DNA of 64,000 nt. Source: Eledone cirrhosa (lineage: Eukaryota). The notes under the pieces were generated by a model. That model worked only from the letters and a program-made list of their open reading frames with translations, did no database searches and was not told the origin of the DNA. The stretch covers positions 313,286,001 through 313,350,000 of the forward strand of contig OZ024743.1 of assembly GCA_964016885.1 (NCBI GenBank), written 5' to 3'. A program made the position numbers and the translations under genes. Shown piece after piece: positions 1 through 64,000 of this stretch (positions are counted from its first letter, which is position 1; the number at the start of each line of letters is the position of its first letter).

Positions 1-790
1 TAAAAATCATATGTTTTTCCACATATATATATAAACATTTGGATATATATATTAAAAACGTTTGAAGATATACAAATATAATAATATTGGAAGGTATGAA
101 AATAATGGTTTTTCTATATCTTTCAAAGGAATTTTCAAATGATTTTTCCTAAAACCTTCCGTAAGTTTTTCAAGAAAAATTTTTCTTAAAGGAGTTTCAA
201 GCAGTCATATAAAAAAATTCAAGCAGTCATAAAAAAATTTCAACCAGTCATATAAAAATTTTTTATAAAATATTTTATATTTTATAATCTATCGATAGGT
301 GTAATAATATAAAGTATATAGTATATATATATATATGAGGTAGAGATAATAGAAAGTAAATTAAATATATATGAATCATATATAGATATAGAAAACATTA
401 TGTAATGGAGATAAATTATATATTACATTTTATATATATATTTAAAAGTTGAGTTTAAACGATGTTTACAGGAACTAAATAAATTATTTCGCAAATTAAT
501 AGAGTTCTTACTTTTTAGTATAAAGAATATTTCTTCAACGCAAAGTGAGACATTTTTGGATAAAGCAGTGTATGAAGGAGCTTTGGAAATAATTTTCCAA
601 AGTAAAAAATAGTTAATATTCTTGGATTTTAAGTCCCATAATAAGTTAGATAGAGAAGTTGAAGATTTTTTTACCAATATTCGTAAAGGAACATTTATGG
701 TTATTAAAACGAGATTTGAAGTCTGTGGAAGTAGAGCCGACATAGTGAAAGGAGTTTTCATTTGTTTTGACATTATAATTGTATACTATA
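1..790 (-). mobile_element. 3' end of a Penelope-like element (GIY-YIG endonuclease C-terminus 423-790 plus AT-rich 3' region)
   Basis: ORF 423-773(-) SSTSLSNLLWDLK...CVEEIFFILKSKNSINLRNNLFSSCKHR closely matches the C-terminus of the PLE ORF at 33380-35023. Confidence 0.85.
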
Positions 791-799
791 TTTTTAAGA

Positions 800-2440
800 A
801 AACACTCTGGGAAATCACATCCCAAGTAATTAACTGGTTTACTAATATTAGAAATAAATCATCTGCTTCATTTCTACAATTTGATATAGATGCTTATTAT
901 TCCTCTATATCACCCATACTCCTGAACAAAGCCTTGATATTTGCCAAAAATAGATCAAACTTAACTATGGATGACATTAATATTATCACGCACGCTAGAC
1001 AAACACTACTGGAATTTCAGAATGAATACTGGACCAGAAATACATATAGTAATCTCTTCGACATTACTATGGGCACTAGTGATTCTGCTCAAATTACCGA
1101 TCTTGTGGGCCTCTTTCTTTTATTTAACATAAATTCTTCTTTTCCCCACCTTAAAGGTGGTTTATATCGTGATAACTGTCTTCTTCTTTCCACTAATCTT
1201 AGCCTATCAGAAATTGAAAAAAAAAAAAAAACTTATTAGAACTTTCCTCAAAGACTATTACAATCTCACTATTACATTTGAAAACACCAGTAAAATAGTT
1301 AATTTCCTAGATATAACTTTAGTTTTATCTACTGATACCTTACCATAAACCTAACCAAAACTTACATTATATACACTAATAATCCAATCACCCTAGATCC
1401 ATCCTTAAAAACCTAGCATGTAATATCTCACTCAGAATCTCTAACCTTTCATCTAACCAGGATGTATTCGATAAAAATGCGCCCTTTTATAACGAAGCTT
1501 TAGCTAGAAGCGGCCACAAAAACAAATTAGTCTATATACCTTGCACCAATAATACTTCAAACATACAACCCAATATTACGAACAAACACCAAATGAAAAA
1601 CCCACACCTAAATGCCACTCACACTACACCCCAAAATACCAACCTAAAACTTAATTTCTCTACCTCTTCTCACATAAAATATAATGACTTTCAAAAAACG
1701 ATTCATCCTAATACTCCAATATATGTTAACAACATTACTAACAACATTCCTAATAATCAGACTAAAACACCTAAATCAGTTAATCTAACTAACCTATATA
1801 TAATAAATTCACTAATAGTAAGTCTCTTAGTAAACATCCGGATACATCGTATAAATATAAAAAACAATATCGAAACCGTAATAGACGGGTTACTTGGTAT
1901 AATGCACTATTTAATCTACAAATTAAAGATAATATCCTTAAAAAAGTTTTTACTATCCTAGAGAAAAACTTCCCGCCAAACCATAAATACCATCAAATTT
2001 TAAATAGATCAACTGTCAAATTTTCCTACTCCACTACCAAAAATATACAACAAAATATAAGTGCGTACAACGCATATAAATGTAAAAAAGCCCACGAATA
2101 TACCACCAACACATCAAACCAACCATAATACTAAAATAAACCTTAACAAACCACCATCTCCTTCACATATAACAAGTCGAGTAAATACCGCACCAAATTT
2201 GACTAACTCCCCTGATATAATATTCACGAATGGTTGTAACTGTAGAAACAAAAGAGATTGCCCATTAAAGGGAAATTGTCTTATTAATAAAATAGTCTAT
2301 AAATGTAAAATTAGCACTAAGGACTCCACTTATTCATATATAGGAGCTACGTCTACCCAATTTAAAGTAAGATTTAATACCCACAAACATAGTTTTAAAA
2401 ATGCCGCATTAGCTAATACAACATCCTTGGCTGAAACAAT
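800..2440 (+). pseudogene. Degenerate Penelope-like RT + Cys linker + GIY-YIG (Hydra-type architecture), frameshifted, 3'-truncated by a SINE
   Basis: FDIDAYYSSI, ITMGTSDSAQITDLVGL, GGLYRDN, VNFLDITL, CNCRNKRDCPLKGNC, IVYKC...YIGAT across ORFs 622-1239, 1157-1348 and 2061-2471. Confidence 0.9.
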
Positions 2441-2449
2441 TAATAATTA

Positions 2450-2570
2450 TAGCGTGTGGCTGAGTGGTTAGAGAATTGGATTCGCAATCGTGAGGTTGTG
2501 AGTTCAATTCCTGGACCGGGCGATACGTTATGTCCTTGAGCAAGACATTTTATTTCACGTTGCTGCTTCT
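2450..2570 (+). mobile_element. tRNA-derived SINE with CORE-like domain
   Basis: A box TGGCTGAGTGG, B box GAGTTCAATTCC, then GTCCTTGAGCAAGACATTTTATTTCACGTTGCT resembling the CORE domain. Confidence 0.75.
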
Positions 2571-2686
2571 ACCTGGAGTTGCGACCGATAGATAGTATTA
2601 GGAATTGGAAAGACCAACGGAAACATTGTTTCCTCGGTCCGATTTGATGAAAGTCGATCGTTCCTAAAAATATATATATATATATT

Positions 2687-2932
2687 ATTAGAAATGTAAG
2701 CTATCGGCGTATTTTGACTAAAGAAATTAAAGAAATTATTTAGCCTGATAGTGGGGTTAAGAACCCTCGGAGAAATTTAAAAAGATGAGAATTGACGTAC
2801 ATGGGGTGTCCCATATACGTCAGTACTCATCTTTCTCCATTTCTCAGAGGGTTCTTAAACCCACTATCAGGGTAAATAATTTCTTTAATTTCTTTAGTCA
2901 AAATACGGCGATAGCTTACATTTCTAATAATT
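2687..2932. repeat. Fold-back element (~95 bp inverted arms) between (TA)n tracts
   Basis: ATTAGAAATGTAAGCTATCG...CCCTCGGAGAAAT (2687-2777) is the reverse complement of ~2839-2930. Confidence 0.85.
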
Positions 2933-2970
2933 TCAAACCAACTCGCTGTTTCGAAAATATCCTTATATAC

Positions 2971-3028
<58 letters not shown>

Positions 3029-3029
3029 T

Positions 3030-3333
3030 TCGATTTTTAATTTGTTTTGTAAGATTTCTTATCTGAAAACGTGTGTTGAAACATATGGGAAGGTTATTAT
3101 CTGTCTCTCATTTGTTCTGTCCTATACCAAGATGGTGTAGGATAGAACAAAGGAGAGACGCAAAATAAAAACCCAGTCATTGAGGAGGTCACACAATGTG
3201 TGACGAAAGAGCTTTAACAGTATATAAACAACCATCCGGTTATCGAACGAACCAACCAACCGGAAATTCACAATAAATTGAAGTGAAAACCAATAGGTGC
3301 GTGTGTTTTTATTGGCATCATGACTCTCCGAAA
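3030..3333. mobile_element. PLE terminal-repeat (pLTR) fragment, family D, head-to-head, with degenerate HHR at 3176-3218(+)
   Basis: Homologous to 36115-36425 and 36770-37035; flanked by (TA)n. Confidence 0.75.
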
Positions 3334-3949
3334 GTATATATATATATGTGTGTATGTGTCTGTGTGTGTGTGTATGTATATATATATATATATCTTTCCG
3401 TTGATCTAACCAATAGAACACTCATTGTCTGTACCCGACTATTTCTATATAAACATTAGTGATATAGTGGTAGGTATTGTTGTTTAATCACTGATCCCTC
3501 CTTATTCAGTCGATCTATTATCAAAGACTTTCTCTTCATGACGAACCTCATCAATTTAGAGTCACATCACCGTCTTATTGTGTGAATTCCTCATTTAAAA
3601 CGGTAGTTTGCACATTTTGTGGGAAATTTGACTACTAATTCTAGAGAATTTTTCAGCATTCACCCAAAGGAACCTTCTTTAGAGATACAATGAGTTTGTT
3701 GCTAACTGGTAACGCATACCTAGCCACCGGGTTCAAAGATAAATCTGTTATATCTATGCTAATGTGTCTGGGAGGTTCGGCTGTTATTTCTAGTGACTTT
3801 GAAGTGGTTACTAAAAAGGTTACCTCTTTTACGGACACAGCAAGCGAGTATGTTGCTAATGAAAACTATAGGAAAGGAACCGATCATCAGATCGGACCAA
3901 TGAACAAAGTTTGCATTAATCTTTCCATTCATGACATTATGTACCCGTC

Positions 3950-4078
3950 GCAACTCTTAGCCGAAAGAACAACATGCGCGAAGTAGTGTTATTTGTTCAA
4001 GAACACCACGCGCTTCTCGATCCAGGAATCGAAACTATGACTTTATGGTCATGAGTTTAACATCGTAACCACTAGATG
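3950..4078 (-). mobile_element. Degenerate tRNA-derived CORE-like SINE
   Basis: Reverse complement reads CTAGTGGTTACG...GTTTCGATTCCTGGATCG...GTGTTCTTGAACAAATAACACT, similar to 2450 and 21995. Confidence 0.6.
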
Positions 4079-7000
4079 GATCTACCTTTCTTGCTAACTT
4101 GTGACTTATATCCAACCACCGGGTTTAAAGATTCACGTGTCATATCAACACTGAAGTGTTTCTGACTCATTACTTGGGATGATTAATTATAAATAATGAT
4201 AGAAACACTTCTCTGACCTCAGTCTTCATCTTTTCATTTCTATCAAAAATGTCAAGTTTGGTCAAATACAACTTCACTTTACATGATTTATTATTTATAT
4301 TGCTAGAATAATCTTTTACAATTGTCAAGCTAATTTTCTTTCAACAACACAATTTTCAGTGACAAAAAGAAAAACAAAACAGCTGTTGGTGAAAGAAATG
4401 AGAAGGGCTATAATTCTACACCATGGGCTGGTTAGTATATTTCAACTGCGACGCATCCAGCATACAAAATGGCGGAAGTGTTGCCGTGTAGATCAGCCAG
4501 CGATATTCGTTGTATCAGCCATTCCAATCCATTGGATTAATACTATTTCCTTGGCTGGACGATTATCTCAGCTGTATTCCGGGGACAATATGGCAAAAGA
4601 ATTACCACTGAGAACAGTTAGTGCCATCTGCAGCCTTAGCTATTCCACCACACGGATCTTCTTCCTCAGGCTTGATGGTACAATCATACCATTTGGCAGA
4701 GGAAAGCGGTAGTCTTGAACAAGCGAGCATTAGATGTCTGAATAGTGACCAACTCTAAAAGTAATCAGTCTATCCAATGCCTGTTATTTATTTATCTTAT
4801 GCACCTCTGTAAAAGTCCAGAAACCGAGGACATCGGAAGGAACGATGGTATCTGACACACAGACACACACACACACACACACACGACGCGCGCGCGCACT
4901 CTCTCTCTCTCCCTCTCTCTCTCTCTCTTACACACAATAAACAATATAAGAAAAAATCGATCAATTAACAACTGATATTTTTTTACTTTATGAGACCTCA
5001 GCAATGCTTTTGTCTTTGTTAGTTTCCTCGTGCTTCGATACGAAAGTGGAAAGCAGATGTAGAGAGAGGTCGGTGGATGGTTTTGTTTGCAAATATTTAG
5101 TACTCAATTGTAAATGAAATATTAAACATGGCGGTGAACCACAAGAGAGAAAGAATTTAATCAAGTCACACATGTAACAAAAGACAAAAGAATATTAATA
5201 ACAGAAGAAATGGCAACAACAAAAACAGTCACAATAACATCAACAACAATAACAACACATACTTCAAGAGAAAGGACAGAATAACAAATGCAACAACTCC
5301 ATAAAGTGATCATGATCATGAAAACCAACAATGCTAAATATCAGTACAACCTAGATAACCATATTTCAAAGCGATCTGGTTTGAAGAATAAAATAAAATA
5401 GAGAGATTTTTTTTATTCATTGTCCATATTTGAATTAACACTAGAACTAGAATGTACTTCACAATCGTATTTCAATTAAACAATTTTGAGAAATAAACAA
5501 AACAATTATATCATGGATGAGATGATTTTGCTATTTGAAAAGTAAAAAAAAAAAAAGATTAAAAGTGCAAATGCTGTTATATTTGCTTTTCATTTATTTT
5601 TTCTCATCAAAACTTTCGTCTCACCATTGTGACATTGTCAGTGATGCCACAAAATAAACTGAAAGAGAATATAACAAATTTAGTGTGTTATTTAAATGGC
5701 TAATTAGGATGATTGTTTTATGATTTAATTGCTTCAGTTTCAACAAACTGTTTCATATCGACTCACTTGTCAAACAAATAAAACACTTAACAGGGTTCGT
5801 TAGATATAGAATAAATGACTGGATGAATGCTATGTGTAGAACGAGAAGAATAATTTACAATAGCACAAATATGTAATCGATTTTTTGTATTTTACAAAGG
5901 ATTACACTGAGTCACATCAGACCAAGAATTATAAAAAAAAAATAAGATGTGTTCATTGGATTGGAAATAGAATAACATAGTCAATAATCCATGTATCATA
6001 CTTTTTATAATTTGTGTGTCTGTGTTTGTCAACGTTATTCTCATGGGGAGAAACTGTATAGAACAGAGAGAAAGTGTGTGGGAGAAAATTGAAAGTATGC
6101 GTATGAGGAGGGACTCAGATTAGAATAATGGCAAGTCCCATAAAAATCAAAGGGATTACACTATTTAAAAAAAAGTCTAGCCATTGTATAACAATTGCCT
6201 GGTTGCACCGAAATAAACATCGTTAACAGGGTAGTTTGATTAACTACCGATTGGATATATTTTGTTATACTTTAGCCAATCAATAGTACTTTAAAAATGT
6301 ATGTATAGGAGTTCCAACCCTATATGCTTGAATGAGTTACTATGTTGCTAGAGCTTAAGTAAATCTATTCTACATGCCCCCACAATAAATGAAACTTAAG
6401 GGTTAGTTCGCCTCGTGGTACCGACGGAGAGGCTGGAGAAGAGATTGCCCCAGAGGGTGGCGAGAGGAATGCACTGGAACAGCCACTTTATCTCGCGGGA
6501 CTCGCACCTGTGGGCAGCCAACTCCCCTCCGATAGCAGTGAGTAGAGATGTGCCCGGAGGACAGGCACACCAGAAGTATTCACTGTCATAGGCTTAACCA
6601 CAAACCTATCAGAGAGCAACCGATATTTGAACAGTTTGCCATCTTCCGCTAGTAGCCAAACGCACCAGTTTGCCGCTAGAGAAGGTGTCACAACATGTGT
6701 CATACTACATGAAGGGCCTATCCTTGCGGAACGGGATGATTGTCATCCATTTTGTTCACTGGTTTATTAATCTACATTCTTATGATCTGAACAAAACTCT
6801 TTGTAGCGTTTCCTTAGGTCACATGACTTCGCAGCAGTCAGATGATGGAAACATAAATACGTAAGAGATAGATTTCGTAAAATTAAAGAATGACAGATTT
6901 ATATTTGGTTTGAGAAATCTGGTTTCGATGTTTATTAGGTAATGTTGGTTATGTTTTTATTATACAGTGGAACCAGGAAATGAAAGAGCAGTGTCCATAG

Positions 7001-7409
7001 CCACTCTTTTCTTGTTTTAAAGACTAAGGTGCGATTTGAAAGAGAATTGTCAGCTATTTCTATAAAATATAACGAAAAGACCTTCCTCTTCGAAGATATC
7101 CCACCAGTATGGCCATAGCCAAACTAGTGAAATCATTAAATCAGTAAAAGAGAGAAGTAATTTGAACAAATATTAATTATGTATAAAATAAAAGACAATC
7201 CAAAAAACACAAACATTTTAATGATGAAAATAATGTCAAAATTATGTGTAAAACAGATTATTTGTGGCTGATGCAGTTGGAATTCGGCACTCGACAATTA
7301 GATAAAAATATTTGTGGTGTCAGTAATAATTTGTGGCATATAATAATTGAATGATCTCATTAACTGATTGCTGCATCTACAATAATTATGTTACCTACTA
7401 CATTAATTG

Positions 7410-7568
7410 TTTCTACTTTTGGCATGTATTACTGGTACTTTATTTTATCGACCCCGTAAGGATGAAAGGCAAAGTTAACCTCGGCGGGATTTAAACTCAG
7501 AATGGCAAGGGCCGTAATTCTATGCGTCAAAGCATGGCGTCCGACCCTCAACCGATACTGCCAATCCC
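7410..7568 (-). mobile_element. tRNA-head SINE with Nin/Deu-like domain (multi-copy family)
   Basis: Reverse complement has TGGCAGTATCGG (A box), GAGTTTAAATCCC (B box) and GCCTTTCATCCTTACGGGGTCGATAAAATAAAGTACCAG; near-identical copy at 56765-56950. Confidence 0.8.
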
Positions 7569-8150
7569 TACTACATTAATGTGAACTGAACACAAATACG
7601 TTGACAAACTATATGTGTTTAAAATAACACACACACACACAATCACACACACACATACACACACAAGCACATATATATATATATATATATTTATAGATAT
7701 TTGAGAAAAAAGCACACGTGCATATTCAGTCAGCCATATATATAAATATATATATATATACGTCATCGGTATTTCTAGCCACTCTTGGTTGCCCACTTCT
7801 TGCTTCCTCTCGTTCTCCACATGTCAATCAAAATTTCTTCATGTATCAGAATTACTACTGTGGTGGGAAAGGGGCTGTAATCTTGGCATCACTTGGACGT
7901 CTTCATTGCCCCGAGGCGTCTTAGTCTACATCGGTCAGGTACACACCCGCAATTATGCTGTTTGCGGCATTCATCATAAATAATGTTTTGCGGGAATTTA
8001 AAAAAAAAAAAAAAAATCATGGGGATATTTAGCGTAACATTAGTAGGACAAGCCTTAGGATACACTCCGCCATACATATTTCAAAAAGACAAGGAAAAAG
8101 AGAAAGAAAGAACCAGTAGTAAGAACGTTTTTTAAAAATATATATATATG

Positions 8151-8665
8151 GATTGGTGCTCTGAAATAGCGATGTATACATGAATGTATGTATAGTATAT
8201 TTGGCAATATACCGTATGTTTAATTAATCTCTCCCTTCTTTCGCCGAAAAGAAGTAAGTGACATAGTCACTACTTAAAAACCGACAGCGTATGGCCTTCA
8301 AAATGTTTTTAATTAAACATACGATATATTGCCAAATATACTATACATACGTTCATGTATACATCGCTATTTCAGAGCACCAATTCTAATACATAATTTT
8401 TGCTGGACCAGCAATCGCTCTGTATAATCAGCTCCTGATTATTACTGGAATTCTATAAGAATCCAGCTTCTATAATTTTCGGCTGAAGCAGGAAGTGCGA
8501 GGCTCTGATGATCACGAAACAGCGTGAAACAGACTGTTAGCTTCTCTCCTTTCTTTCGCCGAAATGAAGTAAGTGACATATTCACTACTTTAAAACCGAT
8601 AACGTATGGTCTTCAAAATGTTTTTAATTAAACATACGGTATATTGCCAAATATATTATACATAC
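8151..8665 (+). mobile_element. Non-coding HHR-containing tandem unit (315 nt period, ~1.4 copies) with inverted 5' piece, between (TA)n tracts
   Basis: 8228-8350 repeats at 8543-8665; 8151-8227 is the reverse complement of ~8309-8386; HHR-like motif at 8499-8544. Confidence 0.75.
8499..8544 (+). ncRNA. Minimal hammerhead-like motif (atypical stem II junction, GUU triplet)
   Basis: GAGGCU-CUGAUGA-UCACGAAACAGCGU-GAAA-CAGACUG-UU-AGCUUC; stem I GAGGCU/AGCUUC. Confidence 0.55.
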
Positions 8666-8737
8666 ATTTATATATATATATATATATATATGGAGAAGAA
8701 GTTTATGAAATGGAAATGCGGGTATACAGAATTTATT

Positions 8738-8854
8738 AGGTAACAATTGTTTCTATAGTGTATGGGTTACCTATACCTCGCTATTTGAATAATATAAAAA
8801 TATTATCATAAACCGAAGGTACACTGTAAGCAAACACACTATGTCGTCAGACCT
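8738..8854 (-). ncRNA. Hammerhead ribozyme with large stem II insertion (copy 1)
   Basis: Reverse complement AGGU-CUGACGA-CAUAGUGUG...UACACUAUA-GAAA-CAAUUG-UU-ACCU. Confidence 0.7.
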
Positions 8855-10259
8855 TTGTATTGGAATGATATGAAAATATTTTATACACTAGATAAAAGAG
8901 AAAGAAGGAGGTAGGAAGAGAAGGGGAAGAGGGAAGTGAGTAAGGGGGGGAGGAGTCCTAGGATTTAAGACTGTCAGACTAGTAGAGATTGTGAGGAGAG
9001 AATGTTTTGGCAGCAGTTAGCTTAATGAGGCGTGTTAGGGTTGGCGGGGGAAGTAAATTCTTCTAGTGGTGTTGTTCGGACAAAATTTAGTTAAAGGGGT
9101 CAAAGAGGTACAGAGTTACAGACAAGTTATTGGGGCTATTATAGTAGCAGGTTATTTCTAAAGGGGTCCAGAAAACAGTGTTTAGTACTATTATTATAGA
9201 AAGCCATATCTTGTGTATAAACATATAAAACAGAAATTTGCAAACGGTGGTGTAAAAAGGTAACATTATATGCATTTAAAAAAAGAAAAAGTCGTTTTCA
9301 GACGATGTTTACAGTATAGTGAACGTTCAATTTTGCTGTTCAAAAGTTTGTTTACCGACGTTAAAAATGTAGTATATCTCCAAATTGCATAACTTGCAGA
9401 ATCGATGATTTTGCTTATATGCAGGCGCAACTGAAATAATTTGCCAATCAAGGGAGAATGCTTGATTGTTCCTCCGGTTGCCAGGCTTTATCGGCGAGGG
9501 TTGTTACGGAGCGCATTTTCTCGTGCCTGATCGAAGATCGATGTTGGTATAGGCGAGCTTTGAAAGAAGTTGCGGTACATCCGACGTAATACCATTTGTT
9601 GGTTCCGGAATTTATTGTACATCGGTAGACAATATTGCGTGCTAGGCACTGGTTATTCAGTGGGCACGTACCTGGTTTGGTGCAGTTACAATTATTTTTA
9701 TGTTTTGCAGTAGAATCCTGGATAGTTTGGTGGGTTGTAGTTGCGTGTTGGTGCGTTGTATGTTGCTATGCTGGTGCGCTGAGTCATTAGGGATGTACTT
9801 ATTTAGTATTGCTGAGTTGAGTTTTTTAATTAGTTGTTCTATGTTAAGTGCAGTGGAGTATGAGAGTCTAATGGTGCGCGAGTTAAAGATTTTATAGTAT
9901 TTATGTGAAGTTGTAAAGTGTTTATTGATTAGTGTATAGAATTGTGAGATAATCTTAGTGCTAATAGAAGTATTGTACACGGGGTTATACCATATGTACT
10001 CTCTACGTCTGACTCTATTTGCTGGTTTGCACCTATTAGTATGCCTATTGATGTGTGTGTGTGGTGCAATACTAGTTCGACTTAGATGTGTTTTATTCAT
10101 AGTACTTATGTGGTTATCGTCTATATATTCTATTTTCTCGCAGTAACCAGCTTTTCTAAGTGCGTCATTATAATATTCAGCATGCTCGTTGAAGGTCTGC
10201 AAATTAGACGACAGTCGGGAGATCCTTATGGATATATTTTTAGGGATAGATTTAATAAT

Positions 10260-10367
10260 TGTTTCTACGTTAGGCACAAGGCCAGCAATGACCCAGTGTA
10301 TTACTGGTACTTTATTTTATCGACCCCGTAAGGATGAAAGGCAAAGTTAACCTCGGCGGGATTTGTG
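10260..10367 (-). mobile_element. 5'-truncated Nin/Deu-like SINE inserted in the PLE RT, with 12-bp target-site duplication
   Basis: AGATTTAATAAT at 10248-10259 and 10368-10379; the PLE frame HSIIKS|IPKNIS resumes across the insert. Confidence 0.85.
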
Positions 10368-10765
10368 AGATTTAATAATGGAATGGGGATGGTTCAATTT
10401 TACATTAACGTACTTGAGATTTTCATTAAGTTTGTGAAATGGCTCTATATTACCGTTATTAAGGTTGAAGGTGACATTCAAGAAGTTGACCACCTTAAGA
10501 TTGTGTTCGAAGGTAATATTAAGCCCTAGTTCTAAGAAAAGTTTCCTAATGTTTTTACGTCGCCTTTCTAGGTTTTGTTTGTTCATATTCTTGACTAATA
10601 GAAGTGTATCGTCGCGGTAAATTCCGCCGTGGAGGTCCGTAAATTCTCTCTGGAGTCTGTGGGCTATATAAATCCCAACCAGATCCGTGACCTCCGCCGA
10701 ATCATTAGAACCCTTCTTTCTCTTTTATCTAGTGTATAAAATATTTTCATATCATTCCAATACAA

Positions 10766-10882
10766 AGGTCTGACGACATGGTGTGTTTGCTTACAGTGTA
10801 CCTTCGGTTTATGATAATATTTTTATATTATTCAAATAGCGAGGTATAGGTAACCCATACACTATAGAAACAATTGTTACCT
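10766..10882 (+). ncRNA. Hammerhead ribozyme with large stem II insertion (copy 2)
   Basis: AGGU-CUGACGA-CAUGGUGUG...UACACUAUA-GAAA-CAAUUG-UU-ACCU. Confidence 0.7.
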
Positions 10883-11033
10883 AATAAATTCTTTATACCC
10901 GCATTTCCATTTCATAAACTTCTTCTCCATATTTTCTCCAGATTTTAAAACACACTTTATTATACGTTGAGCAATCTCTGACGTCGGTTGACTCCATCCA
11001 ATGTAACTACTTAGTAACATTGGAATACAAATT

Positions 11034-11093
<60 letters not shown>

Positions 11094-11928
11094 TAAAATA
11101 ACAGATTAAAGTTTAAGCAAAGAATCGCTGCTTTCACCCTTAACGGGATCTTCTGAAACTAACAATGTCAATCTGTAAACGCAGAGGTGGATATTTCAAA
11201 AAACGTTGCAACCGGAGGAAGACAGGAAGACGATACTTTGGTTCGTGGAAACGTTCGCTAGCAAAGAACGGGAAAAAACGAATACGATACGTCATTAATA
11301 GGAGCGGTGAGTCCCCTCGTTATCGAGTATGACCATTGCACGAGATAATATTATTAATAATTATCAATTAATGCCTGTGCGTGAATATTTTTGTTTTAAA
11401 GTGAGGAAAGACTGTGCACTGAGCCAATCCCACTCCCCGAGCGACAGTAGCTAGCTATAACCCGAAAAGAAGAAAAAGATCAACATCATCGGTAATTACT
11501 GGGCCGCAGGTTTTGAGTCGGAGTTATCCCAGTTTCCTGAGTTGCCATCTCCTAGAAGAATGCCCTGACAAAGGCCAGGAGTCCTTCCATCCGAGTTGTT
11601 TAACCACGCGATCGGGTATCCAGCCCGATTATTTCTGTCACCGCGCATATACATACACATACATTATATGTATATACATATATACATATTTACACATTTT
11701 TGGTTGGTTGTTGACTCTTATGAGTTCTTTCGCCCTTTGTCAGGTTTTGTTTTTTGTCCTGCAGGGTGTCCAAAATCACGCTCCTTACCAAGTAAACTTG
11801 GTAGGGTTGCCGGTTTAGTCGACACTCCATTTTATAAATAAGCTAATTCATAGCATTTCCGCGCATGAGCACACAACTTTTATATTGACTTTATTCCCTC
11901 AGCGTTCCAGAAAATCTGAAAGATCGGC

Positions 11929-12065
<137 letters not shown>

Positions 12066-12089
12066 GCGTGTTATGTATGGTTCCGAGAG

Positions 12090-12490
12090 TGGGACAACAT
12101 GCTTTGCGGCATATAGTAACGTCCCGCTATTCAAATCCTGCTGTGGTTAGCTTGGCTGTTGATCCTTACACGATGATAAATTAAGGCACTAGTAATGCAC
12201 TGGGGTTGATTTAATCAAGTTTTCCCTTCCCCCAAATTGTTGACCTTGTACCTAAAGCAGAAACAATTATTCATTATTTATCAAGGGCGGTCGATTGGAA
12301 GTATCTTTAGAGCATCAGACAACATGTTTTTGGTATATAGTTACTTTCCGCTGTTCAAATCCCGCTCAGGTTAGCTTTGTCGTTGATCCTTATGGGGTCG
12401 TTAAAATACAGTACCAGTAACGTACTGGGGTCGATTTAATCGACTTTCCGTTCCTCTCAAATTGTAGGCCTTGTGATTACATCTGAAACC
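12090..12490 (+). mobile_element. Two tandem degenerate Nin/Deu-like SINE copies
   Basis: GTTCAAATCCCGC...GATCCTTATGGGGTCGTTAAAATACAGTACCAG-like motifs at ~12130-12270 and ~12350-12490. Confidence 0.65.
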
Positions 12491-13141
12491 GTTAACACTT
12501 CTGTATTAACAATGTTTTTGTTATTACTTTTACAGATTCTTGGGAAGAGCTTGTTTTAATTACTTGTCATCACAGATTATTATTTAGTTACAGTCGCAGC
12601 AATTAGTTTACTAAAGGTTAAGAGAACAATCTGTCCTTTTTTAATCCAATTGCTGTTATTAGGAAGGTATCGCGGCGAGATGAAGCCACGTTCCGTAGGA
12701 AGGTGTGAGACATGTAGAGTCATGTTAATGGTTTGCAATCTAGGAACAAAGCTAGCATTTTGTTTTGGCGTGGGGAAGGGTTAGGTAATGAAATAAACTT
12801 CCAGTACTTAAGTGATACTCTATTTTACTGAGCCCGAGAGGAAGAATGGTAAATTTGATTTCAGCGAGATCTGAACTTAGAGCATAAATGACTGTAACTA
12901 AAGGCCGCAAAGTAGATTTTTGTTTGACATTCTTACGACTCCCCCCATCCAATGCGTTTATAGTATAATGTTAATGAGGATTATCAATAAACTGACACCG
13001 AGGAAGATCACAGATACGTGTACCCTTAATATAAATCTCAGGTGGATTCAGCATGACGCAGTTTGTGAAAAGATTAACTTCTGCAACGAACTTTTCATTC
13101 ACCTAGTTATACCCACAAAACCCGGATCAAACCAAGGCTAC

Positions 13142-13375
13142 GGTAAATGACACATACCTAAGATGTTATAGAGTGAGATCGGTAAATGACACATATACCA
13201 GATACCACACAGTGGGACCAGTAAATGACACATGCCCAAAATATCACTCAGTGACATCAGTAAATGACAAATACTTAAGATATCAAAAAGTGATATCAGT
13301 AAATGACATATACCTATGACGTCACAGTGTGATAAGTAAATGACACGTACTCAAGATATCACATGGTGTGATCAT
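13142..13375. repeat. 39-bp minisatellite (6 diverged copies) next to a minus-strand tRNA-like SINE head
   Basis: RGTAAATGAC...GTGAKATC units at ~13142, 13181, 13220, 13259, 13298, 13336. Confidence 0.85.
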
Positions 13376-13681
13376 AACCATTACCTTATGATTGCGAAGC
13401 AAACATCTTAAACATTTGGCCATACCGTGTCCTTGAGTACAGATATTGATTATTGGTGATTAAATAAAAATGTCGCTCCTTTACTTTATCTGTCTTCAAA
13501 CCTCGTTATTGATTTAGACTTTGATCTTAGAGTTCGAAAGGATTGATCTGTTAGCTGTTGTGACACACGGACAGATCACAAGTAAAGACTTTTACGGCTC
13601 CTTTTATCAATTTTAGCTACATAAATTTAGTTTCGGTATTATCCGACATACACACAGACACACACATGCATATATATACGT

Positions 13682-13882
<201 letters not shown>

Positions 13883-13907
13883 CACACACACACATGTATG
13901 TATATAA

Positions 13908-13978
<71 letters not shown>

Positions 13979-13994
13979 TATATATATATATAAG

Positions 13995-14432
13995 TATGTA
14001 TACGTACATACATATATGTATACAGACGTACAGTAGTATGTATATACATACAAATGCTCGGGTTGTTTGTTTGTAAACAAACAGCCCGAATTAAGCTGTA
14101 CAGTGTTCGGCAACCATCGTTGCCGTTTTGTTCAACACTGACAAAGGAACGAGGAACTGGTGTTTAGCTTATTAGCTGTCATCAGCACCGTATACCTTCC
14201 TGTCAGTTGATTGAACGTTTGAAAGTATATACTTTCTTTATGCATATTAACGGCTGAGTAGCCTAATTTGCATATCGAGTTTGATAGTCGACTGGGCGTA
14301 CCGAAAACGGTAAAAGGAAAAAATAAAATTTAATTTCTCACTCTTAGCACGGGTGATACCTAAATATAAGTATGTATATGTGCATACATATATGTATACA
14401 GACGTACAGTAGAATGTATATACATACATACA

Positions 14433-14437
<5 letters not shown>
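13995..14437 (-). mobile_element. Family E HHR-bearing non-coding unit (~1 copy, HHR degraded at 14150-14192)
   Basis: Homologous to 14504-15185 (inverted) and to 61550-62552. Confidence 0.85.
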
Positions 14438-14503
<66 letters not shown>

Positions 14504-15185
14504 GTTCATCGTTCCTGTGTTGAACAAATTGGCAACGATCGTTGCCGAACACTGTACGGCTAATAATTCTGGCTGTGTGTTTGCAAACAACCCGAGCATT
14601 ATAATAAATGTTCGGTAAACCCATACGTACATATATATATGTGTGCATGTATGTATGTATATACATACTACTGTACGTCTGTATACATATATGTATGTAC
14701 GTATACATATTTATATTTAGGTATCAGCCGTGCTAAGAGTGAGAAATGAAATTTCATTTTTGCCATTTATCGTTTTTGGTACGCCCGGCCGACTAACTCA
14801 CTCGATATGCAAATTAGGCTACTCAGCCGTTAATATGCATAAGGAAAGTATATACTTTCAAACGTTCAATCAACTGACAGGAAGGTATAAGGTGCTGATG
14901 ACAGCTAATAAGCTAGAAACTAGTTCATCGTTCCTTTGTCAGTGTTGAACAAAATGGCAACGATGGTTGCCGAACACCGTACGGCTAATAATTCGGGCTG
15001 TTTGTTTACAAACAAACCGAGCATTATAATAAATGTTCGGTAAACCCATACGTACATATATATATGTGTGCATGTATGTATGTATATTCATACTACTGTA
15101 CGTCTGTATACATATATGTATGTACCTAAGCATACTTATATTTAAGTATCAGCCGTACTAAGAGTGAGAAATGAAATTTCATTTT
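14504..15185 (+). mobile_element. Family E tandem unit, 419 nt period, ~1.6 copies (retrozyme-like)
   Basis: GTTCATCGTTCC at 14504 and 14923; no coding potential; (TA)n on both sides. Confidence 0.85.
14889..14931 (+). ncRNA. Minimal type I hammerhead ribozyme (family E)
   Basis: AAGGUG-CUGAUGA-CAGCU-AAUA-AGCUA-GAAA-CUAG-UU-CAUCGU; palindromic AACUAGUU in place of stem III. Confidence 0.75.
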
Positions 15186-15189
15186 TTTT

Positions 15190-15235
<46 letters not shown>

Positions 15236-15239
<4 letters not shown>

Positions 15240-15645
15240 AGAGAAAACACAGGTAAGCATTAAAAGAAGGATTTTATCCAGGTATTTACGACCGTAAATA
15301 CAATTACAAAAAAATATTTTTCTCTATATATTAAGAACTATTTCAAGAGTAACTTACTCACTATTTTGAAAATTTGCGCGTGAACAACAATTATAATTGA
15401 TTGGCTGCTATTTTCAGTATAGCAATATAAGGTTGCACTTACCAATGAAACGGTCGTAAATACCTGGATAAAATCCTTCTCTTAATGGTTACCTGTGTTT
15501 TTTCTTTTATAATTTATACTCCAAGATTGAACGGAATTCTTACAAACTTGTGGAGTTACCCCTAACCGTACGTTGAAACCATCCTTGAAAAAGGCTTTCT
15601 TAACCACGAACTGGATCACAATAAGCAATTTTCTGCTTCCCTAAC
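15236..15645. mobile_element. Fold-back pLTR-like element (family B) between (TA)n tracts; second copy at 36480-36700
   Basis: 15236-15294 is inverted at ~15451-15508; shared sequence with 36480-36700; half-HHR GAAACGGUCGUA. Confidence 0.7.
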
Positions 15646-15661
15646 TATATATATATATATA

Positions 15662-16449
15662 GTTTTGCGAGGTTTTTGATATGAAATCGTGTGTCGAAAC
15701 AAATATTGTTATACTTGGGGAGGGTCATATTTGTGTAATAATATTGCCAGAATTAATACTATACGAACATGCCAGACAACAACTCGACGGTAACATAGAC
15801 AACATAGAAATTAGAATAATATCTAAACATAGAAATGACCCAGCAGATAGGCAAATCAGAGAGGCCAGCGAAATAGAACTTAGAAGGCCAAGGCTAAACA
15901 GAAAAAATGAATGGAATAACAACAACACCCTAACAAACAACACTGACCTAAGAGAAGTATAAATAAATAAATAAATACATACACAAGCACAATAACAACA
16001 GACACATATAAACACACACTAGTAAACTAAGATAGAATACAATAACCAATACTCAGTCACCTAAACACGAACACACATCAAACAAAACACTATACACACA
16101 CGCAAACGCATGCGCAAAGAAGACAAAAAATAAACAAATAAATAAATATATAAACAGACTAAATAAAGATGGCGTAGGCATACAATACAACGGGAAGAAA
16201 CATAATAGCACTACTGACGATGTTGCAGATGTGCAACGAAAGAACTTTGATAGACTATATATATGTGTTTGTGTCTATATTGTATCTGTATTTTTTACCG
16301 TTGGTCAGTCAATGGCAACATTGAGTACCGAATAAATTAAATTAACCGATATAAAAGACACAGAAGCGAAAACCAACCAAACAGTGAGTGTGTTCTGTTA
16401 TTAATTCTGGCAATATTACACAAATATGACCCTCCCCAAGTATAACAAT
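15662..16449 (+). mobile_element. Diverged family C PLE 3' end (GIY-YIG tail + pLTR) with inverted pLTR end 15662-15755
   Basis: LYEHARQQLDGNIDNIEIRIISKHRNDPADRQIREASEIE matches ORF 49672-50244; pLTR matches 50400-50833. Confidence 0.9.
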
Positions 16450-16487
16450 ATATATATATATATATAAATAAATATATATATATATAA

Positions 16488-17036
16488 CCTGGACATCACC
16501 TCGCTCTATACCGTCATCCCTTATGATGACAGCCTCCGCGCTTTCCATCATTTTTTAGATTTACGCCTTACACCTTACCCCACCACTACCACTCTTTCCG
16601 CCCGGCTGAGCTCGTTCTCACCTTCAATGGCTTTCCTTTTCGGGTGAATTCTATCAGCAGGTCTCTGGGGTAGCGATGGGAACCAGAATGGGTCCAAACT
16701 ATGCCAACTTGTTTGTTGGCTACGTCGAAGCCCAGATCTCCCAGTACGCTGGACTGACTCTTGAGCTATACGGTCATTATATCGACGACTGTATCGGCGC
16801 CCCCTCCCTATCACGAGAGCAGCTCGACTGCTTCCTTTCTTTTGTCCAATCTTTCCATCCTGCTCTCAATTTCACGGCCCCCGTCTCCGATTCTTCTGTC
16901 GCTTTTCTAGATATCTCTCTATCTATTAATCACTCTCATCACACCCTCTCTACCTCCATCCTCATTAAACCAACAGTCTTACCTCGACTTCACCTCCTCC
17001 CATCCAACCCACACCAAACACTCCATACCCTATTCC
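16488..17036 (+). pseudogene. Penelope-like (Neptune-type) RT fragment
   Basis: LDITSLYTVIP, GVAMGTRMGPNYANLFVG, YIDDCIG, FLDISLSI, KPT motifs. Confidence 0.85.
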
Positions 17037-17385
17037 CGGCCGATTAACTCACTCGATATGCAAATTAGGCTACTCAGACGTTAATATGCATAAGGAAAGT
17101 ATATACTTTCAAACGTTCAATCAACTGACAGGAAGGTATACGGTGCTGATAACAGCTAATAAGCTAGAAACTAGTTCATCGTTCCTTTGTCAGTGTTGAA
17201 CAAAATAGCAACGATGGTTGCCGAACACTGTACGGCTTAATTCGGGCTGTTTGTTTACAAACAAACCGAACATTATAATAAATGTTCGGTAAACCCATAC
17301 GTACATATATATATGTGTACATGTATGTATATACATACTACTGTACGTCTGTATACATATATGTATGTACGTATACATACTTATA
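17037..17385 (+). mobile_element. Family E unit fused to the PLE RT fragment; HHR with G8A at 17140-17182
   Basis: ACGGUG-CUGAUAA-CAGCUAAUAAGCUA-GAAA-CUAG-UU-CAUCGU; homologous to 14783-15140. Confidence 0.85.
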
Positions 17386-17927
17386 CTTATATATATATAT
17401 ATATATATATACTCACAGGCGAAAAGTCAACGAGGAAAAACAATATACGAGTGAAATACAGTACGTTAGAACATCAAAGGAAGATATAATGCGAGATAGG
17501 AAAAGAAACAGGATTGACGAAGGAAAGAAAAGGAAGAACGATAAACAATTTTGTAGGAGGAAAGCATGTGTATATTTACTCAGCCACTTTGGAAGAGAGC
17601 AGGTCAGAATAGGACTAGATAGGGAGATAATCATTCATATTTTGAATTGTCATGTGTGTGTGCACGCGTTTGAGTGTTTGTTTGTCTGTACAAAGCTGTG
17701 GGTATATAAAAGAGTGATGTGTGTTAAACCAAGACGTACGAGTCTTGTTGTTGGAAGTATTAGAGTTTGTGTGTCATAAAACTAATTCCATCTTTAATCT
17801 CAACAATAGTTTCTATAGAGATAACTGTAGTGCCAGTACATAGAATCAATCAATCTAACATAAGTATATAATTTTCAGTAGCATTAACAAAGCGAGCTTC
17901 GTAATATGACTTAAATGATACCCTATA

Positions 17928-17990
<63 letters not shown>

Positions 17991-18059
17991 AAAATGAGGG
18001 TTTTTTTTAAATGAAAAAAAAAACAAGATGTCCTACACGAGTGAAAGTATGAGAAAAAA

Positions 18060-18337
18060 AGTTGAAATCGAAAATGCAACTGGATGCAACTGGAGTCTTT
18101 TTAAGAATATTTATTTGTTTCCTTTACCGGTTTCGCAGTTGTTATGCTTTTCAAAAGTAGAATTGAGATGGAGGGTTTGTGGTTTTTCTCGCATCTGAAA
18201 AACCACAAACCCCCAATTCTCAATTCTACTTTTGAAAAGCATGTAACTGTGAAAAACATGTAACTGTGAAACCGGTAAAGGAAACAAATAAATACTCTTA
18301 AAAAGACTCCAGTTGCATTTTCGATTTCATCTTTTTT

Positions 18338-18340
<3 letters not shown>
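18060..18340. mobile_element. Fold-back element (family F) with U3-A8 hammerhead-like motifs in both arms; third copy 20885-21035
   Basis: 18090-18188 inverted at 18198-18312; CUU-UUGAAAA-GCA...UGC-GAAA-CCGG-UA-AAG. Confidence 0.7.
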
Positions 18341-18385
<45 letters not shown>

Positions 18386-18388
<3 letters not shown>

Positions 18389-18698
18389 AATAATTACAAC
18401 ACTGACATAAATAGGTACTCAAGTTTCGTTGGGATCTGGGCCCCAATTCATTCAGCCTATCATGAGAAAAATAAAAACAGATGGCTATCTTTGTTTTTAT
18501 TTTATTTTTCTAATGACAGGATGAATGAATTAGGGCCCAGAACCCAACGAAACTTGAGTACCTGTTTATGTCAGTGTTGTAATAATTAATACTAACCTCG
18601 TCCTATAGACTGAGTGCTCTTACACTTGGATATCAATATATTTCTTTGTTGTACTACTGCATCATTTACTTTGTAGTCTCCGTTTCCCGTTTGCATAA

Positions 18699-18700
<2 letters not shown>
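18386..18700. mobile_element. Fold-back element (family G) with HHR in each arm, between (TA)n tracts
   Basis: 18390-18479 inverted at ~18493-18588; HHR 18411-18460(-) AUAGG-CUGAAUGA-AUUGGG...CCCAAC-GAAA-CUUGAG-UA-CCUAU. Confidence 0.75.
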
Positions 18701-18757
<57 letters not shown>

Positions 18758-18988
18758 ACTTTATTAATATTTATCTGCCTCAATATATTTCGGATGTATC
18801 ATCCATTATAAAAGGATCCATTGGGAAGTTCGGAGAATATCTTTTTTCCTCTTCTCCGCTCAATCCCACCTCTCACATTCATCATCAAATTGTGTTGCCT
18901 AATTATTTACATACCAACTGCATTGTAGCAGCTTCCATGACATAACCACTTTTCATATCCCACAATGCTTCAAACAAACAACACTCTT

Positions 18989-19135
18989 ATGTATGTATGT
19001 ATGTATGTATGTATGTATGTATGTATGTATGTATGTATGTATGTATGTATGTATGTATGTATGTATGTGTGTATGTATGTATGTATGTATGTATGTATGT
19101 ATGTATGTATGTATGTATGTATGTATGTATGTATG
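18989..19135. repeat. (TATG)n microsatellite
   Basis: Direct reading. Confidence 0.95.
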
Positions 19136-19208
19136 CATAGGCGCATACATATATAGATATTAGAAAAGAGAAGTGAGGTTCTATACAAAACAGTGGGTAT
19201 AGAGAAAA

Positions 19209-19435
19209 GATGAAGTTGGAAATAGCACTGGAGATATGTTTAAGGGGCTGTTTTTCTTTTTTGATTCGTCAAAGTGACATTATTGAAGAGATAGTGTTAT
19301 TAAAAAAGAATTGTCCCTCTTTTTTTAATAACACTATCTTTTTAATAACACTATCTCTTCAATGTCACTTTGACGAATTAAAAAAGAAAAACAGACCCTT
19401 AAACATACCTCTCGTACTATTTCCAACTTCATCAT
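19209..19435. repeat. Fold-back element (~100 bp arms)
   Basis: GATGAAGTTGGAAATAG...GTTATTAAAAAAGA is inverted as TCTTTTTAATAAC...CTATTTCCAACTTCATC. Confidence 0.85.
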
Positions 19436-19440
19436 TTCTC

Positions 19441-19539
<99 letters not shown>

Positions 19540-19552
19540 GAGAGAGAGAGAT

Positions 19553-19631
<79 letters not shown>

Positions 19632-19908
19632 TACATACATGATTATCAATTAATATTTATGATTCATTAAATTACTATTGTTGTTTTAATTACTGCTGTT
19701 GTTCTAGTAGTAGTAGTAGTTGTAGTATTAGTTTATTTTCTTATGTAACCATAAGTCCTTAAGTACGGTCTTTATTAGGCAGTGATTGAACGACCAACCA
19801 AATGAGTGCAAAGACATTAAGCCATTCATAACCATATTTGTATTGAAAAACGCTGCATATGATTTCAAACACTTTTCAAAATAATCAATAATTTGGAATA
19901 ATTTAATA

Positions 19909-20003
19909 TCTTCTTCTTCTTCTTCTTCTTCTTCTTCTTCTTCTTCTTCTTCTTCTTCTTCTTCTTCTTCTTCTTCTTCTTCTTCTTCTTCTTCTTCTTC
20001 TTC
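19909..20003. repeat. (TTC)n microsatellite
   Basis: Direct reading. Confidence 0.95.
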
Positions 20004-20263
20004 TATAGCATAGCTACCCCCCTTTACGTTCTCAGTTCAAATCCTGGCGCGGTTAGTTTTGCCTCTCCTCTTTACGGGCTCGATAAAATAAAGTACCAGT
20101 AAAGCATTGGTCGTCGATTTAATCGATATCTCCTTCCCTTCAATTTGCTTGACCGTATGCCAAAATGTAGAAACAATTATTTACTCGTAATTCTAAAAAC
20201 AATATTTATTTCGAATCCGGTTGATTAAATAGTTATATGCAAGTTAGTACATACACACACACG

Positions 20264-20342
<79 letters not shown>

Positions 20343-20576
20343 TTGCATGTATGAGAGTATATGTGTGTACATATATGTAAGTATGCACACACACACACAC
20401 ACACACACATATCTATATATATATATCATCATCATCATCATCATATATATATATATATATCATCATCATCATCATCATCATATATATATATATATCCGTA
20501 TGTGGTTGATGGCTAAGAGAAAGGAGTACTTAGTACCGAAATAAAGTTTTAATATTTAATAATAGTAAAAAGTGAG

Positions 20577-20674
20577 TCTTGCTACTCTGGAGTTTCGCCT
20601 GTTTATCAGTGTCATCAGGCAAGAACTTATCAGATGACCCTGTGATAAATAGGCGAAACTCCAAAATAACAAGA
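20577..20674. ncRNA. Head-to-head pair of HHR motifs (family H); minus copy 20577-20624 best preserved
   Basis: Reverse complement UCUUGC-CUGAUGA-CACUGAUAAACAGGC-GAAA-CUCCAGAG-UA-GCAAGA; degraded plus copy 20626-20674. Confidence 0.65.
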
Positions 20675-20765
20675 TCACATTTTAGACTTAATAGTATTGA
20701 ATATATATATATATATATATGAATTCGAGTACGTGTTTTAAAAAAATCCCCTCATTTCCTTATAT

Positions 20766-20881
<116 letters not shown>

Positions 20882-21145
20882 GAATGACGGTCTTTTTAAA
20901 AAAAGAGAAGTCCCACAAGGGTGAAAGTATAAGGAAAAGAAATTGAAAATACAACTGGAGTCTTTGAAGAATATTTATTCATTTACTTTACCGGTTTCAC
21001 AGTTCTTATAATTTTCAAAAGTAAAATTGAGATGGAATGTTTGTGTTCCTCTTGTGGTTTGTCTCGCCATAAACAGAAGTATTCATACACGCACACATAC
21101 ATGTATACTTACACACACACATATATATATATATACACACACATG

Positions 21146-21177
<32 letters not shown>

Positions 21178-21994
21178 CATACATATACATATATCTCTGT
21201 GCAAGCATACATGTATTTGTGCGTGTGTGACAACGTATGTTTATGGCCTATAGAGAGGAAGATAACTGAGTAATAGTCATCACACGTACGGTTAATATGT
21301 TGAGTTAGCAATTTAAATTGTATTAAGTTATATGTTAATTGACAAACCTGGACAGGGTGGCTGTTTTTAGTTCTCAGAATGTGTACATTCATGGAGGAGA
21401 AGGATTGGAAGATCAAACGATTTTCTAGATATTTCCTCTCTTTACAACACAGCCATTTGGCTCTTTGCTGAATACACATCATATGCGACTGGAAAATGTT
21501 GGTGGATTTGTCTGATCTCTCTAACATTTACATTTCATTTGCTTTAAATATTCATTTCAAGCTAGATCCGCCGATATTTCTTGCCTGCAATTCACTAAGC
21601 ATTAATAATATATTTCCTTTAGTTGAATGTCGAATAATCTAAGGTGAACTTCCATTAGATAAGTCGTTGGCTAAATTACGAGAGAAATTCAAGAAGCAGA
21701 CATTTTACTATACCCATATACATATATCAATCTCGACGAACAAGTGAGACCAGCCTTTCTTTATATTTATTCAATGACAAGATAAATGATTTCGTCAGCT
21801 GCTGTCGCTTTTATAGTTGTAAATAGATTTGAATAACGGGCTATCGTAGGAAGATTATTGAAATGGGTGAAAGATCACTATAGAGTAAGAAGTAAATTAC
21901 CAGTACTGACTAAAATAGATCAACACACAAACTTATATGACATCATATATTTCGGTTCATTGTGGAATTAACACCCACAATAATAAGTTAATGT

Positions 21995-22230
21995 AGGCGC
22001 ATGGCCTAGTGGTAAGGGCGTTTGACTTACGATTATAATGTCGTGAGTTCGATTCCTGGACGGGATTGTGTGTTGTCTTTTTGAGCAAAACACTTCATTT
22101 AACGTTGCATATTCAGCTGAAAATGAGTACTAGCAATAGCTAGTACTCATTTAAAGTTGCTTCATACCACGGAAACTGGGACAAGCACCAGCCAGAGGAG
22201 CCTCCGGCTCGCTGATGTAGATCGATCCAT
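21995..22230 (+). mobile_element. tRNA-derived CORE-like SINE
   Basis: GGCGCATGGCCTAGTGGTAAG (A box), GAGTTCGATTCC (B box), TTGAGCAAAACACTTCATTT. Confidence 0.75.
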
Positions 22231-22368
22231 TAAGATTTCTTTGGTATATAACACTCAAGTACTTAAGAGTGATCTTTCTTATTCTGCCACCCAACTCCCC
22301 CAAAGTACGTATGTATTTCTATAGTTGGCCTAACTGTCTCTTAACATCTAAACTGTTCTATTGCATGT

Positions 22369-22407
<39 letters not shown>

Positions 22408-22787
22408 ACTCTTCCCTTCTTTTCTTCTACCATCCCTCACTGTTTACTTCCTGCCTGGCCAATACTTGGGTCTTTTGTTTTCAGCCAATTTAAGCAGCAA
22501 ACCATTTTTCTTCAGCTCCGTAACCCGACCATAGCTGCTCGACGAAAGTCAAAATTTCCTTCTCTTCCTAGCGTTGCATATTTTGTCGAAAGAAACCCGT
22601 ACATTTTCTTGGTCATCCAATCTGTTGCCCAAACTGGCTTCACATGTGCAGTACTGCCTTAATACGCGAAACTGCCCTGCCAGCAAGGCTGATGACAAAC
22701 TAAAGTCCGTTCGTCTTATGTAAATGTGTGATTTTCTGCTGCTAATATCCACACTAACACGCATATCCTTTAACACACACACACACA

Positions 22788-22894
<107 letters not shown>

Positions 22895-23119
22895 TATGCA
22901 TTGTCATAATTGTTAATGTTGCTTTATTAATCGTTTTGATTTTTCTGCCCGAGATTTTACTTGCTTTTCCAGGAAACGGGGCTGGGCTGAGGCTGCCCTT
23001 CTGTCCTTTAATCTCTCTTACCGACCGTACTTCTATTTATACATTGTATTTGTCAAAATGATTCCATGTTCAAAGCCTTCATTAATTACCAGAAAGTATT
23101 CCACTCAATTCAAATCTGT

Positions 23120-24150
23120 GGACCATACAGATCAAAGTGGGAGTCAACGCTGCAGTAGTTAACCTACCGAAGACACTCTCCAGTGGGCAGCGTGCAGTAG
23201 TTACTGTAGAGGACCATCTTACGGAGTGGTTTACCATCTGGAAATGTGTGCGACAGGGCTACCTCATGTCAACCATGTGCTTCAACGTCTACTCAGGGTA
23301 AATGTGACAATCAACAGACGATCTCTCCTGAATAGGAGTAACCGTTGGTAGCAGGAATCTCAACAACCTTTGCTTTGCTGATAATGTTCTGATAGCAAAA
23401 TCACCGGAGACACTCCAAAATCAGCTTGACGAAGTGGAAAGGATCTCCGGTGAGTATCAGCTGGAAATCAACACCAAGAAGACGAGAGTCATGGAAGACC
23501 CTAGGGAATTATTGCAGCTGGGCATTTATTGTCGAGGAGTTATGCTAGCTCAAGTGCAAATATTCACTCTAGTACCAGGGATCCATCATAGATCAAACAG
23601 CGAATCGCAGTCACGAGATCAGAGTTCTTCTGAGTGCAACAAGATCAGCATTGAGCTCTCTCAACATCCTGGCAAATGACCGCTTATGAAGACCTTAGTT
23701 TCACCGTTTGCACTATATGGCTACGAGACCTGGACACCGAAAAACCACCAATGCTAACAAACTGACGTCGTTGGAGACAACATGTTAAAGGCAGGCATAG
23801 CATATCAGCTGGATAGACCACAAAACTAATGAGTCAGTCCTGGAGGAGATGGGAACAGAGAGGCAGATAGTCGCGACCATAACGAAGCGAAAGTCATAAT
23901 ACTTTGGCCATGTCATCTGTCATCAGAGCTTAGAAGCTCTGCACCCACATCCTGATGGGACATATCGATGCAGAAGATCAACGGGGACGCTGAAAACCAA
24001 GGGGACGCTGGAGTGATGACATCAGGCTGTGAACGGGAAGAATGCTGGCGGAGTGGATATTCGTAGCGAGGGAGAGGAACTAGTGGAGAGCATTGATGAA
24101 ATTATCCATTGTGTCCGACCCTCAGTAACGAGGATGTTAGAAGAAGAGAG
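23120..24150 (+). pseudogene. 5'-truncated RTE-clade LINE (RT C-terminal part)
   Basis: EWFTIWKCVRQG, RNLNNLCFADN, LEINTKKTRVM, ALYGYETWT, ISWIDHKTNESVLEEM, YFGHVI; ends in AAGAAGAG-type tail. Confidence 0.85.
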
Positions 24151-24679
24151 AAAGAGATTTGTTAGAATGGTTAGTCGCATTTCAGTTGTGATTAAAATAG
24201 AAGCTGCTCCAATTTTGTTTTCAATTCAACAATATCAATATATTGTCTTGCGTAAATCGGTTTGAAAATTTCACATCGAAATTTGTACTGGATTGAAATA
24301 ACACTTTTCTGCATTCAAACCGAAATCTGACTACTAATTTACAAAATCTTGATTTGTAGGTTTCACTGTTTATCATTTTCTAAAGCTGTATTCGAATTCG
24401 CCTATTAGTCATATAGTTATCAGGTTTTTAAATCACCGATAGTTGAATATACCCCACTGTACTTGCATAACTATAGGCATATCTTCTTATATTTTAATTC
24501 ACATCCTCTGAAAAATAAGTAAAGAATATCGTTAGTGCTCACAAAACGAGTGGTTTTAAATCCAGGACTATAAAAACGGCTCAGAAATGTTAAAGAAAAT
24601 CATAGTAGGAGTTTTGTGTTTATTGTAGATGTTTAATACTTGCAATTTTAAGTGATATAAAAGGCATTGCATTGCTTAC

Positions 24680-25340
24680 AACTAATCATAAAAGTGCAGA
24701 ATCTACAATCAATTCTCAAAGAAAAATGAAACTGCATTTCTTTAGTAATGTTGACATAAACACTAAGGAAATAGACGCACGCATATTCATATTTATTGAT
24801 CAGCATTATTCAATAAAAACTGTAGAACATTTGACCGAATTTCGTAAAGAATGTTTTATTGATGAATCATAAGCGAACGAAATGTACAGTAATTAGTAAA
24901 ATGTCTTGGACCTCATTTTAGAAACAAAGTGAAAGAATACCTGAAAAATGAGAAATATAGCTTAATTAGATACGAGGCTAAGGATATATCTTTGACAAAA
25001 CGTTTAGCTATTATTATGAGATATTATTCTGAAACTAGAAAGGAAATCACTAATTTAATTAAATTGCAAGATACTGAAGCAATTTGCAACGCTATAAAAG
25101 AAAGCTTAAACGCAAGGTCCCTTGATTTATAGAATTTATTTGGACTCGGTACAGACAATGAATCTGTTATAAGTGGCATTAACAATAGGGTTTGTTCACT
25201 TTTAGAAAAAGAAATTTAACGCTAATAAACTATATTTGTTATTCCCTGCTACTTTCCCCTTCATATACTGTTGCTGAATACTTATCGAGAAATTCGGAGA
25301 ATGAATATGATTAAGGACACTTATAGCTAGTGTTTACATC
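24680..25340 (+). pseudogene. hAT-family transposase remnant, N-terminal part
   Basis: KYSLIRYEAKDISLTKRLAIIMRY and FGLGTDNESVISGINN resemble the hAT first/second catalytic Asp motifs (DESTD, TDNASVMSG). Confidence 0.7.
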
Positions 25341-25349
25341 ATTCTGTTA

Positions 25350-28015
25350 ACCAGACAAAGAGTGAAAAATAAAATAGAAACGATGTTTCAAAACAGCACA
25401 ACCAGAACTCTTCAATATAAGCTGATCAACCTGAAACAAGAATCGAGAGCTGTCAGCGAGAAACTTCGATACCAGTAAAGGGTGGCTGAAAGAAAAATAA
25501 TTAATAGAAAATTCAGACGAAACCAAACAAAAATCTATAGAGATATGAAGGGCAAAGTATTAAATGTCACTGAGGCGTCATCCAAGTAAAAACCTTAGAT
25601 TTCTGGAGGAAAGTATGGGGTGAAAAGAAGAAATTCAACCAAGATGCAGTGTGGCTAAAAGAAATCCAAAATAACTACTGCCCCTACACTACAACAAAAA
25701 TTTATAGAATAAATGATGATACCACTGAGACTATGATAAGAAAACTCCAAGATAAAAAAACACCAGGAAGAGACTTGATTGTCGGCTACTAGTACAAAAA
25801 CCTGACATTCTATCGGATGTGATTTATCAACCTCCACCAGAAAGCTCTCAGGGGAAGTGACATTAGCACAAACAAAGACGCCCACTTGGCAAAAAATTAC
25901 CTATTGCATACCAGAATTACCTATTGCATACCAGAATTACCTATTGCATACCAGAACCTGATGTATAAAATGTATACAACCTGCCTGAACTTAGTTCTCC
26001 AATATCACTGCAACAGTAATAGCATCATCACAGACGAGGAAGCAGCTGGGAAGAAAGGTGTTTGGGGGTGTGTTGAACAACTCCTAATTAACAAAACATG
26101 ATATCAGAGGTGCGACAATTTAGGAGGAATATGGCTACAGTCAGAGTCGACTATGGGAAAGCATTTGATTCTGTTCCCCAATCTTATATGATAGAGATCC
26201 TCTGACTTGCTAAAGTTCCAGACATAATTATCAGAGCCATAGAGAACCTATCTTCTTCTTGGGCTACTATCCTAAAGTTAAACACAGAAAAGGTGAACTA
26301 TATTTTTACTGATAAAATAAAATATCACAGGGGTATATTTCAAGGAGACAGTCTTTCTGTGCTATTATTTATTCTTTCATTAAACCCCTTGTTCTTTCTG
26401 CTCAACAAATGTGAATGATACATAATTGGCTCACAGGGGGACAGAAATACTAATCTAACCCAAAATTTATTTGTGGATGACCTGAAACTCTATGCCAAGA
26501 ACATAAATGGGAGGAAGAAAAATCTTGATCTGGATATGACGTTCTCAAAGGATATAGGAATAGATTTTGGCAAGGATAAATGTTCATATATGATTGTAAA
26601 GCGAGGAAAAACTACAAGCCAATCTAGCAACATTTCTATCAATGGCTTAACTGTTTCCCCGATATCTGACGAGGGCTGCTACAGATACCTAGGGATAGAT
26701 GAGAACATATCCTATAATGATATCTGTAACAAGGACGCGTAACCTTGGCATATTACACCCGATTATGAAAAATATGGTCATCTAAAATCTCTGCGCACAA
26801 TAAAACAATGGCTCACAATGTGTTTGCTGTGCCTGACCTAACACCAACATTTGGAAAACTCAATTGGACGATAGACGAAATCCGATCAATTGATGTTGAA
26901 ACCCGAAAAATCCTACACGACACCGGAAATTTCCAACATCAATAGTGACATAGACCGCCACCATTTGAAACGTAAGCAGGGAGGCAGAGGCCTAACATCA
27001 GTCTAGACAGTATTTGAGTCTTGCATCATATCCCTTCGACAACATCTACGAGTCTCCAAGCGTAGGAGCCCATCTATTGAGCAAGTCCGTCTGCATGAGA
27101 CAGACAAGATCATGAGAGTTGGGAAGGAACTCCTTGAAAGATACTCCCTGCATGATAATCAAAAACTGACACCCAGGGAAATTGTCCATCAATACCACAG
27201 TGAATCCATGCATGACAAACTGCATGCTTATTAGCAAAAATTATGCATTGATATGTTGCCAGGAGGCCCCAGTTTGCGAGTAATATAGACCAACAACCTA
27301 TTGGCTCTCTCGTTGAAGGATATGCTTTTGCAATCCAAGAACACGAAATCAATACACAAAATACCTGATTCCCAAAAGAGATAGGGTGCAGGCAAAACAA
27401 CTAGATGTGATAACAAATTCAGGATGTAGTGGCCAAAAACACTATACAAGAGAATCCGTAGAAAAGATAGACCCGACATAATACCTACATAATACGAAAT
27501 ACTTACCTAATACGAAATAATACTAGTGGAATGTTCCAGTAAAAACCCCAGTAAAATACAACTATATCAGACCAGGTATGAGACAGGAAAAAGAAGGCAT
27601 GCACAGTAGTGGAAGTTAGCTGCCCAATAGATGCCAATATAATATTAAAGATTAGCGAAAAGGAGAATATCTATGCAGAACTAATGAGAAACCAGCAGAC
27701 ACTCCACCCTGACTATACCTTCAGATTTATACCTGTGGTTATTGGGGCACTGGGATATGTTAGTAGCTGCCGCAGTACAAATCGTGAGAATCTGGACTTC
27801 ACAGAAGAAACACGACTAGTTAGGAAATTACAAGTACAATCCATTAATGGAATAGTAAAACTAAATTCCAATGAAAAATTCTTGTGTCTATGTTAGAACC
27901 CGACTCTCTCTCTCTATTGGTAAAAATTTATAAAATTATAAATTCATAACATACATACATAAATACGTACATAAATACATAAATAACTACATACATCCAA
28001 ACATACATACACATA
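25350..28015 (+). pseudogene. Degenerate R4/Dong-like non-LTR retrotransposon (RT + restriction-like endonuclease) with (CATA)n-like tail, nested in hAT
   Basis: FWRKVWG, GCVEQLLIN, DYGKAFDSVP, RGIFQGDSLS, FVDDLKLYA, YRYLGI, RKQGGRGL, EVSCP, IPVVIGALG; tail 27948-28015. Confidence 0.85.
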
Positions 28016-28029
28016 CAAAGAAGCCGATT

Positions 28030-28860
28030 TAATGTTTGTTATTAGATAATACACCTATGTCATAATGAAATCGAAGTCATTGCTACAAGAAACTTTGAAC
28101 AGTGGGTTGAATTTTGTGGTCATTTTATTACAATTAGAAAGCGGCTTTATAGCTAAACATTTGCTTTCTTTGTTTAATGAAAAAAAAAAAAGAAGTGTGT
28201 TTTTTTTCGCGTGTAAATATTTCCCTAGGTGCTAAGACTTAAAATGTTTGAGGCTCAAATACAAGATTCAACTAAGGTTTTAATGGCTCTACGATTTCTT
28301 ATTGATCTCCTTAGGTATATTATTCTTATACAAGGAAAGAAACCCTCAGGAAGATTAGTATCTATGAACTCTCTCAGTGTAATTTTCTGAGCAAATAAAT
28401 TACATGAAAACTGAATTTAAACACAAGATAATTTCAGTCGTAAAATCTATAAAATGTTTCAATACCACTGTGGGTCTTAAACCTGTCAAACTCGCCATTT
28501 TACACATTTCAAAATATATTTATGAAAATGATGAGACCATAACAAAACTAACTTTCAATAGAAGAAACTACACAATGTATCTTGGGTTTGAAGTTTCTTT
28601 GTATTGAAATTCTTCCCGGGGAAATCTGTTGAAAGAGCTTTTCGATTTAGCCTTAAAACTATTGATTTTGTCTTATTCAAATGCTAATATGGAAAGAGTT
28701 TTTAGTATCAGGAATATTGCACATTCAAAATTGCTCAATCGTATGAATTTAAAAACGTTGAGAGAAATTTTACACGCAAAATATTGTTTAAATCATAATG
28801 ATAAATGCTGCTTTAGTTACAAATTACAGAAGGATATCTTGTCAACAAAATAGGAACGAT
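28030..28860 (+). pseudogene. hAT transposase remnant, C-terminal dimerization domain
   Basis: LALKLLILSYSNANMERVFS...KLLNRMNLKTLREIL matches the hAT C-terminal ERxFS motif. Confidence 0.8.
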
Positions 28861-31605
28861 AGAAGTATATAACCAGATAAAGACTTTGACAACAGATTCC
28901 TAATTTTGGAAGAGAGTTTTGATTTAGAATTCTTTGATTTTGATTTAATATAATGTACGTTAATATATTCCATGTTTCAAAGTATATTCTAAATGTTTTA
29001 GCAGCAATCATTGCCACCCAACAAAGGTTTACACGATATTTTATTTTTAGTTTTATCTTAGCGTCATTTTCAGCGTGCCATTAAATCTAATTTGGGCCTT
29101 TACTATTGAATATATTGGTATCATTGCTTACAAACTGTCATTGTTGCCCATCTCTTCTCCTCATTCTATAACTAAAGTATCTCGGTACGTAATCAATAAA
29201 TACTCCATCAACAAACGGTTGAAATTATGACTGATAGCACTTATTAATTAGAGGTGACGTAGAACATTAACGTTGAACGTGATTTATCACAATAGATTTT
29301 AATAAGTCTAGACAATTAAATTGGATAATTGAACCTAGACATTCGTTTAAGATATATATATGACTAAACAAAAAACGAAAGCTGCTGTTATTTAAGATTA
29401 GTTATTAATTCATACGAGACAAAACTTGCTAATGATGACATCAAAAAGCTCGACTAAAAACCGATAATTTAACCATTGTTTCTTCTCTTGAATCCTCATT
29501 TCGGAGTGTCTTGAGCATTTTAATGCCTGGTGGGATCCACAGCCGACTTCCACCATAGTGAAAGAGAGAAAGGTGGCTCCCACTCCAACAATTAACTAAA
29601 AAACGAATAAATCCCGATTGTTTTGAAGGTCATATTCATTCAAAATGCTTCAAAACCCCACAGAAAAAACACAAATTTCATCTGCAAAGCTAGATGAGTG
29701 TAATAGTAGAAATTTACCTATCTATCGAGTTTTGTCATATAATGTGATGTGCTAAACAAGGCTTAAATGTCCTATATTTTTATGGGTTCGATCAACCTTT
29801 CAAAACAGAAACCAAATCTCCCTCATACTCCAACCTATCGTTTAATAAAAGTGCACATCGGATAATATATTCCGGGTTACATTATATCTACAAACAAAAT
29901 TAGATGGATGGTATTTATAGCCATTTCCTCTACTTACTTATTCAGCCAGATCTCCCCTTCGTTATCCTGTCTCCCTTTTTTCATTAATTAATTTTGTTTT
30001 AATCTTTTTGTTTCATATTTCCATCATTGTATAACATCTTTTTGTAAAATACAGTTGACATAGTATGTTTATGTATAACAGATAACAAAATGGAATTGTT
30101 TTGATCACAGAACTATTCAATTAGAGCCGAGGTAGATCTAAACAACAACACCAACATCATAATCAACAACAAAATAGCTTATATCTCCTCTACCCATTGC
30201 ATTAATACAGTCTTTCCTTCCCAAGAATTCCTACCATTGGAAATTCCTTTCATATGTTTGTTACTATTAAGACAAAGTTCAGCCCTAAACTGGTGGGAGT
30301 TATTCCGGTCTTGAGATACATGTCAGCTAGTAGAAGGTGTTCTCGCCTTGGCAATCTAACTTTTAGATATTACCTAATGTGTTCTTTCTTCTTTTAAACC
30401 ATCTGGGTATAATTTAGTAAATATTTGGCTGCTAATTCTGAAAGGGATGGCGACCACACAGACTCTCTCGTTGCTTTATAATTCATACGTTACATATTCT
30501 TTCTACTTACAAGCATTAACCGGAATGAATTCCAGAAAACTCTCCGTGTTATACACATCATACTGTCTCTTCGTACTTAAAAAACAAAACAGAAGCCATA
30601 TTAATCTATTGTATTTTTCCTTTTAATTCTGCTTCACCGACTCAATGTGTCAAGGGACACAACATCCTCAGCAATAAATTAAATGATATGCTCGGAAAGT
30701 TCTAATATCGGTTCTTTTGCCAACGTTAACGAATCTTATAAATATATAAGCAGATGATGTGTGAAAACAAGATAATGTATATGAAGAAACAACAAAATGA
30801 AGTCTTACCAAGCAATAATTAAATCAAAAAAATTGCATTGTGTTTGAAGCAGACTATAGTTGTTTTGGCCTGTCTATTATTAAAACACTAAAATAGTTAT
30901 TAATTATAGGAAGTCTTTATTTAATTAAAATCTATGGAAGTAAAAACAAAAACAAGAGAGAGCAAAGCAAAACATATCAGTACTTTGTCAATTATTTTTA
31001 AATAAAATTCCTGCTCTTCTAATTAATTTAAAGTAAATTATTTTTACGACAAATAATAGTTTGTGAGTCTTTAGGGAGATATTTCGCTAGGAGAAAATAA
31101 AAAATAAAAGTAGAATATTTATTTGTTATTTACTTCGTAAACACTTTATAGCGTGGCAGCTGGTTTAACAAAATTCTCATTTAGAAATAGTAAAGTTAGT
31201 TTCTATCATAAATACAAGACACAGTTTTGGAGGATATTGATAAAAGCTGATTGAACCAGCTTTTGTCAGTATCCTGCAGGTATGTATAAATTTTCAATAT
31301 ATATAATACCAACTTCGTTTCAGCATATTAATATTACAGCAAATATTTAACCAGGAGAAGAAATTACATTAACATTTCTTAACACTATTCACACAACAAA
31401 TAATTAATGAAAAAAGAAAATTAAAAATTAAAACTAAAACAATCTTTAGTAAATTTAGATTAACAACCCTCACAAAAATGGGTATCTCGCTTTGTATTAC
31501 AACGACAGAAAACAAAACTACTACTTTCAACTGAGCCTATCTTCTTAAAATATTGGCAATCATGACAAGACCGTCACTTCACGTAGTGCTATTTTCACTC
31601 CAATT

Positions 31606-31679
<74 letters not shown>

Positions 31680-31718
31680 GATATTAACAAATGGAAACTA
31701 TATTTATAAAACCATATT

Positions 31719-31783
31719 TATTTCATTATACATATTTCAAGGATACCAAGTTAAATTATGGCATGCCTTCATCAGACAAAATA
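31719..31783 (-). ncRNA. Minimal type I hammerhead ribozyme in the pLTR (inverted copy 35409-35469 has a deletion in GAAA)
   Basis: UAUUUUGU-CUGAUGA-AGGCAUGCCA...UGGUAUCCUU-GAAA-UAUGUA-UA-AUGAAAUA. Confidence 0.75.
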
Positions 31784-33379
31784 CAATATATACCAGTTTT
31801 ATAAATAAACATTGACGTACCCTTTTCAAAATGCGACCGTTACTTTTGGAAGACATCAGGATAGTGGTTTGTTTACTTTAGTAAGTCATAGTCTTAGAGA
31901 TAAGTAAAAAGACGGAGAGAGAGAGAAACGTGTAGAAAAAGAAAGGGAGAGATAAATAAAGAAAAAGAAGAAAGAAAAAAGAAAAAAGAGAACAGAGGAA
32001 AATAACAAGGAGATATCAAACCACCAGACAGAGAGAAAAAAACTCAAGAGAGAGACATATAGAGATAGAGAGAGGGGGAGAGAACGAAAACCTTAAGTCA
32101 TGTCATATTAAGTTGAGTTAATAATTGAGATGAAATGAATAAATAAAATTAGAAATCTTAATATTCATGAATGGAATATACATATATAATATGAGAGATT
32201 AATCAGTGTTTAATTATGATTAGATATTTAGTTTAAAAATTGAGATCAATATATTAAAAATTGGAATTTAAACATTACAAAATATATATATTGCTAGAGA
32301 AATTACCTATCGTATAGCACGTACATATAGGCAAAGATACATACATATATATATACACACACACTCAGAAAGTACACATTATATCTACTCCCGCATATAA
32401 TATATACATACAAAGCATAAGTGATTTTTTTTATTACTGCTATACATTCCTTGTGTTATTAAATAAAAATCTTTAGTATATATATATAAATATATAGGAT
32501 TAACTTTCATGCATTTATGGCTGTTAAATTATGCATATCTGCAATCAAAACTGCATGGGTAAGCATGTACATGCACACTCATAATTCTTAGCTATACATA
32601 TATAAATATGTGTGTGCATCTTCACCCAATTGGTAGACACGCGTCACTCATGCATATACACAGACAGACATATAATCATAAAAAAGCATATAACACATGT
32701 ATATGTATGTTAATACACATATATAGATACATAGTCGTATAGAGATAAGTATACATCAATATATTACATAGTACAATAGGATTATATTTTGGAAATATAA
32801 TTATATCAATATAACTTAAAAGACAAACGAATTCTACAAATATCAAAATACTAAAATATTTTAAAATATTATAGAATATTTTAAGTTAAAATAATATGTT
32901 TAATAGATTTAGTATAGAAATTTATCTTACGTATATTTTAATCAAGATATTGAAAGGATAAACTTTTGAAAATTATGAGAATCTATCAGAATAAAAGCAA
33001 ACCTAATAAAAAATAAATAAAATATTATATCAATATAACTTAAAAAACAAGGATTCTACAGATATCAAAATATTAAAAAATTACCAAATTTTAAAATATT
33101 ATAGAATATTTTAAGCTAAAATAATATGTTTAATATATTTAGGATAGAAATTTATCTTACGTATATTTTATTCAAGATATTGAAAGGATAAACTTTTCTA
33201 GAATAGTTTATTATATCTATATTTATATTTGGAAGAAAATTTATACTTGAGTATTTAACCAAAGAAAATGAAAAAGGTGAAGGAATCTAATGATTTATCG
33301 ACAGGTTTCATATATTAACCAAATTACTTAATTAATTAAACTACATTTTAAATTTATATTTATATTTAAACGTTGAGTT

Positions 33380-35023
33380 CTATCTATGTCTGCAGCAACT
33401 GAATAAATTATTCCTTAAATTAAGGGAATTTTTGGTCTTTAATATAAAGAATATTTCCTCTATACAAAGATCACAATTTTCTGAAGAGGAATTAAAAGGT
33501 GTAGCTTTTGAAATAATATTCCAAATCAGCGAATATTCAACATTATCTCGTTTTAGGTCCCATAATAGGCTAGATAGCGAAGTTGAAGATTTTTTGTTTG
33601 GATCTTTAAAAGAATTTTTATGATTATTGAAGCGGGATTTAAATTCTGTAGAGGTAGAACCGACATAATTAAATGAATTTAAATTAGTTTTAACATTACA
33701 ATTATAAACTACATTTTTAGCTAAGCAGTTGTTATTTAACGGACAGTTGGATTTATTTCTACAGTTACAGTTATTCGATTGAATATTACTTGGGTTATTA
33801 TTGGTATTTTGGTTAGGTTTTAAATTTCTATTATTAATTCTATTAATATTTTGCGCTAAATTTTTGGTGGAAGAGTAAGTTAATTTTATAGCATGTCTAT
33901 TAAAAATTGAGTAATATTTATGTGTTCTAGGGAAGCGTTTGTCAAGAGCTTTAAAGAATAGTTTAGCAATAGGGGTTTTAATATTAAGTGAGAAAGGAGG
34001 AGCGAACCATAATATATTCCTAGTTCTATTTCTTTTTCGGCTTTCGGAATTATTGTAATGTTTTCTATTATAGTTGTTAAAATTTTTACCATAATTAAAG
34101 TTGTTATTATTTTGCTTATTTTGTATATTATTATTATTATCGATGTATTTAATTTTATTTCTATACCCCGCTCTACCTAACACTTCGTTGTAATAATGCG
34201 CTTTTTCATCAAATATATTCTTATTAGATGAAATTCTTGAAATTCGTTCTTGAACAGAGTTCACTATAATATTTTTAACGGATCTGGGGTGATTAGAGTT
34301 AAAATTGACATAATTTAAGTTCTCATTTAGTTTGTGAAATGAATAATGAAGACATGTGTTGAGATTTAGTGTTACATCTAGAAAATTGACTATTTTATGG
34401 TTATTCTCTATTTCTACTTTTAGATTAAGGTAATTAAAAAATTGTTTAATTTGTTTTCTTTTTCTATTTAGTTCACAGCTATTATTTTCTATAAGTAAAA
34501 GCATGTCGTCACGATATAAGCCTCCGGTTACACCTGGTATTTTTCTATGTAGAGAATTAATTATAAATAGGCCCACAAGGTCCGTTATCTGAGCTGAGTC
34601 AGAAGATCCCATAGTTATGTCGAAATTATTATTTCTATCTGCCCTAGTCCAGAGTTGGTTATTAAATTCTATTAATGTTTTCCGTGCCGATAATATAATG
34701 TGCATTTCATTGCTAGTTAGGTCTGTATGTTTAAATGCGTAAGTTAGTGCCTTATTCAGTAGATTAGGAGTGATAGATGAGTAGTAGTTAGCAATATCCA
34801 ACTGAATAAACTTATTATTATAGTTATATTTAATTTCTTTAAACCAATTGATAACCTCACTAGTCCCTTTCCATAATATTAAGTAAGATAAATTAGGTAA
34901 ATTCTTAATTTGTTGTATTATTCTGTCTAGAATATTTTTGCTAAGTCTGCCCAGGTCAGATTTAGATGGTGCAATTAATCTGACTGGTAAATCATTTTCA
35001 AAGTTTCTTTTATGATCCTTCAT
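33380..35023 (-). CDS. Penelope-like RT + GIY-YIG endonuclease (uninterrupted 547 aa, N-terminally truncated; Hydra-type Cys motifs)
   Basis: KDHK, VRLIAP, LDIANYYSSI, ITMGSSDSAQITDLVGL, GLYRDD, NFLDVTL, CNCRNKSNCPLNNNC, VVYNC...YVGST, CDLC...CCRH. Confidence 0.93.
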   Translation of the reverse strand: MKDHKRNFENDLPVRLIAPSKSDLGRLSKNILDRIIQQIKNLPNLSYLILWKGTSEVINWFKEIKYNYNNKFIQLDIANYYSSITPNLLNKALTYAFKHTDLTSNEMHIILSARKTLIEFNNQLWTRADRNNNFDITMGSSDSAQITDLVGLFIINSLHRKIPGVTGGLYRDDMLLLIENNSCELNRKRKQIKQFFNYLNLKVEIENNHKIVNFLDVTLNLNTCLHYSFHKLNENLNYVNFNSNHPRSVKNIIVNSVQERISRISSNKNIFDEKAHYYNEVLGRAGYRNKIKYIDNNNNIQNKQNNNNFNYGKNFNNYNRKHYNNSESRKRNRTRNILWFAPPFSLNIKTPIAKLFFKALDKRFPRTHKYYSIFNRHAIKLTYSSTKNLAQNINRINNRNLKPNQNTNNNPSNIQSNNCNCRNKSNCPLNNNCLAKNVVYNCNVKTNLNSFNYVGSTSTEFKSRFNNHKNSFKDPNKKSSTSLSSLLWDLKRDNVEYSLIWNIISKATPFNSSSENCDLCIEEIFFILKTKNSLNLRNNLFSCCRHR

Positions 35024-35609
35024 ATTAATCTTAGGTTTAATGATCCTTCATATTAATCCTAGTTCATGCATTATACAAGAGGCATCTCTATTCAGTTTTT
35101 CAAGTTCGTCCTTATTTGCTACTTTGTATTTCTTCCTTAGTTCCTTCAATATTTTTTCTCTCTGTCTGGTGGTTTGATATCTCCCTGTTATTTTCCTCTG
35201 TTCTCTTTTTTCTTTTTTCTTTCTTCTTTTTCTTTATTTATCTCTCCCTTTCTTTTTCTACACGTTTCTCTCTCTCCGTCTTTTTACTTATCTCTAACAC
35301 TATGACTTACTAAAGTAAACAAACCACTATCCTGATGTCTTCCAAAAGTAACGGTCTCATTTAAAAAATGGTACGTCAATGTTTATTTATAAAACTGGTA
35401 TATATTGTATTTTGTCTGATGAAGGCATACCATAATTTAACTTGGTATCCTTGAATGTATAATGAAATAAATATGGTTTTATTTATATAGTTTCCATTTG
35501 TTAATATAGTATATCTACTCCAAATACTTGTTGAGTGCTTTATATCAGTTATAAAAATATTTGCTTGTTGTATCCCAACAATTTAAATAAAACTTTTGCA
35601 TATATATAT

Positions 35610-36423
35610 TTGTTTATTTACATGTTTCTGGTTGGTTGTTTGTTCTATGTGTGTGTGTGTTTTCATTTTGTCCTTAATTGTAAGTTGTGATGTTGCTATT
35701 CCATTCATGTTTTCTATTTAATTTTGGTTGGAGATCATTTATGTTTATTGCCTCTGTGATTTGTCTAAACATTGCGGCTTTTCTGTGTGTAGATTCTATT
35801 TTTATTTCTATGTTCTCTAATTTGCCCTTATGTTCTATTTTAGCATGTTGGTGGAGTATTGAGGATCATCAATGTTTAGACAAATCAGAGGCAATAAACA
35901 TAAATGAACTCCAACCAGAATTAAATAGAAAACATGAATGGAATAGCAACATCACAACTTTCACTTAAGGACAAAATGAAAACACACACACACACACATA
36001 GAACAAAAAAACAGCCAGTAACATGTAAATAAAAAAATAAATAAACAAATAAAAACAAACACAGACACCCGGATGTAACACATGCGCAAACTAAGCACAC
36101 AACACACACAAAAACAAGATGGCGTAGGACAGAACAAAGGAGAGGCACAAAACAAAGAAAAGAATCCCCAGTCACTGAAGAGGTCACAGAATGTGTGACG
36201 AAAGAACTTTGACAATATATGAACAACCATCCGGTTATGGAACCAACCAACCAACCGGAAATTTATAAATTCTTAAATTAATAAATTTAATTTATAATAA
36301 ATTGGAGTGAAAGCAACTGGTGCGTGTGATTCTTATTGGCAACATGACCCTCCCAAAGTATAACAATATCGGTTTCAACACACGTTTTCAGATAAAGAAT
36401 CTTGCTAAACAAATTCAGAAACG

Positions 36424-36425
<2 letters not shown>
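35610..36425. mobile_element. Family D PLE 3' end, head-to-head (GIY-YIG tail on both strands) with pLTR and HHR 36171-36213(+)
   Basis: EAININELQPELNRKHEW; GUCA-CUGAAGA-GGUCAC...GUGAC-GAAA-GAA-CUU-UGAC. Confidence 0.85.
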
Positions 36426-36480
<55 letters not shown>

Positions 36481-36696
36481 ATAAAAGAGAAAACACAGGT
36501 AAGCATTAAAAAAAGGATTTTATCCAGGTATTTACGACCGTTTCATTGGTAAGTGCAACCTTATATTGCTATACTGCAAATAGCAGCCACTCAATAATAA
36601 TAACTGTGGAGTTACCCCTAACCATACGTTGAAACCGTCCATGGAACTGGCTGTCTTAACCACGAACTGGATTACAATAAGCAATTTTCTGCTTCC

Positions 36697-36769
<73 letters not shown>

Positions 36770-36773
<4 letters not shown>

Positions 36774-37035
36774 TACATTGGGAGGGTCATGCTTCCAATA
36801 AAAACTCACGCACCTGTTGGTTTTCACTTCAATTTCTTATAAGTTTCCGGTTGGTTGGTTCGATAGCCGGAAGGTTGTTTATATATTGTCAAAGCTCTTT
36901 CGTCACACATTATGTGACCTCCTCAGTGACTAGGTTTTTATTTTGTGTCTCTCCTTTGTTCTGTCCCATCTTGTTTTGACCCTGCCAAAGTATTACAATA
37001 TCTGTTTCAACACACGTTTTCAGATAAGAAATCTA
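36770..37035. mobile_element. Family D pLTR fold-back with HHR 36888-36930(-)
   Basis: Reverse complement GUCA-CUGAGGA-GGUCACAUAAUGUGUGAC-GAAA-GAG-CUU-UGAC. Confidence 0.8.
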
Positions 37036-38030
37036 GCAAAACAAACTAAAAAAGGAATTATATATTATACCTATTAATTGTATAAGACAAATAATGTTAT
37101 AAGAAACTATTCACAAAATTAGATAAAGAAATTAATTATTAATTGTTAATTATTAAACTAAAGTATCATTACACATAACAATATATATCACTATATGTGG
37201 CTAGAACTTCAATTAAAACATAAAACAACCGGTGCTTAAAAGTCACTGACAACATCGAAATATAACTTAAAGAAGCACTGTAATAAATCGGGATTTAAAT
37301 GAAAGATCAAGTGAAGTCAGTGGAACATTTCTACTAATTTTCAAGGCTCTATGGATTTATTAACCACTTTTCAGCTTTTTAAATGTCTTAAAAATAAAAA
37401 CTCTTTTCAGATTTCTGTTTTTTTGTTTTGACATCAGAAATTAAGAGTATCGTCAAAGAAGAACAATTCAATTTCTACTACTATGACACTTTCAGTCGTT
37501 AATCTTCCCCCATTTGTTCTCTTCATTTTATCTGTCAAGCATTTAAAACAGCAGGAAAACAACTCCCTACAAATCTACTGACCTTGTCGAATTCTAATCC
37601 AAAGAGGAACAACCCAGATTCTACGGCTCTGATAGTATCGACATCCCACTTTCAGTCGCTACTCTTTCACCCTATACTCCTATTCCCACCCACCTCACGC
37701 TTTCTACACAGATACCTAATCAAAAACTGTGTACACCAGTTATAATATTACAGTACTTCTCTGAAGAAGTTTAGCGAAATACCAATTCGCATTGTAAAAA
37801 CATCATAGCTGTTTTGTAAAAATTTGATAAACTTTATATATATATATATTTATATACAGGGCCAGGTTTTGACCCCGGTACTTCAGGTTTGGGGCCCCCC
37901 CATACACAAAAAATTAGAATACACAACAAACCCCAAATTTTACATATCAATGTCGGCTTGGTGCAAGTAATTGGAATTGAAAAGTTATACATACAAGTAT
38001 TAAGTTAAAAAAAATCTAACCATCCTCGTT

Positions 38031-38117
38031 TTACATCCAATTTCTACACTGTTTACATCCAATTTCTACACTGTTTACATCCAATTTCTACACTGTTTAC
38101 ATCCAATTTCTACACTG
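38031..38117. repeat. 22-bp tandem repeat x4
   Basis: TTTACATCCAATTTCTACACTG repeated. Confidence 0.9.
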
Positions 38118-38449
38118 GCATGTGTTGGATAGGTTGTCTCAGTCTGAGACTAAACATATCGGAGCGACCTTATCTTTCTCATACATTACATATTTGGCAT
38201 CGTTTCTATGGCTGGATGACCTTCCCAATATAATCATTTTCCTGTGTTTATTGGGTGCATTGTTTTTGCGATACCAGCACAAGAACTTTACATTGTATAT
38301 TCAATAAAGACATCAATACAAAGTTTGATGAATTTTACCAGTGAGGACATTAAATACTTTTTGTTAAAAATATAGTCCTCGTTGTCAAAGGGATAAAACT
38401 AAAAAGCCTAGCAGAGGGCACAAATACATTACCACGGCCGTTGCATAAG

Positions 38450-38482
<33 letters not shown>

Positions 38483-39134
38483 ATGTGTGTGTGTGTGTGT
38501 GTAAGTCTGTGTGTGTGTGTAAGTGTGTATGCTTTTATACATATTTACATACACAAAATTATATGTATTTAATCAGTATATATGTATATATATATATATA
38601 CCCACATATAAAACGTATGCGTGTATATGTGTGTGTAGGAAAATCTCGAGGGAGAGGGTTAAAGCGAGAACAATAGTCTCTGCAATCATATCTGTATATT
38701 TGTGTGTGAATATAAGCGTATATTTCTGAATCCAAGTAGGAAGGAGTAAAAACTTGATTCATAGAAATAAATACATAAGCAAATAAATAAATAAATACAT
38801 TATTTATTAATGGAATTTTGAATTAGATTATGAAATATTTCACTAGAAATATTATAAATCAAAGACTACTTTAATTATTTTAAAGTATAAATTTAATTAA
38901 ACTCTTCTAATCATTGTTCATAGATATTGCCTTCGCTTACATCATTATTCCCAGCCGCATCTTTAGGAAAAGATATCGATAACTTAATGATGTACTAAGG
39001 CAATATATTTCATTGCTATATTATTAAGCTTGTAAACAATTTATGTTATGGCAATAGATTGGCAAAAATGGCTGACTGCGTTCTAAGTTCAAATCCATTT
39101 ATCATCATCGTTCCACTGTAGCAGCAGATGGACA

Positions 39135-39496
39135 TACCCTTGGTATCAAATAATAGGGTGGGGGATTGGAATAAGTGCGGGTAGTGGGGTGGACATTTAC
39201 TTAAATTCTTATAAGCGGGTGGGTTGGAATAAACAGGGTGGATTGGTAATTATATAGTGTATGTTTGTAAATAAGGGATTTCTTGTAATGTTCCTTTTTT
39301 TGTCATATATAATGTTTTTTAATGTAAAATAAAATTATTATTAGATTGTCCAGCTTCTTATCAATATAAATCACTTACAATCAAATTTCGAAGGAGATAG
39401 ATTAGCAAAATATAATATACAGGATGGGATGGTGGAAAAAATCTAAAAAATTTATAAACGTGGGAGGGGGTACGATTATTCAAGACCTTAGAGTAA
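39135..39496. mobile_element. Possible MITE with imperfect TIRs
   Basis: TACCCTTGGTATCAAATAATAGG vs reverse complement of right end TACTCTAAGGTCTTGAATAATCG. Confidence 0.4.
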
Positions 39497-41094
39497 CTTA
39501 TAGTTTTCAAAATTTGTTGGGACACAATGGCTAGGCGATTAACCATGGCCGCCGGTAGGATTTCATTGCCTAAATGGAATTTAAAACCGGAACCATTACC
39601 TGAATTTAGGTTTATCTACCACACTGAAAGATAAAGTTAAACATGTTATTTTATTCTTCCAGTGTCGGTAAATAGAAACATAGGAGTGGATTGGTGAACT
39701 TTTTAGAGTTAGGGCAAGATTTGTTTCGGCATTTTCAGTTCTGAGCTCTCAAATTCTATTTTTGCTTCGTTAAAGCGTCAATTAGTTTTTAAACTCAACC
39801 CTTGCTCCTTGTATTGAGTATTGTTAAAACATCTGGTCTGGTGCTTCTGCCATGCACATTGAAAGTCTAGATATGATCTAACGAAGAATCGTCAACATTA
39901 TTGGTCCTGACTTATCATGACAGCTTCAATCACTATCACATAGTCGAAATGTTAACAGACATTATCTTTTTTATATTTTAATGAGAATTGTTCTAAGATT
40001 TTCTCTTTGTTGCCTCGTCACCACGAATTTAAAAGGAGCACAATATTGGCGGCTAGGTTTTATCCCTTTACAGATGACATTCCTAAATGCAATCGCAAAT
40101 TCTATTCTGATAGTTTCTTCCTTTGCACATCTCGCCTATGAAATCCTCTATTATGCACTTTTTGTCACTCTAACCATTAGAAAAACTGACTTAACAGTTG
40201 ATCCATTGTAAACCTGGAACCAACGACACTATTGTAAACGAATATTCATATAAATTAAAATAAATAAGAATTAGTTTCTTTTATTTTTTTTATAAACTTT
40301 CGTTCAAACCAAAATATAATTCAATTGATGTTTACTCGAAGTTCAAAGTATAAACCAATATTTAAATTTAGCGGCGCAGAAACATATTAAAAATATGACT
40401 TCCGGCTGTCAGGAGAAAGATGAAATATAGTTTTATTCCAATGGGAATAAATACATATATATATGCGTGTGTGAGTGTGTGTGTATCTGTGTGTGTGTGT
40501 ATATATATAATATATGTGTGTGTGTGTGTATGTATGAATATATATGTATGTATATATAAAAATATATATATAAGACAATAATATGTACATTTATAATGTT
40601 TTGTCTGTATGATAAAATATTTGTTAAAATACAAATATGATTTATTTCAACTCAGACACTTTCATCCCCACTCTGTTTCTTTTATTCTCTCCCATTGTCT
40701 CCCCTTTCTCTTTCTCTCTATATTCATCCCCCTCTTTCTCTATCCTTGTACACACACACACATATAAATATATATGTATATATAAATATTTATGTATATA
40801 TAAATATTTATGTATATATAAATATATATGTGTATATCATTTTTGATAGAATTGACTGACCAAAACTGCGTGTGATAAAAACATGGTTATATTTTGGATT
40901 TTTAATCTGACATATCCTTTTCAAAAACAACAAAACAAATCTAAGTGAAGAATTAGACGTACTGTTAAATACACACACAGATACACCGTCTCCCACCCAG
41001 CATATATATATATTTATATATATATATATATACCCCCCCCATCCCCCCACACATATATATATATATGTGTGTACAGGCGTGTTAACCTTCACGC

Positions 41095-43010
41095 TTTACA
41101 CGGAATTTCCAGTTTATTCTAGAGCATCAGTCAACTGGTAATGCAATAGCCAATTTAAAACAATCTCACTCCTATGTGTGGAAGGTAAGATCTTTTTGCA
41201 ATGCTAGCCAAAAGAATGACCTCATATATGATGGACAATGGGTACATCAACAGCTCTATCCACAAAGGTCAGATCCCGGGCTTTTCTGGTTGTGTGTATC
41301 AGACTGGAGTCCTTAGCCATATGATCCGTGAGGCTAGGAAAGGCAAGAGTTACCTGATAATGGTCTGGCTGGATTTAACCAACACATATAGATCAGTCCC
41401 TCATGCCCTGATAGAAACAACACTAGATCATTACCATATTACTTACCACATCACTGGAATGATCACCATCTACTTTGGAAGTTTTTAGTTACGGTTAAAA
41501 GCAGCTCATTTTACAACTCATTGGTAGGAGCTTGAAAAGCTAATTGGAACTGGCTGCACAATCTCTCTGAATGGGAACGAACCACCTTAAATCGGCTACT
41601 GACAAATAATCCCATGGACCAAGTATGTTATCGGGAGTCCAACAACACCCAAAAATAAGAGGTGTCATAGATGATCTCACCGTGACGACCACAGACAAGG
41701 AGGACGCGAGACGGGTGTTGGTATGTATGAGCCATGTAGCAACATGGCTCAAGCCTAGGAAATCTAGATATATGGTGATCAGGAAAGGTAGAGTGATAGG
41801 GAAGTGCAGATTGCAAGTACAGTGGGAGTTTACTCAACCAATCCACGGAAACCTAACAAAATTAAGGTAGTTTGATGATTCACATTATGACAGGAACAGC
41901 ATCACCAATACAGAAAAGCTGATAAAGGAATGCCTGAGGAGAATTCAGAAATCATTGCTCTCAGGGAAGTTTAAATCATGGTCCTACCAGTACGGCTTGC
42001 TGCCGAGAGACATATGGCTGCTAATCATGTATGAAGTCGCTATGTCAAGGGTGGAGAAAGTGGAGAGCAAGATAAAAAAAAACTTCCGACAGTGGTTTGG
42101 AATCCCTCCAAGCTTACTAAACTTAGCCTCTATATAAGATCAGGACAATTCTAGCCCCCCCCCCTGTCATCTGTGGTGGAGAAATTCAAGATGGCAATGT
42201 ATAGAATGAGGATGCTGTTTCAAGACTCACAAGACACACAAATCAGGGATGCAGTTATCACTCTGTTATCACTGCAGATCAGAACGCAAATAGATAGCTG
42301 ACGCTACTGTCACGCCAGCAGAAAGTGTGCTGAAGCTAAGAAACATAAGAATAACATGCACAGGAAGAGAAGGTCTCGGAATTCCCCCTTTCCAACAATG
42401 GGGAGAAGCAGACAAAAAGGAGAGGAGAGTCAGGACCCAGGAAGAAGTGCGGCACCAGGAGGAGGAAATACGAAAATCAAGGCTGTGGAACTAACATCTC
42501 AGGGAGCCTGGACTCAATAGAACCTCCCCAAGAGGAAGATTACTTGAGTAGATTTATGGAGATTGGAATGAATCTTTCCGAATATCATTTCTGTTGCGAT
42601 TGGTTTATGATACGCTACCGACCCCAACAAATTTTGGCAGATGGGACATGAGGGAGGATACATCGTGTCGGCTCTGTGGAAAACGAGGCCCATGGCACAC
42701 ATTTTATCAGCTTTTGGTGAAGTGAGATATAGATGGCACCAGGATAACGCGTTCATGGCGCTTGCCAACCCTCTTGACCAAGAGAAACGTAGGGAACACC
42801 AAACACGGAGGAAATTTACACCATGAATTAGGTTTGTGAATGAGAAAGAAAAGCCATCTACAATAGTTAAAATATGTAGCGTACTACAAATGGCCCAATC
42901 ATGGGATATGAGGGTTGATATGGATGTAGGTTGCAGTAATTTGATCACCGCCGCTGACACACCAGCGAGAAGATGTTACGGGTTGAAGGTCGAAGCCCTC
43001 GATGAACATT
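41095..43010 (+). pseudogene. Degenerate RLE-type non-LTR retrotransposon (HERO-like)
   Basis: LAKRMTSYM, IPGFSGC, VWLDLTNTYRSVPH, GTGCTIS, DDLTVTT, KPRKSR, GKFKSWSYQYGLLPR, RYRWHQDN, SWDMRVD. Confidence 0.82.
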
Positions 43011-44741
43011 GGGCACCGTCTGATGACATCAATGCTTCATGGCCAAGACTATGTTCACCGAAAGAGAATGAAGTGAGGTATTTTCTTGAAAATGTAATTA
43101 CGCCTGTAGTCTATGACGTTATCTTCGAAGAGTCTTGTGTTATAGCTATAAATAAATATTAGCCGGTTAAAGACCAGTTTAAAACACTCACACACACACA
43201 CTCACACATACGCACGTACACACATACACATACACACATATATACACATACCCCCCCCCCCCATAAAGCTGCTATGGAGAAATGTATTGACGATATCGAT
43301 TTGTTTTCGCTATTTCAATTATCTTCTAGAATTTATTTCCTATACATTGCTTAACCTTCCTCTTTGGCATTGTTTTCACACTGATTTTTTTCTCAGTAGT
43401 CTACTCAAAAACCTAAAGACAGCAAAATCGTCAACCTGTTGGGAAATTTTACCCTTCATGGAGTTCCCAATTATCTCCCCGACCAGACAACCTCTCACAT
43501 TTTATTTCCAATCTTCTGTGACCTTTCATCCAAAATGTCACCTGAATATCTTTTCTAAACTATTTCGAAATATTGACGAGACTTCATTGAAATTGAATAC
43601 AATTTTCAGCTCAATATATTAGACTAATCCAGTGCGGCAGAATGACAGAGGGGTCAGATCGTCCGACAAAATGCTTTGCGACATTTAATTATGGTTCTTT
43701 ATTTTCTAATTTCAAATGCCCAGTATATATAGGCCAACCTAATTATCAGCACTCTAAATTGATCCCATTCTAACATCAATTAGACGTGTGGAGTTGGGTG
43801 TTTTACTGAAGACCAAGGATTTTAATATGTGCAAAGTTATTTTTAAAACAATTATATTTGTCTTTATATAATCTGTCAACGTATAGTAAATATCTAGGTA
43901 TAATATGGCATCTTTGCTTTTCATCACCGCGGGGTCAATAAGGTAAAGTCCGACTACTGAAGCAATAGGTTGAGGTAATCGATTTACTGCACCATAATGC
44001 TGATTTTGTGCCTAAATTAAAAATGAATATTAGACCATACTTATTCCTCGTTGCTGATGTATGGATAGTCACTATGATAATGGCCTTTAGATTTGACAAA
44101 AGTTCATATATATGATTAGATAAGGTTTAGTAAGTTATTGGTGCTCATTCAAACTGAAAAATAGCCTCTCCATATGGTCGCTCGAATTTTCGTGGTCAAT
44201 AAAATTAAAAGTCAGTGTGGTGGACTGGCAAAATTGATAGAGCGGAAAATAAGGTGCCTTGTAGTGTTTGTTCAAATCCCGCGGCAGCCTTCCTGGTTGA
44301 TAGACAACATTTGTAGCCAGGTATAGTAATATTCCCTGGTCCATGCGAGTATTAACACCAGTTCTTCGGTTTGATGATATCTTGCATCACGTCTTCCTTT
44401 TAACCAAATTCAACATTCGGGAAAAAAGGTCAAGAGCACTATTTTTCTTCCTTGCTAAAACATTATATGCATATTTATATCTTCAATTTAAACGTCCGTA
44501 TAGAGCTAGTAAGCCACGACATCGAGTACTCCTTACAGTTGGTAATAAAAAAGAAGAGAAAAAAAGAAGAAAAAACTAAAAACTAAAATTTAAAATAAAA
44601 TAAGCGAAAAAGGTGAAAAATAAAATAACAAAAATAAAATTTCAAATATTGAAGGCCAATGGGAGGCTGGTTATGCCTAAGAAAACGAAAAAGAAAAGAG
44701 GAAACAAGGGAAGCTGTAGTAAAACAGCTATATATATATGT

Positions 44742-44807
<66 letters not shown>

Positions 44808-45342
44808 ATACTTGGGGAGGGTCATATTTGCGTAATATTGCCAGAATTAATAACAGAACACACACTGTTTGGTTGGTTTTCGCTTCTCGCTGTCTTTTAT
44901 TATATCTGCGATCTAACTTACTCGGTCCTCAATGTTGCCATTGACTGACCGGCGGTCAAAAATAATACAGATACAATATAGACACAAACACATATATATA
45001 TATATAGTTTACATAATTTACATAAATCTTTCGTTGCACATCTGCAACATCGTCAGTGGTGTTATATTCATTGTTCCTCCTGTTGTGTTGTATGCCTACG
45101 CCATTTTTTATTCAGTCTGTCTATATATTTATTTATTTATTTGCTTGTTTGTTTATCTTATTTTATTTTTTTTTGTCTTCTTTGCGCATGCGTTTGCGTG
45201 TGTGTATAGTGTTATGTGTGATGTGTGACTAGTGTGTATAGTGTTGTGTCTGCTGGGTGACTAGTGTGTGTTTATGTGCTTGTTGTTATTGTGCTTGTGT
45301 ATGTATTTATTTATCTTATTTTATTTAATTTTATTTACTTAT

Positions 45343-48082
45343 TTATACTTCTCTTAGGTCAGTGTTGTTTGTTTGGGTGTTGTTGTTGTTCCACTCATTC
45401 TTTCTGTTTAGCTTTGGTCTTCTAATTTCTATTTCACTGGCCTCTCTGATTTGCCTATCTGCTGGGTCATTCCTATGTTTAGATATTATTCTAATTTCTA
45501 TGTTGTCTATGTTACCGTCATGTTGTTGTCTAGCATGTTCGTATAGTACTGACCCGTTTTTTCGTCCTTTTAGTTCCCCCCAGTGTTGGTCTATCCTTTC
45601 ACCTATGCTACGAGCTGTCTCACCTATGTATGTTGTTGTCATGTTTCTGCAAGTACCCTCTGTACATCTTATGCTATAGACTACGTTTCTAGTTTTACAG
45701 TTTATCCGGGGGTTCACCTTACATATGATACACTTCCTATTGGTACAGTGGGTTTTCTTAAAAGGGTAGGTTTTGCTGATCAGGGATTTTATGGTGGTTC
45801 CTGGCTTTTCTACCACCTTTATTTTTAAGTGGGTCTTTCTCAGGGCCTTTCTACACTGGTTAGCTAATTTCCCTCCACAAACATGACACTCTGATATCTC
45901 TGGTTGTCGTACCATGATGTGGCCTTCCCTATCTTATGTCTAGCCCTATCTAAGCTATTCCATGATTTGCTCCTGTATAGTGGGCAGATTCCTTTCATGT
46001 CCAGTTCTATGAGGGTCTTATACTTTTCCATGGCTCCTTCGTATACTCTGACTCTGTCTCTTTGGTTGTAGCCAGAGAACGGCATGCGGTTGATGAAGTG
46101 TTGGATGTGTCCTTCCATTTCTGTTGGGTCGCACATGCTGGACACATTCTTCATCACTCGTACCAAATCTGCGATCAGAATATTAAACTTAGCACTACTG
46201 GACATTGCTGAGTTTTTGAGTATCAGGTATTTGGAGGCCATGGGTTTAGCATAGTGTGAGTGGAGAATTTGGGCTCTCTCGTCTATAGTGTTAATCCAGA
46301 GTTCTGTGTCTAATACAGGTAGTCTATTGTTAGGGTGTTTGGAAGGGAAGTCTATAGTTACAGTTATACTCTGGTGTATGGAATTAGCTATCTGCTGGAT
46401 GCTTTCCATCGTGCTACGTTCTAAATCGAACTTGTTAGTGCTCTCTAGTGGGGGTGTTCTTATAACTATATTGATATCATCTACATAACGAGAGTACATG
46501 ATGAGGTCTATGGAGCTTTCATTAAGGAGATCTTTAAGTCTCCTTTCCCACCATACCATGAAAAGGTTGGCAACATCACCAGCTATGCTGACGCCGATGG
46601 CTGCTCCCTCATTTTGGGTGTAGATTTTCTCATTGAACTTAAATATGTGGCCCTTTAGGGTAGTTTTGATACTAGCCCCTATTGCATGTGCGACCATTTT
46701 TCTTACCTGATCAGTGTTTTGGGGGGGTCCGTATGGCTTTGGTCCACCCAATCCACCTTCCTATGGGAGTCTTTTTAGCCATTGAGGTTATGGTGGGGGG
46801 TCTACCTCTTATAGGTCTACTAGGGCAGAAACATCTAAGGTCATGGCTGTCTAGGTAGTCAGTGTCGTAGGTAAGTCTAAGTAGGAGGCCCAGTTCGTCT
46901 GTGTCGACGTCGCAGAACTCCACCTCACTCTCAATGATCATCTCCACACATCTTTTCACAGCAAAATCAATGTTAATGGATGGGTACAGTGACACTACAT
47001 CCATGCTGCCTATTATGCAGTTGGATAGGCTCCTGTTTTTGTTGCACTCACTGATTCTGCTGAGGAGGTCCTCTGTACTTTCACATACATCGGGGGACAT
47101 CTTGATTATGGGGCGTATAACCATTGAGAGGAAGTAGGAGATCCTGTAGTTGCTAGCTATATTAGCTCCGCATACGGGTCTTGTTGGTGGTCCTGTTGTC
47201 GGGTCGTCGACTGTCTTGTGGTCTTTGCGGAGCCCATACAAGGGTGGTATGCCATTGTTAGACGCCTGGAAGTTGTTGGCAGTGCGTCTGCTTGGCTTTA
47301 GGATGTCAGTCCACATCATCATGTGAGCGTTGAGGATTTTTTCTCTCCCATCGTGTGTTATTTGTGCAACTTCGCTCGTGTTGGTGATGTGGGGTTGCAT
47401 TGCCTCGATGTAGTTCGGCATGCTATCTATTGACATCCTACCAGACTTATCTGTGGGTAGACACACTACCTCACCATCTCTTGTGCGCTGCTTGAGGCTA
47501 ACCAAGCCTTCTACAGGTTTTCTCCCAAGTTGTTGGGCCTCTGGTCTGCTCTGTCTCATAGTGTACCTGTCTACTACCTGTCTAATCTTATTTCTGGCTA
47601 TGGTGAACTGTGCCTCCGTCTCGTCATCTATTTGCTGTGGTATGCAAACTCTTTTATTAAAGGGTAACCTCGTAGGATAGATATTACCCATCTTATATGT
47701 TTTGTCAGCTGGGTTGAAAAATAGTTTCTCTAAGGGGTTGTCGTTATTTCTATCGTCATAGTTGTGTGTGTTGCTATTATTGTTATCATGGTGGTTGTTG
47801 TTGTTTCTATCATTAGCATTATTATTATTATTGTTATGATTGCTAGATGTATTGTTGTTTACTTCACCGTTATTGTTGTTGTTGTTACTGCTATTTCTAC
47901 CATTGTGGTTGTTACTATTATTATGTTTCTTGTTTTTGTTGATGTTGCTACATGTACTATTTTCATTATTACCACTGTGGTTATTGTTGTTGTTGTTCGT
48001 ATTGTTACAGTTATTACTACTGTGGTCACTGTTGCTGTGTCTGTGGTTAACGTTTCTATTATTATTATTATTGTGGTTGTTG
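45343..48082 (-). pseudogene. Left arm: PLE Asn-rich N-terminal region + RT + GIY-YIG, two frameshifts (~46720 and ~45870)
   Basis: ORFs 46711-48168, 45864-46751 and 45343-45915 of the track. Confidence 0.9.
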
Positions 48083-48085
48083 TTG

Positions 48086-49723
48086 GTTAGCCTCAAGCAG
48101 CGCACAAGGGATGGTGAGGTAGTGTGTCTACCCACAGATAAGTCTGGTAGGATGTCAATAGATAGCATGCCGAACTACATCGAGGCAATGCAACCCCACA
48201 TCACCAACACGAGCGAAGTTGCACAAATAACACACGATGGGAGAGAAAAAATCCTCAACGCTCACATGATGATGTGGACTGACATCCTAAAGCCAAGCAG
48301 ACGCACTGCCAACAACTTCCAGGCGTCTAACAATGGCATACCACCCTTGTATGGGCTCCGCAAAGACCACAAGACAGTCGACGACCCGACAACAGGACCA
48401 CCAACAAGACCCGTATGCGGAGCTAATATAGCTAGCAACTACAGGATCTCCTACTTCCTCTCAATGGTTATACGCCCCATAATCAAGATGTCCCCCGATG
48501 TATGTGAAAGTACAGAGGACCTCCTCAGCAGAATCAGTGAGTGCAACAAAAACAGGAGCCTATCCAACTGCATAATAGGCAGCATGGATGTAGTGTCACT
48601 GTACCCATCCATTAACATTGATTTTGCTGTGAAAAGATGTGTGGAGATGATCATTGAGAGTGAGGTGGAGTTCTGCGACGTCGACACAGACGAACTGGGC
48701 CTCCTACTTAGACTTACCTACGACACTGACTACCTAGACAGCCATGACCTTAGATGTTTCTGCCCTAGTAGACCTATAAGAGGTAGACCCCCCACCATAA
48801 CCTCAATGGCTAAAAAGACTCCCATAGGAAGGTGGATTGGGTGGACCAAAGCCATACGGACCCCCCAAAACACTGATCAGGTAAGAAAAATGGTCGCACA
48901 TGCAATAGGGGCTAGTATCAAAACTACCCTAAAGGGCCACATATTTAAGTTCAATGAGAAAATCTACACCCAAAATGAGGGAGCAGCCATCGGCGTCAGC
49001 ATAGCTGGTGATGTTGCCAACCTTTTCATGGTATGGTGGGAAAGGAGACTTAAAGATCTCCTTAATGAAAGCTCCATAGACCTCATCATGTACTCTCGTT
49101 ATGTAGATGATATCAATATAGTTATAAGAACACCCCCACTAGAGAGCACTAACAAGTTCGATTTAGAACGTAGCACGATGGAAAGCATCCAGCAGATAGC
49201 TAATTCCATACACCAGAGTATAACTGTAACTATAGACTTCCCTTCCAAACACCCTAACAATAGACTACCTGTATTAGACACAGAACTCTGGATTAACACT
49301 ATAGACGAGAGAGCCCAAATTCTCCACTCACACTATGCTAAACCCATGGCCTCCAAATACCTGATACTCAAAAACTCAGCAATGTCCAGTAGTGCTAAGT
49401 TTAATATTCTGATCGCAGATTTGGTACGAGTGATGAAGAATGTGTCTAGCATGTGCGACCCAACAGAAATGGAAGGACACATCCAACACTTCATCAACCG
49501 CATGCAGTTCTCTGGCTACAACCAAAGAGACAGAGTCAGAGTATACGAAGGAGCCATGGAAAAGTATAAGACCCTCATAGAACTGGACATGAAAGGAATC
49601 TGCCCACTATACAGGAGCAAATCATGGAATAGCTTAGATAGGGCTAGACATAAGATAGGGAAGGCCACATCATGGTACGACAACCAGAGATATCAGAGTG
49701 TCATGTTTGTGGAGGGAAATTAG
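48086..49723 (+). CDS. Right arm: PLE reverse transcriptase (5'-truncated; frameshift before endonuclease)
   Basis: TDKSG, LYGLRKDHK, RPVCGA, SMDVVSLYPSI, QNEGAAIG, YSRYVDD, LPVLD, YAKP; the upstream poly-Leu part of the ORF call is the antisense Asn repeat. Confidence 0.9.
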   Translation, partial: VSLKQRTRDGEVVCLPTDKSGRMSIDSMPNYIEAMQPHITNTSEVAQITHDGREKILNAHMMMWTDILKPSRRTANNFQASNNGIPPLYGLRKDHKTVDDPTTGPPTRPVCGANIASNYRISYFLSMVIRPIIKMSPDVCESTEDLLSRISECNKNRSLSNCIIGSMDVVSLYPSINIDFAVKRCVEMIIESEVEFCDVDTDELGLLLRLTYDTDYLDSHDLRCFCPSRPIRGRPPTITSMAKKTPIGRWIGWTKAIRTPQNTDQVRKMVAHAIGASIKTTLKGHIFKFNEKIYTQNEGAAIGVSIAGDVANLFMVWWERRLKDLLNESSIDLIMYSRYVDDINIVIRTPPLESTNKFDLERSTMESIQQIANSIHQSITVTIDFPSKHPNNRLPVLDTELWINTIDERAQILHSHYAKPMASKYLILKNSAMSSSAKFNILIADLVRVMKNVSSMCDPTEMEGHIQHFINRMQFSGYNQRDRVRVYEGAMEKYKTLIELDMKGICPLYRSKSWNSLDRARHKIGKATSWYDNQRYQSVMFVEGN

Positions 49724-50244
49724 CTAACCAGTGTAGAAAGGCCCTGAGAAAGACCCACTTAAAAATAAAGGTGGTAGAAAAGCCAGGAACCACCATAAAA
49801 TCCCTGATCAGCAAAACCTACCCTTTTAAGAAAACCCACTGTACCAATAGGAAGTGTATCATATGTAAGGTGAACCCCCGGATAAACTGTAAAACTAGAA
49901 ACGTAGTCTATAGCATAAGATGTACAGAGGGTACTTGCAGAAACATGACAACAACATACATAGGTGAGACAGCTCGTAGCATAGGTGAAAGGATAGACCA
50001 ACACTGGGGGGAACTAAAAGGACGAAAAAACGGGTCAGTACTATACGAACATGCTAGACAACAACATGACGGTAACATAGACAACATAGAAATTAGAATA
50101 ATATCTAAACATAGGAATGACCCAGCAGATAGGCAAATCAGAGAGGCCAGTGAAATAGAAATTAGAAGACCAAAGCTAAACAGAAAGAATGAGTGGAACA
50201 ACAACAACACCCAAACAAACAACACTGACCTAAGAGAAGTATAA
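49720..50244 (+). CDS. Right arm: Cys linker + GIY-YIG endonuclease (Neptune-like linker)
   Basis: CTNRKCIICK...C, VVYSIRC, YIGETARS...R..H, R..REA..I, LN. Confidence 0.9.
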   Translation, partial: LANQCRKALRKTHLKIKVVEKPGTTIKSLISKTYPFKKTHCTNRKCIICKVNPRINCKTRNVVYSIRCTEGTCRNMTTTYIGETARSIGERIDQHWGELKGRKNGSVLYEHARQQHDGNIDNIEIRIISKHRNDPADRQIREASEIEIRRPKLNRKNEWNNNNTQTNNTDLREV

Positions 50245-50526
50245 ATAAGTAAATAAAATTAAATAAAATAAGATAAATAAATACATACACAAGCACAATA
50301 ACAACAAGCACATAAACACACACTAATCACCCAGCAGACACAACACTATACACACTAGTCACACATCACACATAACACTATACACACACGCAAACGCATG
50401 CGCAAAGAAGACAAAAAAAAAATAAAATAAGATAAACAAACAAGCAAATAAATAAATAAATATATAGACAGACTGAATAAAAAATGGCGTAGGCATACAA
50501 CACAACAGGAGGAACAATGAATATAA

Positions 50527-50568
50527 CACCACTGACGATGTTGCAGATGTGCAACGAAAGATTTATGT
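50527..50568 (+). ncRNA. Hammerhead-like motif in family C pLTR (also 45020-45061(-) and ~16210-16252(+)); stem I weak
   Basis: CUGACGA-U-GUUGCA-GAUG-UGCAAC-GAAA. Confidence 0.5.
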
Positions 50569-50830
50569 AAATTATGTAAACTATATATATATATATATGT
50601 GTTTGTGTCTATATTGTATCTGTATTATTTTTGACCGCCGGTCAGTCAATGGCAACATTGAGGACCGAGTAAGTTAGATCGCAGATATAATAAAAGACAG
50701 CGAGAAGCGAAAACCAACCAAACAGTGAGTGTGTTCTGTTATTAATTCTGGCAATATTACGCAAATATAACCCTCCCCAAGTATAACAATATCTGTTTCG
50801 ACACACGATTTCATATAAAAAACCTCGCAA

Positions 50831-50875
<45 letters not shown>

Positions 50876-50880
<5 letters not shown>

Positions 50881-51038
50881 ATACTTGGGGAGGGTCATAT
50901 TTGCGTAATATTGCCAGAATTAATAACAGAACACACTCACTGTTTGGTTGGTTTTCGCTTCTCGCTGGCTTTTATATCTGCGATCTAACTTACTCGGTCT
51001 TCAATGTTGCCATTGACTGACCGACGGTCAAAAATAAT
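50876..51038 (-). mobile_element. Extra short inverted copy of the family C pLTR end across a (TA)n tract
   Basis: Near-identical to 44802-44967 and reverse complement of ~50625-50790. Confidence 0.9.
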
Positions 51039-51331
51039 ATTGGGTAATTGCTGGCCTTGTGCCTAAAGTAGAAATAATTATACATATATATATATATATG
51101 TGCGTATATATATATATATATATATATATGTGCGTGTGTGTGTGTACATATACATGTATACATGTGTATCTGTATGTCTGTATAATGTGGAGAATATTTA
51201 TTATGAGGAAAGATCGAAAATGAAATTCACCACTATTCCTAGTTTCTCGATGTGTATCGTAACACCCGACGACAATATATATATATATATATATATATAC
51301 AGTGTATATTATACACTCATACGTACATACA

Positions 51332-51363
<32 letters not shown>

Positions 51364-51786
51364 GAAAAAGGGAGAAAGAGATATACAAAGATGGAGAGAA
51401 AAAAGAGAAACAAAGACACATACACTTGATATAATGTGATATGAGTCTTGTTTAACCTTTGTGTCGCTTTAGTCACATTATTTGACCTAAGACCAAAGTG
51501 GACCTATTTGTATGGTGTAAAACAATAATTTTTTTTATTGCAATCGAGACATTTTCTGCAATTCTTGACAGGTCTCAATTTAGAAAAAGTGTATTTTGAA
51601 TGGTTTCTCTGACATCACTTTCACCTACACCTTTAAATATATTTTATTGTGTTCAAACCTAGACACGGTTCGATCTAACAATACCACGTACACTCACTTT
51701 TCCATTGTTACTGAAACACAGATACATACACACATATACATATGTATACATACAAACATATATAAATATATATATATTGATATACA

Positions 51787-51902
<116 letters not shown>

Positions 51903-52259
51903 CACACACACACACGCACACACACACACACACACAGATATATATATAAATAGATATATATGTGTATATATAAATACATATATATAAATTGATATATATG
52001 TGTATATATAAATACATATATATAAATTGATATATATGTGTATATATAAATACATATATACATATATACGGACACACACGAACACACACCTACATATACG
52101 TATACGTATATATATATATATATGCACATGTATATGTTGGTGTGTGTTGGTGTGTGTCCGTATATATGTATATATGTATTTATATATACACATATATATC
52201 TATTTATATATATATATGTTTCTGTGGGTGTGTATGTATGTATATATATATATATGGTG

Positions 52260-52520
52260 CTACTGGTAACATGTATCCCAGTACAACCTGTCTCATGGTC
52301 GGGTCATTGGCGACTAAACTGGCAACCCCACCAAGGTTTCTTAGTGAGGAGGGTGACTTTGAACATCCTGCAGGACTAAAAACAAAACCTGTCAAAGGGA
52401 AAAGGAGCTCTTACGAGTCAATGGGCATCCAAAATCACCGGGAGAGATGACCCCTTAGCGTTTGTCAAGGCAGAATTCTAGGAGAAGGAAAACTCTGATA
52501 TAACACCTGCAACCCTGATG
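52260..52520 (+). mobile_element. RTE-type LINE/SINE 5' UTR-like fragment
   Basis: CTAGGAGAAGGAAAACTCTGA (52478-52498) resembles the conserved RTE 5' UTR motif. Confidence 0.55.
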
Positions 52521-52862
52521 GTATCCAATGATGTTGACTTGTTCTTCTTTTTGGTAAATATCATCTTAGTTAAGAGAGTGGGACTGGCTTTGTGCAGTGC
52601 CTTTGCTCACTATAAAAGCTTCACGGCAGAGGCATTGCTTTATATCTGCAGATCTCTCTGCACTTGTCATCACATGGTACCATGGGCCCAGCACTATGTG
52701 TCAATAATTGTCACAAGTGCAGTGTTTGTACCAGAGTTTTCAAGTCGCTGGCTGGACTAAAAAGTCACACTCGTTCAGCGCATCGGTAAGGGTTCTCCTA
52801 CATGGATATAAAGTAGTGGTGGTACTCGAAAACGAGTTGGCAGCCACCATATATATATATAT

Positions 52863-52923
<61 letters not shown>

Positions 52924-52933
52924 TAGATGTATA

Positions 52934-53038
<105 letters not shown>

Positions 53039-53108
53039 GTTTCTATGTATGTATGTATATATGTATGTATGTATTTATATATGCATATCTTTATATATAT
53101 AATATATA

Positions 53109-53555
53109 TGAGCAGTAGTATTGTTCTGACAGAGCGTGAGACTTAACAAGGATCATATATGGAAACATATACGAAATTTGTATGTTTTATAAATATCATT
53201 TTAGCCTCGGTATGACTTTTTGTTTAACGGTGATCATGTCACTTCTATTCTTAGCAACAAATGGGAAGAACTCTGACGGCAGAGAAAGTCTTCCTCCTTT
53301 TCTGGTAAGACAAAGCAAGATGAAAAAATAATTTGCTTATGAACATCGGCTGAATTTGCTATTTTGCATACAGAGCAAAAGTCGGTGGGCTTGAATTAAT
53401 GAGCAGTAGTAATTTTCTGACATAGCGTGAGATTTAACAATGGTTGTCTATTGAAGGATATACGAAATGTTTATGTATAATATACAACTTTTTAGCTTCA
53501 CTGTGGTCTATAAGATAATCTGTGATTGTGTCACTGCTATTCTTAGTCACAAAGA
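53109..53555. repeat. Diverged direct repeat, ~290 bp period
   Basis: TGAGCAGTAGTA...CTGACA.AGCGTGAGA.TTAACAA at 53109 and 53400. Confidence 0.75.
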
Positions 53556-53674
53556 GTGAGCATACTCCTGGCACCGTTTATGGATTTTCATCCGTTACTA
53601 GAATTTGATTTGTTGCATACACACCACTTTAGTTTTAAAATAGTTTATAGCATAAATAATAGTATCTCTTTATT

Positions 53675-53754
<80 letters not shown>

Positions 53755-53989
53755 AAACGTAGTGGGCTGTGTGACTACTGTAAACAAAGTGTAAGATAGT
53801 AATATAGACGTAAACAAGGGAAGAAACCCTTCATCAGCTGTTAACTGTGATCATAGATGTTTCGGCGCCTAAAACAGGACATCGAAATCGATCAGCAGCG
53901 CGCCCAAGGCCTTTTATCAATCAAAAGGCCATGAGGGATAAGGGTTGTGTATATATATAAGTATTTATAAACCCGTAGAGAAAATATTT

Positions 53990-54091
53990 ATTATTGGTAC
54001 AGATTAAAAGTGTAAGCAAACAATTTCTGTTTGCACCCTAAAGTGGGATCTTCCGAAGATCCCGCTTTAGGGTGAAAAGAAAAGTCGGTTG

Positions 54092-54092
<1 letters not shown>
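53990..54092. repeat. Fold-back of family I repeat (also 11090-11160, 58010-58075) centred inside a degenerate HHR core
   Basis: CACCCTAAAGTGGGATCTTC|CGAAGATCCCGCTTTAGGGTGAAA. Confidence 0.7.
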
Positions 54093-54151
<59 letters not shown>

Positions 54152-54469
54152 CCTGGGTAGGTAAAATAATATCTGCTTTGATGAAAAGGTGTTGATCTTA
54201 GCGATTGCTTCTCGATGACTCATCTATGGCCACACACAGGCCATGCGGGGATGGTGATGACCTCTATCACTGAGAAACGCGGGTGACGGACGAAGGGGCA
54301 TGCTGGAGGAAGGAGGTAATGACCTCTAACAGTAAGCCAAATTTCCTCACGCTACTTGATTGGAAACCGATGAATTCTCAAATACACAACTAAAAGCTCA
54401 GACGATGTGAGTGGCCATCGTTTTGCTTGTGACCATCTATAAGATGGTTCTATCGTAGTATAAAAGTTG

Positions 54470-54825
54470 AACCAAATAAATTGATTTATGTGTGAGGTGG
54501 GGCCGAAGTTTCGAATTTGAACGAAATCGGTTGAAAAATGTGGGAGCTAGAGCCGAATAGGCGGATATTTGAGCGAAAATGTGGTATTTTCAAATATTTA
54601 AGCGGCTGCCACGCCGTTCCTGAACAAAAAATCCAAAATGTAAAGCCACTCTAAGACGTGAAATAATTAGATCTAGCGTAAAATCTAGTGTAAAATTTGA
54701 ACAAAGTAGGTTGATTAATGTGGGAGCTAGAGCCGAAAGAGTGGAAATTTGAGTCTAAAAGTGGTATTTTTGAATATTTAAGCGGCTGCCACGCCATCCC
54801 TGAATAACAAATGCAAAGCATAAAG
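54470..54825. repeat. 180 bp period direct repeat
   Basis: TGGGAGCTAGAGCCGAA at 54541 and 54721; AGCGGCTGCCACGCC at 54601 and 54781. Confidence 0.85.
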
Positions 54826-55689
54826 GGAATACAGGCACACGTATATTCGTCGTTAGAAGTATCAATAATTGTTATAATAGTTGTAGGCATCAATATAGAA
54901 CTATCATCGCTTTACTTTTCTTTGTTATTGTATTAACTATAGTAGTGTGACATATTTGCAGTAGAATCTTCAAGATTCAGCATATGTGTACACGTTCTCT
55001 CATATTTTTTCAACAGTTTATTGTAGCACGATAAATGAAAGCAAACAAAACTCTCAGAGAATCCAATGATTTATTTGCAAACAAAGTTATATTCAAAGAA
55101 ATATGATTCCAAAATAGATAATCACTTTCTATTCTCTTCAAGACAAAAGCTAAATGTGTACATGCGTTTGAAAATATGCTCTTACTTACACTTGTACGCA
55201 TGGCATAGTTAACGTTAGTCACCATACACATATATAATATATACATACTTAGACAAATGTATTCATACATATACATACATATACATGCATACATATATAC
55301 ATACATACATACATATATACGTACATACAGAGAGGTATGTTACGTGTGCTCTAAAACATATTACCATTCTCTCATTAGTACCTATATTTACTGGTGATCG
55401 AAGTGGTGGCGATACTGGAATAGTGTATTAAAACTTACATCGTTCTGTTCGCTACATGTTGAGTTTAAATCCTCCTTGGATTTCGAAAAATTCTACAAAG
55501 CCCTGAAAATAAGCAAGAAAAAAAAAATGGATGTAAGACATGTTGTGAGTTCGAAACCCATCGCGCGCAGGTTTGCCTTATATAGTTTCGGCTGTCAATG
55601 GATAAAGTAGTTGTTAGATAGTGGAGTCGATTGAATCACATTCTCCTTCCCTTAGTCAGTTGAATTCTGTCTCTTTAGGTTTAAAGTTA

Positions 55690-56063
55690 ATATCTCACAA
55701 AGGATAACGTTCCTTTTCATAATTTCGTAATCGATAAATAAAGTACCAATCAAGTAATTGAGAACCAATTTAATCGACTTCCTCCCTCTTCCAAATTGCT
55801 GACCTAGTGCCTGAATTAGAAACTATATTCGATAGTAGAATACTATATTAGATAGTAGAATAACGGTCTCTGCATTTGGCAGAAGGGAGGGGGAAAGTCA
55901 ATCAAATCATCCCCAGTGTGTGACTGGTTCTTTATTTTATCTACCCGGTAAGGATAAAAATCAAAGCTAACCTCGGTGGGATTTAAACTCAGAATATAAA
56001 GGGCTGTAACTCTATGCCACAAAGTATGTTGCCAGACACTCTACCGATATTGCCAATCCACCG
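55690..56063. mobile_element. Two Nin/Deu-like SINE copies, tail-to-tail
   Basis: TCGATAAATAAAGTACCA on + (~55730) and reverse-complement copy 55865-56063. Confidence 0.7.
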
Positions 56064-56764
56064 CCTTTAGATAGTAGAATAATAAACGTATTAGATAGAT
56101 CAAGAGCTGTATATCTTTTTGCTACAAAAAGAAAAAGAAATGGTGCTACTTGAGCATGCAGTGTGCCGTAGTATCCCTAATCTGGTTTGTGTAATCACTT
56201 GTGTAATTGCTCTACTAGGCTAAATTTAAGATTAGACTAGGTTTAGACTTTTGTAGTTTATGTAGATAGCACGCTAAATTATATATGTAGAAGTAAACCA
56301 CACACTGAACTGCAAAACGATAACGTAAAGCACACACTAAACGTAAATAATTAGGTAGACTGCTCACTAAAGTGGCATCCAGGAATATATCCTTTATATT
56401 TGATATATTCAATATATTTTTATAGTGTTTTTAGTTTTGTTTTCCTGTTCTTCAGATATATTCTAGTTTTAGAAGTTTATAGAAACTTCTTGCATCTGCA
56501 AGCAACATGTTTTTTCAGCCACGTCTTTCACGTAAATTATATACCAACAAATTATGACAAGATTAATCATCGAAAGAAAAAAGAAAAAGCCTTTAAACTC
56601 AGCTCGATGATAATATTGGTATACAAAAACAAAACAAAACAAAACAAAACAAAGCGTTAGAATAAAAATAAAATTAACGCTGAGAATATAATAAGAATCT
56701 TCCGTGAATAATAGGATGTTGGAATGATTTATAATGGGACTAGACACTTGAAAATATGGTTAAT

Positions 56765-56950
56765 AATTGTTTCTACTATTGGCACAAGGCCAGCAATTAT
56801 CCAGTGTATTACTGGTACCTTATTTTATCGACCCCGTAAGGATGAAAGGCAAAGTTAACCTCGGCGGGATTTGAACTCAGAATGGCAAGGGACGTAACTC
56901 TATGCGTAAATGGATGGCGTCAGACCCTCTACAGATACTGCCAATCCACC
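56765..56950 (-). mobile_element. Nin/Deu-like SINE, near full length
   Basis: Near-identical to 7410-7568 and 10260-10367. Confidence 0.8.
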
Positions 56951-58155
56951 TGGTTAACAATATTGCTGGTTTTGGTTATGATATTTGAAATGTGAAATAC
57001 CGACGCCATTTTTAACAAAAACATTGTTTTCGTTTCAGATTAACATAGCCGAAGGATTTAAATAAAAGCAGAAGGCGTCATCAACCGAATAAATACAATT
57101 TTACTATAGGCCATTTATTTAACTTTGCTGTTCCTTTTTGTTTGTGGTAACAACCGAATAAATATAATCACGCAGTTCACTATGTATTGAGTACGTTTTT
57201 CCTCTGTTCACTATATGAAGAAACTTACCCACAGACAAGTTTTAAAATACACATGTACACTCTACACCTAAAAAAGTGAATAAAATAAACTCCACACAGA
57301 ATGCATATAAGTACACTCTACTCTTGCTTGTTATTAACCAGGTGGGCGCCCCTGAATAAATCTAATTCTACACTTCACTATATATTGAGTATGTTTTACT
57401 CCTCCTCTCCATAATACACACGCACACACATGCACAGACAAACACACATACGTTCACACTATCACTCTCTCCTCCCACACACGCTAATATACACATATAA
57501 TCTCTATATCTAAAAAAGCTTAACTACTCACACAATGCATAGATACAGAAACTATAACGTGATGTGAAACCATGTTGACTATAATTCAATATTCTAATTG
57601 TGCAGCTAAATATTGAAGAGTAAAAGCGTAGCTAATTTACTTTTCAAAATTAAATTTAAAACATGGAAATAGCATTCAGCGAGCAAAGTTAAATAGAAAA
57701 TCAATAGGTAGCCAGAAATATCCTGGAATAATGCGTGAATCAAGGAAAGAAAAAAGTTTTAATTCCTCAGTTAGTTAGTACTGATAGAAATAAATAGAAA
57801 TAAATTCTTTCATGATGTATTCTATTGAAATAACGATCCACACATTTACGGGCACGCATACATATATACACACGCGCATGCAAACACTCACCCACCCACA
57901 AACAAATATATATAAAGGAAGGTATATGTCTTCCTTTGTACCATGTATGGAGTACTATCCTGATTTATGGTCTGCCTGGTCTTATCTCCACACCACAGAC
58001 TGCAAATAATCTCGTTAAGGGTGAAAGCAGCGATTCTTTGCTTAAACTTTAATCTGTTATTTTAATAAATATTTGCTCTAGGATTCTCATATATTTGATA
58101 TATATTTATCCTTATCGAGCCCTCTTTGGATTTTAGTCTTCACATTTATTATTAT

Positions 58156-58207
<52 letters not shown>

Positions 58208-58305
58208 CTATATATATATATAGTTATATATATATATATATATATAGTAATAATAATAAATGTGAAGACTAAAATCCAAAGAGGGCTCGATAAGGATAAA
58301 TATAT

Positions 58306-60373
58306 GTTATTTTATTTATAATTAACTCCGTATTCGCACCACCAACTACACAAACGAAGGCGAGTGAACTGCACTACGTTGAGTACTCTCCACAATATTA
58401 CACCAATATTGACCATACGGAATGACCAATTCTATCCAGTGGTGAACCAACAAACCTAAAGAAATAATGCTCCAATAATGTTGGGCACTTCCAGATGTAA
58501 TATTGAACAGCGGCACTGACTTCAGTGTACAGCTACCGCCAGCATGGGATTAACTGATCTACTTACCATTCGGATTTTGGCTGCTCTGTGCTTTATCTAC
58601 CGCCCACCCGATGCTGCTTCCTTGCCGACAAAATTCTACGTATTATACTAAAACATGTATTGTATTGACTGAATTCTCTACTCTATACCTCAGGACTTTT
58701 TTGTGACTCACACTGAATTCGGAGACCCGAACTTTACACTAGGTACCACCTGTTACCATTCCATCTCTTCCATCCTCTATATCTATATGTACAACCTGTA
58801 TTATCTTACTACAACTTGATCTATATTGTATTTCCCCTTTATTCTGATTCCTCCGATATGTTCTTATATACTTCCGTCTTACTACATCACTACCCTAGCT
58901 ATGAAGGCGTTTTATTTATTTATGTATTTTAAATTTTACTTTTATTAGTTTATTAATGTATTTTTATCAATGTATTCTTTATCTTTGTATTTTATCTTTG
59001 TATCCTGCTTTTATTTATTTGTAACTTTCCTTAGTCAAGTCATTATGCACCTTTCATAGCCCCCTACCCACCAATGAACCACACTACTTATAACTCGGAC
59101 TAACTGGGACTTTAAAATAATTATAGTCTATTTGCACTTTTCATTAGGTTTGCTACCTTCGACTTATGTGGTGGCTTTTCCCGGCTGCGCGCCGGGCACT
59201 CGGAAAGTTCAGCCTTCCTTGAGTGCTTTGAAAAATAAATTTCCCCTCTTTCGGTAAACGAAATTACTCGGAGCAGCTTGATTTGCCCGGGCCCGCCGCG
59301 CCGCCTGTTTTGACCGCCATATTATACTTATACCTATAAACTCCAGGCTTAGGCATAACTGTTAGCTGTATCATGCCTCTACTGGCACGTAAATAAACCC
59401 CTCATGTGTGAATTAATAGTATTCGGGGCCTAAGGTAGCTACGTTCCTAGAGTACTCGGAAAAATTAATTTCCATTTCTTTCGCTGGACGATACCACTCG
59501 AAACTGGCTGACACGTGGTTAGGAGGTGCTGGCTGGGATTCACAATCGAAGGCTTTAATCTTTACTCTATATCCCACCCTAATATCTTATCGAGATTAAC
59601 TTTTTCATATAAGACTCTCTCTGTAAGTTCATTAAATAAATCTCGCTACCTTAACCTTTAATTTTCTAATAATTTTTTAATTTTTTAAATTTATTTTTCA
59701 ATTTATTATTTTTCAATTTATTATTTTTTAATTTAATTTCATCCTATAACTCGTAACATAAGTTTAACGTTCCAATTTTCTGTACACACATTAGACCATA
59801 CAGACACCCATTATATATGCCTTTGTTAAAATATAGATTCTTTGGAATAACATTTTTCCCGGCGTTTTCTCGCATGACTGTAGTGTGACCCTTACGCTGA
59901 CTTCTTCCTTTTTTTTCTTTCTTTCTTTCTTCCCCTTTTTTATTCTTTGACAGAGAGGTGGTAATGCGTTATAAGCCTTCGCCCCCTTACCAGATCATTA
60001 GTAGACTGAGTTGCCATCACTTTGAGGGCGACTGGCTGAGGTGAAAGCAGCTAGTTGGTCAGTCGTCCTCTCTGATTTTTCGGACCCATGGTTTTTTACA
60101 TATTCCTTTGTTATATTTCGAATACCTGATTATATCACCGGATTCATATGGAACCCGGTCATTGAAATGATCATAGTATAATAAACCTTTCAAGGATTTA
60201 CACCAGTCCAGCCTCCTGTTATTTTATTTATAATTAACTCCGTACTCGCACCACCAACTACACAAACGAAGACGGGTGAACTGCACTACGTTGAGTACTC
60301 TCCACAATATTACACCAAGATTGACCATACGGAATGACCAATTCTATCCAGTGGTGAACTAACAAACCTAAAG

Positions 60374-60375
<2 letters not shown>
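58306..60375 (+). mobile_element. ~2.07 kb non-coding element with ~155 bp direct terminal repeats and an HHR before the 3' repeat (non-autonomous PLE-like)
   Basis: 58306-58460 is near-identical to 60218-60372; HHR-like motif 60122-60179; ends at (TA)n. Confidence 0.7.
60122..60179 (+). ncRNA. Hammerhead motif (G8U variant, probably inactive)
   Basis: AUAC-CUGAUUA-UAUCACCGG...CCGGUCAUU-GAAA-UGAUCA-UA-GUAU. Confidence 0.6.
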
Positions 60376-60413
<38 letters not shown>

Positions 60414-60459
60414 AAATGAAATAAATAAGTCAAATCTTTAAAATTTGGCTTCGTTTATT

Positions 60460-60514
60460 ACTGCTATAAATATTTCGGTGACAGCCATCTTTATCTGTGA
60501 CCTCTTCAGGCAGT
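60460..60514 (-). ncRNA. Minimal type I hammerhead ribozyme with intact core
   Basis: ACUGC-CUGAAGA-GGUCACAG...CUGUCACC-GAAA-UAUUUA-UA-GCAGU. Confidence 0.78.
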
Positions 60515-61514
60515 CCGAATTAGTGTGGTAGAGACGAGTACACATGTTGTTGAGGTGTATAACTTTGTCAATACTCTGATATGCCCAGTTCCTGGTTGGG
60601 TTGTTATTTCACTGAGGAACTGGAATCATATGAATTTAAACAAACGAATTTCAGCATCAAAGGGCCTCTTCTCCTCTCATTGGTCAGTTGTTAGAACATT
60701 CCTCAGTCAAAAGTCTATAGAATTTCTTTCTAAGGCAAGCCAATCTGTAGTTGTTGTTCTTGTTATTGTTAGGTACATCTGACCTCTATTCTTATGTTGG
60801 TAGTGGTGTTGTTGTTGGAGTCAGCTCAAAAAGAGGTGATAAAGTGGTAGAAATAGAAGGCAATAAAATGAAGAAAACAGAAAATAAATAATAAATAGAG
60901 AATAAATGAAAAATTAATGAAAAAGTAATGAAAAAGTAATGAAAAAGTAATGAAAAAGTAATGAAAAAGTAATGAAAAATGAATATGGAAAATGAAAAAT
61001 TAAGATGAAAAGTGAAAAATAAAAATAAAGATTCAAATAAAATATGATAAAATGTGTGTCTGCTATAACCAACTCAAGGTCAGAAATATGTTGGATAGAG
61101 TGGTAGGAGGAACAAGATGGTAAAAGAATAAAACGAAATAGGATACTTTTCTGTCATTAATTTTCTTCCAATACAGTTTATATATAATATCGTCTTTTTT
61201 TTAATGTATCATGGATTGCGTTACTGATTACCGTGTAACGTAGTCTTCGCTCAATTTCTATGTATTATATATTGTCAATTACAATTTTATTTGATGTATC
61301 ATATCTACATGTATATATACTTGCGTATAATATCAATATACACGCTACACAAGATAGCAGAAAACCACCCGAAGGGTGATTTTTCTGCTAGTATATATAA
61401 TTGAATATATGAGAGGGATGAACACAGATACAAGTATACATGTGTTCCAATTGCAAATGACCAAGCTAGCTAGGTTGAAAGTAAAAGACTATTTTGAGTT
61501 TCTAACACAATCTA

Positions 61515-61552
<38 letters not shown>

Positions 61553-61813
61553 GGAAAAAATGAAACGAAATTTCATTTCCCACTCTTAGTACGGCTGTTA
61601 CTTAAATATAAGTATCTACACGTACATACATATATGTATACAGACGTACAGTAGTATGTATATATATATACATACATGCACACATATATATATGTACGTA
61701 TGGATTGACCGAACATTTATTATAATGCTCGGTGTGTTTGTAAACAAACATCCCGTATTAAGCCGTAGTGTCCAGCAACCATCGTTGCTCGTTTGTTCAA
61801 CACGGACAAATGA

Positions 61814-61856
61814 ACGCTGTACTAGTTTCAAGCTTATTAGCTATCGTCAGCAACGT
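61814..61856 (-). ncRNA. Minimal type I hammerhead ribozyme (family E)
   Basis: ACGUUG-CUGACGA-UAGCU-AAUA-AGCUU-GAAA-CUAG-UA-CAGCGU. Confidence 0.8.
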
Positions 61857-62235
61857 ATACCTTCCTGCCAGATTGTTGAACGTATATACTTACCTTATGC
61901 ATATTAACGGCTGAGTAGCACAATTTGCATATCGAGTGGGTTAATCGGCCGGGTGCACCGAAAACCATAAACGGAAAATATGAAACGAAATTTCATTTCC
62001 CACTCTTAGTACAGCTGTTACTTAAATATAAGTATGTACTCGTACATACATATATGTATACAGACGTACAGTAGTATGTATATATATATACATGCACACA
62101 TATATATATATATATGTACGTATGGATTCACCGAACATTTATTATAATGCTCGGTGTGTTTGTAAACAAACATCCCGTATTAAGCCGTAGTGTCTGGCAA
62201 CCATCGTTGCTCGTTTGTTCAACACTGACAAATGA

Positions 62236-62278
62236 ACGCTGTACTAGTTTCAAGCTTATTAGCTATCGTCAGCAACGT
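62236..62278 (-). ncRNA. Minimal type I hammerhead ribozyme (family E, second tandem copy)
   Basis: Identical motif 422 nt from the first. Confidence 0.8.
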
Positions 62279-62552
62279 ATACCTTCCTGCCAGATTGTTG
62301 AGCGTATATACTTACCTTATGCATATTAACGGCTGTGCAGCCCAATTTTCATATCGAGTGGGTTAATCGGCCGGGTGCACCGAAAACGATAAACGGAAAA
62401 AATGAAACGAAATTTCATTTCCCACTCTTAGTACGGCTGTTACTTAAATATAAGTATGTACACGTACATACATATATGTATACAGACGTACAGTAGTATG
62501 TATATATATATATATACATACATGCACATATATATATATATATGTACGTATG

Positions 62553-63430
62553 GTTTTGTTATGGTTTTGTTATGGTTTTGTCTGTGTTTTTGCATTTAAC
62601 TAGGTGTTTCTTAAATGAGGAAGCGTTAGTATTGAGGTGTTCTTTTATTCTTATGTGAAGTGGTCTGGTGGTGCTACCTATGTAGAAATTGCTGCATTTG
62701 TCGCACTCTAATCTGTATACGACCTATGCCTGGTGGCATAGGTCGGTGTCGTTGATGGGGCAGTTGGCTAGTCTGCAGCGGCTGTCCTGTCTCGTGGACT
62801 GTCTTTTGGTTAACCCCCCGCGTAGAAAAGGTCCAGAGTGGGCTAGTTGGATATCTAGTCCCTCTCGTCTGATAGCTTTGCGGGTGGCTGTTGTTGTTTC
62901 GTCACTGAAGTGTGGGAGCTTCAGGAAGCAAGTGTTACTGCCTCGGGTGTGGTGTCCTCTGTTCTTTCTGGCACGGTTTGTGGTGGATGTCGTGTATCCG
63001 TTCAGTTTGAGTACTTCCAGGAAATGTGTGGTGTGTGAGTCTCGGTCTCTAGCGTCGGTGCATTTGCACCGACGCTAGAGACCGTTGATGGGACAGTTGG
63101 CTGCAGGCTAGCCAACTGCCCCATCAACGATACAGACCTATGCCACCAGGCTTACGTCGTATACAGACTAGAGTGTGACAAATGCAGCAACTTCTACGTA
63201 GGTAGCACCACCAGACCACATAAGAATAAAAGAACATCTCAATACTAACGCTTCCTCATTTAAGAAACACCTAGTTAAATGCAAAAACACAGACAAAACC
63301 ATAACAGTTAGGATAGAAACTAAGGAAAGAAACCTCGGCAATCTTAGAATTAAGGAAGCACTAATTATAGACAAAACACAACCACCAATCAATAATAGAC
63401 TAGAAATCAACACCCAATTTATAACTTGAT
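62553..63430. pseudogene. PLE C-terminus (Cys linker + GIY-YIG) in head-to-head arrangement: minus 62570-63070, plus 63102-63430
   Basis: LKLNGY...FLKLPH...CRLANCPINDTDLC...VVYRLECDKCSNFYIGSTTRPLHIRIKEH...LRIKEALII..TQPPIN. Confidence 0.85.
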
Positions 63431-64000
63431 AAAGCTTCTAGCCCCATATTTACACACACACCACAGGCACACACGCACACACACACGCACACACATACAC
63501 GCTTATACCTCCACTTATTCTCTCTCACACACACACATACACACACAAAGACCAGTTCTAACACGAGATAACATCTATCCCCCACATTTACGTATAGACA
63601 TATCTTCTCACACTCACACACACACACTCACATACTTACACCTTCATGCATTCTCCCACACACTTAAACAGGCAAGTACAAAAAAAAACCTTTTAAAGGG
63701 AGACTACTCTTTATCCACCTAACCTTAACTCTTTGACATTAGAGATAGAACAGATACTCTATACCATTTCCTGTCAGCATGACTTGGCAAGCTATTTAGA
63801 ACACTAGTTTAACTGCTTTACTTCCCTCCGAAGAAAAGATATTATTTCGAAAATTAAGGACATTTAAATAAATCTAAGGTAAAAGACTAATTGTCAACAA
63901 TATCTTTTGCATTTGCATTCTTTATTCTATGTCCATACCTGCATTGTTTTGGCTTTATTATACATATACAAACGTTTATACCTCATTACACAATGCTTCA

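Follow-up and report, generated by a model that had tools for sequence, protein, structure and literature searches.

A stretch of 64,000 nucleotides from the Eledone cirrhosa genome (the window) contains a head-to-tail array of a 422-nt non-coding unit, here called family E, with a predicted self-cleaving hammerhead ribozyme (HHR) in its full turns. On its sequence, family E is likely a new, very abundant family of the published retrozyme class, and we consider it probable that this non-LTR retrozyme is copied into (TA)n by the endonuclease (EN) and reverse transcriptase (RT) of an autonomous PLE acting in trans. The element is ordinary in kind; the parts of interest to specialists are the rule that its inverted arms end at two different sites, A and B, and the long identical inverted arrays.

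The family E array and its relatives in the window

Tandem Repeats Finder identified a repeat with a period of 422, 2.4 copies and 94% matches at 61547-62553 of the window, and sequence inspection placed the array of 2.4 head-to-tail units of 422 nt at 61550..62556 on the minus strand. The longest stop-free stretches in the unit are 53 codons on the HHR strand and 84 on the antisense strand, indicating that it is non-coding. A non-coding unit of about 420 nt in about 2.4 tandem copies, as reported in the first-pass annotation, was thus confirmed, with no ORF of more than 84 codons. Counted from the predicted HHR cut, the 5' end of the array is at unit position 114 and its 3' end at position 275 (end B). 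A (TA)n tract at the 3' end (61517..61549) is the likely target, and the 5' junction (62549..62581, minus strand) has a CCATA microhomology with a PLE fragment and three copies of an 11-nt unit.

Relatives that are about 85% identical to the array were found at 13995-14458, 14504-15191, and 17035-17389. The arm at 13995..14458 (minus strand) belongs to an older E subfamily, ends at end A (about position 219) and has a damaged HHR, while its partner at 14504..15191 (plus strand) consists of 1.6 units, ends near B, and has an HHR with C3 at 14895. Together they form a tail-out A+B pair, so the single copy at 13995-14437 and the 1.6 copies at 14504-15185 that had been taken for separate insertions look rather like the two arms of one inverted insertion. 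The arm at 17035..17389 (plus strand) runs from unit position 289 through an HHR with a G8A change to end A, which is followed by (TA)n.

One predicted cut-to-cut monomer of 422 nt (61820..62241, minus strand) is closed by an extended stem I. Compared with shuffled sequences, the monomer had a fold z of -4.5 as a linear molecule (61821-62242), -5.3 as a circle, and -2.8 once a TA-rich hairpin was removed, so that the predicted fold is highly self-paired, as in the definition of non-LTR retrozymes. The other retrozyme features found were a short tandem unit (150-450 bp), multiple copies and a GC content below 50%. Family E arrays range from 1 to more than 8 units, the unit is AT-rich, and an LTR-like layout was absent from the end map.

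The predicted hammerhead ribozyme

A motif scan of the window identified three type I HHRs, two of them on the minus strand (61850 and 62272) and one on the plus strand (17146), while each of 20 locally shuffled windows gave 0-1 matches. A fourth HHR, at 14895, has one stem I mismatch in the alignment. HHR 1 (61795..61885, minus strand, C3 at 61850) has a palindromic stem III, U·U at 10.1-11.1, and a predicted cut 3' of 61820 after GUA; HHR 2 (62217..62307, minus strand, C3 at 62272) has a predicted cut 3' of 62242. At least two consecutive units of the array therefore bear an HHR. On the minus strand, each full turn contains CUGACGA, a stem-loop II of 14 nt and GAAA; its stem III is the palindrome ACUAGU, its cleavage triplet is GUA, and its stem I has 6 bp. 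This stem I resumes beyond an internal loop, closing the whole predicted monomer.

The first-pass annotation had described this HHR as minimal type I, with a G-U to U-G swap in stem I, variation at N7 and N17 and the ACUAGU palindrome. The last three were all as described, and so was the type. The word minimal did not hold under the definitions of PMC4209133, in so far as that source is cited here: canonical metazoan type I HHRs have a helix I of 6 bp, a helix II of 4 bp and a helix III of 1-2 bp with a palindromic loop, while minimal PLE-type HHRs have a helix II of 7-8 bp, a helix I of 4-5 bp and G10.1-C11.1. With a helix I of 6 bp plus its extension, a helix II of 4 bp and a palindromic stem III, the family E HHR is, by its sequence, canonical metazoan type I. 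A minimal PLE-type HHR was rejected on the 6-bp extended helix I, the 4-bp helix II, and the 10.1-11.1 position, where family E has a U·U or C·A mismatch (14 of the 20 aligned rows).

In an alignment of 20 hand-picked HHR rows, 93% of the cells pair, compared with 23-48% in slid controls. Seven of the 13 pairs are altered on both sides, these changes stemming mostly from the single split between E and its sister family F (below) and thus representing few independent events. The core was intact in 72 of the 93 HHRs from loci fetched by DNA similarity, which is the level expected of neutral decay after insertion. Two HHRs of the window are probably dead: the one at 17146, which has A in place of G8, and the one near 14170, whose GAAA is damaged.

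Rfam gave no hammerhead match to the isolated family E HHR even at an E-value of 10, and only microsatellite-driven miRNA matches among the best 150 of 177 rows for the whole window. The hammerhead check that had been proposed for E was therefore negative, and it was family F, whose HHR has G10.1-C11.1, that matched Hammerhead_HH9 (E 4.5e-8), at 36.5 bits and so below the gathering score of 52.

Copy number and a sister family

The genome searched comprises 3.0 Gb in 1796 contigs. The exact family E HHR core had 11,845 matches and a reversed-pattern control had none; a looser HHR pattern had 40,408 matches, compared with 17 in its control. Family F, with a 466-nt unit and 7,830 core matches, surfaced through the looser search. 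It is collinear with E, with 287 of 410 aligned columns identical (70%, compared with 57±2% for shuffles), and has retained the core. Patterns for other HHRs with the same stem III returned mostly E, F and E mutants among the first 100 matches.

Five loci (L141, L143, L146, L147, and L155) contain a third E-related subfamily, with units of about 466-500 nt and AACA in loop II. In the window there are also HHR-like matches at 60509 and 31775, both on the minus strand, with long stem II regions and an AT-rich stem III. Motifs like these are also present in L187-L190 and suggest that there are additional HHR families.

Family E insertions end at two fixed sites

The end map was built from the first 100 core matches on contig C1. 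After neighbours were merged and 5 overlapping loci were left out, it comprised 80 loci, each chosen for an intact core, with 131 arms that were at least 100 nt long and lay away from the locus edges. Fifty-two of the 131 3' ends were at A (unit position 210-224) and 53 were at B (259-276), while 6 were at the predicted cut (some of these being alignment breaks) and 20 were elsewhere. In other words, 105 of the 131 arms stop about 219 or about 275 nt past the predicted cut, at two ends about 56 nt apart. The 5' ends were scattered, with 3 of 131 at the predicted cut. (TA)4 was found within 30 nt of 82 of the 110 free 3' ends but of only 18 of the 49 free 5' ends. The units had been said to abut (TA)n always, which describes the 3' ends well and the 5' ends poorly, those at 62556 and 17036 adjoining PLE fragments.

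Inverted pairs of E arms were tail-out in 37 cases, from 35 loci, and tail-to-tail in 3. All 22 of the classifiable tail-out pairs were A+B, and none were A+A or B+B, an outcome with a calculated probability of about 2e-7 if the ends were independent and 50:50. The 3' ends of family F, at 227-233 and 301-303, are homologous to those of E, and its classifiable pairs were A+B in 15 of 15 cases (17 seen), from loci partly chosen for matches on both strands. The autonomous PLE family P62 was examined at 20 loci, all of which, owing to the way the query was selected, have one common end point in or beside (TA)n; of the inverted P62 arms at unrelated loci that reach the 3' region, 7 of 8 stop 50 nt short of the main end.

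PLE insertions are described as 5'-truncated and biased to (TA)n, with partial tandems, an inverted 5' copy and a tail at one end (PMC8557442). In vitro, a PLE protein introduces nicks into both strands of AT-rich DNA, and its use of two internal RNA start sites generates the 'tail' (PMC11167929). Family E has this layout of a PLE-mobilised element, with fixed internal 3' ends, 5' truncation, an inverted copy and a microsatellite target. Its footprint is the PLE 'tail' signature, which autonomous P62 also displays.

PLE sequences next to family E

The array in the window is joined at 62556 to an ORF fragment of P62 (62557..63070, minus strand), which has a GIY-YIG-like motif by eye, runs in the sense of the array and is truncated at the junction. 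Beyond it, an inverted P62 arm (63078..64000, plus strand) contains the ORF end and 3' UTR and extends to the family 3' end and (AT)n about 20 nt past the window. The arm at 17035 is joined at 17036 to a PLE RT fragment (16490..17036, plus strand) that has a CCC microhomology to the 5' end of the arm and (TA)n on its far side, and which we take, by eye, to be from a Neptune-like PLE. Clade names for the PLEs were assigned by eye because Pfam searches of five PLE pieces gave a single weak RVT_1 match (E 0.002). The two 5' ends thus join PLE coding fragments through microhomologies of 5 nt and 3 nt, and both junctions lie mid-ORF, in two different PLE families. Such junctions may reflect template switching, co-insertion, or insertion into older PLE copies accompanied by loss of target sequence. 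PLE neighbours were found at 5 of the 49 free 5' ends and 11 of the 110 free 3' ends; since they are no commoner at 5' than at 3' ends, the junctions do not identify the partner.

Several other PLE arrangements were seen. At L083:2130-2760, the 3' end of a Neptune-like PLE, starting from inside its HHR, is linked directly and tail-out to the 5' end of an E arm. In a large inverted structure at L062:1810-4865, bounded by (TA)n, the two arms share one and the same junction of an E copy with a PLE endonuclease end of opposite sense. At least two more families have left PLE-like remnants of RT and GIY-YIG ORFs in the window, at 423-2471, 9448-10724, 33380-35047, and 45343-50244; one of these is in a complex inverted arrangement that contains an asparagine-rich insert near 47734-48174. 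At about 16205-16250 there is, by eye, a different HHR-like core with a 7-bp stem II that lies in the terminus of the 45343-50900 PLE family.

The first-pass annotation had asked for a check on whether the unit is the terminus of an ORF-bearing PLE, and the check came out negative: no unit flanking an RT-EN ORF was found in about 130 loci with 1.5-3 kb flanks, and the termini of four PLE families are unlike E. No arm runs from end B into an ORF in these roughly 130 loci of many thousands, and E arms that extend beyond end B enter the next unit. The last 100 nt or so of the four PLE families had no significant similarity to E (p 0.28-0.80), and no autonomous partner with shared 3' sequence was found among them, while E and F resemble each other (p 0.002). 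The P62 ORF starts about 25 nt before the outer end of the element, and the Neptune-like family carries its own short-stem HHR; the termini of both are unrelated to those of E. Family F compared with PLE 3' ends gave p values of 0.011 and 0.022 in 2 of 8 tests; these values are uncorrected, and each is for a different PLE family. Two other candidates were rejected: a 3'-end likeness of E or F to the Neptune-like PLE did not reach significance for E (p 0.11-0.51), and an ACUAGU hammerhead in P62 proved to be a variant of the window copy only.

Probable circular and multimeric templates

Because reverse transcription starts at A or B and crosses the HHR site without a pile-up of ends, a cleaved linear monomer was not the main template. 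Inverted E arms, compared at 11 common variant sites, mismatched in 9 of 206 comparisons (background 3.8%) and tandem neighbours in 30 of 251 (12%; background 3.1%), compared with 31.5% for random pairs, so that most E arrays derive from one variant. This diagnostic-site test took the place of a comparison in which divergence within arrays had a median of 3.5% and that from the nearest copies elsewhere was 1.3-2.6%. The difference was dropped as evidence against circles because picking the lowest value from many copies gives a downward bias and because neutral decay accounts for the values. There are also mosaic arrays (L103, L067, and L064, the last with ABAB periodicity), which are beyond what a single monomer circle can explain, and three of the common variant sites differ between the units of the window array.

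One family F insertion has 6 and 12 full units in its two inverted arms, and all 18 are identical. This insertion is one of two long F inverted insertions, G000:C1:30831609-30840868 (L224 and L225) and C18:30950484-30961705, with about 7+13 and about 17+8 units; the C1 insertion is the one with the 18 identical units, and its A and B ends are in (TA)n. The variant of the 18-unit insertion had appeared to be private but is common to seven loci, where it occurs 71 times in arms of up to 17 units, and a second young F variant forms comparable long inverted arrays. The lineage of long identical F insertions is probably currently active. Repeated long identical arms are most simply explained by rolling on a circle, though they could also stem from linear transcription of the longest arrays or from homogenisation during assembly. 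One of the six other loci with the 18-unit variant has a 17-unit arm and is a possible source of a linear template. Both circular and multimeric templates are probably used.

The non-integer copy numbers had been attributed to reverse transcription around a circular or multimeric template. Very young homogeneous arrays fit this attribution and mosaic arrays speak against a single monomer circle; the copy numbers themselves are better explained by two fixed internal start sites together with random 5' truncation.

In a 31-unit family F array, internal variants recur. Long E arrays with a three-unit higher-order periodicity or deletion variants were seen at L004, L005, L009, L018, L019 (C28), and L028-L030 (C12), and those on C28 and C12 are consistent with secondary growth as satellite DNA. 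In four possible RNA runs, coverage was confined to the TA-rich part of the unit. Three runs under other organism codes gave a few low-depth pieces and no evidence of the family in other species.

Proposed mechanism and competing explanations

Several lines of evidence agree with the retrozyme reading of the first-pass annotation: the tandem non-coding unit, a canonical HHR with covariation, more than 11,000 copies, a highly paired monomer and no link to a PLE ORF in about 130 loci. For a non-LTR retrozyme mobilised in trans, tandem transcripts would be cut by dimeric HHRs, with the palindromic stem III pairing between neighbours, and the 422-nt monomers would be ligated into circles. The PLE protein would nick both strands of AT-rich DNA, and reverse transcription would start internally, at site A on one strand and at site B on the other, and proceed backwards through the HHR junction for a variable distance, leaving non-integer arrays and inverted pairs. 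Long homogeneous arrays would probably come from circles and mosaic arrays from uncleaved multimers or template switches, with ordinary satellite growth later in some arrays. The unpaired 10.1-11.1 and the lack of an Rfam hammerhead match for E weigh against this account, as do the mismatches between tandem neighbours, the mosaic arrays, the 17-unit arm as a possible linear source of the 18-unit variant, and the lack of a partner among four PLE families. Only one of nine predicted dimers of Xenopus retrozymes was reported to cleave in vitro (10.64898/2026.07.22.740005). PLE insertion in vitro, moreover, did not depend on HHR cleavage (PMC11167929). A more specific proposal, which we regard as tentative and somewhat doubtful, is that E and F are viroid-like circular RNAs on which a dimeric Penelope-type enzyme carries out rolling-circle reverse transcription primed at two sites on both strands. 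A single event would then yield a palindrome of more than 10 kb with as many as about 25 identical units, and hybrid retrozyme/PLE insertions would record the helper, which may come from more than one PLE clade.

It is rather unlikely that the same PLE-dependent element always uses an uncleaved linear read-through template, so that the E hammerhead is weak or vestigial and circles have no role. The U·U or C·A at 10.1-11.1, the mosaic arrays with their ABAB periodicity, the presence of long source arrays and the absence of a 5'-end pile-up at the cut (3 of 131) would all be expected of such a template, and unprocessed RNA was the main PLE substrate in vitro (PMC11167929). Nevertheless, the HHR core and stems have been retained with compensatory changes between E and F, and the U·U is found in the same position in an axolotl retrozyme HHR that does cleave and form circles (PMC7229834). 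Furthermore, linear copying with 5' truncation should make arrays shorter from round to round, whereas arms of 7-17 units have been inserted repeatedly by the youngest lineages.

There is less reason still to regard the unit as the pseudo-LTR (pLTR) of a rare or extinct autonomous PLE, with the arrays as its 5'-truncated or internally deleted copies, which we consider improbable. The PLE-like layout of the insertions, the two 5' junctions with PLE coding fragments in the window and the resemblance of Xenopus retrozymes to pLTRs (10.64898/2026.07.22.740005) are compatible with it, and the sample was about 130 of many thousands of loci. But arms that pass end B continue into another unit, the window junctions are mid-ORF and involve two different families, and P62, the Neptune-like family and two more families have unrelated termini, the Neptune-like one with a short-stem HHR of its own. 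In addition, patterns for other HHRs with this stem III led mostly back to E, F and E mutants in the first 100 matches, and the HHR is canonical as in retrozymes rather than minimal as in pLTRs (PMC4209133). A satellite or DNA-mobilised repeat, spread by recombination or DNA rolling circle and carrying the hammerhead by descent only, is very improbable as a general explanation. In its favour are the higher-order periodicity of the long arrays on C28 and C12 and the recurring internal variants of the 31-unit F array, and satellite growth holds true as a secondary process for some arrays. For dispersed copies the end map largely refutes it: their insertions are polar, with 3' ends fixed at two sites in (TA)n and 5' ends that scatter, and they strictly obey the A+B rule, which an autonomous PLE shares.

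Relation to known elements

Non-LTR retrozymes were defined, and their circles shown, in coral, mussel (a family of about 350-390 bp) and axolotl, with PLEs proposed as helpers (Cervera and de la Pena 2020, PMC7229834). Family E resembles them in its non-coding tandem unit of 150-450 bp, canonical type I HHR, thousands of copies and highly paired monomer; its stem III, with one pair and a palindromic tetraloop, resembles that of the axolotl HHR_Amex1, and its U·U at the base of stem II resembles HHR_Amex2. Expression, cleavage and circles were shown for those retrozymes. Conversely, the fixed 3' ends, tails and inverted pairs seen in family E have no description in the parts of PMC7229834 cited here. 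Non-LTR retrozymes have also been described in Xenopus as non-autonomous PLE derivatives (Li, Clavereau and Pollet 2026, 10.64898/2026.07.22.740005). These are of the same class and have the same proposed helper, but the case for them is made from co-occurrence and pLTR similarity, whereas for family E it is made from the insertion footprint, and pLTR similarity was not found among four PLE families.

Family E shares with PLEs the AT-rich or (TA)n targets, 5' truncation, partial tandems and inverted 5'-truncated copy (Frangieh 2024, PMC11167929; Craig 2021, PMC8557442), as well as two internal start sites downstream of the HHR (PMC11167929). It differs from them in having no ORF and a canonical rather than minimal HHR, and its tail of about 56 nt, or about 70 nt in family F, compares with the 30-40 bp reported for PLEs. 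Non-autonomous PLEs of the Chlamys type (for example MRC1) are likewise non-coding, multicopy, head-to-tail and PLE-dependent; unlike E, however, they generally share 3' sequence with an autonomous family, and most lack a canonical HHR as described in the part of PMC8557442 cited here. Neither family E nor the tail signature in retrozymes was found in the openly accessible literature that was searched. The suggestion in the first-pass annotation of a possibly undescribed retrozyme family is therefore borne out for the family, which is new to that literature, and not for the class, which is published and includes the mussel family (PMC7229834).

A PLE helper for animal retrozymes has been proposed on the basis of co-occurrence, a shared HHR type and pLTR similarity (PMC7229834; 10.64898/2026.07.22.740005). 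In family E the insertions themselves bear the PLE tail signature, under a strict rule that inverted arms use different start sites, which is unusually direct genomic evidence for the mobilisation of retrozymes by PLE enzymes. The two exact RNA positions, and a substrate for a published PLE assay, make mobilisation in trans and the choice between circle and linear template directly testable. About 40,000 related HHRs represent a sizeable share of the repeats of this genome and a source of new satellite arrays. If the rolling-circle reading is true, these arrays would be direct genomic evidence of animal retrozyme integration and of the birth of a satellite in one step.
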